Shown here piece by piece: positions 1 to 64,000 of a stretch of 64,000 nt of DNA; the first letter of the stretch is position 1, and every line of letters begins with the position of its first letter. A program made the position numbers and the translations under genes. The stretch comes from Dehalococcoidia bacterium. Its GTDB lineage: Bacteria > Chloroflexota > Dehalococcoidia > Lucifugimonadales > UBA3495. Location: assembly GCA_965232815.1 (NCBI GenBank), contig OZ247427.1, positions 2,201,602 to 2,265,601 on the forward strand. The letters run 5' to 3'. The notes below the pieces were generated by a model, which worked only from the letters and a program-made list of their open reading frames with translations, did not search any database and was not told where the DNA came from.

Positions 1-1059
1 GAGATCGGAAAACTGCTCTATCGTGGCTATGACATCCACGATTTGGCCGAAAAGTCCACTTTCGAAGAAATCATTTACCTCGTGCTCTACGGGGAATTGC
101 CCAATAGCGACCAGCTGGCCGAGTTGGACGGTTTCCTGCGCGCCAACCGCCGCATCCCCAACGAGATCATCACGGTCATCGACGCCGTCAAATCTGCGCA
201 TCCCATGGACGTGCTCCAGACTGCGATGATCGGCCTGGCCGCCTTTGACGAGGAATCCGAGGACAACTCCAGGGAAGCCAACGTTCGCAAAGCCCTGCGG
301 CTCACCGCCCAGGCGCCCACCATTGTTACGGCCCACCATCGGGTGCGCAACGGGTTGGAACCGGTCGCTCCCAACCCCGACCTGAACCATGCCGGCAACT
401 TCCTGTACATGCTTTTCAACGAAGTGCCGGACGACGAAACCATCGCCCTGATGGACGTGGACTTCATCCTCCACGCCGAGCATGGCGTCAACGCATCCTC
501 ATTCGCGGCCCGCGTTGCGGCGTCCACCAACTCGACCCTGCACGCCGCAGTGTCCGGGGCCGTGGGAACTCTTAAAGGCCCTGCCCACGGCGGCGCGGCC
601 GAAGAAGTCATGAAGATGTCGATGGAGATCGGCAATCCGGAAAACGCCGAGGAATACGCTCGCCGCAAGTTGGATAACCGAGAGCGCATCATGGGCTTCG
701 GCCATCGTGTGTACCGGGCGGAGGATCCCCGAGCCCGCCACCTGCGCGAACGCTCGCAGGCGTTGGGCGAGAAGCGTGGCGATCCGCGCTGGTTCCAGAT
801 CCTCACCCACCTGTCCGAAGATGTCATGGCTCCGTACCGTGACCGCGGGATTTACGTCAACGTGGACTTCTACGCTGGCTCGATTTATCACCTGCTGGGC
901 ATCGAGTCCGACCTGTTCATACCGATCTTCGCCCTGGGCCGCGTCCCGGGCTGGTCCGCCCAGTGCATCGAGCAGTACGAGAACAACATTCTCCTGCGGC
1001 CGCGACTCCTCTACACCGGCCAGATGGACCGCGAGTACGTTCCCATAGACCAGCGCTAG
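1..1059 (+). CDS. gltA: citrate synthase (5' end outside window)
   Basis: The frame is open from base 1 (EIGKLLYRGYDIHDLAEK precedes the first ATG at 43). It contains GPAHGGAAEEV and the citrate-synthase signature GFGHRVYRAEDPRARHL. Confidence 0.9.
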   Translation, partial: EIGKLLYRGYDIHDLAEKSTFEEIIYLVLYGELPNSDQLAELDGFLRANRRIPNEIITVIDAVKSAHPMDVLQTAMIGLAAFDEESEDNSREANVRKALRLTAQAPTIVTAHHRVRNGLEPVAPNPDLNHAGNFLYMLFNEVPDDETIALMDVDFILHAEHGVNASSFAARVAASTNSTLHAAVSGAVGTLKGPAHGGAAEEVMKMSMEIGNPENAEEYARRKLDNRERIMGFGHRVYRAEDPRARHLRERSQALGEKRGDPRWFQILTHLSEDVMAPYRDRGIYVNVDFYAGSIYHLLGIESDLFIPIFALGRVPGWSAQCIEQYENNILLRPRLLYTGQMDREYVPIDQR

Positions 1060-1086
1060 CCCGGCAAACGGGTCGACCAATGAGTA

Positions 1087-1114
1087 GGGGCGGGTTTCAA
1101 ACCCGCCCCTTTTC
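1087..1114. terminator. GC-rich hairpin between convergent genes (ggggcggg/cccgcccc) followed by TTTT
   Basis: Stem 1087-1094/1102-1109 and a T-run at 1110-1113, located between the gltA stop (1059) and the stop of the minus-strand gene (1133). It is a member of the GTAGGGGCG hairpin family. Confidence 0.6.
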
Positions 1115-1132
1115 GTTGACTGGGTTGGACCC

Positions 1133-2110
1133 TTACCTCGGGTAGACCTCCAGGTTCCCCAGGTGAACTTCCGCCACGATCTCGCTTTCGTCCTCGTGAT
1201 CGTGACCATCGTGGGTATCGTGCCCACCGTGGCCGTGTCCGTCCGATGCAGAGCCCTGACCCACGTCGGGAACAGTTACGGTGATTGTGTCCTCGGCTAC
1301 TCTGCCGTTGTACACCAAGTCCCGGTGATCGTTGGTGTTCAATGAGACCCTGATTTCGTGATCTCCGGGCGGCAGGCTTTCGATGTGATAGCTGGACTCG
1401 AACACTCGGCTCAGTTTCTCTCCGTCCACATAGATGTGGGCATGTCCGGCGCCGGCAGCGTGCGCTTGATCAACCAATTCGGGCGCAAAGCGCATGCCTT
1501 CAGCGGCTATCGCCACATCCACGGAACCCTGCGCATCGACCTCAGCCGTGATTGAGACGCTCACCGGGGCGTCCGAGACAAACGTCTCTGTGGCAGCGCC
1601 ATCGTGTCCGTGCTCGCTGGAGTGGTCAGCGTCCTCCATCTTTCCGGCAGCGAAGACGTGGAAGTTGATGCCGAATGCCCCGGCGCTTTCGGCTTTGAAT
1701 TCCAGTTGCCCCGGGTGTTCCGGTGACACCTCCGCTGTCAGGTCGTATCCGTGCAGGTGTATTTCCCCATGTTCATCCGCGGTGAACTTGAGGCGCACGG
1801 TGTCGCCCTGCGTTACGCGTAGGTCTTCCCGAGTCAATGTGGTGGCGCGGTTGGCGATGGCCAGGTCTATCACCCTGGCGTCATCGCTCGCGGTTGTGCC
1901 GCCCGCACCGTCGCTGGAACGGGATTGAGAGTCATGGGTGTGGCTCTCGCCGGAAGGCGGGCTCGCCGATGCTGTGTCGGCAGCGGGCGCTTCGGGTTCG
2001 GCTTGCGCGGTGGTTCCGCAGGCGGCCAGCACCGGTACCACGACTAATGCGAGCAATAATGCCAGCCAAAACGCCGGCCGGCGCAGTTCTGCGTGATTCA
2101 GTCGCATCAC
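1133..2110 (-). CDS. secreted His-rich lipoprotein, putative metal-binding (cupredoxin-like / DUF4399-like motifs)
   Basis: Signal peptide with lipobox (VVVPVLAAC), motifs EIHLHGYDL and GHAHIYVDGEKL...PPGDHEIRVSL, and a C-terminal tail HGHGGHDTHDGHDHEDE. The family assignment is by motif resemblance only. Confidence 0.6.
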   Translation of the reverse strand: MMRLNHAELRRPAFWLALLLALVVVPVLAACGTTAQAEPEAPAADTASASPPSGESHTHDSQSRSSDGAGGTTASDDARVIDLAIANRATTLTREDLRVTQGDTVRLKFTADEHGEIHLHGYDLTAEVSPEHPGQLEFKAESAGAFGINFHVFAAGKMEDADHSSEHGHDGAATETFVSDAPVSVSITAEVDAQGSVDVAIAAEGMRFAPELVDQAHAAGAGHAHIYVDGEKLSRVFESSYHIESLPPGDHEIRVSLNTNDHRDLVYNGRVAEDTITVTVPDVGQGSASDGHGHGGHDTHDGHDHEDESEIVAEVHLGNLEVYPR

Positions 2111-2155
2111 GAAAATCCTCCGTTGCGTTTAAATCGAAAACGGTTGCGTGAGGAT

Positions 2156-2641
2156 TTACGAGATCGGCGGCGGCAGTGGCGGAGCGACGCTTTGTTCCTC
2201 CGGTTGCCTCATGACGGCAGCGAACGGAGCCAGCGGATTGGACTCTTTTCCAGATGGTGGCGCCGGACGCAACGCCTCCGGTGCGTTGTGCCAGGGTGCG
2301 TTCAAAACTGCCAACAGCATGCCGACGGTGGGGTCGGTCAAATATACCGTCGATCCTGCGCCGTTCCAGCCGCCACCGTCCTTGCCTGCTATCGTCGCGC
2401 TGCCGTGCCGGTGCGCTGTTCTGCTTTCCAGCAGGTGTTGATGTTCTGCAGCCCGGCCGTCCAGATATATATGGGCATGCGCATGCGACCGTTCGGCGAA
2501 GTGGTGGTCGTCCAGCGGGCCCACAATGGGGAGGGCGAGCGCAAGCAATGCGAATGCCAGAAGGAACATCCGCGCCAACGATGGCGGCTCGTACGCTTGG
2601 TGAGGCGGATGGCGTTGTATGACGCTGGCGCGGGTTTTCAT
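2156..2641 (-). CDS. hypothetical membrane-anchored His-rich protein
   Basis: Hydrophobic segment MFLLAFALLALALPIV followed by HAHAHIYLDGRAAEH, which echoes the HAHIYVDG motif of the neighbouring gene. No clear RBS, and the start is uncertain. Confidence 0.4.
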   Translation of the reverse strand: MKTRASVIQRHPPHQAYEPPSLARMFLLAFALLALALPIVGPLDDHHFAERSHAHAHIYLDGRAAEHQHLLESRTAHRHGSATIAGKDGGGWNGAGSTVYLTDPTVGMLLAVLNAPWHNAPEALRPAPPSGKESNPLAPFAAVMRQPEEQSVAPPLPPPIS

Positions 2642-2657
2642 GGCCGGAGTGAGTGCG

Positions 2658-4089
2658 GTAACTGCTCAGAGTTGGGGGGAAGTGAGCAGTTGTCGGCAGG
2701 CGGTGAGGGTGTTGAGGTTTTGGGCCCGCCAAGTGCCGAAGATTGAGGCCAGGGTCATCTTGGTTTGTGTGCCCGTAGGAGAGCGCGTTCCTCCGCTGAT
2801 CTTGCGGCTGATCACAACGGGGCGCAGGCTGCGCTCGGCGGCGTTGTTGTCCGGTGGCACCTCCGGCTCAGCCACGAAGACGAAGAGTTCCTTGATATGG
2901 CTCTCCATGCGTCGGCACAACCTGGCCTGGGCGGCCGATGGGTCATTCAGGTAAGGACGGCAGAGGGCCAGCAGTCGTTGCTCCAGAGTTAGTTGGGCAA
3001 TGCGCCTCTGCTGCGCTGAAGGATGGGTGAGGGCAGTGGCCTGACGATAGAGTTGGTAGACGGCGTCAGCCCACCGGGCCAGGGAGCCATCCTCTGGGTA
3101 GAGGACCCGCAGGTCGTGGATGTCACGCAGCAGGTGTACCCAGCAGCGTTGCTTGGGGCCGTCGTAGTGGTGGTAGGCGGCGTAGAAATCGCTGACCAGC
3201 ACGCCAGCAAACTCCTCACCCAGCACTTCATCCACCACCGCCTTGCCCCGACCCCGCCGCAGGAAGTACCGCAGGCGAGGGGCGCTGAAGGTCCACACGT
3301 AGCCGTTGCGTCCGTCCTCCCGCCAGCCGGTCTCATCGGCGTGGACCACCGGACTGCCCCGGACCCGTTCCAGTATGTCCGCCAGTTCAGCTTGGGCCTT
3401 TTGGGCTACCCTTCGGGTGGCATCCACGATGGCCCCCACGCTGAGATGCAGTCCATGCACGGTGTCCAGGTACCATTGGATGGTGCGCAAGGGCAGCCTG
3501 GCCTCCTCGCGCAACGCGGCAATCAGGCTCACCAGGTTGATGCCCAATCGCTGGCGGTCCAGCACCACGCCCTCCAGTTGCGCTGGTGTCATACAGCAGC
3601 GCTGGCACTGTGGGCAGGTGCGGGCGAGGTAAGCGTGCTCGGTCACCTCCACCGGAACCTGGGGCAAGTCGATGACTTCCCGTGTCCTCTGGGTCCAACC
3701 GCCCGACAACTGGGTTCCGCAGTCGGGACACTGGGCCACCGCATGCTCCACCCGCTGGGTGGGCGTCATGCGCGTACGGGCAAAACCGTGGCGCCGAGGT
3801 TTGCGTGGTTGCTTGGGCTGATCTGGCTTCTGCGCGGCTTTGGGCTTCAGACCGGGCATCCGGCCCGAGCCTTTGGATTTGGCTCGCCCTTCCAGCTGGA
3901 CAATCCGTTTCTCCAGGCTCTCGATGATGGCCTGCTGCCGGACGATGATGCCCATTAGCACATCGCGATCAGCGGTGGACAGGTCATTTCCCGGATCCAT
4001 TCCCGGTATATGACATAACCTCCACTTCCCACGCCAGCCATCCCCAAACGTCTTCCGACCAATTCAACTCACCAAGGTTGAACAGTTGG
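2658..4089 (-). mobile_element. IS66-family insertion sequence (single-ORF type) with 8-bp target-site duplication
   Basis: TGAGTGCG occurs at 2650-2657 and again at 4090-4097. The element ends GTAACTGCTCA (2658-) and the reverse complement of 4079-4089 (CCAACTGTTCA) form an imperfect inverted repeat. Length is about 1432 bp, and the transposase stop lies inside the terminal repeat. Confidence 0.75.
2666..4000 (-). CDS. IS66 family transposase
   Basis: 444 aa with an N-terminal coiled-coil/Lys-Pro-rich region, zinc-finger-like CPDCG...CPQCQ and HADETGWRE, which is typical of the IS66 TnpC-type DDE transposase. Confidence 0.9.
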   Translation of the reverse strand: MDPGNDLSTADRDVLMGIIVRQQAIIESLEKRIVQLEGRAKSKGSGRMPGLKPKAAQKPDQPKQPRKPRRHGFARTRMTPTQRVEHAVAQCPDCGTQLSGGWTQRTREVIDLPQVPVEVTEHAYLARTCPQCQRCCMTPAQLEGVVLDRQRLGINLVSLIAALREEARLPLRTIQWYLDTVHGLHLSVGAIVDATRRVAQKAQAELADILERVRGSPVVHADETGWREDGRNGYVWTFSAPRLRYFLRRGRGKAVVDEVLGEEFAGVLVSDFYAAYHHYDGPKQRCWVHLLRDIHDLRVLYPEDGSLARWADAVYQLYRQATALTHPSAQQRRIAQLTLEQRLLALCRPYLNDPSAAQARLCRRMESHIKELFVFVAEPEVPPDNNAAERSLRPVVISRKISGGTRSPTGTQTKMTLASIFGTWRAQNLNTLTACRQLLTSPQL

Positions 4090-4173
4090 TGAGTGCGAGA
4101 TTTCGTTGACAGTGAAACAAGCATAGCAGATAATGTCCGGCAAAATGTCGAGTACTCTATAGGAGGCTAAAAG

Positions 4174-5577
4174 ATGGCATCTCAGGACATCGCATTGATG
4201 GCCCACCTGATGCGCCGTGCCGGTTTCGGGGCATCCCGCGAAGAACTGGAAGAGCGGGCGGCCAAAGGCTACGAAGCCACGGTCGAGGAACTGCTCAACC
4301 CCGAAAGCCAACCGGCCATTGACCGCTACGAGCTGGTTCGCTTCCAGCCTTGGACCTGGCGCCCGGGCACCATCCAGGGCATGGGTTCAGCCGAATGGCT
4401 CCACTTCATGGTCACCACCAAGCGCCCGCTCGAAGAGAAGATGGCGCTTTTCTGGCATCAGATTTTTGCCACCGGTGTGTCCAAGGTTGACCACTACGAC
4501 GAGATCACGCGCATGGTCGCCCTGTTCCGCGAAAAGGGCATGGGCAATTACAAAGACCTGCTGCTTGAAGTCGCCAAGAACCCGGCGATGATCTATTGGC
4601 TGGACAACTTCGAAAACCACGCCGACGCAGTCAACGAGAACTGGGGCCGCGAGTTGCTGGAGCTGTTCAGCATGGGCGTCGGCACCTACACCGAGGTTGA
4701 CGTTCGCGAAGCCTCCCGCGCCTTCACTGGCTGGACCTTCGAGCCCAAGCTCCCGCGCGGGCCCATCGGCCGCCACGACTGGCAGTTCCAGTACCTGCCG
4801 GAAGATCACGACGACGGCGAGAAGACCTTCCTCGGCGAGTCGGGCAACTTCAACGGCGAAGACATCATCAACATCGTCTGCGAACATCCCGCCACCGCCA
4901 CCTTCGTCGCCCGCCACCTTTACAACTTCTTCGTGGCGGATGAGGCTCAGGTTCCGGCATGGCAGGTGACTCCTCCAAAGGACGAGGACGCCATCGATCT
5001 GCTGGCCGACACCTTCGTGGACTCCGGTTGCGACATGACTGCCGTCCTGCGCGTTCTGTTCAACAGCGACTTCTTCAAGAACGCTCGCTACGCCCGCCTC
5101 AAGAGCCCTGCCGAAGTGGTTGCAGGGACCCTGCGGCTCGTTGGCGGCTTCGACTTCCCCGGGCCCGGCTTGGGCGAAATGGCCCGCCAGCCTACCTACA
5201 TGGGGCAGGACCTGCTCAACCCGCCCAGCGTGGAAGGCTGGCACACCGGCGTCGAGTGGATCAACAGCGGATCCCTGATGCGCCGCATCAACTTCACCGC
5301 CGACATGGTCAGCGACGTCAACCGCCCCGGCATTCGGTCCATGATCAGCCGCATGCAGGCACAGGGCGACCTCACCCCGCAGGCTATGGTGGACAACTGC
5401 CTCGACCTCATGGGCCCCCTGGACGTTGACGATGCCACCAGGCAGGAATTGGTGACCCACGCCGAGACCGCTGGCACCGTTTCCTGGGCTACGGACTCCG
5501 ATGTCAACGCCTCAGAGGAGCGCATCTCCGAAATGCTGCAGCTGATCGTTTCGCTGCGCGACTACCAGTACGCCTGA
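4174..5577 (+). CDS. DUF1800 family protein
   Basis: The N-terminus LMAHLMRRAGFGASREELEE is characteristic of DUF1800. A strong RBS (AGGAGG) lies 7 nt upstream. Confidence 0.85.
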   Translation: MASQDIALMAHLMRRAGFGASREELEERAAKGYEATVEELLNPESQPAIDRYELVRFQPWTWRPGTIQGMGSAEWLHFMVTTKRPLEEKMALFWHQIFATGVSKVDHYDEITRMVALFREKGMGNYKDLLLEVAKNPAMIYWLDNFENHADAVNENWGRELLELFSMGVGTYTEVDVREASRAFTGWTFEPKLPRGPIGRHDWQFQYLPEDHDDGEKTFLGESGNFNGEDIINIVCEHPATATFVARHLYNFFVADEAQVPAWQVTPPKDEDAIDLLADTFVDSGCDMTAVLRVLFNSDFFKNARYARLKSPAEVVAGTLRLVGGFDFPGPGLGEMARQPTYMGQDLLNPPSVEGWHTGVEWINSGSLMRRINFTADMVSDVNRPGIRSMISRMQAQGDLTPQAMVDNCLDLMGPLDVDDATRQELVTHAETAGTVSWATDSDVNASEERISEMLQLIVSLRDYQYA

Positions 5578-5668
5578 CGACCTCAGCGCGGCGTAGCCAC
5601 CACGCCATCGCCGCGCTCACCGTCTCGGAATCCGCGCACGCGGAACGATACTTACAGGAGCAAGCAAC

Positions 5669-6796
5669 ATGACCTCTACGAAGAAAGACCCGGTTCTCGT
5701 AGTCCTGCAGCTCAGCGGCGGCAACGACTACATGAACACCGTCATCCCCCACGCTGAGCCGCTGTACCGTGAAAAGCGGCCCGTGGTTGGCGTGCCCGAT
5801 GAGCGCATCCTCAAGCTGAACGATAGCATCGGTCTCCACCCCGAACTGGCGCCTCTGCGCCGATTCTGGGACTCTGGCGACATGGCTATCATCCACGGCG
5901 TCGGATATGCCAACAGCCCGCGCAGCCATTTCCGCAGCATGGACATCTGGCACACTTGCGAGCCCGACACGCTGGGCACCGAGGGCTGGCTGGGTCGCGT
6001 TACCCGCGACATCGACCCCCACAAGGAAAATGTCGTAACTGCGGTCAGCTTCGGCCCGAGCCTGCCCCGCGCCCTGGCTCTCTCCGGCGTCCCCGTCGCG
6101 TGCGTGGATGACCTGGAAAACTTCGGCATGCTGACCAGCATCCAGGAAGAGATGCAGCGGGAAAAGATCATCGACCGCTTCTCGCGCCTCTACTCCCCCA
6201 CCATCGGCAGCGGCTTCGTCATGGACTACCTGGGCCAGACCGGTTTGGACGGCCTCAAGGCTGCCGACATCCTCAAGGTGGCGCCTGAGCAGTACAGCAG
6301 CTCTGTCGAGTACCCCGACACTCCCATCGCCCGGAAGCTCAAGGGAATCTCCCAGGTGCACCAGGCCGGACTGGGCAGCCGGGTCCTCTACTGCGACCAT
6401 GGCAGCTTCGACAGCCACTCCAACCAGGTTGGCATGCACGATGGGCTGTGGCGCGATGTCTCCGCCGGCGTGTCCAGTTTCTTTGACGACCTGCGGGAAA
6501 ACGATGCCGCCGACAACGTCATCCTGATGATGTTCTCCGAGTTCGGCCGCCGCGTCCACGACAACGGCAGCGGAACCGACCACGGTGCCGCCGGACTGGT
6601 TCTCGTCATGGGCGACCCGATCAAGGGCGGAGAGTACGGTGAATACCCGTCCTCCAAGCCTGAGGACCTGGAACAGGGCGACCTCGTACCCGGCACCGAC
6701 TTCCGCGGCGTCTACTCCACCATCCTGGAAGATTGGATGGGCCTGGACGCCAACCCCATCGTCGGTGGACAGTTCGAAAAGTTGGCCTTCGTCTAA
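5669..6796 (+). CDS. DUF1501 family protein (sulfatase-like fold)
   Basis: LQLSGGNDYMNTV, CDHGSFDSHSNQ and GSGTDHGAAG motifs, with an RBS (GGAG) upstream. It forms the usual pair with DUF1800. Confidence 0.85.
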   Translation: MTSTKKDPVLVVLQLSGGNDYMNTVIPHAEPLYREKRPVVGVPDERILKLNDSIGLHPELAPLRRFWDSGDMAIIHGVGYANSPRSHFRSMDIWHTCEPDTLGTEGWLGRVTRDIDPHKENVVTAVSFGPSLPRALALSGVPVACVDDLENFGMLTSIQEEMQREKIIDRFSRLYSPTIGSGFVMDYLGQTGLDGLKAADILKVAPEQYSSSVEYPDTPIARKLKGISQVHQAGLGSRVLYCDHGSFDSHSNQVGMHDGLWRDVSAGVSSFFDDLRENDAADNVILMMFSEFGRRVHDNGSGTDHGAAGLVLVMGDPIKGGEYGEYPSSKPEDLEQGDLVPGTDFRGVYSTILEDWMGLDANPIVGGQFEKLAFV

Positions 6797-6916
6797 AGGC
6801 GCAAGGGTTCCGGTCTCCGGGACGCGCCGACGGGCAGCAAAGGCCGGGGCCGGCGGGTGCGAATCTGCTGGCCCCGAACATTTGAGACAACACACTAGCA
6901 GCAAGCAGGTAAAACT

Positions 6917-7978
6917 ATGCTTACGCAGATCGCAAAGGGTCGCGTGTACGACTACAGCCATTCGGTCGGACGCGGCGCCGCCTCCGGAATGGGTTTCAGC
7001 CAACCCACTTCAATGGCTTTTGAGGGCAACACGGTATACGTGCTGAACCGGGGCATCGAAGGCATCTCCAACGTGCCGTGGAACAAGCTGGCTTATGGCG
7101 CCCGTGTCAGTATCATCGATTTGGGCGAAAACCCCGGCGACGAAGAGTTCACCGGCGAGTTCGGGAAGTATGGGGACCGCGACGGCGAGTTCATCTGGCC
7201 CTCCGGCATGGTGCTCGCCCCCAACGGCCATCTCTACATCGCTGACGAATGGCTCAACGAAGTCTCGGAGTTCGACAAGGGCGGCACGTTCATCAACAAG
7301 TGGAGCGCGGTCCCGGACGACGGCAAGGAACACGCCACCTCCAGCCTGGCGGTCGACGCTGACGGAAATATCTACTGCACCGATGGTCGCAGCCACCAGG
7401 TCCGCAAGTTCACCGGCGAAGGCAAATTGATCACCAGTTGGGGATCTTTGGGCGACGGCAACGGAGAGTTCAATTCCCCGTGGGGTATCACGGTCGACCA
7501 GAGCGATGGGTCCGTCTACGTGGCCGACCACCGCAATCACCGCGTGCAGAAATTCACCGCGTCCGGCCAGTGGCTGATGCAGTTCGGAGAACCCGGTACC
7601 AAGCGCGGCCAGATGCACCTCCCGGTGAAGGTCACCATCGATCACCAGGGCGATGTGTACGTCGCGGACTGGAGCGACAACGGCATGCACCCGGGCCGTG
7701 TCCATATATTCGACAAGGAAGGCAACTTCATCATCTCCCTAATCGGCGATGCACAGCAGTTGAGCAAGTGGGCCGACATGACGGTGGTTGCCAACGCCGA
7801 CTATCTGAAGCGGCGCCGTGAGGTTTCCACCACCGAGTCCGAGTGGCGGTTCGCCCTGCCCACCGACCTGCATTTCGACGAAGACAGTGGCCGCCTCGTG
7901 GTGCTGGATGCCCAGCGCAGCCGGCTGCAGATCTACAACAAGATGGACAACTACCTGGTTCCTCAGATGAACCTGTGA
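6917..7978 (+). CDS. NHL-repeat beta-propeller protein
   Basis: Repeated units of the form GEFxxPxGxxVDxxGxxYVADxxNHRVQKF. Confidence 0.8.
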   Translation: MLTQIAKGRVYDYSHSVGRGAASGMGFSQPTSMAFEGNTVYVLNRGIEGISNVPWNKLAYGARVSIIDLGENPGDEEFTGEFGKYGDRDGEFIWPSGMVLAPNGHLYIADEWLNEVSEFDKGGTFINKWSAVPDDGKEHATSSLAVDADGNIYCTDGRSHQVRKFTGEGKLITSWGSLGDGNGEFNSPWGITVDQSDGSVYVADHRNHRVQKFTASGQWLMQFGEPGTKRGQMHLPVKVTIDHQGDVYVADWSDNGMHPGRVHIFDKEGNFIISLIGDAQQLSKWADMTVVANADYLKRRREVSTTESEWRFALPTDLHFDEDSGRLVVLDAQRSRLQIYNKMDNYLVPQMNL

Positions 7979-8000
7979 TCCATTCTAACGGATAGCACGT

Positions 8001-8032
8001 GTAGGGGCGAATCAACATTCGCCCCTACTTTT
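8001..8032 (+). terminator. hairpin GTAGGGGCGAAT/ATTCGCCCCTAC followed by TTTTA
   Basis: A perfect 12-bp stem with a 4-nt loop, 23 nt after the NHL gene stop. Same hairpin family as 1087, 43368 and 48735. Confidence 0.6.
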
Positions 8033-8047
8033 ACCCACGCGGCAGAT

Positions 8048-8374
8048 ATGATTACTCAGGCTCAGGAACCCGAATACGTCCAACTGGCGGAGGCGTCCCC
8101 TGCCATGCTGTGCCGCGACGCGCCCCCTGAAATTCTGGAAGCGTGCGCCCTCGACAACGAGCCCACGCCGTTCCTGGAGCAGTTCTTCGAGGCGGGGATT
8201 CGCGCTCATGCTCGTGCGGCCCACGGGCGTGAACTGCCGCAAATGTACGTGAACAACGCCATACTCGTGCTGTGGTTGCGGGCTTGCCGCCTCTACACCA
8301 ACGGTCTCTTGGGCGTTACGGACCCGGACTGGGAGAAGGGATTTTTCTCCAGCGTCGACGTGACACCCAGCTAA
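8048..8374 (+). CDS. hypothetical protein
   Basis: An open frame only, with no recognisable motif and no clear RBS. Confidence 0.3.
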   Translation: MITQAQEPEYVQLAEASPAMLCRDAPPEILEACALDNEPTPFLEQFFEAGIRAHARAAHGRELPQMYVNNAILVLWLRACRLYTNGLLGVTDPDWEKGFFSSVDVTPS

Positions 8375-8493
8375 ATCGGTTATCTCTCTGGTAGCCTTTG
8401 GCTAGGCCTGATGAATCAGTCGAACCTAATGGAGCGGACTAAAACGTCGTGTAATATTTCGGTTATCCGCTTTTTGGCAGGGACGGAGGATAC

Positions 8494-8778
8494 TTGGTGG
8501 ATAGCAACAGAGCCAGTCGATCTAGGGAATTTTGGCGGCACAACATTTTGGAGGCAGTGGATGCTCAAGAAGGAGTGGTATCGTTGGGTAGCATTTACGG
8601 TTGGCTTGAAAACAATGCTAACCTCACGGATGCTGAACTAGATGCCAGCCCTTGGGGTGGCCGCCCTTGGTTTCATCACAGTGTCAGATACAATATCACG
8701 CCCATGGTCCGAGATGGCGCGTTGGTTAGGGTCGGCAGAGGGTTATATCGGTTGCCCGATGACCAACGATTTGTTTGA
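8494..8778 (+). CDS. small winged-helix-like protein (Mrr N-terminal-like)
   Basis: It lies in a visibly more AT-rich stretch (about 8380-8840). The pattern WFHHSVRYNITPMVRDGALVRVGRGLYRL resembles the Mrr_N/wHTH ending in GxYxL. This is a memory-based resemblance. Confidence 0.45.
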   Translation: MVDSNRASRSREFWRHNILEAVDAQEGVVSLGSIYGWLENNANLTDAELDASPWGGRPWFHHSVRYNITPMVRDGALVRVGRGLYRLPDDQRFV

Positions 8779-8843
8779 TGATGTTATTTGTAAGACGTTT
8801 GCGTAACTGTGTTTGTCGCCGCCCATTGCAGGGATAGTCGATT

Positions 8844-9683
8844 ATGACCGCCTCGCTGGACACCAAAGCGGCCGGCGCTCGGCGTTTTGAAGGCCAGGTC
8901 GCCGTCGTAACCGGCGGCGGTCAGGGTATCGGCGCGGCCACCGCACGCCGTCTCGCCCAGGAAGGCGCATCCATCGTTATCGGCGATATGGTGGAGGAAT
9001 CATCGGAGCGGGTGCGCGCCGCCATCCGCGAGTTCGGCGGTTCGTGCGAAATCTCCCTCGGGGATCTTTCGCGTTGGGAAAATGCCGAGGCATTGATGGC
9101 CGCAGCCCACGACGCCTATGGCAGGATCGACGTTCTCGCCAACATCGCCGGCGGCACCATTTGGTTCCAGTCGTTCCAGTACTACACGCCTGACCAGATC
9201 CAGGCGGAGATCGACCGCAGTTTCTGGACCGCGATGTGGTGCTGCCGCGCCGTTCTGCCCTACATGATCGACCAGGGTTCAGGCTCTATCGTCAACATCG
9301 CCACCCACGCGGTCACGGGGCGTTTCCGGGTGCCATACGCCGCCGCCAAGGCCGCGCAAATCGGCCTCACCACATCGTTGGCCCGGGAGGTAGCCCACCT
9401 TGGCATACGCGTCAACTGCGTCGCTCCCAGCGGGACAGCAGCGGACGACCGCATCACGCCGCGGGACCACGGCGTCGACGTTATCCCACCGGAACTGCCC
9501 GCCAGCGAACGGGCCGATCAGGAAGAATATCGCTCCGCCACGCGCAACTCGGAAATCCCCATGGGCCGCCGTGGCGAGGCCGACGAGCAGGCCTCGGCCA
9601 TCGCATTCCTGGCATCCCACGACGCCTCTTACGTCACCGGACAGGTGCTGGCGGCAGGCGGCGGCCAGCCGTACCCGTTCTAG
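8844..9683 (+). CDS. SDR family oxidoreductase
   Basis: VAVVTGGGQGIGAATA Rossmann motif, NIAGG, and catalytic Y-AAK (PYAAAKAA). Confidence 0.85.
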   Translation: MTASLDTKAAGARRFEGQVAVVTGGGQGIGAATARRLAQEGASIVIGDMVEESSERVRAAIREFGGSCEISLGDLSRWENAEALMAAAHDAYGRIDVLANIAGGTIWFQSFQYYTPDQIQAEIDRSFWTAMWCCRAVLPYMIDQGSGSIVNIATHAVTGRFRVPYAAAKAAQIGLTTSLAREVAHLGIRVNCVAPSGTAADDRITPRDHGVDVIPPELPASERADQEEYRSATRNSEIPMGRRGEADEQASAIAFLASHDASYVTGQVLAAGGGQPYPF

Positions 9684-9808
9684 CCGCGATCCACCTGGCG
9701 CTCCCCCGGTGCGGGAAGCGACTGCGCCGAGCACCGTGCGCTCCGTTTCCTTGACCATTCTGCTAATATGGCGGAAATCCACCATGTTTCGAAACGGGGG
9801 CAGCGATT

Positions 9809-11257
9809 ATGGGACTCAAACGCCTTCTGCTAAAACCGCTTTCCGGCTATCCCGGTGGCTACAAGAAAATGCGCCGGGGAACCCAGGGTTTCGACTCGAC
9901 ACCACCTTTCAAGGTCCCTGACAATCCCAGGGACCGGCGCAGCCGCATTCCTCCGACCGGTTTCAAAGAATATTGGTATCCGGCCCCGCCGGAGAAGGAC
10001 GTCAAGAAAGGCGAGCCCGCGATGTTGCGGATGCTGGGAAGCGACGTGGTCTTCTTCAAGGACAAGCAGGGTGAGGTTCAGGCCTTGCTGGACTGGTGCC
10101 CGCATCGTGCGGTTTATCTCTCCATGGGCCGCTGTTATTTCGAAGGGTTCCTGACCTGTCCGTACCACGGCGCCACCTTTGACGGTGATGGCAACTGTGT
10201 CGCATTCCTCACTGAGGGCCCCGACTCCAAGATGGTCGGTGCGCCCGGCATGAAGGCCAGGAAGTTTCCCACCGTGACGCTCAAGGGAATGGTTTTCGTC
10301 TGGATGGGCGAGGGTGAACCCGTGGAGCCGGAGGAAGACATTCCTCCCGAAATGTTCGAAGAGCACAATATCTGTCGTCCGTCATTCGACATGTTCGACT
10401 GCAACTGGGTGCTCGTCCTTGAGAACACCATGGACGCCCACAATGCCTTTATGGTTCACCGGAATGCTCTGCGCATCCTGGGCAGTCGGGTTGGCGGGCG
10501 GCCCCGGACCCCTTTGGGATACCGGGTCAACCTCGTCAACAACAAGAACGTTCACTACCGGCCGGGGAGTGGGAAGTCCTCCGTGGAGAAGTATTATTAC
10601 GATGAGGACGGTAACATCCCCTACCAGATGTACTACCCCGGCGTGGATGGCGTCTGGCCCCTGCACCGTTGGCGTCTCCTCTGGACGTGGTACTTCGATT
10701 GGAAGGCCCGGCGCAAAGGGCAGGACCCCAACTACCGTCGAGCCACGGGCGCCAACACACCCGACCTGAATGAATGGAACGGCACCCGCCTGCCCGGGAT
10801 GTCGCGCACCGGCGGCAACAACCGGTACTTCCGCAGCACACGCTGGCCCGTGCCCGTTGAGGACAATCTCACCCGCATGGTGTACCTCAACGTGGAACGC
10901 TACGAAACACGCCCCGGATTCTTCCGCCGTTTGGTCCGCGGAGCCACTTGGCCCTACCGCAACTGGGAGCTCAATTTCAACTTCCGGAACCAGGACTACG
11001 ACGCCGAGAAATACACCCAGTACGACATGCCCGAGTACCTGTCATCCACCGATTCGGTTGTCGTGGGCATGCGCCGGCTCTTCGCAGACCACAACCGCGA
11101 TGTGATCCGCCAGCGCGAGCGCGAGGAGGTCCTCCCCGAGGTCATCGAAGAGAGCGAAGCCGAACGCATGGTGCGGGAAGGTGACCTCAAGGTAGCATCG
11201 ACGACCGAGGCATTCGATGCTGACCGACTGGAGCAGGAGCTGATGCGCCGCGTCTAA
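9809..11257 (+). CDS. Rieske [2Fe-2S] non-heme iron oxygenase (PAO/Tic55-like alpha subunit)
   Basis: Rieske motif CPHRAVYLSMGRCYFEGFLTCPYHG (CxH-x17-CxxH) and iron-site-like ENTMDAHNAFMVH. The start could be the internal Met at 9869. Confidence 0.85.
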   Translation: MGLKRLLLKPLSGYPGGYKKMRRGTQGFDSTPPFKVPDNPRDRRSRIPPTGFKEYWYPAPPEKDVKKGEPAMLRMLGSDVVFFKDKQGEVQALLDWCPHRAVYLSMGRCYFEGFLTCPYHGATFDGDGNCVAFLTEGPDSKMVGAPGMKARKFPTVTLKGMVFVWMGEGEPVEPEEDIPPEMFEEHNICRPSFDMFDCNWVLVLENTMDAHNAFMVHRNALRILGSRVGGRPRTPLGYRVNLVNNKNVHYRPGSGKSSVEKYYYDEDGNIPYQMYYPGVDGVWPLHRWRLLWTWYFDWKARRKGQDPNYRRATGANTPDLNEWNGTRLPGMSRTGGNNRYFRSTRWPVPVEDNLTRMVYLNVERYETRPGFFRRLVRGATWPYRNWELNFNFRNQDYDAEKYTQYDMPEYLSSTDSVVVGMRRLFADHNRDVIRQREREEVLPEVIEESEAERMVREGDLKVASTTEAFDADRLEQELMRRV

Positions 11258-11931
11258 CCGTCCTCGCCGTCAGGTAATTCGGGGCAGCGTTACCGCGTTG
11301 ATGCGCGGTCGTTGCCCCGATTCATTTGTGAGAACGCGAAAAACTTCGGCGTGGGTGTGACATTCCCTCGTTGCCGCGTGTTGCCATCGATCCCTATACT
11401 GGATTCATCAGGCGAACAATTGTTTATCACCACGACAAAATCCATGCCAGGGTTTCGGGCCTAGCGGCCACCCAGTCAGCAAAAATCGCATAAAAGGGTT
11501 CCTGTCTGCTAACGTCTGCTTAGCGCATCAGCAGCGTGGCCGTCAGTACCCCAGCGTCAGCCACAGCGTTCCGTGCTGTGTGGCGGGCCGTCTGTAGAGG
11601 CGAGCCAGCCATGTGGGCCACGGTAAATACCGAGCAAAACTACCATGCGTACCAAAACGGCCGCGTGCTGACAACGGCCCGCTCGCAAGAGTCCGCCACC
11701 GGCGGGAAACCCTGGCAAAAGCAAATCAAACCGTTCGCCACTCCATCGCCTGATTCGCCACTCCATTCGCCTGAAAGGAGCCAGACCGGAAACATCACAG
11801 ATCAGAGAGATAAGGGCGGCATTCCTGCCTGATATGCCGCCGTTCCTAAACCGCGCACGTGATTACCTGGAGGTGTCGCCAAAGCTTGTCGTGCTTGTCG
11901 TTGCACTGGAGATTCGGAACCCGGGTCTCCT

Positions 11932-11940
11932 TGCTATACT
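11932..11940 (+). promoter_or_regulatory. extended -10 promoter candidate (TGcTATACT) for tRNA-Ser
   Basis: TGCTATACT ends 26 nt upstream of the tRNA 5' end. No good -35 element. Confidence 0.35.
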
Positions 11941-11966
11941 GTATGCGGCCGTCGATCGGCCGACGC

Positions 11967-12054
11967 GGAGGGATGGCAGAGTGGACGAATGCACCGGTCT
12001 TGAAAACCGGCAGGGTTAATACCCTCGTGGGTTCGAATCCCACTCCCTCCGCCA
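11967..12054 (+). tRNA. tRNA-Ser (anticodon UGA), CCA encoded
   Basis: Acceptor stem GGAGGGA/TCCCTCC, anticodon stem CCGGT/ACCGG with loop CTTGAAA, a long variable arm (GGGTTAATACCC), T-arm GTGGGTTCGAATCCCAC, discriminator G and CCA. Confidence 0.95.
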
Positions 12055-12063
12055 CAGCGCTCC

Positions 12064-13503
12064 CTACACCCGATTGCCCCAATCAATGTATTGCGCCGCG
12101 CCGACGTGGCTGATTTGAACGCGTTGGCGGTAGTTGCCCGACTGTGCTTCGTGCGTCGTAACCCATGCCTGTGCTGAGGACTTCGGGTTGTCCGCCAATG
12201 CTTCGTCAAGCACCCTCCCGTCCATCGCTGGTACAACGTCGTCAACTCCCAGCAGTTTCAGGATGGTGGGCGCAAAATCGATATTGCCGGATGGGGTTTC
12301 CACCACGGTGCCGGCGCGGAGGGATGGCCCTTTGGCCAGTCCAACGTTTTGCATTTCGTGCCGGCTCATGCTCCCGTGTTGTCCCTGGCCCGCCCTTCCA
12401 CCTGTTGAGTAAGCGTGCCCTTCGTATCCAACCCCGTTGGGTACGCTGGTCCAAAGGAATGACATGGTCAAATCAGGAGACCTCGGGCCGTCGCATCCGA
12501 TCAGCGATGCCGGCAGGGTGCCACTGGGTTGGCCGACCCTCTCCGATGCGAACAGAGATCCGCACCATTCGTGATTGGTGAGCCATTGAGCCACTGATTC
12601 CGCAGTGTCGTGATCGTTCTCGTGTACGTAAAACAGGGCCGATCCCCCGTTGCCGGCAACCGCCACGCCGCCGGGCTGGTCCACCGTTGGAAAACCTGAC
12701 TCCCGCATCATGCTCTCGATTGGAATGGCCTCGGTGATTGTCGAATACCCGTGGTCGGATGCGATAAGGATATCTGTGCATTCGGATCGCCCGTTGCGCA
12801 TGAGCCAACTGAGTATCTCGCCGAATTCCGCGTCGGCCTCCCGCAACGCCTGTGGCGCCCTGCCCGATCCCACGCCGTCCTCGTGCTGGGTCTTGTCCGG
12901 CTCGGACAACCACAGCAGCGCGACGGCAGGGTCGATCTTCGGCAGCACGTACTCGGTCAGGATCCGTCGGCCATGCGTCAACCGGGCTGTGTTGGGCAGG
13001 ACCTCAGCGGGCCACTCGCCGAAGCGCTCTGCCAGTTCCGCATACAACGGCCTGGGCAGCGTAAATTGCGGATGAATGGTGGCGCCGCCCGAAGTCGCTG
13101 CGTTCGGGTTGTGCACATATGCGTTCCCGCTGGTGCCGGTCCCAATCGCGACGTACTCCATGCCGTGAGCATGGAGCCGATCTGCCAAGGTTGGAGCTAA
13201 CAGTGCGCGGCCCGTGGCATCGACAACGGCCTGCAGGGTCGGTTCCATCGCCGGAATTACCTGGTGTGGATCGTAATCTCGGCACAGGTAAGTGTTTCCG
13301 GCCAGCCCGTGCTGACCGGGCCGGCAGCCTGTAACCAGACTCGATGCGTTGACCCTGGTTACGGTCGGGAATACCGGATGGTGATTGGCGAATGTCACAC
13401 CGGTCCGGGCAAATTCAGCCAGGTTGGGCATCAATTCTTCGGTAATTTGCGCCGGCTGCAGGCCGTCAAACACCACCACGAGAACGCTATTTTTTTCGGG
13501 CAT
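12064..13503 (-). CDS. alkaline-phosphatase superfamily protein (nucleotide pyrophosphatase/phosphodiesterase type)
   Basis: The N-terminus VLVVVFDGLQP and IASDHGYS are typical of type I phosphodiesterase/NPP enzymes. Confidence 0.8.
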   Translation of the reverse strand: MPEKNSVLVVVFDGLQPAQITEELMPNLAEFARTGVTFANHHPVFPTVTRVNASSLVTGCRPGQHGLAGNTYLCRDYDPHQVIPAMEPTLQAVVDATGRALLAPTLADRLHAHGMEYVAIGTGTSGNAYVHNPNAATSGGATIHPQFTLPRPLYAELAERFGEWPAEVLPNTARLTHGRRILTEYVLPKIDPAVALLWLSEPDKTQHEDGVGSGRAPQALREADAEFGEILSWLMRNGRSECTDILIASDHGYSTITEAIPIESMMRESGFPTVDQPGGVAVAGNGGSALFYVHENDHDTAESVAQWLTNHEWCGSLFASERVGQPSGTLPASLIGCDGPRSPDLTMSFLWTSVPNGVGYEGHAYSTGGRAGQGQHGSMSRHEMQNVGLAKGPSLRAGTVVETPSGNIDFAPTILKLLGVDDVVPAMDGRVLDEALADNPKSSAQAWVTTHEAQSGNYRQRVQISHVGAAQYIDWGNRV

Positions 13504-13517
13504 GCTGTATCCCTCGC

Positions 13518-14462
13518 CTACTCCCAGTCCAACAGTTCCTTGATCGCTGCCCAGGCGGCATCGCTGTCAACTCTGCCGGGGGCCGCCACCTGGATCGGCC
13601 CCTGATTGGCATCAACCACCTCGCACTTTCCCCACATCGCAGAGTCATCAGTGTCGTCCGAGTCAACCGCCCTCACGGTTATGCCGTTTAACCCAACCAC
13701 CTGGGGGTGTGTCACCGCAAGCACGGCCAACGGGTCATATAGATAAAACTGCTGGCGGGACGAATCCCTCGCAAACCAGCCCTCCAGCAGTTCAGCCGCC
13801 AGCGTCCCCATTTTGCTGCCGCTGCACACCGTCTCCGCTTGAGCCCGTGAGATCGCTACCCGCTGGCAGGCTGCCAGATCTATCAACGTTATCGGGAGCC
13901 CGGAATCGAAAATTATCTTGGCCGCAGTGGGGTCGCTGTAGAAATTGAACTCCGCGTGGGGACTCGCATTGCCGCGAGCGTTCACTGCGCCGCCCATGAC
14001 CACGATCCTGCCCGCCGCCCGCAGGGCGTCCGGGTTGCTCCTCCACAGCCTCGCCAAGTTGGTCAGGGGTCCCAACGCAATCAGCGTCACCTCGCCCGGG
14101 TGCGCGCTCAGTGTTGCCGTCAGAAAGGGAATCGCTTTGGTGTTGGACGCGCCGATGTCGGGTTCTTTCATCCGCCGCGTCAAACCGGATGCCGAATGAA
14201 CTTGTCGGGCGTAGGCATATCTCCCACGTATGGGCCGCGCGGCTCCACGGTACACCGGTATGTCCGAGCGTCCGATATGTTCCAGCAGCGCCAGCGAATT
14301 GCGGGTCGAGCGAGCCAGGGGGACATTGCCTGCCGTCGTCGTGAATCCCAGAACGTCAAAACTTGGGTCGGACAGGAGCATCAGGATGGCGACGGCGTCA
14401 TCAACCCCGGGATCGGTATCGACGACTACTGGGACCGGCTTATTGTTGTGCCGAGCGTTCAT
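13518..14462 (-). CDS. nucleoside hydrolase (IUNH family)
   Basis: VVVDTDPGVDDAVAILMLL (the DxDxxxDD signature). Confidence 0.85.
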   Translation of the reverse strand: MNARHNNKPVPVVVDTDPGVDDAVAILMLLSDPSFDVLGFTTTAGNVPLARSTRNSLALLEHIGRSDIPVYRGAARPIRGRYAYARQVHSASGLTRRMKEPDIGASNTKAIPFLTATLSAHPGEVTLIALGPLTNLARLWRSNPDALRAAGRIVVMGGAVNARGNASPHAEFNFYSDPTAAKIIFDSGLPITLIDLAACQRVAISRAQAETVCSGSKMGTLAAELLEGWFARDSSRQQFYLYDPLAVLAVTHPQVVGLNGITVRAVDSDDTDDSAMWGKCEVVDANQGPIQVAAPGRVDSDAAWAAIKELLDWE

Positions 14463-15483
14463 ACCGAGTGCTTGGCTCCAGCAGATACGAGTGGCAAAAC
14501 GCTCGAGCGGCCTGTTCCGAGGAGAATTTACTTTTGAAACCTGCCGCTTGCCGCAATTTGGTGTCCGACATTATCAGGGGGTGTTTGGCAAGGTTGAGTT
14601 TTTTGGACACCGCTCGGTTCTGGGGAATACGGGTCTTTTTCGTTCCTGTTTTGCACATGTCCCGGAAGCCTCGCGTGCCTATTACGCCGCTCCCTGCCAC
14701 GTTATAAATCCCGTCGAGTTGATGAGTGATGGCAAATACGACAGCGTTGATCAGGTCGTGTTGGTGGATCAGTTGTATTGGCACGTTTCCGTTTTTTCCC
14801 GATGCCAACGTATTCCACAAAAGTTCATCGGCAACCGGGCTGGACGCCGCGGGACCGACCGACATGGCTGACCGTAGAATCGCAATGTTCAATCCGCCCG
14901 GGCTCTCCGGTTCATGGAAACCCTCCCGCAGTTTGGACTCCGCCTCCAACAGGGCACGGTGTTCCGGTGCAGGCTCTGCCTCGAATCGTTCAGTGACGGG
15001 AACCGGGTTTTGTGATCCCGCGCCGTAAACGCGGATGTCGGAAATATAAACAAACTGCCGCACGCCTCCCAACCGGCACGCCTGTACCCAATGCAGAGAA
15101 TCCTCCAGAAATGCCCGGGAATTGGGGCGGTCATAATGACTGCCCACATGGATGACCGAGTCAACGGATTCCAGGTGAAAAACGTCCGGTGCGTCTGCAA
15201 TGGTCAACCGCCGGTTATCAAGGACCAGGTCCCAGGCTTTCATCTGCATGATCTCCGGGATGTCCTCGATGGTAAGTATCGCTCCCGTGCGGTTGGGTTC
15301 CATGCGGTATGCGGAGACTTGTCTGACTGGGCGGATTAACGGGTGATCATCTATCGCAACCAGTTGGCAGTTGGGCAACGTCGTTTCCAGTTGCGACAAC
15401 ATCAGGGCGCCAAGACTCGACGACGCGCCGACTACGGCAATCACCTTGGGAAACTCGGTCGCTGTTTGATTGGGCGTAGTCAT
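14440..15483 (-). CDS. NAD-dependent epimerase/dehydratase-like protein (atypical SDR)
   Basis: VIAVVGASSSLGALM Rossmann-like N-terminus and overall extended-SDR layout. It overlaps the next gene by 23 nt. Confidence 0.6.
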   Translation of the reverse strand: MTTPNQTATEFPKVIAVVGASSSLGALMLSQLETTLPNCQLVAIDDHPLIRPVRQVSAYRMEPNRTGAILTIEDIPEIMQMKAWDLVLDNRRLTIADAPDVFHLESVDSVIHVGSHYDRPNSRAFLEDSLHWVQACRLGGVRQFVYISDIRVYGAGSQNPVPVTERFEAEPAPEHRALLEAESKLREGFHEPESPGGLNIAILRSAMSVGPAASSPVADELLWNTLASGKNGNVPIQLIHQHDLINAVVFAITHQLDGIYNVAGSGVIGTRGFRDMCKTGTKKTRIPQNRAVSKKLNLAKHPLIMSDTKLRQAAGFKSKFSSEQAARAFCHSYLLEPSTRYERSAQQ

Positions 15484-15537
15484 GTGAGGATGTATGTGGC
15501 TGGCGGCCTACGGTGACTGTTGAACCAGTCGATCCGC

Positions 15538-16200
15538 CTAGTGGCTGGACCGGAACATTTCCAGCTCTGTGGCGATCGCGTCTTCGGGCAAGGTGGTTGC
15601 GGCACGCGGGCCGAAATTACGGGCGTGCACAAAAATTTGCGCCAATCTCTCGACCAGATCGGCCACTTCCAAAGCCTCCCAAATGTCAGGGCCCACGCTC
15701 ACGACCCCATGGTTTCTCAGCAGGGCGGCGTTGCGGTTGCCCAATGCCGCATAGGCCTCCTCGGCCAATTGCTGCGTGCCCGGGAATGCGTATTTGCTGA
15801 CTTTGACTGGACCGCCGATCGTGAGCAGCATCTCGTCGATCAGTGCGGGTATGTCGCGCCCTACTACCGATGCCACCGACGCGTATATCGAATGGGTGTG
15901 GACCACGGCTTGAACGTCGTCGCGATTGCGGTATATCTCCAGGTGGACACGCGTTTCTGACGACGGGGCCATCCCGCCCTCCTCGACGGGTCTACCCTCC
16001 AGGTCAACGACCACCAACTCTTCGGGTTCCAGTCGATAGTACGGATGATGCGTCGGGGTAACCAGCAACAACCCATCTGCGCCCGACCCGGAGAGCCTGA
16101 GGCTGGTATTCCCGGAATACGCTCCGACCAGCCCTCTGCGGTACATCTCCCGAGTTGCTTCGGTCAGTTGCGAGCGCTGTTCAGCCCATTGATCGGACAC
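15538..16200 (-). CDS. class II aldolase/adducin family protein
   Basis: GAYSGNTSLRL and VVHTHSIYASV motifs. The start is placed at GTG 16200 (GGAGA 6 nt upstream) rather than the ORF-track start at 16278. It overlaps the hpnE stop by 20 nt. Confidence 0.75.
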   Translation of the reverse strand: MSDQWAEQRSQLTEATREMYRRGLVGAYSGNTSLRLSGSGADGLLLVTPTHHPYYRLEPEELVVVDLEGRPVEEGGMAPSSETRVHLEIYRNRDDVQAVVHTHSIYASVASVVGRDIPALIDEMLLTIGGPVKVSKYAFPGTQQLAEEAYAALGNRNAALLRNHGVVSVGPDIWEALEVADLVERLAQIFVHARNFGPRAATTLPEDAIATELEMFRSSH

Positions 16201-17623
16201 TGTCACTCTCCGAGCGGACGCCGGTGGCGGCGGACGACATAACCGCGTTGGCAGCATTATAGCCGCTGATAAGTGCACCCTCCATAGTGGACGGCCAACC
16301 TGTGTCAGTCCATTCGCCCGCCAGGAACAGGTTGGGCGCCTCGGTGTGGGGACCGGGGCGGAATCTGTTGGCTCCGGGGGTGCATCTGAACGTCGCGTTG
16401 CGTTGTTTCACCACCACGGCATTGAGCAGCGTCGCATCGCGCGTTTTGGGAAAAGCGCGGGACATCTCGCTGGCTACGATGCTCGCCAAATCGGATCGCT
16501 CCATGTCGATGTAATCCCAGGCCGCGCTGATCGACACTGACAACGACTGGCTTCGCTCATCGCTTTCACCGCCGAAGATACGGGTCGAGTTAAAAACCCA
16601 TTGCAGTGGGTTGTCGAGGAAATAGCAGAAATCGTCTTCCATGACTGCTCGATCGTACCGGAGGTGGACATTGACGATGGGGGACGTTCGGAGGTTGGAC
16701 AGTTTGCCTTCGGTCAATGACTCGGCCAGTGTTCCTGACAAGACGTTAGGCAACGTCCAGAAGGGCACCGCACTTACGTATGCGTCTGCACGCATTACAG
16801 GGCCGTTGCCGATGGTAATGCTGTTCACGACACCTGCAGCGTCGACGTTCACGCAGCGGACTGGATTGCCGGCAATAATATCGACGCCCAGGCTTTCCAG
16901 GTGCCTCTGAGCCGGTTCAACAAGTGCATCCATCAATGGGGCAGCGGGATAGCCCACGTTTGCGGTGTTTTGACCGGCCAGCAACCCATCCTGCACGATC
17001 ATGAGGCCCATGGACGCGCTGACGTCCCTGATGTTGTCATTCAACGTGCCTTCGACCAGCACATTCCAGAGGTTTGAGATAACCCGTTCCGATTGGCCCC
17101 GAGTCCTCAGCCAATCATAGAAAGGCACATCCTCAAGACCAGGGTCGTTCCGTCGAGTCATCATGATCGACACCAGACAACGCGTCGCATTAATCTTGTC
17201 AAGCCAACTCAGGTGAGGGTAAGAAATGAATGATGGCAAAAGGTGGGCGGGAGCAGGGCCGCTGACACCATAGAGACGGCCCAACTGGTACGTACGGTCG
17301 TACACCGTCACGTTCAACCGCGGCTGCAGATGCCAAAGATGGCGAGCGCCTATCGTTTCCAGGAACGCAAGCAAGTTGGTACAGGCGCCGACAATTACGT
17401 GCTGCCCGTTGTCCAGTACTCGGCCGCTCTCGAGGTCCGTGAAGGAAAAGACCCGGCCGCCCAAAGTCGACCGGGCTTCCACCAGGGTTACGTGCCATCC
17501 GGATTCAGCGAGCCTGGCAGATGCCGCAATCCCTGCCAAGCCTCCACCAAATACCAACGCAGTACGACGTTCGGTCTCAGCAGAATTCGCAGCCGAGCGG
17601 CTTGGGGCGGTTACTTCAGCCAT
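16181..17623 (-). CDS. hpnE: hydroxysqualene dehydroxylase (FAD amine-oxidase family)
   Basis: ALVFGGGLAGIAASARLAESGWHVTLVEARSTLGGR dinucleotide-binding motif, positioned after two squalene/phytoene-synthase genes. Confidence 0.85.
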   Translation of the reverse strand: MAEVTAPSRSAANSAETERRTALVFGGGLAGIAASARLAESGWHVTLVEARSTLGGRVFSFTDLESGRVLDNGQHVIVGACTNLLAFLETIGARHLWHLQPRLNVTVYDRTYQLGRLYGVSGPAPAHLLPSFISYPHLSWLDKINATRCLVSIMMTRRNDPGLEDVPFYDWLRTRGQSERVISNLWNVLVEGTLNDNIRDVSASMGLMIVQDGLLAGQNTANVGYPAAPLMDALVEPAQRHLESLGVDIIAGNPVRCVNVDAAGVVNSITIGNGPVMRADAYVSAVPFWTLPNVLSGTLAESLTEGKLSNLRTSPIVNVHLRYDRAVMEDDFCYFLDNPLQWVFNSTRIFGGESDERSQSLSVSISAAWDYIDMERSDLASIVASEMSRAFPKTRDATLLNAVVVKQRNATFRCTPGANRFRPGPHTEAPNLFLAGEWTDTGWPSTMEGALISGYNAANAVMSSAATGVRSESDSVRSMG

Positions 17624-18507
17624 GGACCGATGAGCCAGGCCTTAGTCATTAACGCCAGTTTTGCACCTTTGCTGACCGTAATGCGGTCGTCAAACACGTT
17701 GTATCCGGCGCGCTCGATGCGGTCCAATACGCCACTGTAGATGAACCCCAATGCGGCCGGGCATGCGCGGGAACGTTTGGGGAGGTATGACAACAACCCC
17801 CGCCCACTGACGAAATATTCGCGAGCCCGGTCGATCTGGAACTGGATCAACTGAGCGAAAGAGTCGGTCACCGTGCTGGAGGCAAGGTCCTGTTCCGTCA
17901 CTCCAAAACGTAGCATCTCGTCCTGTGGCAGGTACACTCGGCCGAATTCCCAATCCTCGCGCACGTCTCGGCAGATGTTGGTCAACTGCATCGCCAAGCC
18001 CAGGTCAGTGGCGTGTTGTCGGGCCACTTCCTCTCCTCTGTAGCCGAAAATGTGAATGCAAATGAGACCCACCACTGAGGCGACCTGGTAGCAGTATTGG
18101 CGCAATTCCTCAAAATCTGCATAGCGTGTCTTCACAAGATCCGATTCGACGCCGTTCAACACCTCCTGAAAATATTGCTGAGGGATCCGGTACTTCGCGG
18201 CGACGTCAGCCAGTCCGACGAACAGGGGTTCAGCAGCGCGGCCATCGTAGGTCTCGCTCAGCATGTGGCGCAAACGCGATATGCGGGCCAGTTTCTCCTC
18301 CGGGGTTCCTTCCGCATCGACTGAGTCGTCGCAATAGCGACAGAACGTGTAAGCAACATAAATGGCCTGTCGTTGCTGGGCTGGCAGCGTCAGGAATGCG
18401 AAGTAAAAGTTCTTGGCTTCGCGCCGCGTGATGCGGCGACATTCCGCGTACGCCTCGGCCAAAGCGGCGGGCGAAGCAGGCGGAGTGGCAGACCCGTGCG
18501 TAGCCAT
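17611..18507 (-). CDS. hpnD: presqualene diphosphate synthase (squalene/phytoene synthase family)
   Basis: YCDDSVD and ICRDVREDWEFGRVYLPQDE Asp-rich motifs. It is the second of two tandem paralogues. Confidence 0.85.
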   Translation of the reverse strand: MATHGSATPPASPAALAEAYAECRRITRREAKNFYFAFLTLPAQQRQAIYVAYTFCRYCDDSVDAEGTPEEKLARISRLRHMLSETYDGRAAEPLFVGLADVAAKYRIPQQYFQEVLNGVESDLVKTRYADFEELRQYCYQVASVVGLICIHIFGYRGEEVARQHATDLGLAMQLTNICRDVREDWEFGRVYLPQDEMLRFGVTEQDLASSTVTDSFAQLIQFQIDRAREYFVSGRGLLSYLPKRSRACPAALGFIYSGVLDRIERAGYNVFDDRITVSKGAKLALMTKAWLIGPWLK

Positions 18508-18517
18508 AGGGTCTCCG

Positions 18518-19513
18518 TCAATTGGATGGCAGGCCGTAGCCCAGGCCCATTTTGCTGCGCAGCAGGGCCGAGGCCAACAATCGGGCTTTTTTGGTCTTGG
18601 ACAGGGACGGTCGAGCAGTCAACACATCGTAGGATTGGTTGTGAATCGCGTCCAATACGGCCACGCCGCCGCGGGTGAACAATGCGACTGGCAAGCGCGC
18701 GGCTGGCTCCAACGAATGCACCAGCGGGGCCCCATCCCGGAAGAGTTGCCTGGCATATTCGCACTCATGAGACAGCAACGCCCGGAATTCGTTGCTGGCG
18801 TGTCCGGATGCGATGTCTGACTCGGTGGCGCCGAACCGCGCCATGTCCTGCTGGGGCAAATATATGCGGCCGCGTTCGTGGTAGTCCCGAGAGACGTCCT
18901 GCCAGAAATTGGTCAACTGCAGGGCGGTGCAAGTATTGTCGGCGAGACTCTGCCGTTCCGGATCAGAGTAGCCGAACAAGTACAGGTACAAGTGGCCCAC
19001 CGGATTAGCAGAATAGGTGCAATAGTCCAGGACGTCGTTCAGGGTCGCAAATCTCCCCGCTCCCTGGTCGAGTCGGTTGGCGTGAATGAGACGTCGGAAA
19101 GGTTCTTTCGGTATTTCGAATCGGGCAACCGTATGCTGGATTGCCACGTTTACCGGATGTGTTGGCTGGCCGGAGTAGACGAGGTCCAACTCGGACTCCC
19201 ACCAATCCAAGCGGTCCAATCGATGCTGGGACACAGTGGAATCAATTCGGCCATTGGATACTGGTTGCGTTGGCTCTTGTTCAGGATTGACTTCGTCGCC
19301 GAGGTCGTCGACCATCCGACACCAAGCGTAGATGGCGTGCACGTGAGGCAACTTGTCGCGGGGCGTGATCCATCCACCCACGTTGAAGTTTTCGTAGTGG
19401 CTCCGCGCCGACTGGGCGCAGAACCGGTAGGCGTCGTCCAACCCAATCGTTGGAGCGGTCCGGATCATCGTGGACAGCGGATCTGGGCCCCCGGTGTCGG
19501 TGGTGGTGGGCAT
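18518..19513 (-). CDS. hpnC: hydroxysqualene synthase (squalene/phytoene synthase family)
   Basis: WCRMVDDLGDE and FWQDVSRDYHERGRIYLPQQD. It is the first of the tandem pair. Confidence 0.85.
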   Translation of the reverse strand: MPTTTDTGGPDPLSTMIRTAPTIGLDDAYRFCAQSARSHYENFNVGGWITPRDKLPHVHAIYAWCRMVDDLGDEVNPEQEPTQPVSNGRIDSTVSQHRLDRLDWWESELDLVYSGQPTHPVNVAIQHTVARFEIPKEPFRRLIHANRLDQGAGRFATLNDVLDYCTYSANPVGHLYLYLFGYSDPERQSLADNTCTALQLTNFWQDVSRDYHERGRIYLPQQDMARFGATESDIASGHASNEFRALLSHECEYARQLFRDGAPLVHSLEPAARLPVALFTRGGVAVLDAIHNQSYDVLTARPSLSKTKKARLLASALLRSKMGLGYGLPSN

Positions 19514-19537
19514 GGTGGACCGGGTAGGGTGGGAGGC

Positions 19538-19981
19538 CTATTCACCCATGATTTGAACCATCACCTCCCGCGGTCGCGGGTGGTCGAGTTCAATGAAGAA
19601 GATGCTTTGCCATTGCCCAAAGGGGATCGTGCCATCAACCAAAGGAATGGTTTCGCTACAACCCAACATCAAGTGCTGCAGATGGGCATGACCGTTTGGG
19701 GACTCATCCTCAGTCATGTTCACGGTCCGAATTGAAAAATCGTTATGCCGATAGTAAGCGTCTCGGGGCGCTATGCGCTCAAGGAACTCAGCCATATCCT
19801 CGATCAGCAGCGGTTCGTTTTCATTTATTTTGACCGCGGCCGTGGTGTGCTTGGAGTACACCAGGACGAGCCCATTCCTGATATGAGAGTCAGCAACGCA
19901 ACCTTTGACCCAATCGGTGATATCGATCAGTTGGGGCGCATCTTTGGTATCGACTTTCAGGGAAAAGTTTTTGACTTTCAT
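19538..19981 (-). CDS. yjbQ: YjbQ/UPF0047 family protein (secondary thiamine-phosphate synthase-like)
   Basis: LIDITDWV...VLVYSKHTTAAVKINENE...NGHAHLQHLMLG, typical of YjbQ. Confidence 0.8.
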   Translation of the reverse strand: MKVKNFSLKVDTKDAPQLIDITDWVKGCVADSHIRNGLVLVYSKHTTAAVKINENEPLLIEDMAEFLERIAPRDAYYRHNDFSIRTVNMTEDESPNGHAHLQHLMLGCSETIPLVDGTIPFGQWQSIFFIELDHPRPREVMVQIMGE

Positions 19982-20023
19982 GGTCGACTCATTTGGAATC
20001 CGGGTCGGTGCTATGTGATGTGG

Positions 20024-22120
20024 TCAGTTGGCAGGAGATTTGGATTTTCGGGCTGGAGAATGCCCGTTTTGTCGAGATGGATGTTGTGGCGATTGGGAGT
20101 ATAAGCGATTCCGATAACGACCGAGGGCAAGCAACGGCCAAGTGTTCCGGTACAGATGGTAATTTATCATAAATCCGGCGGACAATTCCTTTCCCTGGAA
20201 ACCGCGTTCGCCCGGACCCGGGATACGCTGGACACGTTCTCCTCTCATGTATCCGGGGAATCCGGTGCCGGTGAAATAAGGCTCATCCCACTGGCCGTCG
20301 GGTCGCTGCGTTTGCAATAGATATTGAACTCCGCGGGAGGTTGCAGGATGGTCGACCTCGCCGGCCGCTATCATCGCCATGATAGCCCATGCGGTCTGGG
20401 ATGCGGTGCTGGGACCGACGCCATGTTGTTCGGGATCAACGTAAGATGCGCACGACTCACCCCAACCGCCGTCTGGATTCTGGTGCTCGACCATCCACTG
20501 TACGGCGCGCCGAACGTACGGTTGACGCATGTTCTCGCCGATCGATTCAAGGGCCGGCAAGACGGCTCCGAGGCCGTAGACATAGTTCACCCCCCAACGA
20601 CCGAACCAACTACCGTCATCCTCCTGCTCTGACCGCAGATAGCGATATGCGGCCTGGATTGAGGCCGAATCCATCCCGCATCCGAGTTTGCCGTACATCT
20701 CAAGCACGTGTGCAGTAACGTCGGCGCTGGAAGGATCCAGAACTTCGCCGAAATCGCTGAACGTCAGAGCGGTCACGTAGCCGTGGTTATTGTTTTTGTC
20801 GAAGGATGCCCAACCGCCGTCCCGGTTCTGCATGCCGGCAACCCATCCGGTGGCGCGTTCGAGGGACTGGCGCCGGAGGTGATCCTCTTCGTCGGGCAGA
20901 CGTCCCAGTCGCAACGCAAGCACCACCTCAGCGGTGTCGTCGATGTCAGGGTAATAGTTGTTGTGGAACTCGAAGGCCCAACCGCCCGGCTGCACCTGGG
21001 GCGCCTGCACCTGCCAATCACCACCCACCAGGATTTGCTTTCCCACCAGCCAACGGGTTGCTTCCACTAGCATAGGGTCGTTTGACGGCAAACCGCTTTC
21101 CGCGAGCGCCTGAACAATGAGGCAGGTGTCCCACACCGGGGATATGCAACCCTGGACGGTCCACTTATCGCCTTTCTGGATACCGAATCCTTCCAAGCCT
21201 TCGAACCCCCTGGCCATGGCGGGATGTTCGTTGTCGAATCCACACACGCTCAGGGCGATCAAGCTGTATACCCATGGCGGTTGGATCCCGCCCCAACTGC
21301 CGTCGGCTTCCTGATGCTCCAGGATCCATCGAATGGCCTTCTTCTCGGCGGCTTTGCGGAATGGATTGAACCGTAGGCGATGGTAGAGGGAGCCGATGGT
21401 CTGTTCGACAAGATGGACCAGGCGCGGCAGGTTGAACCCCGGGGGTTTAGGCAGCGAGTAGTCTGTCCCGTCCTTACCATCGGGCAGCAACTCGTAGATA
21501 GTGTGCTCTGGAGGAATCTCCCTGATTGGATGGCGTGAAAGGACGATCGACAACGGGACGATACAACCGCGAGCCCAGCTGGCGAAACGGTAAATGCTGA
21601 ACGGCGCCCAGTGGGGCAGGAGGATCATCTCGGTGGGCAGGCGAGGAGTGCCTTCCCATTTCCACTGACCAAACAGCGCCAACCAAATCCTGGTGAACAT
21701 ACGGGCCCGGGGAATGCCTCCGCGCTCCAGGATGAACTCGCGGGCGCGGGTCATCGGGTCCGATTCGGGGTCGACGCCGCAGAGTTTCAGCGCGAAGTAG
21801 CATTCCACGGACGTGGACAGGTCGCCGGGAGCGCCGTAGTAAATTGCCCAGGAACCATCATCGTGCTGCTTGCTGAGCAAGTAATTGACGATGTGCTTTT
21901 CCCTTTCCGGAATATGGCGTCCCAGGAAGCGGCAGAGCATGACGTACTCCGCCTCCATGGTGTTGTTGGATTCCAGTTCGCCCCACCAGTAGCCTGACTC
22001 GTCCTGTATGTCCCGAAAATAGGCATGGAGCCTTGAGATCGCGGCGTCCACATCTCCGACGGGAGGCGCAGTCGCTCCTGATCCGTTCAGGGATTTGGTT
22101 TGTATTTGATGCAGCATCAT
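20024..22120 (-). CDS. shc: squalene-hopene cyclase
   Basis: Multiple QW repeats (QHDDGSW, QEADGSWGG, QNRDGGW, QEDDGSW, QNPDGGWGE, QRPDGQW) and the catalytic DIDDTAEV motif. The start is set at the Met at 22120 (MMLHQ), which avoids overlap with hpnA. Confidence 0.95.
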   Translation of the reverse strand: MMLHQIQTKSLNGSGATAPPVGDVDAAISRLHAYFRDIQDESGYWWGELESNNTMEAEYVMLCRFLGRHIPEREKHIVNYLLSKQHDDGSWAIYYGAPGDLSTSVECYFALKLCGVDPESDPMTRAREFILERGGIPRARMFTRIWLALFGQWKWEGTPRLPTEMILLPHWAPFSIYRFASWARGCIVPLSIVLSRHPIREIPPEHTIYELLPDGKDGTDYSLPKPPGFNLPRLVHLVEQTIGSLYHRLRFNPFRKAAEKKAIRWILEHQEADGSWGGIQPPWVYSLIALSVCGFDNEHPAMARGFEGLEGFGIQKGDKWTVQGCISPVWDTCLIVQALAESGLPSNDPMLVEATRWLVGKQILVGGDWQVQAPQVQPGGWAFEFHNNYYPDIDDTAEVVLALRLGRLPDEEDHLRRQSLERATGWVAGMQNRDGGWASFDKNNNHGYVTALTFSDFGEVLDPSSADVTAHVLEMYGKLGCGMDSASIQAAYRYLRSEQEDDGSWFGRWGVNYVYGLGAVLPALESIGENMRQPYVRRAVQWMVEHQNPDGGWGESCASYVDPEQHGVGPSTASQTAWAIMAMIAAGEVDHPATSRGVQYLLQTQRPDGQWDEPYFTGTGFPGYMRGERVQRIPGPGERGFQGKELSAGFMINYHLYRNTWPLLALGRYRNRLYSQSPQHPSRQNGHSPARKSKSPAN

Positions 22121-22145
22121 CGTACGGTTGGTGCAGCCGGCAGTT

Positions 22146-23165
22146 TCAGGAAGGCCGGTTGGGGAGATAACCATAGTCTGAGAACCAGCGTATGGATTTT
22201 TCCAGGGCGGTTTCAACGGGTGTTTGAGGGAGGCCCAGTTCATCGATTGCTTTGGTTGAACTGACGTACATGGGATGGCGAGTTATCTTGATGCCCTCGA
22301 CGGGAATGGAGGGTTCGCGGCGCATCAGATCGCTCTCTAACCATTGGTCACAGTAGGCGACGGCCATGACCAGCCAGTGTGGAAAGCGGATACGGGGCGG
22401 ACGCCGGCCGGTAATCTCGGACAGAATGTTGAACACCTGCAGGAGAGTCAGGTTGCGGTTGCCTAGAATATATCGCTCTCCAGGCTTGCCATGTTCCATC
22501 GCCAGGATGTGGCCCTGGGCGACGTCGGCAACGTCGATCAAATTCATACCTGTGGAGAGGTAGCCGGGGATACGCCCCCGGGCGAAATCGAGTGGGATGC
22601 GCCCGGTGGGGGTCGGTTTGACGTCCCACGTGCCGACCGGTGCGCATGGGTTCACCACCACGACGTGAAAATCCGCGTCACTCTCGGAGAGAGCGAGTTG
22701 TTCCGCCTGGTATTTGGACTGCTTGTAGCTGCCGACGAGGTGGGACGGTTGAGGAGGCATTTCCTCGCTACCCAAGGGCCCGTCGGGGTTTGGGCTGCTG
22801 GAATACGGCAGGCCGATGGTGGAGACCGAACTGGTGAACACCACTTTACGCACGCCGGCGGACCGAGCGGCTTTCAGGAGGTTCTGGGTGCCGCGCACGT
22901 TGGTCTGATAGATGTCATCCCGCTGGCGCGACCAGAACGAGTAGTTGGCGGCGCAGTGGTATACCGTGTCGCAGCCGTCGACAGCTTCGCGGAGAGATTC
23001 AGGAGCGAGCAAATCGCCGATCATCCGCGTGGTCTTGATATCCCGGATGGCCAAATCGTTGGAGGTTTGCCTGACCAGCACCCGGACCTCCTCGTCGCGT
23101 TCAACGAGGGCGCGAGCCAGGTTGCCGCCGACGAATCCGGTAGCGCCGGTCACGAGAGTAGTCAC
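22146..23165 (-). CDS. hpnA: hopanoid-associated NAD-dependent sugar epimerase
   Basis: MTTLVTGATGFVGGNLARAL Rossmann motif, YKQSKYQAE catalytic YxxxK, and genomic context. Confidence 0.75.
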   Translation of the reverse strand: MTTLVTGATGFVGGNLARALVERDEEVRVLVRQTSNDLAIRDIKTTRMIGDLLAPESLREAVDGCDTVYHCAANYSFWSRQRDDIYQTNVRGTQNLLKAARSAGVRKVVFTSSVSTIGLPYSSSPNPDGPLGSEEMPPQPSHLVGSYKQSKYQAEQLALSESDADFHVVVVNPCAPVGTWDVKPTPTGRIPLDFARGRIPGYLSTGMNLIDVADVAQGHILAMEHGKPGERYILGNRNLTLLQVFNILSEITGRRPPRIRFPHWLVMAVAYCDQWLESDLMRREPSIPVEGIKITRHPMYVSSTKAIDELGLPQTPVETALEKSIRWFSDYGYLPNRPS

Positions 23166-23869
23166 TTCGACACCGCCGATAGCGCGGGGAGTTCCAACGA
23201 CAGGGCTTCAATGGCGGCGATCACGCATCGGGAGAGGCTGCTGCTTGCCGTGCGCACCAGTCGTGCCAAGCGTATCAGACCGGTCAGTCGACCCGGATGG
23301 ATCAGCAGGCTCCCCAATATGCGAGCGGGGCCGATTGGATTGGCCGACAAGTAGCGGGGGATCTCGGCGTTGGCGGTGTCCAACACGGCGCGGACCGACG
23401 CGAACGGTACGCCAACGGAACGGGCGGCGCGGGCAACCCAGTAATCTTCCATGTTGACCGATGCAGACCCCGTGGTTTCATGAATGCGCGTTTTGGCGTC
23501 GCGGCCGGCGACGGCGTTGACAGTGGTCGCGGGAACCTCGACCACACGGCTTCCCCCGCTCCTGCCGGCGCATGACAATCGAGCAATTAGCATGGGGTCT
23601 GCGTCGATAGCATCCGACGAATCGGGGTTCAAAAATGACCGTGCGATGTGCAGGTCTCCCGGCGCGAGGGTGGGATCAGCGCCTCCGCAGAATCCAACCA
23701 GGACGATGGCATCGGGTGGGCGATCGAGTATCCCGGCGATGTAACGTTCCGAGGGATCTTTTCCGATCCCGATTACGTCGAACGAAACATCCCGAGCGGG
23801 GGCGTCGGGTACTGACCGCTGGATGGCGGCTAGTTCGATGGCCATGGGGGCAACTATCGCTAACATCAC
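23162..23869 (-). CDS. hpnG: hopanoid-associated nucleoside phosphorylase/nucleosidase
   Basis: PNP/UDP-1-like layout (GFCGGADP, SVNMEDYWVARAA). 4-nt ATGA-type overlap with hpnA. The call relies on context. Confidence 0.6.
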   Translation of the reverse strand: MMLAIVAPMAIELAAIQRSVPDAPARDVSFDVIGIGKDPSERYIAGILDRPPDAIVLVGFCGGADPTLAPGDLHIARSFLNPDSSDAIDADPMLIARLSCAGRSGGSRVVEVPATTVNAVAGRDAKTRIHETTGSASVNMEDYWVARAARSVGVPFASVRAVLDTANAEIPRYLSANPIGPARILGSLLIHPGRLTGLIRLARLVRTASSSLSRCVIAAIEALSLELPALSAVSK

Positions 23870-23980
23870 GCTGAATCGATGGACGATACCTCGTAGACGA
23901 GCTCGGTGGCGAGAGTGTGGCTGACGAACTGGGTGGGCAGGCGATTACGTGCTTGGTCGTCCCGGTTGGGACCGGGCAAA

Positions 23981-25072
23981 CTAGCCCACGCTGATACCTC
24001 CCTTGTGAGCCGCTCCAGACTTAACTAATGTCACCCATTCCCGGGGTTTTCCGATCGCGTTAAAGATGGTTGCGGATTCGAACCCGCAGTGCATCATGCA
24101 GTTGCTGCATCGAGGGTCGCGACCGACGCCGTACTGTTCTTCCCAGAGGCGCGGTTGGTAGAGGTCGTCAAGTTCCTCGGTGTGTTCATCCGCCAATGGA
24201 TAGCAGGGTTTGCGCCAACCCATAACCGTGTAGGTTGGATTGGACCAAGCGGTGCACTGGTATTCCCGGTCGCCGCGGAGGAAATTGAGGTAGAGGGGAT
24301 TGTTGTAGAAACGCATTCCCTCCATGCGTGTGGGGTCGAGCAGGTTCCGGAACACGTTGCGGGATTCCTGGCGGGTGAGGAAAAGGTCCTGATCCGGCGC
24401 ATCCTCGAAGTCATAGCCAGGGGAGATCATGGAGCCTTCGACGCCGAGATCGCTGACGTAGCGGAACATTTCGCGCAGGTCTTCCACGTCGCTGTTGCGG
24501 AATACCGTGGTGTTGGTGCAAACGCGGTAACCGCGGTCGATGGCCATCCGGATGCCCTCGATGGCCCGCTTGAACACGCCCTGCCGAGCCACGGACTCGT
24601 CGTGCTTATCTTCCATGCCGTCCATGTGGATGACCCAGCAGAAATACTTGGAGGGCGGGATTTTGTCCAACATGCGGGGCAGCAAAAGGGCGTTGGTACA
24701 GCAGTAGACGAAGTACTTTTCGGAGATGAGGGTATTGATGATCTCGTCAATGTGGGGGTGGATCGTGGGTTCTCCCCCGGCGATGGACACGATGGGAGCG
24801 CCTGAACGGTGCACCGCGTCCAACGCTTCGGACACCGGCATCATCTTGTCCAGCACACCGCGGTATTCGCGGATGCGGCCGCAACCCACGCAGGCGAGGT
24901 TGCACATTTCCAATGGCTCCAGCATCGTCACCAGGGGGAATCGCCGTCGCCCACGCAAGCGGTTTTTGAGGATGTACCATCCCATGCGCACGCCCAGTTC
25001 CATGGGGCGTTTGGCAGGAGCGTGGTTGGGGGCCTGGATTTCGCTGGGTGGATCAGTATTGGTTTGAACCAT
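23981..25072 (-). CDS. hpnH: adenosyl-hopene transferase (radical SAM)
   Basis: The CNLACVGCG radical-SAM cluster motif and a C-terminal Cys-rich region. The start is set at the Met at 25072 (MVQTNT, GGAGAC upstream) instead of 25186. Confidence 0.85.
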   Translation of the reverse strand: MVQTNTDPPSEIQAPNHAPAKRPMELGVRMGWYILKNRLRGRRRFPLVTMLEPLEMCNLACVGCGRIREYRGVLDKMMPVSEALDAVHRSGAPIVSIAGGEPTIHPHIDEIINTLISEKYFVYCCTNALLLPRMLDKIPPSKYFCWVIHMDGMEDKHDESVARQGVFKRAIEGIRMAIDRGYRVCTNTTVFRNSDVEDLREMFRYVSDLGVEGSMISPGYDFEDAPDQDLFLTRQESRNVFRNLLDPTRMEGMRFYNNPLYLNFLRGDREYQCTAWSNPTYTVMGWRKPCYPLADEHTEELDDLYQPRLWEEQYGVGRDPRCSNCMMHCGFESATIFNAIGKPREWVTLVKSGAAHKGGISVG

Positions 25073-25142
25073 GAATATTGTCTCCGGTGGCTTGGGCGCG
25101 TTCTGATGGGTCAGAGCATATTTGGGTCGTAGCGACGTCAGG

Positions 25143-26252
25143 TCAGAACAACCGGTTGGCCATGAAGTCGATGAGATTCTCAGCATCTGTTTGCGCCCAC
25201 TGGGGCATTTCCAGAACGGCCAGAGCCGTCCTGGCTTCTTCAGCAGTCGATTCGGTGAGGGCGTCGGTCTGGACGGCGGCGCCGATGTCTTCCAAAATAT
25301 CCAAAACGCGATCTACGTCGGGTTCGTCGAGAGTTTCCTGTGCGTAGAGCCTCGTCAACTCGGTGCGGTTGGAACCGCTGGACTCCTGGAACGCGTACAC
25401 GATGGGATAGCTTTTCTTGCGCTGGACGATGTCGCTGTCGGTGGATTTGCCGGTGATGGCATCATCGCCCCAGATGCCCAAATAGTCGTCGCGGATCTGG
25501 AAGAGACGACCGATGGCGCGTCCGAATCTCGCGACACCGTCGATGGTTCCAGAGTCCTCGGTAGCCAGAGCGGCACCGATGACGAGGCTGCTACGAATCA
25601 GGGCGCCGGTTTTCAGGGCGATCATGTCGAGATATTCGTCGGTTCTGATAGTTTCGCGCTGCTCGAACTGCAAATCCCGGCATTGGCCTTCGATCATCTC
25701 CAGATAACTCTCGGTGATCAGACCGGACACCCGGATTGCGGTCGTGGGGGAAACTGAGTCGGTGGCGAGGATGGACGTGTGGTCGCCGAGCGATTGCATG
25801 GAGTCTCCGGCCACCAGGGCGGGAGAGGTTCCCCAAACGGCCCAAACCGTTGGTTGGTGTCGCCGTTCGTAGCCACGATCCTGAATGTCGTCATGGATCA
25901 GGGAGAAGTTGTGGATCAGCTCGAGGGCGGCAGCGGCGGGAGCGGCATCGGTCAACTGGCCGTCGAATGCCTCGCAGGCGAACATGCAGAGGGTGGGCCG
26001 GAGGGCTTTCCCCTGGGAGGCGGGAGTGGGTGAGGGGACGCCGTGCTGGTCGGACCAGCCCAGGTGGTAACGCAACAAGGCGTTGATAGGGTGTAGGTCG
26101 AGCGGAGGGACGGCATTCGCCATGGCGTCCTCCAGATACAGCCGGTACCGATCAAACATAGACGGGAGACTCGGTCCGGAGCTGGCCGGTGCACCGTTGG
26201 CGGCATTACCCGCGAGTTGGACATCCGCAGAGGCGGTTGGTGTTGTGCCCAT
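25143..26252 (-). CDS. polyprenyl diphosphate synthase (FPP/GGPP synthase type)
   Basis: First and second Asp-rich motifs LIHDDIQD and FQIRDDYLG. Confidence 0.85.
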   Translation of the reverse strand: MGTTPTASADVQLAGNAANGAPASSGPSLPSMFDRYRLYLEDAMANAVPPLDLHPINALLRYHLGWSDQHGVPSPTPASQGKALRPTLCMFACEAFDGQLTDAAPAAAALELIHNFSLIHDDIQDRGYERRHQPTVWAVWGTSPALVAGDSMQSLGDHTSILATDSVSPTTAIRVSGLITESYLEMIEGQCRDLQFEQRETIRTDEYLDMIALKTGALIRSSLVIGAALATEDSGTIDGVARFGRAIGRLFQIRDDYLGIWGDDAITGKSTDSDIVQRKKSYPIVYAFQESSGSNRTELTRLYAQETLDEPDVDRVLDILEDIGAAVQTDALTESTAEEARTALAVLEMPQWAQTDAENLIDFMANRLF

Positions 26253-26394
26253 GTTTGGTAGCCTGCCGAGCGATGGGAATGAGAGGGTTAGCGCGGCGCG
26301 CCATTCATAGAACCGGGGCGATTCGTTCCAACGGCGAAAATCTAACGGACTGTCGCCACCCTGTCAAGCGGACGTGGGACAGATGTACCGGAGG

Positions 26395-26410
26395 AATCAA
26401 AATTTTGATT
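26395..26410. promoter_or_regulatory. perfect AT-rich 16-bp palindrome AATCAAAATTTTGATT upstream of the hopanoid operon
   Basis: The palindrome was read directly from the sequence. It lies about 145 nt upstream of the polyprenyl synthase start, in an otherwise GC-rich intergenic region. Confidence 0.3.
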
Positions 26411-26613
26411 TACAAAAACACGTGCTTTAAGTAGGGGTCCAAGGCGCGCGCGGCGGAACGGAGGGCAACCAGCCGAACGATTTGGGTCCTCCGAATCGCC
26501 GGAAACGGATTTTATGGAACCTGCTGCTGACTTGGTTAGTGTCTGCTGGCGGCGTGGGTTGGGTCGGACAGGAGCGCAGTTTCCGGGCACGGTGGCCGGC
26601 GCACAACGCCGAA

Positions 26614-27717
26614 TTACTCTGCGGCGACCAGAGCCTCACATACACGGGCGCCATCGAAGATTTCGCTGAGGTTGGCGGTTTCCCTGGTGGTGTGGAAATC
26701 GCGGACGCCGATTCCGACGGGGAGTGCGGCAATGCCGTGTTCGAAAAATACGTTGGCGTCGGAGCCGCCTCCGGTGGTTTCGGTGGAGGGAGTCAGGCCA
26801 GAGGCATCGACGCAGCGGGAAATGAGCGTCAATGAGGGATGGTCCTGGGGGACACTGTAGGCGCGATACTGACTCCAGATGTTGAGATCGATGCTCGCCA
26901 ACGGGTACATGGATGCCACCTGGTCGAAGGCGCGTTCGAACTCGGCGGTGTAATTGTCAAGCTTGGCCTGGTTGCGGGAGCGGAGTTCGCCGTCCAGATA
27001 TGCGTGCTCGGGGATGATGTTGCGCTTGAGGCCGCCCTGGAGCAAGCCGATGTTGCTGGTGGTTTCCTCGTCGATGCGCCCCAGGGGCAAACGGGTGAGG
27101 ATGTTGGCGGCGACTAGCAGAGCCGACACACCGTTTTCCGGCTCCAGGCCGGCGTGGGCGGCGACACCGGTGATGTTGGCCTGCACGATGTTCTGGGCGG
27201 GGGCGCCGACGCAGATGCGGCTGACGGGTCCCTCGCCGTCGAATACGATGCCGGTTTCGGCGTGCACCAGGGAGAAGTCCAGGTTGCGAGCGCCATTGAG
27301 TCCGCCTTCCTCGGCGCGGGAGAATACAACCTGCACGGGACGGCGAGGAGTGCCAGCTTCAACCGCCGAGGTCAAACCTTCCATGACGATGGCGAGGCCT
27401 GCCTTGCAGTCGCCTCCCAGGATGGTAGTGCCGTCCGAGCGGAGGGTTTCGCCGTCGGGGTCCAGGATGGGTTTGATTCCGCGGCCGGGCTCGACGGTGT
27501 CCATGTGAGCGGACAGCATCACCGGGGGCTGGCTGGCGGAGCCATCACTTCCGGCGAGGGTGGCGACCAGGTTGCCATAATCGTCGTGCCGCACGACTGC
27601 GCCCAGGTTCGCCAGCAGGTTGGACAGGTGGGCGTCGATGGCGTCCTCCTCTCCGGTCGGGCTATCAATCCGGATGAGTTCCATGAGGGTCTGGGTCAGG
27701 CGCTGTCGGTCGGGCAT
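26614..27717 (-). CDS. M20/M42 family metallopeptidase (peptidase T-like)
   Basis: LMELIRIDSPTGEE, MLSAHMDTVEPG and FSRAEEGGLNGA motifs. Confidence 0.8.
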   Translation of the reverse strand: MPDRQRLTQTLMELIRIDSPTGEEDAIDAHLSNLLANLGAVVRHDDYGNLVATLAGSDGSASQPPVMLSAHMDTVEPGRGIKPILDPDGETLRSDGTTILGGDCKAGLAIVMEGLTSAVEAGTPRRPVQVVFSRAEEGGLNGARNLDFSLVHAETGIVFDGEGPVSRICVGAPAQNIVQANITGVAAHAGLEPENGVSALLVAANILTRLPLGRIDEETTSNIGLLQGGLKRNIIPEHAYLDGELRSRNQAKLDNYTAEFERAFDQVASMYPLASIDLNIWSQYRAYSVPQDHPSLTLISRCVDASGLTPSTETTGGGSDANVFFEHGIAALPVGIGVRDFHTTRETANLSEIFDGARVCEALVAAE

Positions 27718-27837
27718 GGGTCGCCTCCTGGCGGGATCGGTGTGACGATGGCATTATGCGCGATGGGCGGAAAATGCGCCAGTGAGCCGGCCGAGCGGCA
27801 ACTGTTCACACTTACCGAGCGATCTCCGCGTCCAACT

Positions 27838-27868
27838 CGTCATTCCGGACTTGATCCGGAATCCAGAA
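27838..27868 (+). repeat. hairpin repeat CGTCATTCCGGACTTGATCCGGAATCCAGAA (family 2)
   Basis: Stem ATTCCGGA/TCCGGAAT. An exact 31-nt reverse-complement copy lies at 55727-55757. Confidence 0.9.
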
Positions 27869-27880
27869 AATCCTGGCCCA

Positions 27881-27972
27881 CTCACGGTTGCCTGTCGTCA
27901 GGTCTCACGGTTGCCTGTCGTCAGGTCTCACGGTTGCCTGTCGTCAGGTCTCACGGTTGCCTGTCGCCAGGT
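27881..27972. repeat. tandem repeat, 23 bp x 4 (CTCACGGTTGCCTGTCGTCAGGT)
   Basis: Copies at 27881, 27904, 27927 and 27950. The last copy has one T>C change. There are no spacers. Confidence 0.95.
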
Positions 27973-27979
27973 CTTTCAG

Positions 27980-28259
27980 ATACCGACTTTCGCCGGTATG
28001 ACGGTTTGGGTTCTTGACGGTTTCCTCAAGTCTGAACAGTCACGCGCGACCGGCCGGCAAATGTCCTGCGCTCCACCGGCGTTCGACAGACACCGTTGCT
28101 CGACAGACAGCTTGCTCGCCGAACCGCGTCCCAGTCGCCGAACCACATCCTGACTTAATGAAATGGCCTCGGTGCGGGTAGGGGAGGACGATCTGCGGTA
28201 ACAGTTTAGAGTTGGCGGCAGCCGCGTCATGTAGGCGTCATTCCCGCGGAAGCGGGAAT
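27980..28259. repeat. further family-2 hairpins (ATACCGACTTTCGCCGGTAT at 27980-27999; ATTCCCGCGGAAGCGGGAAT at 28240-28259)
   Basis: Short perfect stems with GTCAT / CCAGAA-type flanks in both orientations. Together with 27838 they form a REP/BIME-like cluster. Confidence 0.7.
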
Positions 28260-28439
28260 CCAGAAGCCCGCGTATCACCGAGCGTGAGTAGTGCCAGCAA
28301 CTCATGGCTACCAGTCCTCGCCGGTATGATCGTTTTGGTTTGAGGCGACCATTTCAACTCTGAACTGTTGCGCAAGATGGTAACTGTTCACGTTTGAGGG
28401 GATGGAGGCGATCTCCAACGGACATTTTGTCCTGGACTG

Positions 28440-28970
28440 ACCTCCCGGAACAGGCCAATATCGCTGCGGATCCCATCATGCCTGAACAGATACACAAAAT
28501 AATCTGGAAGGAGAAATATGATGCTGGATGAACTCCTGAACGCAGCGGGTGCGTTACCTGACCGCGAGTGGGGCCACCGGTTCGGCTGCCCGCCTGCCGG
28601 TTCGGCTGCCCGCCTGAAGGCTGCCACCTCAAAGACAAGACTGGCGTCACCCGGTACTGCAAAGACCAGCGCTACGAGAAGCCCCAAGGCAAGTTGTTGC
28701 GGATAGTGGGCCTGCTGCCCCGCTGCTCAGACGAGTGGAAAACCGAGTACAAAAAGCGGACGACGGACGATGGAGCGGCACTTCAGCAGCGTGAAGCATA
28801 GTCGGCTGATGAACCAGCGCCGCAACTTCAACATCATTCAAAGGTTTTCTACTCATGCCATCAGCGTAACCGACGTCCCATCCTCACCCCAGGAACCATC
28901 CCCGCACGTTTGGCCCGTTGTCACACACCCTCTAAGCCAGCTACTGTGGCAAAATGCCGTCCATGAGTAA
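28440..28970 (+). pseudogene. C-terminal remnant of a DDE transposase, multiply frameshifted
   Basis: Pieces in three frames: ...GHRFGCPP(E)GCHLKDKTGVTRYCKDQRYEKPQGKLLRIVGLLPRCSDEWKTEYKKRTT, then (M)ERHFSSVKHSRLMNQRRNFNII. This resembles the conserved C-terminus (YxKRxxxERxFSxxK) of IS4/IS5-superfamily transposases. No N-terminal half is present. Confidence 0.5.
28577..28616. repeat. perfect 20-bp tandem duplication (CCGGTTCGGCTGCCCGCCTG x2)
   Basis: Copies at 28577-28596 and 28597-28616. Removing one copy fuses ORFs 28518.. and 28568.. into one frame. Confidence 0.95.
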
Positions 28971-31900
28971 GCCGAGCTTCAAGCAAATCACCGAGGACTA
29001 CTTCACGACGCTGCAGCAAGTCGGACGCTCTGGCGGCGCGACCGGTGAGCGTTCTCTGTATGGCCCCCTCGCCAACCTGCTGAACGCAGTAGGAAGCACG
29101 CTGAGACCAAAGGTCTTCTGCGTCCAGGAACTCGCCGACCAGGGCGCAGGTCATCCCGACTTTGGCCTGTACACGACGCGGCAGGTGCAAAAGGGCACTC
29201 CGAAATCGGGGCAAAAGCCGGAACGCGGGGTGATAGAAGTCAAATCAGTCGAGGACGACGCACGGCTAACTGCCCAGAGTGACCAGGTCGCCGGCTACTG
29301 GCTGGGTTACCGGCAGGTGCTGGTGACCAACGCGCGCGACTTCGTGCTGGTGGGCGAGGACGCCGCCGGCAACCCGGTCCGCCTGGAATCCCTGCGGCTG
29401 GCGGATTCGGCGGCGCAGTTCGACGCGAAGCTGGAACATCCGATGGCCTTCGCCAACGAGGTCGGCCCCGGGCTGGGCGAGTACCTGACCCGCGTGCTGT
29501 CCCACGCCGCGTCGCTGTCCGAGCCGAAGGACGTGGCGTGGCTGCTGGCGTCCTACGCCCGCGACGGGTTGGCAAGGGTTGAACATGCCGGCGATGCCAC
29601 GTCGCTGGCCACATTGCGGCAGGCGCTTGAAGATTCGCTGGGGGTGCAGTTCGACGGCGATCAGGGCGCGGCTGTCTTCCGGTCCACACTGGTGCAGACC
29701 CTCTTCTACGGCGTCTTCTCCGCCTGGGTGCTGTGGGCGCGGCAGACACCCAAACCGGACGGCCTCTTCAACTGGCACGACGCGGTCTGGCATCTGCGGG
29801 CGCCGGTGCTGCGCGCGTTGTTCCAGCAGCTATCCGACCCCGGGAAGTTGCAGCCGCTGGGACTGGTGGAGGTGCTGGACTGGACCGCCGCCGCGCTCAA
29901 CCGGGTGGAACGGGACGCCTTCTTTGCGAAGTTCAGCGAGGGCGAGGCCGTGCCCTACTTCTACGAACCCTTCCTGCAGGCATTCGACCCCGACCTGCGC
30001 AAGCAGCTTGGCGTCTGGTACACGCCCGCCGAGGTGGTGCGCTACATGGTGGCGCGAGTGGACAAGGCGCTGAAAGACGACCTTGGCATCCCCGACGGGC
30101 TGGCCGGCGAGAACGTGTACGTGCTTGATCCCTGCTGCGGCACCGGCGCGTACCTGGCCGAGGTTCTCCGCCGCATCGCCGCCAACCTGCGGGACAAGGG
30201 ACTCGGCGCGCTCACCGGCGCGCAGGTCAAACAGGCGGCCACCCAGCGCGTCTTCGGCTTCGAGATCATGCCGGCCCCCTTCGTGGTGGCGCACCTGCAG
30301 GTCGGCCTCGCCATGCAGGAATTGGACGCCCCGCTGTCCGACGACGGCGACGAACGGGCCGGCGTCTTCCTCACCAACGCGCTGACGGGCTGGGAGCCCA
30401 CGGTGCAGAAGCCCCTGCCCTTTCCCGAACTGGAGCAGGAACGAGAGCGCGCCGAACGGGTCAAGCAGGACACGCCGGTGCTGGTCATCCTGGGCAACCC
30501 GCCCTACAACGGCTTTGCCGGCATGGCCGTAGACGAGGAACGCGAACTGTCCCAGGCCTACCGCACCACCAGGCAGGTACGGCGTCCCGAAGGCCAGGGG
30601 CTGAATGACCTCTACGTGCGCTTCTTCCGCATGGCCGAGCGACGCATCGCGGAGAAGACCGGCCAGGGCGTGGTGTGCTTCATCTCCAACTACTCTTGGC
30701 TGGACGGTCTCTCCTTCACCGGCATGCGCGAACGCTACCTGGAGGCCTTCGACGCCATCCGCATCGACAATCTGCACGGCGACCGCATCATTTCAGAGTA
30801 CGCGCCTGACGGGCACACCAGCGAAACGGTCTTCGCATTGCAGGGGCAATCTCCCGGCATCAAGGTCGGCACGAGCATCACGCTGCTATCCAAGTCATCG
30901 GCGGCCGAATCAAAGGACAAACGCATCCTGTACCGTGACTTCCATCAGGCGCGGGCGGACGAAAGGCGTATGGCTTTGCTGCGAAGTCTTGAGGCCCCCG
31001 ACATTGATTCAGGCTATTCGCCAATGAACTGCAACCTTTCCCTGGGTTTGCCGTTCAAACCCATGGCGGTCAGCGACGGTTGGCAGGACTGGCCATCGCT
31101 GCCGGATTTGTTCCCGACGTCATTCCCGGGCGTGAAAACCAGCCGCGACGGTTTCTTGGTCGACGTTGACCTCGACCACCTGCAGCATCGAGTCGCTGAC
31201 TACTTCAACGCCGACCTGGGCCACGAAGAGATCACGCGCCGCTATCCCGGCGTGATGAAGCCCACCGCACGGTTCAACGCCCGCACCGTCCGCGACCAGT
31301 TGGTTAAGTGCGGCGGGCCGGCCGAGGACGGTTTCGTCCGCTATGCCTACCGTCCGTTCGACAACCGCTGGCTCTACTGGGACGCCGATGGCACGCTGCT
31401 GGATCGCCCCCGCGCCGATTACAAGCCGCACGTTTTCGAGGGGAACTTGTGGCTGGTGGCCCAGCATAAACCGCGTAGGGAATGGGGATCAGCGCAAGTC
31501 ATCACCCATATGGGTTGCATTGACCTGATGGACCGCAGCGCCACCTGCACCCCAATGTGGCTTTTGGACGACGGCCTCGACATCGACGGTACTGACTCGC
31601 AACACCGCCCCAACCTGTCGCTCGCCGCGCAACACTATCTGGGACGCCTGGGGTTGGGCGCTGAGGACCTGTTCCACCACGTCATCGCCACGCTGCACGA
31701 TCCCGAGTACCGCACCACCAACGCCGGCGCCCTGCGCATGGAGTGGCCACGCATCCCGCTGCCCGGCTGGCCCGACGGCGACGCTCACGGCGCGGCTGAT
31801 GCACTGGCGGAATCGGCGGCGCGAGGCCGGCAGTTGGCCGCCCTGCTGGACTCCGATACCCCCGTCGCCGGCGTGACCACCGGCGCGCTGCGTCCCGAAC

Positions 31901-32316
31901 TCGCCGCCATCGCCGTGCCCACGACGACGGACGGCGGCAACATGGCGGGCGAGGACTTCGTGGTGTCCGCCGGCTGGGGACACTTCGGCACGGGCGATGC
32001 CGTCATGCCTGGCCAGGGCAGAATCGTGGAACGCGACTACACGGACAAGGAACGAGCCGAGCTGACCGACGCCATCCCGACGCTGCACGACACCACCTAC
32101 GACGTGTATCTGAACGACCGTGCCTACTGGCGCAACGTCCCCGCCGCCGTCTGGAACTACCAGCTCGGGGGCTACCAGGTTCTCAAGAAGTGGCTGTCCT
32201 ACCGCGAGAGCAAGGTGCTGAGCCGCCCTTTGTTGCCGGAAGAAGTTCAACACTTTACGGACACGGCGCGACGGATCGCTGCGATCCTAAAGGTGACGAA
32301 ACAGCTTCAGAACTGA
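28954..32316 (+). CDS. single-chain restriction-modification-like enzyme: N-terminal PD-ExK nuclease-like domain + gamma-class N6-adenine DNA methyltransferase + Type-ISP-like C-terminal specificity domain
   Basis: HPD(69)F...GVIE(95)VK(97)S, WYTPAEVVRYMV, motif I VLDPCCGTGAYL, motif IV ILGNPPYNGF, and the C-terminal YRPFDNRWLYWD and VWNYQLGGYQVLKKWLSYRE. No helicase domain. Confidence 0.8.
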   Translation: MPSMSKPSFKQITEDYFTTLQQVGRSGGATGERSLYGPLANLLNAVGSTLRPKVFCVQELADQGAGHPDFGLYTTRQVQKGTPKSGQKPERGVIEVKSVEDDARLTAQSDQVAGYWLGYRQVLVTNARDFVLVGEDAAGNPVRLESLRLADSAAQFDAKLEHPMAFANEVGPGLGEYLTRVLSHAASLSEPKDVAWLLASYARDGLARVEHAGDATSLATLRQALEDSLGVQFDGDQGAAVFRSTLVQTLFYGVFSAWVLWARQTPKPDGLFNWHDAVWHLRAPVLRALFQQLSDPGKLQPLGLVEVLDWTAAALNRVERDAFFAKFSEGEAVPYFYEPFLQAFDPDLRKQLGVWYTPAEVVRYMVARVDKALKDDLGIPDGLAGENVYVLDPCCGTGAYLAEVLRRIAANLRDKGLGALTGAQVKQAATQRVFGFEIMPAPFVVAHLQVGLAMQELDAPLSDDGDERAGVFLTNALTGWEPTVQKPLPFPELEQERERAERVKQDTPVLVILGNPPYNGFAGMAVDEERELSQAYRTTRQVRRPEGQGLNDLYVRFFRMAERRIAEKTGQGVVCFISNYSWLDGLSFTGMRERYLEAFDAIRIDNLHGDRIISEYAPDGHTSETVFALQGQSPGIKVGTSITLLSKSSAAESKDKRILYRDFHQARADERRMALLRSLEAPDIDSGYSPMNCNLSLGLPFKPMAVSDGWQDWPSLPDLFPTSFPGVKTSRDGFLVDVDLDHLQHRVADYFNADLGHEEITRRYPGVMKPTARFNARTVRDQLVKCGGPAEDGFVRYAYRPFDNRWLYWDADGTLLDRPRADYKPHVFEGNLWLVAQHKPRREWGSAQVITHMGCIDLMDRSATCTPMWLLDDGLDIDGTDSQHRPNLSLAAQHYLGRLGLGAEDLFHHVIATLHDPEYRTTNAGALRMEWPRIPLPGWPDGDAHGAADALAESAARGRQLAALLDSDTPVAGVTTGALRPELAAIAVPTTTDGGNMAGEDFVVSAGWGHFGTGDAVMPGQGRIVERDYTDKERAELTDAIPTLHDTTYDVYLNDRAYWRNVPAAVWNYQLGGYQVLKKWLSYRESKVLSRPLLPEEVQHFTDTARRIAAILKVTKQLQN

Positions 32317-32329
32317 GGACGGCTCAAGA

Positions 32330-33003
32330 ATGATCTACGATGTACAGAGACTGGTGAAGAACTGTCTCACGGCGTTGCCCGTGGCCTGTGAAGGCGTTTC
32401 AATCGAGGCTTTGGAAAACCGCATACCGACAGACCTCCTCGGAGGGCGTCAGCCTACTTTTCGTTTAGAGGGTGTTCTCCGGCCGGCTGGTTGGTACCAG
32501 CGCCACCATGGACTACTGGGTGGTGGATTGGAGCTTCAGGCCAGAAGGTGCTACTGCACCGCGGAAGCCAGACAGGGGAAGCCAGACAGGCTTGTCAGGA
32601 TCGCAAGAGCATCCCTGCATCGAGTGCGTTGCCGGAAATCACCACAGACTACGAAACCAACCTGCAGGCGGCCTTCTGGAATTGGGTATGCAATCGGCAG
32701 GCGGGCGACAACCCACGAGGCGACTTCATTCGGGACACCAGGGATCTGCTGAGGGTAGGCAGAGATTCACCGGACGAAGTGCTCGAGAGCGCCTGCGCAA
32801 AGGCAATCGAAAAGTACCTCACCCTCCGCACCCGCTGGGCGGCTGAGGTTGGTGTCCATCCCTGGGACTGTACCCCGCTTGACGGCAAAGCGAAGATCAA
32901 GGGATCTGGATGGTACTACTGCTGCTCGCAGTGCGACAACTGCGACTGCGACGGCGTGAGCGGGTGCAATTGTGGCTGCAATAACTGCTCAACTGAAGAA
33001 TGA
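32330..33003 (+). pseudogene. Cys-rich-tailed small protein gene split by a 14-bp tandem duplication
   Basis: The ATG is 13 nt after the RM stop. The frame changes at the duplication, and the downstream frame runs to the stop at 33001-33003 and ends GSGWYYCCSQCDNCDCDGVSGCNCGCNNCSTEE. Removing one repeat copy gives one 219-aa ORF. Alternatively, only the distal part is a real gene. Confidence 0.45.
32563..32590. repeat. perfect 14-bp tandem duplication (GGAAGCCAGACAGG x2)
   Basis: Copies at 32563-32576 and 32577-32590, read directly from the sequence. Confidence 0.95.
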
Positions 33004-33057
33004 ATCAACCCACCTTGAAGAGAACGACGCGGACCACTCGGATACGCGCGAGGCTTC

Positions 33058-33809
33058 ATGCAATATCACCTGGACCTGTTTACTCCTGAGACATGGCAGG
33101 CCTTCACAGAAGCTGGAGCAGCATGCACAGGCGCGGAGCCCGACTACGACGCGTAGCCCGACTACGACGCGTAGCCAACGAACGAGTCAAACCGGGAGAC
33201 ATCCTCCTCTGCTACATGACGCGCGTATCCCGCTGGTGCGGTGTGCTGGAAGTCGAATCCGGACCTTTCGAAGACGATACTCCGAAGTTTGGCGCCACTG
33301 ACCCGTACCCAATCCGGTTCAACGTCAAACCAGTCGTCATCTTGAACACGGAGTCGGCGGTACCCATACGAGACCCACAGGTCTGGCCGGCTTTAACCAT
33401 CACCAACCGGCTCGAGCCTGGCAACCCTTACTGGACAGGATTCTTCAGGCAATCCCTGAATACCTTCGACGACGACGACGGGAGTTTCCTGGTGGATCTT
33501 CTCAAAAGACAGCAGTCAGGCCCGGAAGCGTACCCGCTCACCGACCAAGACCGGCGTCGGCTCAACCGGAGGCAGAGAGTCCGTACACTGACAGGAGAGG
33601 TTGATGTCAGCATCCCAGACGCTGAGGATGAAGAACTCTCACCTGAATCGAGAAACGCAGAATCGGACCAACGGACCAACTACCAGGAATCCATCCAATA
33701 CCAAGCGAAAGTAGCCCAAATCGGCGTCGAAATGGGATTCCATGTCTGGGTGCCGAGAAGCGACAAAGTGCGGGTCATGGAACTCCTCCAGCCGGCAGCA
33801 CATGAATAG
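33058..33809 (+). pseudogene. PUA/EVE-like domain protein with the beginning of a restriction-endonuclease-like domain; frameshifted and 3'-truncated
   Basis: MQYHLDLFTPETWQAFTEAGAACTG (frame of 33058, stop at 33154-33156) continues logically as ...RLRRVANERVKPGDILLCYMTRVSRWCGVLEV in the frame of ORF 33093. The ORF ends at ...IQYQAKVAQIGVEMGFHVWVPRSDK, before any D...ExK core. Confidence 0.5.
33137..33172. repeat. perfect 18-bp tandem duplication (AGCCCGACTACGACGCGT x2)
   Basis: Copies at 33137-33154 and 33155-33172. It encodes ARLRRV twice in the 33093 frame. Confidence 0.95.
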
Positions 33810-33831
33810 AGCCTACGGTGGCAATCTCGTT

Positions 33832-33888
33832 GGCCCGGCATCAACGCTCGTTGCGAAAAACCCGTTGTCGTCCACCCCCCGAAAAACC
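33832..33888 (+). repeat. left copy of a 57-nt imperfect direct repeat bounding the XRE-ImmA/TIR cassette
   Basis: GGCCCGGCATCAACGCTCGTTGCGAAAAACCCGTTGTCGTCCACCCCCCGAAAAACC aligned by hand against 38088-38144 gives 52 of 57 identical positions. Confidence 0.8.
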
Positions 33889-34404
33889 GGCTTTGCCTAA
33901 AAAGTCTGCGCGACGGGTCAGTTTTCGGACAAGTTTGAGACTTTTTGGGCAGAGGCAATCTTCGTGAACTCGACTGTGAGACCGAGACTGTAGATCGACC
34001 GTATCAGAACATACAAATTGTTCGCGAGAAGTTTGCAGAGCACCGCGTTGGCCTGACTTGACGGACGAGCCGGGAAACAGGGCAGGGATGTGTTGGTGAT
34101 GCCTGAGGTGGCGGAGGACCAAAAACGGTAAAGCCCCACCCCTGACATTGTTACCCTGCGTCGGGGAGACCTGCTCAACCGCGGGTCTCCCCGATTTGCT
34201 GTGAGAGCCACCGAGGTTCTCAAAATCGCGGATTCGTCGGGTTTCAGGAACCGTCTCACGTTGGGAGCGAGAATCGCTCAGTGCCATCTGCCCACGGAAG
34301 GGACTGGTTGGTCACACCCATACGGCCTATGGGCCCCGGTCGGTCTTCTCAATGGCAGATGGCGTACTCCATTGTATTGCGATCGTCCACAATCGTTTTG
34401 CCTG

Positions 34405-34433
34405 TTGACGAAGAGGTCGCCCCGGCATAGAAT
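34405..34433 (+). promoter_or_regulatory. sigma70-type promoter (TTGACG - 17 nt - TAGAAT)
   Basis: -35 at 34405-34410 and -10 at 34428-34433, 68 nt upstream of the ATG at 34501. Confidence 0.55.
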
Positions 34434-34460
34434 TGGGCATAATATTGTTGCTCTTGGTAA

Positions 34461-34480
34461 AGCCTTGAACTCTCAAGGCT
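34461..34480 (+). promoter_or_regulatory. perfect 8-4-8 palindrome AGCCTTGAactcTCAAGGCT between promoter and RBS (candidate operator)
   Basis: Read directly from the sequence. It lies in the 5' UTR of the operon that encodes an XRE-type HTH protein. Confidence 0.45.
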
Positions 34481-34500
34481 GACGCATAACGGAGTGGTTT

Positions 34501-35082
34501 ATGGTACCAGCCCGAATTGAAATCGAGATGGACGACGCCTGCGCGATTTTGGACCCGTTCCTGCCGCGGTGCGTGGACATCCTATTGGACTTTATGGATA
34601 AGGTTAACTCCCCACAAATGGCCTCCCTGCGCGGTTCCATGGGACGCCGCACGTTCTGCTCGTTGCTGGCCGATGATTTTTATTCCCAAATGGAGCAGGC
34701 ACCAGAGCACGGAGTCCGTTTCGAGCGTCGTCAAGACAAAGGCCAGCATTTCATTGTGTTTCAGGATCTTCTGGCCCTTCGAGTCAAACAGATTGGCAGG
34801 CAATATCTTTCATGGAATCTGCCGACCACCCATTCGCTGCGGTGGAACCTCGGGTTGCCGTCTCCAGAGATCGGCCCGCTTCCTACGCTGGAATTGGGGT
34901 ACCATCTGGACGCCCTGATGAATGGCTACCGCGGCATCCACCTCTTGCAGCGGTTCGAGAAAGTCGTGGATTGGCGTCAGCAGATTTACGGTGTCCAAAC
35001 CGATGCCTTCGACACCGAGCAACCGCGACTGCATGGCTTGGGCGGCAGCCGTAAGGTATACCGGTATAGACCGATCCGCTAA
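34501..35082 (+). CDS. hypothetical protein (193 aa), first gene of the cassette operon
   Basis: GGAG RBS about 9 nt upstream, and the stop is 11 nt before the next ATG. No motif recognised. Confidence 0.6.
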   Translation: MVPARIEIEMDDACAILDPFLPRCVDILLDFMDKVNSPQMASLRGSMGRRTFCSLLADDFYSQMEQAPEHGVRFERRQDKGQHFIVFQDLLALRVKQIGRQYLSWNLPTTHSLRWNLGLPSPEIGPLPTLELGYHLDALMNGYRGIHLLQRFEKVVDWRQQIYGVQTDAFDTEQPRLHGLGGSRKVYRYRPIR

Positions 35083-35093
35083 CACTGGATGCG

Positions 35094-36455
35094 ATGATGA
35101 CTTCGAAAAGCGTCAACCCTCAACTGATCCAATTGGCTCGACAATCGCGTGGCCTGACCCAAACCGCGCTCGCTGCAGGTATTGCGGTGGGCCAGTCCAT
35201 GATCGCCAGGTACGAATCTGGCGTGAAGGATGTGCCGCTCGACCACCTCAACAGGTTGTCCGAGGTTCTGGATTATCCGGTTCGTTTTTTCACTCGCCCG
35301 ATGGGCCGGGCCGGGTCTGGAAGTGAGATATTCCACCGCAAGCGAGCCCGGGTCCCCGCCAATGTCCTGGGGCGCAACTACGCAGACGCCACGATCCGGC
35401 GGATGGAGATCGACGCCCTGAGAGAATCTCTGGATGGGGTGTTCCCCTTCCCACCTTTTCCTTTCTATCCAATCGAGGAATTCGAGTACGACGCCGAGAA
35501 AATCGCCCGAACAGTCCGCGCTGCGTGGCGACTGCCGGACGGTCCGGTCTTCAACGTCACCAGGACGGTTGAGGAAAATGGCGGCATCGTTGTGGCTCAC
35601 AAGTTCGACTCACGTATCGACGGCTTCGGCTGCCGCACGCTGGGGCTTCCACCGGTCTTTCACCTCAACCGCGACCTCCCGCCAGACCGTTGGCGTTGGA
35701 CGCTGGCCCACGAGATCGGCCACATGGTGATGCACGTCGAAGCGGGCCAGCCCCATAATGAGGCGGAAGACCAAGCGCACCGGTTCGCGGCAGAGTTTCT
35801 TTGCCCTGCATACCAGATAGAGCCGCAATTACGGGGGCTGAACATGGGAAAGTTGGCCCCATTGAAAATGCAGTGGAAAGTATCCATGGCAGCGTTGGTC
35901 AAAAGAGCCAACGACGTGGGAACCATCGACGCCAAGCAGTACAAATCGCTGATGGTGCGGTTATCCCAACAAGGGTACCGAACCCGGGAGCCCTCCAATC
36001 TGGACCCACCAGAAGAACGCCCTACCTTACTGTTCGATCTGGCTCAGTATTTTGAGCAAAGCATGGAGTTCTCTCGCTCTGAAGTGCTGGCGCTGCTCAA
36101 CATCGGCGAGACCGATTTCTGGACCTACTACCGGGACCCGGACGACATTTTCGGCGACATTATGGGGCAACCGTCCCAAGGACAAGGAGACAACGACGTG
36201 TCCGAACAGGTAGCGCATTTGCGCCTGCACGCAGGAGCCCCACCGGTTCACCGCCAACTGGGATGCGCTCCTGAGGATGTGGGACGAGACCAAAAGTTGC
36301 TGGACGCTCTCCATCTTTTGCAGATGGAGAACATATTACCGGAGCGGTTGGTGGAAGCCAGCGAGGAACGGGTACGCTCCAGAATTGAGACCACCCATAA
36401 TAGGCAACGTTTCACCGACGACCTGGATAGGCTCTACGGTTCCGATTATCAGTGA
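35094..36455 (+). CDS. fused XRE-family HTH / ImmA-IrrE (M78, COG2856) zinc metallopeptidase with about 100-aa C-terminal extension
   Basis: The HTH QLIQLARQSRGLTQTALAAGIAVGQSMIARYESG, followed by the HExxH site LAHEIGHMVMH and EDQAHRFAAEFLCP. Confidence 0.85.
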   Translation: MMTSKSVNPQLIQLARQSRGLTQTALAAGIAVGQSMIARYESGVKDVPLDHLNRLSEVLDYPVRFFTRPMGRAGSGSEIFHRKRARVPANVLGRNYADATIRRMEIDALRESLDGVFPFPPFPFYPIEEFEYDAEKIARTVRAAWRLPDGPVFNVTRTVEENGGIVVAHKFDSRIDGFGCRTLGLPPVFHLNRDLPPDRWRWTLAHEIGHMVMHVEAGQPHNEAEDQAHRFAAEFLCPAYQIEPQLRGLNMGKLAPLKMQWKVSMAALVKRANDVGTIDAKQYKSLMVRLSQQGYRTREPSNLDPPEERPTLLFDLAQYFEQSMEFSRSEVLALLNIGETDFWTYYRDPDDIFGDIMGQPSQGQGDNDVSEQVAHLRLHAGAPPVHRQLGCAPEDVGRDQKLLDALHLLQMENILPERLVEASEERVRSRIETTHNRQRFTDDLDRLYGSDYQ

Positions 36456-36720
36456 TAAGGCAGACGTCACCCCGCCGTCATAATCGGTCCCAAATCGGTG
36501 GAGGCGGGCCTTCAACCGACTGGGACCAAGCCTTGGTTACAGCGAGAACGGAAACCATGTTGAGTGATTGAAGGCGGAACTATCTGCCCGCACTGCATAC
36601 GCAATTTTCAATTGCCATCCTCGCCGAGGACCCTCTTGGAGTTATGGATGAGTCGCCACCGTGAGGCGCGGGATCCGTCGGTGACCGACCGTAGGGCTGC
36701 TGTTTCATGAGAGAGGTGTT

Positions 36721-37638
36721 ATGTACAACCTTTTGGTGGTGAACTACGACGACGCCCCCAACTACTGGGAGAACAATGCCACGCGATGGGTACGGGCATT
36801 GCCACAGGGATGGGGACTCAATCGCATGCCGGGACGAGAGCGATGGGACGAGCTACGGAAACGTCCCTGTCTCTTTACATACGAACTCAAACCGCCCGCG
36901 GTTGTAGGGCATATCGGCGAAATCGTAGATGTGGACTTTCCAGATATCAAGTACGAATTGGAAGACAGTATTGAAATCAGTCGCGACTGTCTCCGCGACC
37001 TTGGCTTCAAAACCGGTGATGAACATAGAACGCAATGGATCGAGAAAGAGGATGTTGACCTGTACAAAGTCGTAACCAAATGGCGACGGGAGGAATGTAA
37101 CGTCCGCCCCTTGCCCACAGAAGCAGAAAAGAGGCGGGTATGGGGGAACGATTACCTGTGGAAGCCTCGGTTGTTTTTGAGCCACCGTGCAGCATATCGC
37201 AGCAAAGTTTCGCAAGTGAAAGTGCTGCTGGAGCATGCAGGAGGCGCCTGCTTCGTCGCTCACGATGACATTGAGCCCGGCTCCATCTGGCATGACGAGA
37301 TCATCCACGCCTTGGATACCATGCAGGTATTCATCGGATTCATAACCGACGATTTCCATACAGGAGGTTGGCCCGACCAAGAAGTCGGGTATGCACACCA
37401 GAGGGGAATCCCGAAAGTCTTCCTGAAGTTAGGACAATGCGATCCTAGAGGCGCGGTGGCTATTGAACAGGCATTGTCTGCGAACTGGAATAACGCAGTT
37501 GCTAAACTGATCCTACATTTGCGCGAGAGCGGACTCATGCCCAAACAAGGGCCAGCATGGCCTTTGCCGAAAGACGAGGATCGCCTGCCGTGGGAACCCT
37601 ATATTGACGAGCACGGGTCCTTCCACCCTCCTGCATAG
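36721..37638 (+). CDS. TIR-like domain protein with unknown about 150-aa N-terminal domain
   Basis: The C-terminal half RLFLSHRAAYRSKVSQVKVLLEHAGGACFVAHDDIEPGSIWHDEIIHALDTMQVFIGFITDDFHTGGWPDQEVGYA follows the bacterial TIR pattern (FLSH...K..., W..eI..al, S.W..qE.g.a). RBS GAGAGAGG. Confidence 0.65.
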   Translation: MYNLLVVNYDDAPNYWENNATRWVRALPQGWGLNRMPGRERWDELRKRPCLFTYELKPPAVVGHIGEIVDVDFPDIKYELEDSIEISRDCLRDLGFKTGDEHRTQWIEKEDVDLYKVVTKWRREECNVRPLPTEAEKRRVWGNDYLWKPRLFLSHRAAYRSKVSQVKVLLEHAGGACFVAHDDIEPGSIWHDEIIHALDTMQVFIGFITDDFHTGGWPDQEVGYAHQRGIPKVFLKLGQCDPRGAVAIEQALSANWNNAVAKLILHLRESGLMPKQGPAWPLPKDEDRLPWEPYIDEHGSFHPPA

Positions 37639-37899
37639 AACGACGACTACTGCCTGATGGTTACGCCTAGACCAACATCCGAAGTGCGGCGTGCGGATGG
37701 CCGGCGACCAACCTGCGGCGATCTAATCGGCCCGCTCGCAACTCGACGGCCGATGATGTTGTGGGTCATCGTCACCCTGTCCCCAAATCGGGTGAACTGT
37801 CCGAAAATTGCTATTACGGGACAAAGCCTGTGAGCGCACGATTTCTGATATGAAAGACCTGCGGTACTTTTTGGGCAGAACGAGACTTTATAGGCAAGG

Positions 37900-38296
37900 C
37901 CTGAAAAACCCCCTTCGAGGCCCTCAAAACGCCGGTTGAGGCCCCGAAAAACGCCGGTTGAGATCGCCCAAATCCGCGATTTCGTCGTCTGTCCCGGCGC
38001 TGGACATCGCGCTCATCCGGGCGACTGGCGGCAGGTGGTCCGATCCTCTTCACTCCAATCCTCCTCATCTTTGACCGGGTACCGGTGGGCCCGGCGTCAA
38101 CGCTCGTTGCCCAAAATCCGTCGTCGTCCACCCCCCGAAAAACCCCCGTCGAGGCCCTGAAAACGCCGGTCGAGACCCTGAAAAACGCCGGTTGAGATCG
38201 CCCAAGTCCGCGATTATTGTCGTCTGTCCCGGCGCTGGACATCGCGCTCACCCGGGCGAGTTGCGGCCGCTGGTCCGGTTTTCCTCATCTCCAATG
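37900..38296. repeat. two tandem copies (period about 234 bp) of a unit that opens with three 21-22-nt iteron-like subrepeats (CCCYSAAAA(A)CGCCGGTYGAGR)
   Basis: Subrepeats at 37900-37920, 37921-37941, 37942-37963 and at 38133-38154, 38155-38175, 38176-38197. Each set is followed by the conserved TCGCCCAARTCCGCGATT...GTCTGTCCCGGCGCTGGACATCGCGCTCA. Confidence 0.85.
38088..38144 (+). repeat. right copy of the 57-nt direct repeat
   Basis: GGCCCGGCGTCAACGCTCGTTGCCCAAAATCCGTCGTCGTCCACCCCCCGAAAAACC; see 33832-33888. Confidence 0.8.
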
Positions 38297-38383
38297 AAAC
38301 GGGAATCCGGTCAGTCCCAATCGCAGCATGCCTCACCCCTGCGCCTGCCGGTGGCGGCGCCGAAACGAATCATCCCCGCGCGC

Positions 38384-38411
38384 GTAGGGGCAAATAATCA
38401 TTCGCCCTTAC
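38384..38411. repeat. GTAGGGGC...GCCCTTAC hairpin (family 1, degenerate copy)
   Basis: gtaggggcaaataatcattcgcccttac, upstream of moaD. Confidence 0.6.
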
Positions 38412-38533
38412 ACCGTCGCCAATACAATGTCCGGCGTGCCAAGCGCCGGAAACGCCAAATACCTACCCCTGACAGCCCCGAGGTTTGCCGTCGCATTGAC
38501 ACCGTGGTACCGCCAGCACATAATCTAGCCGCC

Positions 38534-38785
38534 ATGCGTTTTGATGTTCGATTGTTTGCCCTGTATCGTGAGCGGGCCGGGGCGTCGTTGGTGACGGTGG
38601 ATTTGCCCGACGGCGCATCGGTTGGAGACCTCACGTCGGCAGTGCGGGTTGACTATCCGCGGCTGGCGCCGCCTGAGGTTCGGATCGTGGTGGCAGTGAA
38701 CGCAGAATACGCGGATGATGACCAGTTGCTTCAACCGGGCGACGAGGTTTGCCTGATCCCTCCCGTAAGCGGAGGACGCGGTTAG
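38534..38785 (+). CDS. moaD: MoaD/ThiS family sulfur carrier (molybdopterin synthase small subunit)
   Basis: The internal ATG at 38534 gives an 83-aa protein (MRFDVRLFALYRERAG...CLIPPVSGGRG) with the near-C-terminal GG. The upstream part of ORF 38192 is a translated repeat. Confidence 0.8.
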   Translation: MRFDVRLFALYRERAGASLVTVDLPDGASVGDLTSAVRVDYPRLAPPEVRIVVAVNAEYADDDQLLQPGDEVCLIPPVSGGRG

Positions 38786-38791
38786 CGGAGG

Positions 38792-39280
38792 TTGCTAACG
38801 ATGATTATCCTTACGGACGAACCGCTGGACCCGGCGGCGGTCACCGACTCGGTGCGACGGGACGGCAACGGAGCGGTGGTCACATTTCTGGGGACAACCC
38901 GGGACAATTTCGGGGGGAAGACCGTCACGCGGCTGGAATACGAAGCGTATGACGCGATGGCGATCAAGAAAATGCACGAGGTGAGGGACAGCCTGCGCGC
39001 GGACTATGGCATCGAGGATATCGCCATCGCGCACCGGACGGGCCGGGTGGACGTTGGGCACATCAGCCTGGTGGTGGCCGTGGCGTCGCCGCACCGGGTG
39101 AAGGCGTTTGAGGCGTGCCATGAGGCGGTCAACCGCATCAAGACGATCGTGCCGATATGGAAGAAGGAGTGGTTCGCCGACGGTTCACGCTGGGTGGCTT
39201 GCGAGGACCACGAATTCGCCGACGAGGCGGAGCACCGACATGCCCACGCCGAACGGCACGCGGTGACTACCGGAGACTGA
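38792..39280 (+). CDS. moaE: molybdopterin synthase catalytic subunit
   Basis: GAVVTFLGTTRD, IAIAHRTGRVDVG, VVAVASPHR and PIWKKE motifs. Confidence 0.85.
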   Translation: MLTMIILTDEPLDPAAVTDSVRRDGNGAVVTFLGTTRDNFGGKTVTRLEYEAYDAMAIKKMHEVRDSLRADYGIEDIAIAHRTGRVDVGHISLVVAVASPHRVKAFEACHEAVNRIKTIVPIWKKEWFADGSRWVACEDHEFADEAEHRHAHAERHAVTTGD

Positions 39281-39334
39281 CCGCGGCCAAATATGTGGAA
39301 CCGTGCCCTTGAATCCGCCGGTTCGAGGGCTTTT

Positions 39335-39973
39335 TTATCGCAGGCCGTCGAGCAGGTGGACGAGGATCGTGCCTGATTCGAGGTCGATGCGCTGGATGAC
39401 CTGGGAGATCGCGGGCAACAGGATCTCGGGGCCGGATTCGCTTTTGACCACGTAGACGTCGTTGCTCCCGGTGACGAGGATTTCGCGGACGGCGCCGAGG
39501 TCCTCTCCCTTGTCGGTCAGGACGGACAGGCCGATCAACTGGTAGTGATAGTATTCGCCGGGCAGCAGATCGTCGGTGGGTCCGACGGGGGCAAAAATCC
39601 ATTCGCCGGCCAGTGATTGGGCTGCGGATGGGTTCAAATCACGCAAACCCAAGAGCGCCTGGCCGTTGGGCATGGCCTGGTGGGAATCGATAACCCTGGA
39701 TGCGTCGCCGACGGTGATCGATTCACCAACGGTGAACCGGTTCGGGTTGTCGGACAGGGATTGGATCCTCAGGATCCCATCGAGGCCGTGGGGACGCAGC
39801 ACCCTGCCGACGAGGACACAGCCTGCGGGGGCCTCGGGCTCCGGTGAGGCCGAGGGCGGATTCCCAGGAGGCTTGTTGCCCCGGGAAGCCGGCCGGCGTC
39901 CGCGACGTCGGGGCTGACGGGGGCTAGACAATCTCCAAGACGGCGCGGGTTCCGTCCTTGACCGCGGCGACAC
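39335..39973 (-). CDS. rimM: 16S rRNA processing protein RimM (with Pro/Arg-rich N-terminal extension)
   Basis: GRVLRPHGLDGILRIQSLSDNPNRF and the PRC-barrel part GEYYHYQLIGLSV...SNDVYVV. The GTG start overlaps the KH gene by 50 nt, and no in-frame alternative start was found downstream. Confidence 0.8.
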   Translation of the reverse strand: MSPRSRTEPAPSWRLSSPRQPRRRGRRPASRGNKPPGNPPSASPEPEAPAGCVLVGRVLRPHGLDGILRIQSLSDNPNRFTVGESITVGDASRVIDSHQAMPNGQALLGLRDLNPSAAQSLAGEWIFAPVGPTDDLLPGEYYHYQLIGLSVLTDKGEDLGAVREILVTGSNDVYVVKSESGPEILLPAISQVIQRIDLESGTILVHLLDGLR

Positions 39974-40151
39974 GGAGGAGGACGCGCATTGCCTGAGCGA
40001 CCCTGCCCTGGCGGCCGATCACTTTGCCCTTGTCTTCAGGGGCTACTTCCAGGCGGATCACGATCTGGTCGCCTTCGTCGGATTCTGTGACACGCACCGC
40101 TTCGGGGTTAGAGGTCAGAGACTGGGCTATAAACTCAATCAGTTCTTTCAT
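39924..40151 (-). CDS. KH-domain RNA-binding protein (YlqC/UPF0109)
   Basis: EDKGKVIGRQGRVAQAMRVLL (GxxG KH loop), located between rpsP and rimM as usual. Confidence 0.85.
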   Translation of the reverse strand: MKELIEFIAQSLTSNPEAVRVTESDEGDQIVIRLEVAPEDKGKVIGRQGRVAQAMRVLLRVAAVKDGTRAVLEIV

Positions 40152-40404
40152 CGGCGTGTACCTTGTCGAAAATGCCGTTGAAATCGAAGATGCGACGCAC
40201 CGGGTCGGAGGGTTGAGCGCCTTTGCGCAGCCAATCGACTGCCCGATCTTCGTCGAGGGTTACCGCCGGGGGGTCTGCCATTGGGTCGTAGTGGCCAATG
40301 CCGTCGATATAGGCGCCGTCGCGGGGGTTGCGCTGGTCGGTGACGACGATTCGATAGTAGGGGCGGCCTTTCTTTCCTATTCTCCGCAGGCGAATCCGTA
40401 GCAT
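40135..40404 (-). CDS. rpsP: 30S ribosomal protein S16
   Basis: MLRIRLRRIGKKGRPYYRIVVTDQRNPRDG. Confidence 0.95.
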   Translation of the reverse strand: MLRIRLRRIGKKGRPYYRIVVTDQRNPRDGAYIDGIGHYDPMADPPAVTLDEDRAVDWLRKGAQPSDPVRRIFDFNGIFDKVHADERTD

Positions 40405-40815
40405 TTGAACTCCGTGGCTGAAATTACGAATGGGGTATCTTTCAATGTATGATTAGCCGACGGATTTGTCAAACAGCCTGAGCATGTTGAGCAAGTTCGC
40501 ACGGGTATCGGTTCGGGGCGGCCAATCGTGGGGATCTACGGCGGCCGTTAAAAGGGTATCGGGCCCAGACTGGACCTTTGGCTTGCCGCCCGATGCTCCC
40601 AAAAACCTTGGGGCGACGGTAGACACTGGTCTGGGCCCGACTGACGGGCTAATTGCCGTTTTAGAAAAGCGATGACGCTAAGAGGCGCTCACCCCGTCGT
40701 GTCCAGACTGGTGCCTACCATCGCCCCAGCATGTTAAACTTACTTCCATTCGCATCACCTCCTTTCTAAATTTTCCGCACAGCGGTTAGTGGGAATTTAC
40801 TACCAGGTCGAATAG

Positions 40816-41799
40816 TTGTCAAGCCGTTTGGAAAGAGATTTTCGGGATCAATCGCGAGGCGAAAAATCGCTTCGCGCGGTGTTCATGGGCACGCCGAGTT
40901 TCGCGGTGCCGGTGCTGGACGCTTTGTACGAATGCCGGGAGGTTGAGGTGGCAGCGGTGTACACGCCGCCGGACCGCAAACGGGGGAGAGGGCAGACACT
41001 GGAGGCGTGCCCGGTAAAGGCTCGCGGAGAGGAACTGGGAATTCCGGTCGTCCAGCCGGGCACGTTCCGCAATGCTGAGGCGGTGTCCGAGCTGGAATCG
41101 TACCGGCCGGACGTGATCGTGGTTGCGGCGTACGGACGACTGCTGCCCGCCGATGTGCTTGCGATACCGCGGTTGGGGTGCCTGAACCTGCATCCGTCGC
41201 TGCTGCCCAAGCACCGCGGGCCGGCGCCGGTGGCCGGGGCGATCCTGGCTGGCGACGCCGTGACGGGCGTGTCGCTAATGCTGCTGGACGAAGGGATGGA
41301 CACGGGTCCCATTGTCGCTCAATGGGAACGGCGGATTGATGAAATAGACGACGCGGCGACGCTCACGGAGACGCTGTTCGCTGATGGAGCGGCGCTGTTG
41401 ATTGAAACGCTGCCGGGGTGGGCCGAAGGGTCGGTGTCGGCGGAGGCGCAGGACGACGTGCGAGCGACCTACACCAGCAAACTGGAACGGGCCGACGGGT
41501 TGGCGGACTGGGGGTTGAGCGCGGAGGTTCTGGCCAGACGGCAGCGGGCTTACACGCCGTGGCCGGGACTGTATACGACCTGGGAAGGGAGTGAGCTGAA
41601 GCTGCTGGAGGTTGCCGCGGTTTCGGGTGTGAACGCGGAGCCGGGCCGAGTTAGCAGCACGTCTGATTATGAGGTTGCGGTAGGAACCGGGGATGGACTG
41701 CTGGCGGTCAGGCGGTTGCAGTTGGCAGGACGCCGGTCCAGCAGCGGTGAGGATTTTTTGCGGGGATACCCCGAATTTCCGGGATCGATGCTGGTGTGA
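40816..41799 (+). CDS. fmt: methionyl-tRNA formyltransferase
   Basis: VFMGTPSFAVPVLDAL, NLHPSLLPKHRGPAP. The TTG start from the ORF track is uncertain, and GTG 40879 is an alternative. Confidence 0.9.
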   Translation: MSSRLERDFRDQSRGEKSLRAVFMGTPSFAVPVLDALYECREVEVAAVYTPPDRKRGRGQTLEACPVKARGEELGIPVVQPGTFRNAEAVSELESYRPDVIVVAAYGRLLPADVLAIPRLGCLNLHPSLLPKHRGPAPVAGAILAGDAVTGVSLMLLDEGMDTGPIVAQWERRIDEIDDAATLTETLFADGAALLIETLPGWAEGSVSAEAQDDVRATYTSKLERADGLADWGLSAEVLARRQRAYTPWPGLYTTWEGSELKLLEVAAVSGVNAEPGRVSSTSDYEVAVGTGDGLLAVRRLQLAGRRSSSGEDFLRGYPEFPGSMLV

Positions 41800-41829
41800 T
41801 GTCGAGCTGGGGGAGGCGGTCGCATGAGG

Positions 41830-42012
41830 CTAGCGACCGACTCCCTGGTGGAATTTCCTGGTGCCGCAGCGAACGCAATACCCGATGGTGGCGGGCATGC
41901 CGTTGCGCATGGTGATTATCTCGGGGTCTCGGGTTGCGGTGTTGGCGTTACAGCGCGCGCAGTAGATGATGGGTTCCCTAGGCTCCCTAGGTTCCCGCGG
42001 ATTTGGGGCCAT
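41830..42012 (-). CDS. small zinc-ribbon protein (DUF5679-like)
   Basis: CARC...x24...CVRCGTRKF, with the ITMRNGMPATIGYC core as I recall for DUF5679. The N-terminus carries PREPREPREP, encoded by a 9-bp x3 repeat. Confidence 0.65.
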   Translation of the reverse strand: MAPNPREPREPREPIIYCARCNANTATRDPEIITMRNGMPATIGYCVRCGTRKFHQGVGR

Positions 42013-42374
42013 GAGTTGTCTCCCTTATGCCGGGTTGGTTACCGCGTCGAAACGGGCGTGTCATGGCTGGCACGCGACCCCGGTGGCCCGGTATGAACCG
42101 GGCACGCGGGTGTTTCATCAGCAGCGCTTCACATTGGAAGCTCGCTGTTTTACCAACGTCGCCCGTGCTATGTGCACGTGGTGGGCGTATGGTGCTGGCA
42201 TCTTTAATTACGCCGGGTGAAGCGTGGCGGTTTGCAGGGGGTGGTGGCGACTCCCGGAATTTGCCGACACGGTGACGGGCCGGGTCGACGGTGCGCTGAC
42301 GTGCGTCAATCTCCGGCGTAAGTCAATTCTGGTTGGTGTAGAATTCCGGCAACTCAGCCGGCCCTGACCGGCAG

Positions 42375-43343
42375 ATGGCAACGGAGGGACTTATGGCGTT
42401 CGCGGGAGTGCCCACAGAGGCGCAAGTGTTGGAGTGGTACCGGAGCGAGAACAACTGGGGGCGATGGGGTCAGCAGGACCAACTGGGTGCGCTGAACCTG
42501 ATCACCCAGGCCAAGAGGACGCAGGCAGCAGGGCTGGTGCAGACGGGGGAGACGGTAAGCTGCGCGCGGCCGATCACCACGGATATGGCTCCGGACATCA
42601 GCCACCAGGTGCAGCGGTTCATGGTGGATAGTGGCGAGGGTCGGGACACTGACCCGCTGGAGCGGCGCAATTCGCGACGAGGAGCCGCCGAGTTCATCGG
42701 GATGGTGTTTCACGGGCAGACGATCACGCACATCGATGCGCTGTCGCACTATTCCCACGACGGGTTAATGTACAACGGGGTGCCGGCGGCGGTGGTGACG
42801 GCGCGCGAGGGGGCGCAGAGCCATGCCATCGACCTGACGGCGCAGGGACTGGTGAGCCGGGGAGTGCTGCTGGATATACCCAAGATCCGAGGAGTTGACT
42901 GGCTGCCGCCGGACGCGCCGGTAGTGCCCGAGGACCTGGACGCGGCCGAGCGCGACCACGGGTTGACCGTGGAGTCCGGAGATATTCTGCTGGTGCGGGC
43001 GGGCAACTACCGCAGGCGGCTGGTGGAGGGACCGTTGCCTCCGACGGAACCGAGCGTGGCGTGCCACGTGGCGTGCGCGCCGTGGTTCAAGGAGCGGGGG
43101 ATCGCGATGCTGGGGACGGACACGTCGAACGACATCCGGCCCAATGAGTACCCGAACATCGTGTCGCCGCTGCACATTTCGTGCCTGGTGTACCTGGGTG
43201 TGTGGCTGATCGACAACGCGAACCTTGAGGAAGTGGCGGAGGTGGCGGCGCGGCACAACCGTTACGAGTTCATGTTGTCGATAGGGGCGTTGCGTTTGAG
43301 GAATGTTACGGGGAGCCCGGTGAACCCGATCGCGATTTTCTAG
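42375..43343 (+). CDS. cyclase family protein (kynurenine formamidase-like)
   Basis: FHGQTITHIDALSHY and MLGTDTSNDI motifs. Confidence 0.8.
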   Translation: MATEGLMAFAGVPTEAQVLEWYRSENNWGRWGQQDQLGALNLITQAKRTQAAGLVQTGETVSCARPITTDMAPDISHQVQRFMVDSGEGRDTDPLERRNSRRGAAEFIGMVFHGQTITHIDALSHYSHDGLMYNGVPAAVVTAREGAQSHAIDLTAQGLVSRGVLLDIPKIRGVDWLPPDAPVVPEDLDAAERDHGLTVESGDILLVRAGNYRRRLVEGPLPPTEPSVACHVACAPWFKERGIAMLGTDTSNDIRPNEYPNIVSPLHISCLVYLGVWLIDNANLEEVAEVAARHNRYEFMLSIGALRLRNVTGSPVNPIAIF

Positions 43344-43367
43344 CCGGGTCAGAGGTGGTTGTTGAAC

Positions 43368-43396
43368 GTAGGGGCGGGTCTCAGACCCGCCCCTAT
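43368..43396. terminator. GTAGGGGCGGGTCTCAGACCCGCCCCTAT hairpin between convergent genes
   Basis: Located between the cyclase stop (43343) and the htpX stop (43425). There is no strong T-run, so terminator function is inferred from position. Confidence 0.5.
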
Positions 43397-43424
43397 CTCA
43401 TTGGGTAGGTGGATTAGGTATCGG

Positions 43425-44396
43425 TCAGAAGTTGGGGCGGTCGCTGCTGTCGGGGATTTCGTAGTTTGGTTGGTCGTTCCTGGTGGGCGTCTCGATGCCG
43501 GATGTGTCGATACTCGATGTGTCGACGTCGTCGAACCTGGGGCGGACGTTCATGGCACGGAGGCGGCGGCAGCGTTCTTCGATGGGAGGGTGAGTGGAGA
43601 ACAGGCGCGCCATGGACTTGCCGCTGAGGGGGTTGACGATGAAGAGGTGAGAGGCGGCCTCGTTGACCTTCATGGGGCGGATTTCGGAGCCGAGTTCCAG
43701 CTTTTCGAGGGCGCGAGCCAGGGCATCCGGATCGCCGCAGTTGTGGGCGCCGGTCTGGTCGGCCTGATACTCACGGGCGCGGGAGATGGCGAGGCGGATG
43801 ATGGTGGCGGCGATGGGCATGATGATGGCGATGATGAGGAGGGTGATGATGTTGCCGCCGCCGCCTTCGTCGTCGTCGCTGTGGCCGCCGAAGCTGCCGA
43901 ATATGGCGGCGAACTGGGCCATGAAGGCGAGCATGGAGATGGCGCCGGCGATGGTGGCGACGGTGGCCATGATGAGGGTGTCGCGATTGCCGACGTGGGC
44001 CATCTCGTGGGCCATGACGCCGGCGAGTTCGTCACGGGTCAGGATGCGGCGGATGCCGGTGGTGGCGGCGACGGCGGCGTTCTGGGGATTGCGGCCGGTG
44101 GCGAAGGCGTTGGGGGAATCAGAATCGATCTCGTAGACCCGGGGCATGGGCATGTCGGCCCGGCGGGCCTGCTCTTCGACGAGGTCGTAGAAGTCGGGGT
44201 CGTCCTCGCGGGTAATTTCCTTGGCGTGGGCCATGCTGAGGGCGATCTTGTCGCTGAACCAGTAGGCGCCGAAGTTCATCGCCAGGGCGAATACCAACGC
44301 TATGACAAGGCCGGCCTGGCCGCCGATGGCGGCGCCGATCAGCAAGAGCATGCCCGTCAAGACCATCAGGAGGAAGAAGGTTTTGAGAGTGTTCAT
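43425..44396 (-). CDS. htpX: zinc metalloprotease HtpX (M48)
   Basis: HEMAHVGNRD and ISRAREYQAD. The start is set at the Met at 44396 (MNTLKTFFLLMVL) instead of 44525. Confidence 0.9.
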   Translation of the reverse strand: MNTLKTFFLLMVLTGMLLLIGAAIGGQAGLVIALVFALAMNFGAYWFSDKIALSMAHAKEITREDDPDFYDLVEEQARRADMPMPRVYEIDSDSPNAFATGRNPQNAAVAATTGIRRILTRDELAGVMAHEMAHVGNRDTLIMATVATIAGAISMLAFMAQFAAIFGSFGGHSDDDEGGGGNIITLLIIAIIMPIAATIIRLAISRAREYQADQTGAHNCGDPDALARALEKLELGSEIRPMKVNEAASHLFIVNPLSGKSMARLFSTHPPIEERCRRLRAMNVRPRFDDVDTSSIDTSGIETPTRNDQPNYEIPDSSDRPNF

Positions 44397-44545
44397 GACG
44401 TCCTCGTGGATTGTCGCGTGCGTGTGGCGTGACTCTGATTGAATTGTACCAAAGGTTGTATCGGGGCCGAGGCACGGTTTGGGCACTCCCGGAAGGTGGA
44501 GCGGGTATAATTCATGCGATTCCAAAATGAGAGAGGCGGCAACAG

Positions 44546-45649
44546 ATGCGCATCACCAACGTGGAGGCGGACATCGTTCGCATCCCTTTGAGTACCAGGT
44601 TCAGCGGCAGCGTTTACCAGATCGAATCACGTTGCACCGTCGTAGTGCGCGTACACACGGACGAGGGGCTGGTGAGCGAAATCTATTCGGGGGATGAGCG
44701 GACCGGTTATGAGTTGCTGAAGGACCTGGTGGTGGGTCCGATGGCGGAGGCGGTGAAAGGCGAGGACCCGATGGCGATCGAGCGGTGCTGGCAGAAGATG
44801 TTCGCGCTGACGCCACACATTGGGAACAAGGCCATCGCGATGCGGGCGATTGCCGCAATCGACATCGCGTTATGGGACATTGCGGGAAAGGCGCTGGGAG
44901 TGCCGGTGCGAACGATGCTGGGAGGGTACGCCGAAAGGTCGCCGGTGGTGCGGTTCGCGTACTACGTGCAGGGGCGGGACACGGCGTTCATGGTGGAGGA
45001 CCTGGTGCATCAACGGGAGCGCGGCATCGGAGGCGTGAAGCTGAAGGTTGGCGGCGTCGCGGTGGCAGACGATCTGCTGCGGGTGAGGGCGATTCGGGAC
45101 ACGCTGGGCGATGATTTCATCATCGTGTGCGACGCCAACCAGGCCTGGACGCTGGAGGAAGCGCTGGAGTTTGCGGGGCCGGCCAAAGAGATGGGACTGG
45201 CATGGCTGGAAGAGCCGTGCCGGTGGCAGGACGCGGACAACGACATGCGGCAGGTGCGTCTGCGTACCGGGATTCCGGTGGCTGCCGGGCAGGGCGAGAG
45301 CAGTTCGTGGGGCGGGCAGCGGCTGATGGATACCGAGGCGGTGGACATCCTGAACATCGACGCGGCGATCTGCGGCGGGATATCGGAATGGCGACGGGTG
45401 GCCGGTGCGGCGCAGATGCGTGGCATCCGGATGGCGCACCACGAGGAGCCGCAGTTGGCGGTGCAGTTGCTGCCGGCGCACGCGCACGGGCTGTTCGTGG
45501 AGGTTTTCGAGGAGGAGCGGGACCCGGTGTACTACCAGCTGAACAATGTGCTGCCGGAGTGGGACAATGGTCAGATTGTTGCTCCGGACGAGCCGGGGAT
45601 GGGGCTGCACTTGGATGCTGCGGTGCTGGAGGAGTACAAGGTTTATTAG
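44546..45649 (+). CDS. mandelate racemase/muconate lactonizing enzyme family (enolase superfamily)
   Basis: MRITNVEADIVRIPL, KLKVGG, CDANQAW and LEEPC motifs. Confidence 0.85.
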   Translation: MRITNVEADIVRIPLSTRFSGSVYQIESRCTVVVRVHTDEGLVSEIYSGDERTGYELLKDLVVGPMAEAVKGEDPMAIERCWQKMFALTPHIGNKAIAMRAIAAIDIALWDIAGKALGVPVRTMLGGYAERSPVVRFAYYVQGRDTAFMVEDLVHQRERGIGGVKLKVGGVAVADDLLRVRAIRDTLGDDFIIVCDANQAWTLEEALEFAGPAKEMGLAWLEEPCRWQDADNDMRQVRLRTGIPVAAGQGESSSWGGQRLMDTEAVDILNIDAAICGGISEWRRVAGAAQMRGIRMAHHEEPQLAVQLLPAHAHGLFVEVFEEERDPVYYQLNNVLPEWDNGQIVAPDEPGMGLHLDAAVLEEYKVY

Positions 45650-45670
45650 GTCGTGAGAGGTTTGACAAGC

Positions 45671-46024
45671 ATGGGCACTTTCAGCGTTGACCTTTGGGTT
45701 GGGAATATATTTACGGACGCTGGCACGACGGTTTCTGCGCTGGTGGATACCGGCGCCACCAACTCGATGCTGCCGGCCAGTTTCCTCCGTGAATTGGGGA
45801 TCGAGCCCGTTGAATCCCGAACTGCTCGGGTCGCCGATGGTCGGCGGGTTGAGTTTCAGACGGCGTGGGCGAGGTTTTCTGCCCAGGGACGAAATGCGGT
45901 GGCGCGGGTGGCGTTTGGGCCCGAGGATGAATGCTTGCTTGGTGCGACGACGCTGGAGGATTTGGGGATGGTGGTGGATCCGGTGGATCAGCGGTTGATT
46001 GTGCAGGACGACTTGCTGATGTAG
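45671..46024 (+). CDS. retropepsin-like (clan AA) aspartic protease
   Basis: ALVDTGATNSMLP catalytic DTG motif. The ATG at 45671 has GAGG upstream. Confidence 0.7.
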   Translation: MGTFSVDLWVGNIFTDAGTTVSALVDTGATNSMLPASFLRELGIEPVESRTARVADGRRVEFQTAWARFSAQGRNAVARVAFGPEDECLLGATTLEDLGMVVDPVDQRLIVQDDLLM

Positions 46025-46057
46025 TGGCGCTCGATCGCTAAAAGGATATCGACTGAT

Positions 46058-47017
46058 ATGGTGAATCTCGGCAATATTGAACAGGTTGACTTGCGGGACG
46101 TCTGGCAGCACGAGGCGCAAGATTTCACACCGTGGTTGGCAGGAAATTTAGACAAACTAGGGGAAGCTCTAGGTCTGGATTTAGAACTTCAAACTGCTGA
46201 GGCTGCAGTGGGGTCCTTTTCGCTCGACGTGTTGGCTCACGACATAGGTAGTAATCGGCCAGTAATCATAGAAAATCAATTGGAGTCGACCAACCATGAC
46301 CATCTTGGTAAGTTGCTAACCTATGCAGCCGGTTATGACGCTTATGCCGTAGTGTGGTTGACCAAAGAATTCAGGGATGAACATCGGCAAGCTTTGGACT
46401 GGCTGAACCAAAGGACGGACGAGGATACGCAGTTTTTCGGTGTGGTTGTTGAAGCTTGGAAGATCGACAATTCAAGGCCTGCGCCCCACTTTCGTCCCGT
46501 AGCATTCCCCAATGATTGGAAGAAACAAAATGTAGGAAAGGATGCAACCAGCGGTGGCGCCAAGGTGTCTGAACGAGGTGAACGTTATCGGGCGTTTTTC
46601 CAAGATTTGATCGACACGTTGCGCGAGGAGCACCGATTCACCAACGCCAGAAAAGGGCAGCCACAGAGTTGGTACAACTTCAGCTCAGGAACGCGGGGGG
46701 TTAGTTACAATCCGTCATTCAGCCCGCCTCGTAGGATTGCTAGGGTAGAGGTTTACATTGATCGCGGTGACCACGATTTAAACAAACAACCGTTTGATGA
46801 ACTCGAAAACCGGAAGGAGGTAATCGAATCCGAGATCCCCGGTTAATGGGAATGGGAACGCCTAGATAACAGGAGAGCATGTCGGGTTTCTGCCGTGCGA
46901 ACTGCTAGCATTGATGATGACCGGGAAGCCTTAGCAGATTTGCAGGGGTGGATGGTAGACCGACTGCTTGCTTTCAAACGGGTTTTTGGGCCGCATTTGG
47001 CGGAGTTGGTGGAGTAA
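46058..47017 (+). pseudogene. DUF4268-type nuclease-like protein interrupted by an in-frame TAA
   Basis: The ORF stops at TAA 46844-46846, but the same frame continues WEWERLDNRRACRVSAVRTASIDDDREALADLQGWMVDRLLAFKRVFGPHLAELVE to TAA 47015-47017. The N-terminus (DLRDVWQHEAQDFTPWL...VIIENQLESTNHDHLGKLLTY) is PD-(D/E)xK-like. The stretch is visibly AT-richer. Confidence 0.7.
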
Positions 47018-47023
47018 CGGAGC

Positions 47024-48061
47024 ATGACGTTGGTTGCTGAAAACACTTACGAGGAGGCGCAGGCGCTGGCGTTTGAGGCGGGGTGGACGGATGGGTTGCC
47101 GGTGGTGCCGCCTACGGTGGAGCGGGTGCGGGAGTTTGTGGATGCGTCGGGGCGGTCGGCGCTGGAGGTTGTGGGTGAGATTGCGCCGCGTGGGGGACGC
47201 GCCACGGTGGAGAAGCTGGCGGCCAACGCGGTGATGGCGGGGTGTTTGCCGGGGTATTTTCCGGTGGTGATCGCGGCGATTGAAGCGCTGCTGCTGCCCC
47301 GGTTCAACCTGGCGTCGGTGCAGTGCTCGACGCACATCGCGACGCCGCTGGTGGTGGTGAACGGGCCGGCTGCCACTGACCTGGGTATGAACTCGGGTGG
47401 CAACTGCTTCGGGCAGGGGAACCGGGCGAATGCGACCATCGGGCGGGCGGTGAAATTGGCGTTGACGAACTTAGGTGGAGCGTTGCCGGGGGACGAGGAC
47501 CGCGCCACCTTTGGTCATCCGGGAAAGTTCACGTACTGTATCGCCGAAAACGAAGAGGCGAATCCGTGGGAGCCGTACCACGTGGAGCGGGGGTATGCCG
47601 CCGGGCAGTCGGTGGTGACGGTGCATCCGGCGGAAGCGCCGCACAATTTGAACAACCACGGTGCGGATAATCCGTGGGACCTGCTGACGACGTTCGCGGT
47701 GTCGATGGCGATACCGGGGTGCAACAACATCAACGTGATGGGAGACGTTCTGCTGGTGCTAGGGCCGGAGCACGCGGAGATCATCGCGGGCGCGGGTTGG
47801 AGCAAGAACGACGTGCGGTCGTATCTGTACGAACTGGCGCGGCAACCGCTGTCGCTGCTGAAGCTGGGAGGGATTCATGGGCGGCACACGCACCGGAACA
47901 CGCTGTGGCCACGCTGGATTGACCGGAACGACGACGACGCGATGGTGCCGGTGGTGCGGCGGCCGGAAGACATACATATAATGGTGGCCGGCGGAGCGGG
48001 ACGCCACTCGGTGTACATACCGGGATGGGGTTCGCGGATCACGTCGGCGGCAGTGCAGTGA
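47024..48061 (+). CDS. conserved hypothetical protein (TDGLPVVPPT...NAVMAGC family), upstream partner of the UGSC gene
   Basis: 345 aa with an RBS (GGAG) 4 nt upstream. No family name recalled. Confidence 0.75.
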   Translation: MTLVAENTYEEAQALAFEAGWTDGLPVVPPTVERVREFVDASGRSALEVVGEIAPRGGRATVEKLAANAVMAGCLPGYFPVVIAAIEALLLPRFNLASVQCSTHIATPLVVVNGPAATDLGMNSGGNCFGQGNRANATIGRAVKLALTNLGGALPGDEDRATFGHPGKFTYCIAENEEANPWEPYHVERGYAAGQSVVTVHPAEAPHNLNNHGADNPWDLLTTFAVSMAIPGCNNINVMGDVLLVLGPEHAEIIAGAGWSKNDVRSYLYELARQPLSLLKLGGIHGRHTHRNTLWPRWIDRNDDDAMVPVVRRPEDIHIMVAGGAGRHSVYIPGWGSRITSAAVQ

Positions 48062-48086
48062 CCTACCTATCACATCGATTCAGAGG

Positions 48087-48677
48087 ATGATCAGGATCAT
48101 GACGATCGCAAACGAGCAAGCCAGTCTGCAATCGCGCATCGCCGCGTTGGGTTTGGTTGATCCAACCGACCGGCAGGAAGAACCGGAGCGGAGGCCCACG
48201 ACGCCGTTGGAAACGCTGGAAGGATTGACCGGCGGTTTCCTGGACAACCGGAAGGGGAACGCGGACACCATCCTGGAGGCGATCCGGCGACGGTTGGCGG
48301 ATGAGTACGGGATGGGCGAGTCGCTGGTGCGGTCGAAGTGGGTATTTTCGGCGCCGGCCGCGCCGGAGATCATTGAGGAGTTGTCGGCGTGCGATTTTGT
48401 GGTGACGGCGGTGGGAGATTGAGGAAGCTGCGTGGCGCGCAGTTTGCGCGATGCAGTGGAGCTGGAGGATCGGGGAGTGCGGACGGTGGTGGTGCATACG
48501 CAGGCATTCCATTCGGCGGCGGAGCAGCACATCGTGTCGCTGGGACGGCCCGACTATGCGGGGTCGGTGTACCTGCAGCATCCGGTGGCGGCGTTGGATC
48601 CGGCCTGCATAGAGAGTCGGGTTGATGCGGTGATGCCTGAGATTGTGGCGGCGTTGCAGGGTCACACGGAGCGGTAG
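48087..48677 (+). CDS. UGSC-motif protein, candidate selenoprotein (in-frame UGA at 48420-48422)
   Basis: ORFs 48087..48422 and 48432..48677 are in the same frame. Read-through gives ...VTAVGD-U-GSC-VARSLRDAVELEDRG.... GC-rich hairpins lie directly 3' of the UGA. Confidence 0.6.
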
Positions 48678-48734
48678 AAAGCGCGTTCGAACCGGAGTTC
48701 GGCGCGAGAGGCCGTCGCATAGTCGTTGATTGAA

Positions 48735-48830
48735 GGGGCGAATGATTATTCGCCCCTACGTTGGGCACGAGACCAATAGCTTTCGTTGGTGTTGTATTCG
48801 CGGGCGGTGGGGCGAGGTATGCCTCGCCCC
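48735..48830. repeat. two family-1 hairpins (GGGGCGAAT gatt ATTCGCCCC at 48735-48756; GGGGCGAGG tatg CCTCGCCCC at 48809-48830)
   Basis: Perfect 9-bp stems located between the convergent UGSC gene and tgt. Confidence 0.8.
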
Positions 48831-48843
48831 TACGGACGTTCGC

Positions 48844-50307
<1,464 letters not shown>

Positions 50308-50308
50308 C

Positions 50309-51403
50309 ATGTATTTTCCCATAGCTGAGGTCACGGTTTCTCCGCTGCTGCTGGCGCTTTTGGGAATTGTGGTCGGTACGATGACTGGGTTTTTTGGCGT
50401 GGGCGGAGGATTCCTGATCACCGGCGGGCTGCTGGTGTTGGGCGTGCCGACGATCTACGCGGTGGGGACCGGGCTGTTGATGGTGATGGGGACGGCGATC
50501 ACGAGCACGCTGAGGCATCGGAGGCTGGGGAACGTTGACGTCCGCCTGGCGGTGCTGATCGTGTGTGGGACGATTCCCGGGGTGTTTTTGGGTGAGCGGG
50601 TGAACAGCGCGCTGGAGGAGGCGGGCATTTCGGGGCCAGTGGTTGGCGCGGTGTATTTCGTGCTGCTGCTGACGTTGGGATCGCTGATGGTGGGCAACTG
50701 GCTGCGGAGGCTCAAATACCGCCCGGCCCGGCAGGATCTGGGCATGTTTCCGCGGTGGTTCCAGGGCGTGCGACTGGGACCGAGTCGGATCGCGGTGCCG
50801 GGGGTTGGCAGCGTCAACCTGCGGCCGGGGTTCGCCAACGCGGGGATTGCGGAGATGTCGGCGCTGGTGCCGGTGCTGACGGGCCTGGTGATCGGGTTTA
50901 TCGCCGCGCTGCTGGGCGCAGGCGGCGGGTTCCTGCTGATGCCGTTCCTGGTGTATGGGTTGGGCATACCGCCGGCGGTGGCGATCGGCACGGACCTGTT
51001 CCAGATCATTATCACAGGCACGCTGGGGTCGTTCCTCTACTCGTTGAGCGGCAACGTTGATCCGATGATTGCGGTCATCATGTTCACGGCGGCGTCGGTG
51101 GGCACGCAGATTGGCGCACTGGCGACGCGGTTCGTGAACTCGGCGCGGATCCTGGGGTTGTTCGGACTGACGGTGCTGAACGCGGGCGTGGCGGTGGGGA
51201 TTGGTCAACTGGCGCGGCTGATAGAGTCGGACGGTCTGACGCTGATCGGCCAGTTGATGCTGCTGGGAGTCTCGGGGCTGGTGGCGCTGACGATAGTTCT
51301 GCTGCTGGTGATTGCGGCGGCCGCGCAGATGCGACGCGGGCGACGCCTGGCGCGGCTTCGGGAGATACGCAGCGCGGGGAGAGTGGCGGCAGGCGGCGAC
51401 TAG
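50309..51403 (+). CDS. sulfite exporter TauE/SafE family membrane protein
   Basis: Polytopic, with repeated GVGGGFL / GAGGGFLLMP motifs. Confidence 0.85.
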   Translation: MYFPIAEVTVSPLLLALLGIVVGTMTGFFGVGGGFLITGGLLVLGVPTIYAVGTGLLMVMGTAITSTLRHRRLGNVDVRLAVLIVCGTIPGVFLGERVNSALEEAGISGPVVGAVYFVLLLTLGSLMVGNWLRRLKYRPARQDLGMFPRWFQGVRLGPSRIAVPGVGSVNLRPGFANAGIAEMSALVPVLTGLVIGFIAALLGAGGGFLLMPFLVYGLGIPPAVAIGTDLFQIIITGTLGSFLYSLSGNVDPMIAVIMFTAASVGTQIGALATRFVNSARILGLFGLTVLNAGVAVGIGQLARLIESDGLTLIGQLMLLGVSGLVALTIVLLLVIAAAAQMRRGRRLARLREIRSAGRVAAGGD

Positions 51404-51408
51404 CCGGG

Positions 51409-52509
51409 TCAGTCGGTTAGCCAGGCGAGGGTGTCGTCGACGATTTCAGTGGGGATGTCGCGTCGGACGGTGGCTCTGCCGACGTCTTCCAGGAGCACCC
51501 ACCGGTTGGCGCCGCCGACGGTCTTTTTATCGAGAGACATTGCGCCACGGATGGCGTTGATGTCGACGCCTTGGGCGGTGATCGGCAGGTCGAACCGCTG
51601 GAGCAGGACGCGCTGGCGGTCGAGGATGTCGTCGCCGATCATGCCCATCTCGCGGGCGATGCGGCCGGCGCCCATCATGCCGACGGAGACGCCCTCGCCG
51701 TGCATGAAGCGGCCGTATTCGGTGGAGGCTTCGAGGGCGTGGCCGATGGTGTGGCCGTAATTGAGGAGGATGCGGATGTCGAGGGTCTCGCGCTCGTCCT
51801 GGCTGACGATGTCGGCCTTGATGGCCATGCTGCGGCGGATGACCTCGGTGGAGATTTCGGGTTCGACGTCCATGAGGGCTTCGGCGTGTTCTTCGAATAC
51901 GTCTACGAGGGACGGATCGAGGATGAGGCCGTGCTTGATGGCTTCGGCCCAACCCTCGGAGAGTTCGCGCTTGCCCAGGGTGGCGAGGGTCTGGACGTCG
52001 GCGAGGACGGCGCGGGGCTGATAGAAAGCGCCGACCATGTTCTTGGCCTGGGGCAGGTTGACGGCGACCTTGCCGCCGATGGAGGCGTCGACCATGGCGG
52101 CCATGCTGGTGGGCACCTGCACGAAGGGCACGCCACGCAGGAAGGTGCTGGCGATGAACCCGCCGAGGTCGCCGGAGACGCCGCCGCCGATGGCGATGAT
52201 GGGCTGGCCGCGCTCGGCTTTGAGGCCGACGAGCCACTCGTATATTTCCTGGGCCTGCTGGAATGATTTGCTGGTCTCGCCGGCGGGGATGACGAAGCAG
52301 TGGGCGGCGATGCCGGCGCGCTGGAGGGCCCACTGGGCGTTGCGTCCGTAGGGTCGCATGACGTTTTCGTCGGTAATGATGTAGGCGGTGTTGCCGAGGC
52401 CCAGTTCCTTGATGTGGTCGCCGAGGCGATCGATGAGACCCCAACCGGCGATTACGGGGTAGGTGCCGCCGGAGTGGTGGACGGTTGCGGCCTGGTCGGG
52501 GTTGGTCAT
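51409..52509 (-). CDS. aroB: 3-dehydroquinate synthase
   Basis: IAIGGGVSGDLGGF, NYGHTIGHALE. The start is at the Met at 52509 (GGAGGA RBS), not 52779. Confidence 0.9.
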   Translation of the reverse strand: MTNPDQAATVHHSGGTYPVIAGWGLIDRLGDHIKELGLGNTAYIITDENVMRPYGRNAQWALQRAGIAAHCFVIPAGETSKSFQQAQEIYEWLVGLKAERGQPIIAIGGGVSGDLGGFIASTFLRGVPFVQVPTSMAAMVDASIGGKVAVNLPQAKNMVGAFYQPRAVLADVQTLATLGKRELSEGWAEAIKHGLILDPSLVDVFEEHAEALMDVEPEISTEVIRRSMAIKADIVSQDERETLDIRILLNYGHTIGHALEASTEYGRFMHGEGVSVGMMGAGRIAREMGMIGDDILDRQRVLLQRFDLPITAQGVDINAIRGAMSLDKKTVGGANRWVLLEDVGRATVRRDIPTEIVDDTLAWLTD

Positions 52510-53078
52510 TGGGTTCCTCCGGGAGATTGGGCGGGAGAGGGTCTCGGGTTTTGGACGTGCGACTCGTAGATTTCGAGGATGGCATCGGCGACCTGTTCGG
52601 GGGTTTGGTCGTCGGTGGGGACGGCGTAGTGGGCGTAGGCGTAGGCGTCGGCGCGTTCGTCCAGAAGTTCGCGGATACGCACGAGGGGGTCGCCGTCGCC
52701 CAGCATGGGGCGGACGGCGGCATTGGGGCTGCCACGGGTGATGCGGTGGTGGATGGTCTCCGGGAGGGCGGTCAGGCAAAACACAGTGCCACTTTCGAGG
52801 AGGACCTGGCGGGTGAGTTCCTGGGCGAAAGCGCCGCCGCCGGCGGAGATCACCTTGTTACCGCCGTCGCACAAGCTGAACGTGGCGTGGCGTTCCATGG
52901 CGCGGAAAACCGCCTCGCCGTCCTCGCTGAATATCCTGTGGATTGGCTTGCGGGCGCGGCGGACGATTTCCTCGTCGATGTCGGCGGCGCGACGGCCGGT
53001 CAGGCGCGCGATGATCCGGCCGACGTGGCTTTTGCCGGTGGCCATGAACCCGACGAGGATGATGTTGTCAGCGGGCAT
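52506..53078 (-). CDS. aroK: shikimate kinase
   Basis: The P-loop LVGFMATGKSHVGR. The start is at the Met at 53078. ATGA overlap with aroB. Confidence 0.9.
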   Translation of the reverse strand: MPADNIILVGFMATGKSHVGRIIARLTGRRAADIDEEIVRRARKPIHRIFSEDGEAVFRAMERHATFSLCDGGNKVISAGGGAFAQELTRQVLLESGTVFCLTALPETIHHRITRGSPNAAVRPMLGDGDPLVRIRELLDERADAYAYAHYAVPTDDQTPEQVADAILEIYESHVQNPRPSPAQSPGGTQ

Positions 53079-53154
53079 AGGACTAAAGGAGAAAGTGACG
53101 GGTTGGGGTTCACCCTCACCCTGGCGCTCTCCCATCAAGGGAGAGGGAACATTT

Positions 53155-53556
53155 TTAGGCGGGGCGAGGTGGAGCGGGGGCGTAGCCGGATGCAGTGCAG
53201 AACTCGACGCTGTTGCCGTCGGGGTCTTCGATGAAGAAGTAGGCTTGGCCATCGTAGCGGACGCCACCGCGCAATGCTTCGAACCCGTTGCTTTCCAGGG
53301 TTTCGCGAGTTGCTTCGAGGTCGTCGACCTGGAAGGCGTGGTGGATGTTGCCGGGTTTGGCAGGCGCCTCGGCGGTTTCGATCAGGTGGACCATTACGCC
53401 GTTCTCGAGTTGGAGCCAGGTAATGGCCGGGTTGTCCACCTGGCTCTGGATCTGCTTGATGCCGAGGAGATTGTTGTAGAACTCCATGGCTCGGGCGGTG
53501 TCCTTAACCATGGTGGTGACGTGATTGATCTGGCGGATCTCGATTTTGCCGGCCAT
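53155..53556 (-). CDS. VOC/glyoxalase family protein
   Basis: INHVTTMVKDTARAMEFY...HHAFQVDD...YFFIEDPDGNSVEF. Confidence 0.85.
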   Translation of the reverse strand: MAGKIEIRQINHVTTMVKDTARAMEFYNNLLGIKQIQSQVDNPAITWLQLENGVMVHLIETAEAPAKPGNIHHAFQVDDLEATRETLESNGFEALRGGVRYDGQAYFFIEDPDGNSVEFCTASGYAPAPPRPA

Positions 53557-53775
53557 TTAGGTTCCTCCTTGCCCCGATCCCGTGCGGGTGTCGTTCAGTG
53601 GCTGGCGGGTATTATGCCATACGGCACAAAGGCGTGCCGAGTGCGCCGCCGTCAGGGCCAGGGCCTTGCGATTATCGGTCTGAACCGGCCAAGGCGTCAT
53701 TCCCAAGAGGCGCAGGCCGGTATCCAGAAGGCGCCGGCATTCCTGAACGTTGGCGGCAGCATGACGTTCCCGGTT

Positions 53776-53792
53776 TCCGGATCAAATCCGGG
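53776..53792. repeat. family-2 hairpin TCCGGATCAAATCCGGA
   Basis: It lies within a composite repeat patch (53695-53800) that also carries the CGTCATTCCC...CCAGAAGG flanks. Confidence 0.6.
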
Positions 53793-53812
53793 ATGTAAGG
53801 TTGTGGGCATGG

Positions 53813-54145
53813 CTAGCGTGCCGGGGCGGGGAGGTCCCAACGAAGGAGTTCGCTGTAGCGGTCTTTGCTGGCCCAGGGGAGGAGGCTGAGGACGATGGCG
53901 CCAGGATCGGGGACGTCCCCCTGGCGTTGGGTGTCGTTGAGGTAGCGGCCGAGGTTGGCGAATGTGGGCAGGCGGAAGCCGGCTTTGGCGATGCGCTCGA
54001 TGACGTCGGAGGGCTCGGGGGGTTGGTCGGGAGTCCAGTCGTCGGCGACGGCTTCGGCGAGGCGGCGGAGTTTGATGATGGTGAGTTCTGGTGCGAACCT
54101 ACGCTTGAGGGCGGCGACGCGGCGGCGGAGTTGGGAGATGGTCAT
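53813..54145 (-). CDS. hypothetical protein
   Basis: 110-aa ORF with GAGG 5 nt upstream of the ATG. No motif recognised. Confidence 0.45.
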   Translation of the reverse strand: MTISQLRRRVAALKRRFAPELTIIKLRRLAEAVADDWTPDQPPEPSDVIERIAKAGFRLPTFANLGRYLNDTQRQGDVPDPGAIVLSLLPWASKDRYSELLRWDLPAPAR

Positions 54146-54774
54146 GGGATTGCCTCGGCGGGGGAGAATTCACATGGATGAACAGGATGAACGGGATGGA
54201 CAGGATTAGGAATTGGACTAGGATGGCGGCGATTTTTTGAATATCCCGCTCATTTCCGCTCATTTGAGTAGGGCCAGGACGTGGGACGTGAGGATAAACG
54301 AGGGCGGATCAGGCGGATTTGGGGGCGATATTGATGGTATTGGCGGGCCGGTGGGAGGGTTTGGCGGAGCGGGGTTGGAATGGTTCGTGGTTGTCGGGAT
54401 CGGGATTACCAAGGTTGGAGGATTTTCAGGATTGCGGATGCCGCTTTTGAGTTGGGCGCCGGGATGGAGTCGGGCGGTTGGACAGTTAGATGGTAAGGAT
54501 ATGGGGATGGCAGGGGCAATGGGGAAGTGTCAGTGAATCAGGGCTGTTAGTTGGTTTGGGCGAGGGTAGGGGCGCGAAAGTATTCGCGTGTACGAGGTTC
54601 GAGTGGGAGGCGCATCCTTCGACAGGCTCAGGATGAGCGGACTGTGTTGCGACGAGACGATATGCGACAGGCTTCCGGCAGAGGCGGACCTGCGGCTGTT
54701 CCCGCCACCGGCGGACGTTCCGCGCCATGAGCGGACTGAGTCGGCAGCATGTAAATAATCGAAAGGCCCTGCCG

Positions 54775-55467
54775 TCAGGGTTCCACGGCTGGCAACAAGG
54801 GCAAGCCGTCCCAGAAATCCTCCGGCCATGCCTCCGGTCCCAAAAGGGGCACGAACCGGCACTCGGTGAGCCGGCGAGTGACGCGGCGGTTGCCGGAGAT
54901 TTGAACGAGGGTGAGCATTTGGCCCAAGCGATCTCCGATGGGGATGACCAGGCGGCCGTTGGGCTTGAGTTGCGCGATGAGGGATGGGGGTACGGACGGC
55001 GCGCCGGCGGACACGAGAATTGCGTCGTAGGGGCCGTGGTCGGGAGCGCCCAATATGTCGGAGGCGTCGACGACGTCCACGTTTTCGATTCCGCAGGCTG
55101 CCAGGTTGCGGCGGGCGAAAGCGACCAGATCGGGAACACGTTCAACGGCTACGACGTGGCCGAATGGCAAAAGTTCGCCCAGGATCGCGGCCTGATAGCC
55201 CGAGCCGGCGCCGATTTCGAGAACACGCTCATCACCGCGCAACGTCAAAGCCAGGGTCATACGGGCGACCATGGTGGGTTGCGAAATGGTCTGACCGTGG
55301 CCGATGGACAGCGGCCGGTTGTCGTAGGCGTGATGCCGCAATTCGGGGGACACGAACAATTCACGGGGGACTGCCCGCATGGCGTGCAATACCGGACTGT
55401 CGTCCATTGCCGACGCGAGTTGGGCGAACAGGTGTTGGCTCGGATTTTCCAAGGAGGTGGTCATCAA
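54775..55467 (-). CDS. pcm: protein-L-isoaspartate O-methyltransferase
   Basis: GQTISQPTMVARM and VLEIGAGSGYQAA. Confidence 0.9.
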   Translation of the reverse strand: MMTTSLENPSQHLFAQLASAMDDSPVLHAMRAVPRELFVSPELRHHAYDNRPLSIGHGQTISQPTMVARMTLALTLRGDERVLEIGAGSGYQAAILGELLPFGHVVAVERVPDLVAFARRNLAACGIENVDVVDASDILGAPDHGPYDAILVSAGAPSVPPSLIAQLKPNGRLVIPIGDRLGQMLTLVQISGNRRVTRRLTECRFVPLLGPEAWPEDFWDGLPLLPAVEP

Positions 55468-55572
55468 GCAGCATTGTAGGCCGATTTGACGTTGATGTGC
55501 GGAGGACGGCAGGGTGATTCGATTGTCACAAACCCGGGGAAATGTGTAGCGCAGGACGTTTGTGCCAACATC

Positions 55573-55609
55573 GTCGGCTCGTGGTTCGACTGGCTCACCG
55601 TGAGCGGAC
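55573..55609. repeat. family-3 hairpin repeat GTCGGCTCGTGGTTCGACTGGCTCACCGTGAGCGGAC
   Basis: Near-identical to 63096-63132. Partial copies lie at 54618-54643, 54725-54737 and 60753-60778. Confidence 0.85.
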
Positions 55610-55726
55610 TACGGGGAATGCAACCGTTCGTAGCGGATGGGTATGTTCGCTGGGAATTGGTGACATGCGCTCGAGTGGGACGCCAGAGAGCGTTCACGAT
55701 CGGCCAACGCGGATAAGGCACGGAGG

Positions 55727-55757
55727 TTCTGGATTCCGGATCAAGTCCGGAATGACG
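55727..55757 (-). repeat. family-2 hairpin, exact reverse-complement copy of 27838-27868
   Basis: ttctggattccggatcaagtccggaatgacg. Confidence 0.9.
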
Positions 55758-55994
55758 GAACAAAGGCGTTCAAACCTCATCGGCTCCGGACAGTCTCGTG
55801 GTATTGGCTGCATTACCACCGGGCTTGAGGTTTGTAGTACAGTACGGCCATATATGGTGATGCAGCCGCTCGCGGTGGACAGTGCCGCCTTTCGTGGGTT
55901 GTCCTGTCCTACACCCGGAACCGCCGTGTGGTCGGGTGGTCGGCGGCTGAGATTCCGGCTTGAAATCTTGAAAACTCGAAAAGAGGAATGAGAA

Positions 55995-56837
55995 ATGAAC
56001 ACGACAGGAAAACCGGTCGCCGTGGTGATTGGGGCGACGTCCAAATGGCAGGCAGACGGCCGGAACACGCACCTGGTTCACGGCGGTGACATCGACGACA
56101 GCGAATTGCCGGTTGGGGTGCGCTGGGGAGTGGGAGGAGCCATCGCGCAAAAGTTTGCGCAGGAGGGCTTCTACACGGTGTTGACCACCAGGAGCGCCGC
56201 CAACGCAGAGTCGCTGAATGCAGCGATACGGGAACAGGGCGGCGACAGTGCGATAGTGGAGTTGGATCTCTCGATACGGGAATCCATAACGAATGCGTTC
56301 GCCCAGATACGGGAGGAGGCGGGAGACCCCGAGGTGCTGGTGTACAACGCCGGATACATCGACGGGCGCGACCTGCCGCCAGAAATGGAATTGCTGGAGA
56401 ACGTGCCATACGAGGTGCTCGAAACGGCGCAGCACATATCGGTCAGCGGGCCGTTCCTGGTGGCGCAGGAAGTGCTGCCGGCGATGAGAGAGCGAGGCGA
56501 GGGCACGATCCTGTTTTCGAATAACGCAGCGGGGTTGCGGGGCCACAAGCGTTACACCGGGCAATCGCTGTACTACCCGCGGGTGATGATGCGGACGCTG
56601 TCGCAGGCGCTGACGGAGGAATATTCGGAGCACGGGGTGCACGTTGCCAACGTGGTGATCGACGGGACGATCGACTCGCCGGGGACGCGGGCGACGCCGC
56701 GGGCGCAGCAGAATCCTGACCTGCTGATCAATCCGGTCAAGATTGCGGAAGCGTTTTACTATCTGTACACACAGGACAAGTCGTGCTGGACGCACGAACT
56801 GCAGTTGACGCCGCATCCCGTCAAGCCGAGTTTCTAG
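55995..56837 (+). CDS. SDR family oxidoreductase (divergent)
   Basis: VAVVIGATSKW...GVGGAIAQKFAQEG, NAGYI, YTGQS...Y. There is an insertion in the glycine-rich loop. Confidence 0.65.
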   Translation: MNTTGKPVAVVIGATSKWQADGRNTHLVHGGDIDDSELPVGVRWGVGGAIAQKFAQEGFYTVLTTRSAANAESLNAAIREQGGDSAIVELDLSIRESITNAFAQIREEAGDPEVLVYNAGYIDGRDLPPEMELLENVPYEVLETAQHISVSGPFLVAQEVLPAMRERGEGTILFSNNAAGLRGHKRYTGQSLYYPRVMMRTLSQALTEEYSEHGVHVANVVIDGTIDSPGTRATPRAQQNPDLLINPVKIAEAFYYLYTQDKSCWTHELQLTPHPVKPSF

Positions 56838-56891
56838 TACCGGTCGAGAGAGGTCGGGTGAAAACCCGAGGAAATACGAAGGAGTGATCGA

Positions 56892-57956
56892 ATGGACGTG
56901 GGAATGATGATGATCTTTTCCAGCTACGGCTGGGAGAGCGGATCGGACGGCCAGATGTGGGAGGAGGAATTGCGCCTGGCTGAAATGGCGGCCGATTCCG
57001 GATTCGATTGTCTGTGGTCTGCCGAACACCATTTCAACGACTACTCCTTCGTGCCGGACAACTTGCAACTGATGACCCACATAGCGGCCAAGCATCCGCA
57101 GATCGATGTCGGCACGGCGGCCGTGATATTGCCGTGGCACAACCCGTTGCGGGTGGCTGAAAACGCAGCGGTGCTGGACCTGCTGAGTGGCGGGCGGCTG
57201 CGGCTGGGGTTTGGACGCGGCCTGGCGCGTCGTGAATTCGCGACCTTCGGGATCAGCATGGACGAGTCGCGGGAGCGGTTTGACGAAGCGGCGCCGATGA
57301 TTGTGGACGCTCTGAACACCGGCTTCATCGAGGGGGACGGGAAGTTTTATCAGCAGCTACGGACGGAGATCCGACCACGTCCACAGCATTCGTTCGACGG
57401 GCGGATCTATGCCGTCGCCGCGAGCGATGAATCAGTGCTGTCCGCTGCCAAGCTGGGCGCGCATATCATCATGTTCGCGGACCGGCCGTGGGAGATGCGG
57501 ATGCCGGGGATCGAGCGCGGACGCGCCCTGCACCGGGAGTTTCACGGGACGGAGCCGCCAGCGCTGATGCTGTCGGAATTTGTGATTTGCGGAACCGACC
57601 TGGCGCAGTGCGAGGAAGAAGCACGGCAGTACCAGGGCAAGTTTGTGGAGAGCAACTTCTATCACTACGAGTTCCTAGGGGACCACTTCAGCTCGGTGAA
57701 AGGCTACGACGCTTACCAGCAAAAGGCGGAAATCGCGCGTTCCGCAGGGCTGGAGGGCGCGGTTGAGGGATTCATGAAGGCCGCCAGTTGGGGGACGCCG
57801 GACAAGATCCTGAGAGGGCTGGAGGACCGGCGGGCCCTGCTGGGAGACTTTGAGCTGAACGTCGCGTTCCGTTTCGGTGGTACGCCGATGGACGTCGCAG
57901 AGCGGGGGTTGAAGCTCTTCGCCGACGAGGTGCTGCCGGTCCTCAAATCCTGGTAG
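56892..57956 (+). CDS. LLM-class flavin-dependent oxidoreductase (luciferase-like monooxygenase)
   Basis: FDCLWSAEHHFNDYS, RLRLGFGRG. Confidence 0.85.
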   Translation: MDVGMMMIFSSYGWESGSDGQMWEEELRLAEMAADSGFDCLWSAEHHFNDYSFVPDNLQLMTHIAAKHPQIDVGTAAVILPWHNPLRVAENAAVLDLLSGGRLRLGFGRGLARREFATFGISMDESRERFDEAAPMIVDALNTGFIEGDGKFYQQLRTEIRPRPQHSFDGRIYAVAASDESVLSAAKLGAHIIMFADRPWEMRMPGIERGRALHREFHGTEPPALMLSEFVICGTDLAQCEEEARQYQGKFVESNFYHYEFLGDHFSSVKGYDAYQQKAEIARSAGLEGAVEGFMKAASWGTPDKILRGLEDRRALLGDFELNVAFRFGGTPMDVAERGLKLFADEVLPVLKSW

Positions 57957-57974
57957 GGACCGGCGCCGCTGAAT

Positions 57975-59342
57975 TTAGTGGCGCTGGAGGTCTTCGAGGT
58001 CGTCGACGAGGCCCCGCATGGACTCGGGGTCGGGATCGCCGGCGTCGGGGCCGTAGTGGTAGCTCTGGAAACCGCGGACTATGCGTTCGACGGGTGGATC
58101 GGGCAACGCCTGACTGGCTTCCCTGCGATGTTCTTGGGGGGTTTGGGAGTTGCGGCGGGCGAATCCGACAGCGCGTGCGACGTCGAGCATCCGGTGATAT
58201 ACCTCGCGCGGATTGACGGGCGGCGGACGGCGGCGGCGCAAGTTGGAGGCCCGATTGAGCCAACCGGAAAGGGCGTCGGCGATGTCCTGACCGGCGGTTT
58301 GGAGCGTGAACGTCGACTCGCGGGTCTCGACGTCGGCGTAATTTCCGCCAGTTAGCCGACGGCGGCGGAACATGCGGAAAAGGACCCAACCGGCCAGCGA
58401 AACCGCCAGCAGGAAGGCCAACCATTTGATGATGGTCAGGATGATGCTGGGCGGGCCGTCCCCCTCGACCTCGCGCAGACTTTCGTGAAATTCCTCGATC
58501 TGGAGGCGCGCGAGTTCCAGGCCAGTGAGGTCTCCCCCGCCGAAAAAGCTGGACACCCAATTGCCGATGGCCACCAAGCCGGCGGCCAGCAGACCCAGCA
58601 TCAAGAGGATGGGTCGGAGGGTCCAAAGGCCCATGAAGGCGACACCGCGCACGATGGCCTTGGCGACCTCGTCCAATCCTCCGACTCCGAGGGCGCCCAG
58701 TATCAGGGAGATCAACAAGACCGAGGCGATGCTGACTACGATGGCGGTGAGCCAGCCACGACTGATGTGTCCGATGCCGCTGTCGATGGCGAAACGGCTG
58801 AGAGCCATGCCGCCGAGTCCGATGGCGAAGAAAATGAAAAGAACGGGCAAGCGGATGATATCGGCCGGCAGGATGGCGTCGGCGGCGACGGCCACCATGA
58901 CGATGACCACGCCGCGAACGAACGCGTTGCGCACGACATCGAGAGTAACGTCATCGCGAGCGACGGCGGTGCCACGCCACCATAACAGTAGCAACAGGGT
59001 GGCGCTGATGGTTAGGGCGGCCACGGCGTGCAAATCGCCGGAGAATACCAGGCCGATGGGGAACCATCCGGCTCCCATGCTGATGCCGGCCAGGACGAGG
59101 ACCGAGAGGGCGCTGACGATCAAGCCGATTACACCCCGGAGATTCAGGGAGAACCGGATGTTTTGCACATACCAGGACAGGAGGAATGACCACCCGATGG
59201 CTATCATGGCGATGCCCAATGGGATGCTTGCCTCAGGCAGGCGGACGGCGCTGGATAACAGGCGCCCCAAAAGGTAGATGGCGAACCCTTCGAGGAACAG
59301 GGTGACGCCCGTTACTAAAGCGGAGCGGGCGAAGTTAGTCAT
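57975..59342 (-). CDS. polytopic membrane protein with C-terminal DUF4129-like domain
   Basis: About 9 hydrophobic helices, then ...REVYHRMLDVARAVGFARRNSQTPQEH. The start is at the Met at 59342, giving an ATGA overlap with the DUF58 stop. Confidence 0.7.
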   Translation of the reverse strand: MTNFARSALVTGVTLFLEGFAIYLLGRLLSSAVRLPEASIPLGIAMIAIGWSFLLSWYVQNIRFSLNLRGVIGLIVSALSVLVLAGISMGAGWFPIGLVFSGDLHAVAALTISATLLLLLWWRGTAVARDDVTLDVVRNAFVRGVVIVMVAVAADAILPADIIRLPVLFIFFAIGLGGMALSRFAIDSGIGHISRGWLTAIVVSIASVLLISLILGALGVGGLDEVAKAIVRGVAFMGLWTLRPILLMLGLLAAGLVAIGNWVSSFFGGGDLTGLELARLQIEEFHESLREVEGDGPPSIILTIIKWLAFLLAVSLAGWVLFRMFRRRRLTGGNYADVETRESTFTLQTAGQDIADALSGWLNRASNLRRRRPPPVNPREVYHRMLDVARAVGFARRNSQTPQEHRREASQALPDPPVERIVRGFQSYHYGPDAGDPDPESMRGLVDDLEDLQRH

Positions 59343-60616
59343 CCCGGCTCTCCCACCGGAACGGTACGCACGGTTTCGTCGTCCAGCCAGTCCTCGCGCC
59401 ACATTTCTTCGAGTCCGGCGAGGGATGGTCCAGCCAGGTACAAGGGGACTTCGGGAGGAAGTTGCTGGGCAGCGGGACCCGGTTCGCCGTCTCCGGCGTA
59501 GAAGATAATCATGCGGTGGCCGCGGCGTCGGATTTCCTCAGTTTCCAGCACCACGGCGCGGGAGATCAGCGCGGTTACCAGCACCACGGTCGATCCGGAC
59601 GTGAGCGATTCGGACTCAGTGCGGAGAACCGAGGACAACTCGGTGACCCAGAAGGGGCCGGCCATAGCCAGGGATTCCAACACGGATTCCAGTTGCAGGT
59701 TCCCGGAGCCCGGCGGCACTGACATCCACTTGCTGGAATAAGATGCGATGGCGTTGCTGACCAAGCCGAAGGTGTAGTCCTCGTTCCGCGCGTATTCGGC
59801 TACGGACGCGGCGACGGTGACCGCACGTTCGAAGAGTCGACGGTTGCTGCCCTGCCAGGCGGCGTCGCCGGTGCGAGCGTTGAGGGCGATGAGCATGTAT
59901 CGAGTGGCGGCGGGTTCGAAGATGCGGGACTCCAATCTGCCGTGCCGGGCGGTGGCTTTCCAGTCGATGTGCTTGAGCGGGTCAGTGGGCAGGTATTCGC
60001 GGAGGCCGACGAAACGGCTGGGATCGTCCTGGATGAATCTGCGCCCGCGTCCAGACCCGAGGGGGCGTTCCCAGAGGTTCAGCATGCGCCGCAGATCGAC
60101 GATGCGGGGATAGACAAGGAGGTAATCGACGTCGGGCACATTTTTCTCTGCGGAGGTTAGGCCGAACATGTCGCCGCTGCGCAAGCGGGCCGGTCCGATT
60201 CGGTGATAACCGCGGGCGCGACAGCGGACCCGATATTTCCAGGTCACGCGTTGATACGGCAGCAGGGAGGTTGTGATGCGGTGGTCGAGTTCGGCTTCGG
60301 CTCCCACGCCGCGCCGGTGGGTGCCCCCGGTCTGGAGGCCCAGGGGGAAGGTGTCAGAGATGTCCAACCAGATCATCGGCAACAGTTTGTCGTTATTGAC
60401 GGTGATGTGATAGTCGAGGACATCGCCGATGAAGGCGCGGCGGCGCTCCAGGCGGCGGGAGTAGGAGAGGCGGCGGAAGGCGTAGCGGGGCCAGTGTTTG
60501 CCCGTGATCCAGATGAGCAGGACCAAGACGCCGACAACGATCAACAGCGCCTGACTGGCGAGCAGGCCCGCGATGATGGCGATGGTCGCGGCGATGACCC
60601 AAAGATCGCTGATCAT
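59339..60616 (-). CDS. DUF58 domain protein
   Basis: LREYLPTDPLKHIDWKATARHGRLESRIFEP. The start is set at the Met at 60616. Confidence 0.8.
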   Translation of the reverse strand: MISDLWVIAATIAIIAGLLASQALLIVVGVLVLLIWITGKHWPRYAFRRLSYSRRLERRRAFIGDVLDYHITVNNDKLLPMIWLDISDTFPLGLQTGGTHRRGVGAEAELDHRITTSLLPYQRVTWKYRVRCRARGYHRIGPARLRSGDMFGLTSAEKNVPDVDYLLVYPRIVDLRRMLNLWERPLGSGRGRRFIQDDPSRFVGLREYLPTDPLKHIDWKATARHGRLESRIFEPAATRYMLIALNARTGDAAWQGSNRRLFERAVTVAASVAEYARNEDYTFGLVSNAIASYSSKWMSVPPGSGNLQLESVLESLAMAGPFWVTELSSVLRTESESLTSGSTVVLVTALISRAVVLETEEIRRRGHRMIIFYAGDGEPGPAAQQLPPEVPLYLAGPSLAGLEEMWREDWLDDETVRTVPVGEPG

Positions 60617-61072
60617 GTGGGCAGGATAACCGATTTGGGGGCTGAGAGCACGAAGGCGAAAGAATTGGCAGTTCTTGCAGGGCGGTTCGATGGTCGCCAA
60701 ACCGACAAGATGCGCAGCGCAGCACGATTCTTGAAACACTGTCTAGTGGTTGTTTGACTGGCTCGCCATGAGCGGACTATGACGGCGCACGAAAACAATT
60801 GAGAAGCCCTGGGAGGTGGTGGTCGTTGTGGAGGCGGCTTGGGTCGTTGGGGGCATGGAGACGGATGGGATGTCTGGCTGATTGCAGGAATGGGTGGTTC
60901 ATCGGAGGGAGTTCGGGTGGTGTAAGCAGATTTGGGGTGCTTACGATGCGCGGAGTTGCGGCGGACCGGTCGGGGGCAAGGACGGCGGAATTTGGGAATG
61001 GCGACGTCGCCGAGCGGGCGAGAGATGGGTGTCCGACCGTGTGATATGCTGATTTGAATCCACCGGGAGGGA

Positions 61073-61627
61073 ATGACAATGGCGCGGGTCCCCTACGTTG
61101 CTCGTGAAGAGCTTGATGCTGACGGACAGACAATTTACGACCGGATCCGGGAAGACCGAGGGGCGGCCGAGGTGGGACTGCAATTCCGGGCGCTGTTGCA
61201 TAGCCCGGAGGCCGCGGGGCACCTGACGTCGATGGGGGCGACGCTGCGGTTCAAGTCGGCGATGCCGGAGGACCTCAAGGAACTGGCGATCATCCTGGTG
61301 GCGCGGGAATGGGACTCGGGCATTGAGTGGACGGGACACTCGGTGGCGGCGGCGCGGGCCGGCATATCGGATGACGCGATCGAGGGAATCCGCACGGGCA
61401 AGGCTCCGGGTTGCCTGGACGGGGTGCAGGCGGACATCGCGCGCTTCGTGCAGCAGATGACCAGGGAGAAAGACGTTTCGGACGAGAACTTCGAAGCGGT
61501 GCGCGCGGCGCTGGGGGACAGGGGCGTGGTGGACCTGACTATGACGGTCTCCTATTACACCGCGTTGGCGCTAGCGCAGATTGCGCTGCGGCCCGAGATG
61601 GGCGGAGACCGGGTTTCGACGCTGTGA
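61073..61627 (+). CDS. carboxymuconolactone decarboxylase (AhpD-like) family protein
   Basis: Overall CMD layout (ELAIILVAREWDSGIEWTGH). RBS GGAGGGA upstream. Confidence 0.8.
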   Translation: MTMARVPYVAREELDADGQTIYDRIREDRGAAEVGLQFRALLHSPEAAGHLTSMGATLRFKSAMPEDLKELAIILVAREWDSGIEWTGHSVAAARAGISDDAIEGIRTGKAPGCLDGVQADIARFVQQMTREKDVSDENFEAVRAALGDRGVVDLTMTVSYYTALALAQIALRPEMGGDRVSTL

Positions 61628-61737
61628 CGGTGTCGCGGCGTTAGGGATACATGCCGGGGGCGCCGCGGTAATTGATCTGATCGCCGCGGCCTGGACGATA
61701 TTTTCTGCCCTCGTATTGAGGGGTGTGTTGAACTGTT

Positions 61738-62922
61738 ATGAACGGTCAAGTTGAAGACAGGTTGCTGGGCAGGTTGGCAGGCCTGCTGGAATGGCAGGGA
61801 CTGGGCACGGCGGTGCTGACGCCACGGCCTCGCGGGGGACGGCTGCACGGGGAAGACGCTGAGGAAGTAGCGTCGCTGTTGGAGCAGTTGGCGGAAGTTG
61901 ATGCGGGATTACCAGCGGGGCGCAGGCCGCGCAGCCTGATATTCGGCAATGGATGTTTTGCCATCGGAAGGTACGCGGAAGCGTTGGCGGTGTACCAGGC
62001 GTTGGCGGGTGAGCGTCCGGATGATTTCGCGGTGCATTTCAACCTGGGTGTGACTCACCTGCGGAGGCGACAGCCCGGCGATGCAACGAAGGCTCTCACG
62101 CGGGCGTTGGAACTGGACGCGCTTTCGGCGCCGGCGTATTACCAGCGAGGCAATGCCAGGGACGACATGGGGGATGGCGACGGGGCGCTGGAAGACTATG
62201 CCATGGCAATTGGGCTGAACCCTGATTATCTCCAAGCACACTACAACCGGGGGATCGTGCTGAACAACCTGGCCAGATACGCTGAGGCCATCGAGGCGTT
62301 CGACCAGGTGATGGAACTCAGACCGGACATATCCAACGCCTATTTGAACCGGGGGGTTGCGCGCGACGAACTGGGGGACACCGGCGCGGCGATCTCAGAC
62401 TACGACATGGCGCTGCAGTACAACCCGGACAATGCCGACGCCCGTTTCAACAGGGCAAGGGTCAGGTATCGTTTGGGCCGGTATCGCGAGGCGGTGGCTG
62501 ACTACACGGCGGCGATTGAATTGCGCCCGGACGATGTGGAGGCGATCAACAACCGGGGTTTGGCTCACGATGCGCTCGGGCAATATGAGGAAGCGATCGC
62601 GGACTACGACTCTGCACTGCGTTTGCAGCCGGATTTTGCTGAAGTGCTGAGCAACCGAGGAGCGGCGCTGGAAAGCCTGGGGGACCTCGACGCGGCTTTG
62701 AACAACTATCTCGAGGCGCAAAAGTATGTGCCGGAGTTTGCTGCCGCGTACTACAACGCCGCCAGATTGTACGCGGACCGTGGGGATATTCCCGGCTGTG
62801 CAGAGCAGTTGGCCGAGGCGGTGCGGCTACAACCGGGGTTGTATGCGGAGGCGGAGTCGGACGAGGTGCTCGGATGGGTGCTGGATCTGTCGCGGATGCG
62901 GGACGAGCGGCGTGAGAGGTAG
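61738..62922 (+). CDS. tetratricopeptide-repeat protein
   Basis: At least 8 consecutive 34-aa TPR units (A..Y..A..L.P....A..NRG). Confidence 0.85.
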   Translation: MNGQVEDRLLGRLAGLLEWQGLGTAVLTPRPRGGRLHGEDAEEVASLLEQLAEVDAGLPAGRRPRSLIFGNGCFAIGRYAEALAVYQALAGERPDDFAVHFNLGVTHLRRRQPGDATKALTRALELDALSAPAYYQRGNARDDMGDGDGALEDYAMAIGLNPDYLQAHYNRGIVLNNLARYAEAIEAFDQVMELRPDISNAYLNRGVARDELGDTGAAISDYDMALQYNPDNADARFNRARVRYRLGRYREAVADYTAAIELRPDDVEAINNRGLAHDALGQYEEAIADYDSALRLQPDFAEVLSNRGAALESLGDLDAALNNYLEAQKYVPEFAAAYYNAARLYADRGDIPGCAEQLAEAVRLQPGLYAEAESDEVLGWVLDLSRMRDERRER

Positions 62923-63095
62923 GGCTCGAGCCATTTCCTCAGCAACGAAGGATCAGTGATCCCAGACGGGTCGTCCAAACCGGGAGAAGTCCGGACATCC
63001 GGACATTTGGAACAGTGATCGCCCTACCGGTACAGAGTCATTCGATTAGCACGTGACAAGGGGACGCCCGCTACCGGGCTGTGTCCTTGCCGACC

Positions 63096-63132
63096 GTCCG
63101 CTCGTGGTTCGACTGGCTCACGATGAGCGGAC
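63096..63132. repeat. family-3 hairpin repeat GTCCGCTCGTGGTTCGACTGGCTCACGATGAGCGGAC
   Basis: 8-bp terminal stem GTCCGCTC/GAGCGGAC. Located 36 nt downstream of the plsY stop. Confidence 0.85.
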
Positions 63133-63167
63133 TACGTTACCGTAGGGCGACCATCTAAGCGCCCTGT

Positions 63168-63920
63168 CTAGCGGGAAGGCTGGTTGGATTCACCCTCGTC
63201 ATCCTGGGGGATGACCTGTCGCAGGATGGCCTCTTCGCTGAGTTCGGCGGCTTCGCTGTGGACCTCCGGGATTTCGACGATCAGGAGGTCGGGGTCGATT
63301 TCCGCCGGGACGGTTTCCGGCCTGTGGTCGGCGTTGGTCAGGATGTTGTGGGTGACGACGACGAGAGCCAAGGCGGTCAGGCCGAGCATATATTCCCAGC
63401 CGCGGTGGGACAACAACTGATTGGCCGCAAGCATCAAGCCGAAACCGCCGAATATTCCGATGGATGACCGGAACACGGAGCGCCGGAACAGCAGGACGGA
63501 TACGATTCCAGCGATGATGCCGATGAAGACGAACCAGTTCAGGTAGGCGAGAGACACCCCGACGAGGACCACCATGCCGTCGCCGCCCTTGAATCCGGTA
63601 AAAATGCTCTTCCAATGGCCGGCGATGGCAGCGCCGCCGGCGATGAGTCCGAGGAGCTCGTGGTGGCCAAACATCCAGGCGACGTAGACGGCGGCCGCGC
63701 CTTTCAGCACGTCGCAGGCGAATACCATCATCCCGCGCCGGCGTCCGACGTGCCAGAAGACGTTGGCAGTGCCAGCTCGTCGGCTGCCCGTCTCGAAGAT
63801 GTCGATGCCCTTCAACCGGGCCACCAGGTAAGCGAAGGGGATGCTCCCCAACAGGTAACCGACCAGGGCCGCAGCCAGGATACGGGTGACCAGAGGGGCG
63901 AAGTCAACGAGGAACATCAA
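63168..63920 (-). CDS. plsY: glycerol-3-phosphate acyltransferase PlsY (with acidic C-terminal extension)
   Basis: GYLLGSIPFAYLVARLKGIDIFETGSRRAGTANVFW. Polytopic. Confidence 0.85.
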   Translation of the reverse strand: MMFLVDFAPLVTRILAAALVGYLLGSIPFAYLVARLKGIDIFETGSRRAGTANVFWHVGRRRGMMVFACDVLKGAAAVYVAWMFGHHELLGLIAGGAAIAGHWKSIFTGFKGGDGMVVLVGVSLAYLNWFVFIGIIAGIVSVLLFRRSVFRSSIGIFGGFGLMLAANQLLSHRGWEYMLGLTALALVVVTHNILTNADHRPETVPAEIDPDLLIVEIPEVHSEAAELSEEAILRQVIPQDDEGESNQPSR

Positions 63921-64000
63921 GGCAACAACCGACGGTGGTTTTTTGAAAAAGGGATAATCATGATAGCACGGGGGTCGGTTTACCGGTTATGCAAGGTTGC

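Follow-up and report, generated by a model that had tools for sequence, protein, structure and literature searches.

A large family of bacterial two-domain TIR proteins, probable single-gene abortive-infection effectors with an uncharacterised N-terminal domain

Within the 64,000 nucleotides of Dehalococcoidia DNA analysed here (the window), one gene codes for a two-domain TIR protein that is best explained as an independent cargo of a defence island, located beside a Type IIG restriction-modification (R-M) enzyme and a separate ORF193-RmrA pair. On balance, we favour the view that its product is a self-contained immune effector made of a single polypeptide, in which a presumed sensor (the N-terminal domain, hereafter the N-domain), a linker helix and a TIR NADase would together bring about abortive infection. 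This view is built on a TIR fold with conserved active-site residues, on neighbourhoods that are rich in defence genes and hold no conserved partner, and on the independence of the protein from RmrA.

The gene and its island

The reading frame, which begins with ATG and encodes 305 residues, is the one first noted. It lies (Table 1) inside an island of ~10 kb (about 28.0-38.3 kb of the window) with a GC content below that of its surroundings, flanked by hopanoid-biosynthesis genes on one side and by moaE/rimM on the other. A preliminary interpretation of this DNA (hereafter the sequence-only reading) had seen no ThsA, STING, NLR-like ATPase or cyclase nearby, and this holds: the six island ORFs scanned (28954-37638) match none of these families, and the three ORFs scanned downstream of the TIR gene (38792-41799) are housekeeping genes. 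The sole match of an Rfam scan of the window was a tRNA-Ser.

Table 1. Features of the TIR gene, of its product and of the neighbouring genes (positions in the window)
Feature	Position	Strand	Basis or remark
Type IIG/ISP restriction-modification enzyme, island neighbour	28954..32316	+	Type_ISP_C E=1.5e-43; PADLOC REase_MTase_IIG E=2.8e-96
Promoter-like site TTGACG-17-TAGAAT	34405-34433	+	Upstream of ORF193
Perfect palindrome AGCCTTGA-N4-TCAAGGCT	34461-34480	+	Upstream of ORF193
ORF193, candidate RosmerTA-type toxin (RmrT-like), outside the TIR unit	34501..35082	+	Paired with RmrA
RmrA-like XRE HTH + M78/ImmA peptidase, antitoxin/regulator, outside the TIR unit	35094..36455	+	PADLOC, Pfam
Shine-Dalgarno-like purine-rich GAGAGAGG	36709..36716	+	Direct reading of the sequence; ends 4 nt 5' of the ATG
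Complete CDS of the two-domain TIR protein	36721..37638	+	305 aa, stop codon included; ORF list, homologues, AlphaFold
N-domain core, residues 1 to about 133	36721..37119	+	Beta-rich alpha/beta fold, model-based
Linker helix, residues 134-148, with conserved RVWG motif (W141)	37120..37164	+	Alignments, hhalign
TIR domain, residues 149-270	37165..37530	+	Pfam TIR_2, Foldseek, family profile against the PDB
Secondary structure of the TIR domain (residues): βA 150-154, αA 157-172, βB 176-179, αB 188-200, βC 203-208, αC 217-227, βD 232-236, βE 251-253, αE 259-269			
S154-H155, FLSH motif at the end of βA	37180..37185	+	Aligned with Cat1 active-site S7-H8
W217-P-D-Q-E221, WxxxE motif at the start of αC	37369..37383	+	E221, putative catalytic glutamate
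C-terminal tail, residues 271-305	37531..37635	+	pLDDT 59-75 in the last blocks; poorly conserved

The TIR domain

The sequence-only reading had recognised a bacterial TIR layout in this protein, with a glutamate at the catalytic position (W..QE), and both claims are borne out. Residues 152-238 match Pfam TIR_2 (PF13676; 35.6 bits against a gathering cutoff of 28, E=1.5e-8), a domain precomputed for nearly all homologues. The full-length AlphaFold model, which took an alignment of 101 sequences as input, is confident (mean pLDDT 87.8). Comparison of this model with the PDB by Foldseek, which had been proposed as a check of the fold, gave 17 matches at E<=1e-3, 16 of them TIR domains, including those of SARM1, TLR15, MAL, Hydra TRR-2, C. 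elegans TIR-1, TLR2 and BcThsB (8fz9), while the TIR domains of BtpA, SPARTA and SpbK came slightly above that threshold. Against isolated TIR-domain chains of the PDB the target-normalised TM score reached 0.6-0.74, and the modelled domain displays the flavodoxin-like alternation of strands and helices, with five parallel strands, that matches solved TIR structures.

The active site can be predicted through a relative of known function. Compared with PDB sequences, the family profile matched Cat1, a CARF-TIR NADase, at E=4e-5, and the profile alignment places S154, H155, W217 and E221 opposite S7, H8, W70 and E74 of Cat1. In that enzyme the NADase site is lined by S7, H8, N9, N10, D33, S68 and E74, and the E74A substitution abolishes function (PMC12162218). 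The motifs present in the protein studied here read R150-LFLSH-155 and W217-PDQ-E221; across 101 homologues F152, S154, F178, A180, W190, L198, W217, E221, G223, P242 and Q250 are invariant, with H155 conserved in at least 90% of them. By alignment, the putative catalytic residues of an NADase-type TIR domain, the glutamate of WxxxE and the serine and histidine found at the end of βA, are in place, and the protein presumably has NADase activity. Neither assignment to a non-TIR family nor a variable glutamate, either of which was to count against the earlier interpretation, was found. The C-terminal tail is missing from most of the ~291-aa homologues.

Size and distribution of the family

A search with the whole protein returned 111 homologue clusters, sharing 38-67% identity and mostly about 291 aa long, and a search with the profile of the N-domain returned 1974 protein clusters, that is, a family of about 2000 clusters at 90% identity. 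With such numbers the observation of this TIR protein goes far beyond chance. The 120 listed of the 1974 clusters are all either proteins of ~290 aa combining the N-domain with TIR_2 or shorter fragments; the family is large and its architecture is fixed. Its full-length members in GTDB genomes belong mainly to Dehalococcoidia, Caldilineaceae and other Chloroflexota metagenome-assembled genomes (MAGs), with others in MAGs of Bdellovibrionales, Gammaproteobacteria and Vicinamibacterales. At least two come from sponge symbionts, in SB0661_bin_34 (Ircinia ramosa) and in the APA_bin series (Aplysina aerophoba). A search of sequenced phages for the TIR protein gave no match, and the matches in plasmids were limited to the TIR half, on six plasmids.

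The N-domain and its possible ligands

The N-domain had been described as matching nothing recognisable, and it is indeed uncharacterised and part of no curated family. Residues 1-148 have no significant match in Pfam, PADLOC, NCBIfam or PDB sequences; a Pfam scan of the N-domain in 20 family members and an hmmsearch of PDB sequences were equally void of matches, and phmmer against 1.84 billion representatives returned solely proteins of ~300 aa, consistent with its own family. Modelled alone, with an alignment of the full-length homologues, residues 1-148 nevertheless yield a confident model, with a pLDDT of 89.1 and a pTM of 0.77, in which strands 60-72 and 75-87 pair in a long hairpin and residues 114-128 form a helix. 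Residues W16, R35, F52, E55, G66 and L114 are invariant in 91 sequences, and Y78, R103 and W106 are listed as further invariant aromatic or charged positions; taken together, W16, R35, F52, E55, Y78, R103 and W106 would fit a ligand pocket. Its position in front of an effector domain and its conservation suggest that the N-domain is a sensor. In the linker helix, an alignment of 37 sequences shows no exception to W141 and one of 101 retains it in at least 90%, and it is with this helix that the similarity to a family of ~355-aa TIR proteins embedded in R-M operons begins.

The sole structural resemblance of the N-domain is to YTH, a PUA-like fold, and it falls below usual significance levels. 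Foldseek against the PDB gave no match at or below 1e-3, and the top 15 matches were all YTH domains, with alignments that ran the full length of the domain (E 0.017-0.06, TM 0.34-0.44, prob 0.54-0.91); the highest TM, 0.49, was that of YTHDC2 at rank 23, and the best YTH matches overall spanned E-values of 0.017-0.1 and TM scores of 0.40-0.49. Profile comparison by hhalign gave a probability of 0.17% against YTHDF2 and of 0.08% against ORF238, a local EVE-like ORF. This model-based likeness is marginal, and we regard it as tentative. Were it real, it would link modified-nucleotide sensing to NAD+ depletion by a TIR domain, the N-domain being a highly diverged YTH/PUA-like reader of a modified nucleobase or nucleotide that switches on the fused NADase. 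We hold this for rather unlikely, while noting what it would imply. Candidate ligands would be m6A-containing nucleic acid or nucleotides derived from the methylome and freed in the course of phage attack, and the proteins would form a large unrecognised family of single-gene sensors of an 'epigenetic danger signal', possibly widespread in communities of sponge symbionts and functionally tied to adjoining R-M systems.

The neighbouring XRE-M78 gene

The sequence-only reading had the TIR gene possibly under XRE-ImmA control, in an arrangement that it believed to be new. On that account the TIR protein would belong to an operon (34405-37700) controlled by RmrA, either as its toxin or as an additional, third member, and this HTH-protease would repress or neutralise it until infection. 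The RmrA gene product has 453 aa, with HTH_3 and Peptidase_M78 domains (Pfam) and a PADLOC match to RmrA at E=1.9e-57. Its gene and the TIR gene share a strand and are 265 bp apart, with neither a terminator nor a sigma-70-like promoter predicted in the gap, and the two may be co-transcribed by local read-through in this genome. Furthermore, RmrA-type antitoxins pair with very diverse toxins (PMC10440598).

Conservation, however, tells against such an operon. A tblastn search with RmrA, ORF193 and ORF238 found a homologue within 10 kb in none of 81 loci of TIR relatives, and there was none either in eight further annotated neighbourhoods of the family. The conserved partner of RmrA is ORF193, which stops 11 nt 5' of it. 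This protein, for which Pfam, PADLOC and NCBIfam yield no family match, has 11 homologue clusters, and in all five of the other loci an HTH+Peptidase_M78 gene follows 11-15 nt downstream (coding for about 453 aa in four of them and for 303 aa in L086), while the genes 3' of this module vary and are never TIR genes. The promoter-like site and the palindrome (34405..34480) are likely the control region of the ORF193-RmrA module; the gap 5' of the TIR gene contains no palindrome and no copy of this operator-like site, and 8-mers common to the two regions occur at chance level. Because the co-occurrence is nil in one direction and complete between ORF193 and RmrA, and because no operator is shared, the two units are independent neighbours, and an RmrA-controlled TIR toxin seems improbable. 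One family member (L087) does have a Peptidase_M78 gene nearby, but on the opposite strand and within a CBASS operon, where it looks CapP-like.

The reverse test, from homologues of ORF193, agrees with the test from the TIR loci, and we rejected both XRE-ImmA coupling as a conserved feature and the TIR protein as the RmrT toxin of a RosmerTA system. The novelty of the XRE-ImmA arrangement had been overstated as well: RosmerTA, a defence or toxin-antitoxin family in which an XRE/ImmA-protease antitoxin is associated with diverse toxins, has been published (PMC10440598; 10.1101/2022.05.11.491447), and chains joining a sensor to a TIR domain are themselves known. The local annotation is corrected accordingly, the XRE-M78 gene belonging with ORF193 as a separate RosmerTA-like pair.

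Neighbourhoods of family members

The company kept by the family elsewhere is varied. Some 30 neighbourhoods, of roughly 2000 family clusters, were examined as raw neighbour counts. All-against-all clustering of the neighbours at 81 loci revealed no gene that regularly accompanies the full-length form, and when 117 neighbour ORFs of 22 members were compared with Pfam no family occurred in more than four loci, the most recurrent being N6_Mtase, GmrSD_N, SMODS, Methylase_S, Patatin, transposases, PIN and AAA_21. Individual settings include an integrase fragment and transposases (L001), AAA_21 with HNH (L088), NACHT proteins and transposases (L089, L091), AbiEi with an IS110 transposase (L092) and type I R-M systems (L009, L013, L019). 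The L087 member lies beside its CBASS operon on the opposite strand, an association that is not conserved. The contexts are those of defence or of mobile elements. That no partner is conserved agrees with a sensor-TIR protein that stands alone; in this respect the sequence-only reading was right.

Proposed function and alternatives

The protein is probably an abortive-infection effector. In the scheme that we favour, a cue from infection or from a mobile element would act on the N-domain, a presumed sensor of about 145 aa. The TIR domains, joined to it by the conserved linker helix, would then self-associate; NAD+ would be hydrolysed through E221, the WxxxE glutamate, and the infected cell would be arrested or killed. 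We infer both activation by oligomerisation and the anti-phage function. A system of one gene, in a large family of fixed architecture, would be tractable for finding a new trigger.

Some bacterial TIR proteins make signals rather than deplete NAD+, or act on eukaryotic hosts. The protein might be a Thoeris-like generator, its TIR domain making a cADPR isomer or a related signal for an effector whose gene lies at another genomic site. PADLOC and NCBIfam models give weak, sub-threshold similarity to ThsB (PADLOC, E 0.015-0.02), SAVED-TIR, ThcB4 (NCBIfam, E=3.2e-6) and retron-TIR, and BcThsB is one of the structural matches. Yet the ThcB4 score, 26 bits, is far under the family cutoff of 220, no ThsA, SIR2, SLOG or Macro effector is present in the window or recurrent near family members, and the genes of a defence signalling system normally form a linked operon; we give this reading a low probability. 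Membership of Thoeris was rejected on the same scores, with no linked ThsA-like gene in the window or near homologues. A TIR effector of CBASS, Pycsar or type III CRISPR was rejected too, the N-domain having no STING, SAVED or CARF match and the window no cyclase.

The members found in sponge symbionts make a host-directed role conceivable. The protein would then be a factor of symbiosis or host interaction, a TIR protein of the TcpB/BtpA kind that interferes with the TIR signalling or the NAD+ metabolism of the host; the family occurs in several phyla with the sponge habitat in common, and BtpA figures among its structural matches. Against this, anti-phage genes and genes of mobile elements predominate in the neighbourhoods, no family of secretion systems recurs in the Pfam and PADLOC scans of the neighbouring genes, and the TIR proteins of a sister clade are encoded inside type I R-M operons of many phyla, archaeal MAGs included. 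The host-interaction reading is thereby weakened, and we give it a low probability. Finally, a non-NADase protein, be it a flavodoxin-like enzyme akin to nucleoside 2-deoxyribosyltransferases or otherwise processing nucleotides, or a non-catalytic scaffold, is very improbable: such a transferase is the lone non-TIR entry among the 17 structural matches (2a0k, E=3.8e-4) and such enzymes lead the Foldseek results in a viral structure library, but cross-matches are expected because the two folds form one superfamily, TIR_2 is above its cutoff, the best PDB sequence-profile matches are all TIR proteins, and the WxxxE and SH residues typical of TIR domains vary little or not at all.

Comparison with known systems

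The effector that we propose has its closest relative, in sequence and in structure, in Cat1 (CARF-TIR of type III CRISPR; PDB 9mud; PMC12162218), the best PDB match of the family profile. Both are single chains made of a sensor domain and a TIR domain, with corresponding active-site residues. The order of the domains differs, the TIR of Cat1 being N-terminal (the match spans its residues 3-92), and so does the input: whereas the CARF domain binds cA4 produced by a linked CRISPR system, the presumed N-terminal sensor here is unrelated to CARF and has no linked signal-producing system. The closest functional analogue is SpbK of the Bacillus subtilis element ICEBs1 (PDB 9phb), a single-gene TIR Abi protein and a structural match, although no sequence relationship is detectable outside the TIR fold. 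SpbK is a stand-alone TIR NADase carried by a mobile element; a phage protein triggers it directly, and it needs no dedicated partner gene (PMC12847820, PMC8880864).

Among the genes with which the family is associated, RosmerTA (RmrT/RmrA) is directly upstream in this island, and at the other loci examined the TIR gene occurs without RmrA. The TIR proteins of ~355 aa found in type I R-M operons form a common TIR clade with the present family, sharing 34-49% identity (typically 37-45%, the range being that across TIR-only loci) over about 145 residues, together with the RVWG linker and the FLSH and WxDQE motifs. They differ by an additional C-terminal extension of about 100 aa, are typically encoded between hsdS and hsdR, and are annotated only as 'TIR domain-containing protein'; a search of the available literature for TIR genes located within such operons found nothing directly relevant. 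Homology of the N-domain to their N-terminal region was rejected, the hhalign probability being 11% and solely the RVWG linker aligning.

PUA-like sensors that bind m6-dAMP form a family described in a 2026 preprint (PMC12871103), where they occur as fusions with a range of effectors, including TIR (PUA-Cal-HAD and PUA-like-TIR/HEPN/HNH/McrB). The likeness to the present proteins lies in the pairing of a small domain of the nucleobase-binding type with an interchangeable effector, often near R-M genes. Membership of that family was rejected, its diagnostic motifs VWWGWWxKxxExxP (motif II) and TPxYY (motif V), which make the aromatic nucleobase pocket, being missing from the consensus of the TIR family, which has other invariant aromatics (W16, F52, Y78 and W106). 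To be sure, effectors joining sensor and TIR domain in a single chain are already a known theme, with Cat1, TIR-STING, TIR-SAVED, SpbK and the PUA-like-TIR fusions (PMC12871103) as cases in point. The design is familiar and the sensor domain itself undescribed; since this single-chain design recurs in bacterial immunity, each new sensor domain points to a new mode of infection sensing.

Distribution and forms of the TIR family

Full-length members of the TIR family, in which the N-terminal domain and the TIR domain are joined, are found at 38-48% identity in metagenome-assembled genomes (MAGs) of Chloroflexota, Bdellovibrionales, Gammaproteobacteria and Acidobacteriota (loci L002 and L021, among others). 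This presence in several phyla, together with the fact that at least two members belong to documented sponge symbionts, suggests that the family has spread horizontally within sponge microbiomes. The N-terminal domain also appears by itself, in several proteins of 150-226 aa (including P0126, P0129, P0136 and P0128), and at least one gene is split: at L020, an ORF of 149 aa encodes the TIR half, and a separate protein of 209 aa on the same contig (P0146) represents the N-terminal domain. Frameshifts, pseudogene formation or misassembly may account for these forms; alternatively, they may be genuine proteins that consist of the N-terminal domain alone.

Neighbourhood of the TIR gene

ORF193 and the RmrA-like XRE-M78 protein (window 34405-36455) make up a conserved, mobile two-gene module resembling RosmerTA, with a promoter-like site and a perfect palindrome of its own (see table). 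ORF193, for which family searches returned no match, would be an undescribed candidate toxin of the RmrT type. Between this pair and the Type IIG R-M gene lie ORF170, which ends in a cysteine-rich stretch (CCSQCDNCDCDGVSGCNCGCNNC), and ORF238, whose similarity to EVE/PUA-like domains is weak and below cutoff (Pfam EVE, E=0.13; NCBIfam PRK00809, E=9.7e-5).

The segment carrying ORF193, RmrA and the TIR gene is flanked by a 60-nt direct repeat, its copies 90% identical, with no further copy elsewhere in the 64-kb window and no Rfam match for the repeat region; the right-hand copy is enclosed by a tandem duplication. The 60-nt repeat could mark an insertion hotspot, or be an att-like remnant or a repeat element. 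The left edge of the island carries other repeats, of 23 and 20 nt, in the intergenic region that precedes the Type IIG R-M gene. Up to ~21 kb, GC skew stays near zero or just below it; between 22 and 28 kb it is mildly positive. Over the island (28-38 kb) it is again near zero, and from ~39 kb to the window end it remains positive throughout (+0.1 to +0.3).

At L087, a locus carrying a relative, the TIR gene adjoins a divergent CBASS-like operon coding for a ThiF/E1-like protein, a SMODS CD-NTase, Cap17-like_N, Peptidase_M78 and an unknown protein of 295 aa. This is a second case of an M78 peptidase close to a member of the family, a proximity that is probably coincidental here.

Coordinates of features in the window and at two loci with relatives
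Feature	Location	Position
Four tandem copies of 23-nt unit (CTCACGGTTGCCTGTCGTCAGGT)	window	27881-27995
Two copies of 20-nt unit	window	28577-28616
ORF170	window	32491-33003
ORF238	window	33093-33809
60-nt direct repeat, left copy	window	33829-33888
Promoter-like site, ORF193-RmrA module	window	34405-34433
Palindrome AGCCTTGA-N4-TCAAGGCT, same module	window	34461-34480
Tandem-duplicated region, ~234-bp unit	window	37900-38287 (37900-38052, 38134-38287)
60-nt direct repeat, right copy	window	38085-38144
hsdM	L025	5971-7686
hsdS	L025	8505-9716
TIR	L025	9713-10816
hsdR	L025	10835-13963
CBASS-like operon, minus strand	L087	195-5939
TIR	L087	6001-6867

A related TIR family within type I R-M operons

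A widespread family of ~355-aa proteins belongs to the same TIR clade as the 305-aa protein. Both families have the RVWG linker, FLSH and WxDQE; the longer proteins differ by an unlike N-terminal region and have a C-terminal extension of ~100 aa. Their genes typically sit between hsdS and hsdR within type I R-M operons (L024, L025, L035, L042, L043, L044, L047, L052, L070, L072, L073 and L075). Representatives of the family come from many bacterial phyla as well as from archaeal MAGs. Among the 58 loci matching the TIR half only, at least 16 have two or more type I genes, a lower bound derived from tblastn. In the literature searched, we found no description of this R-M-embedded family. The placement of its genes recalls PrrC-type guards of R-M systems.
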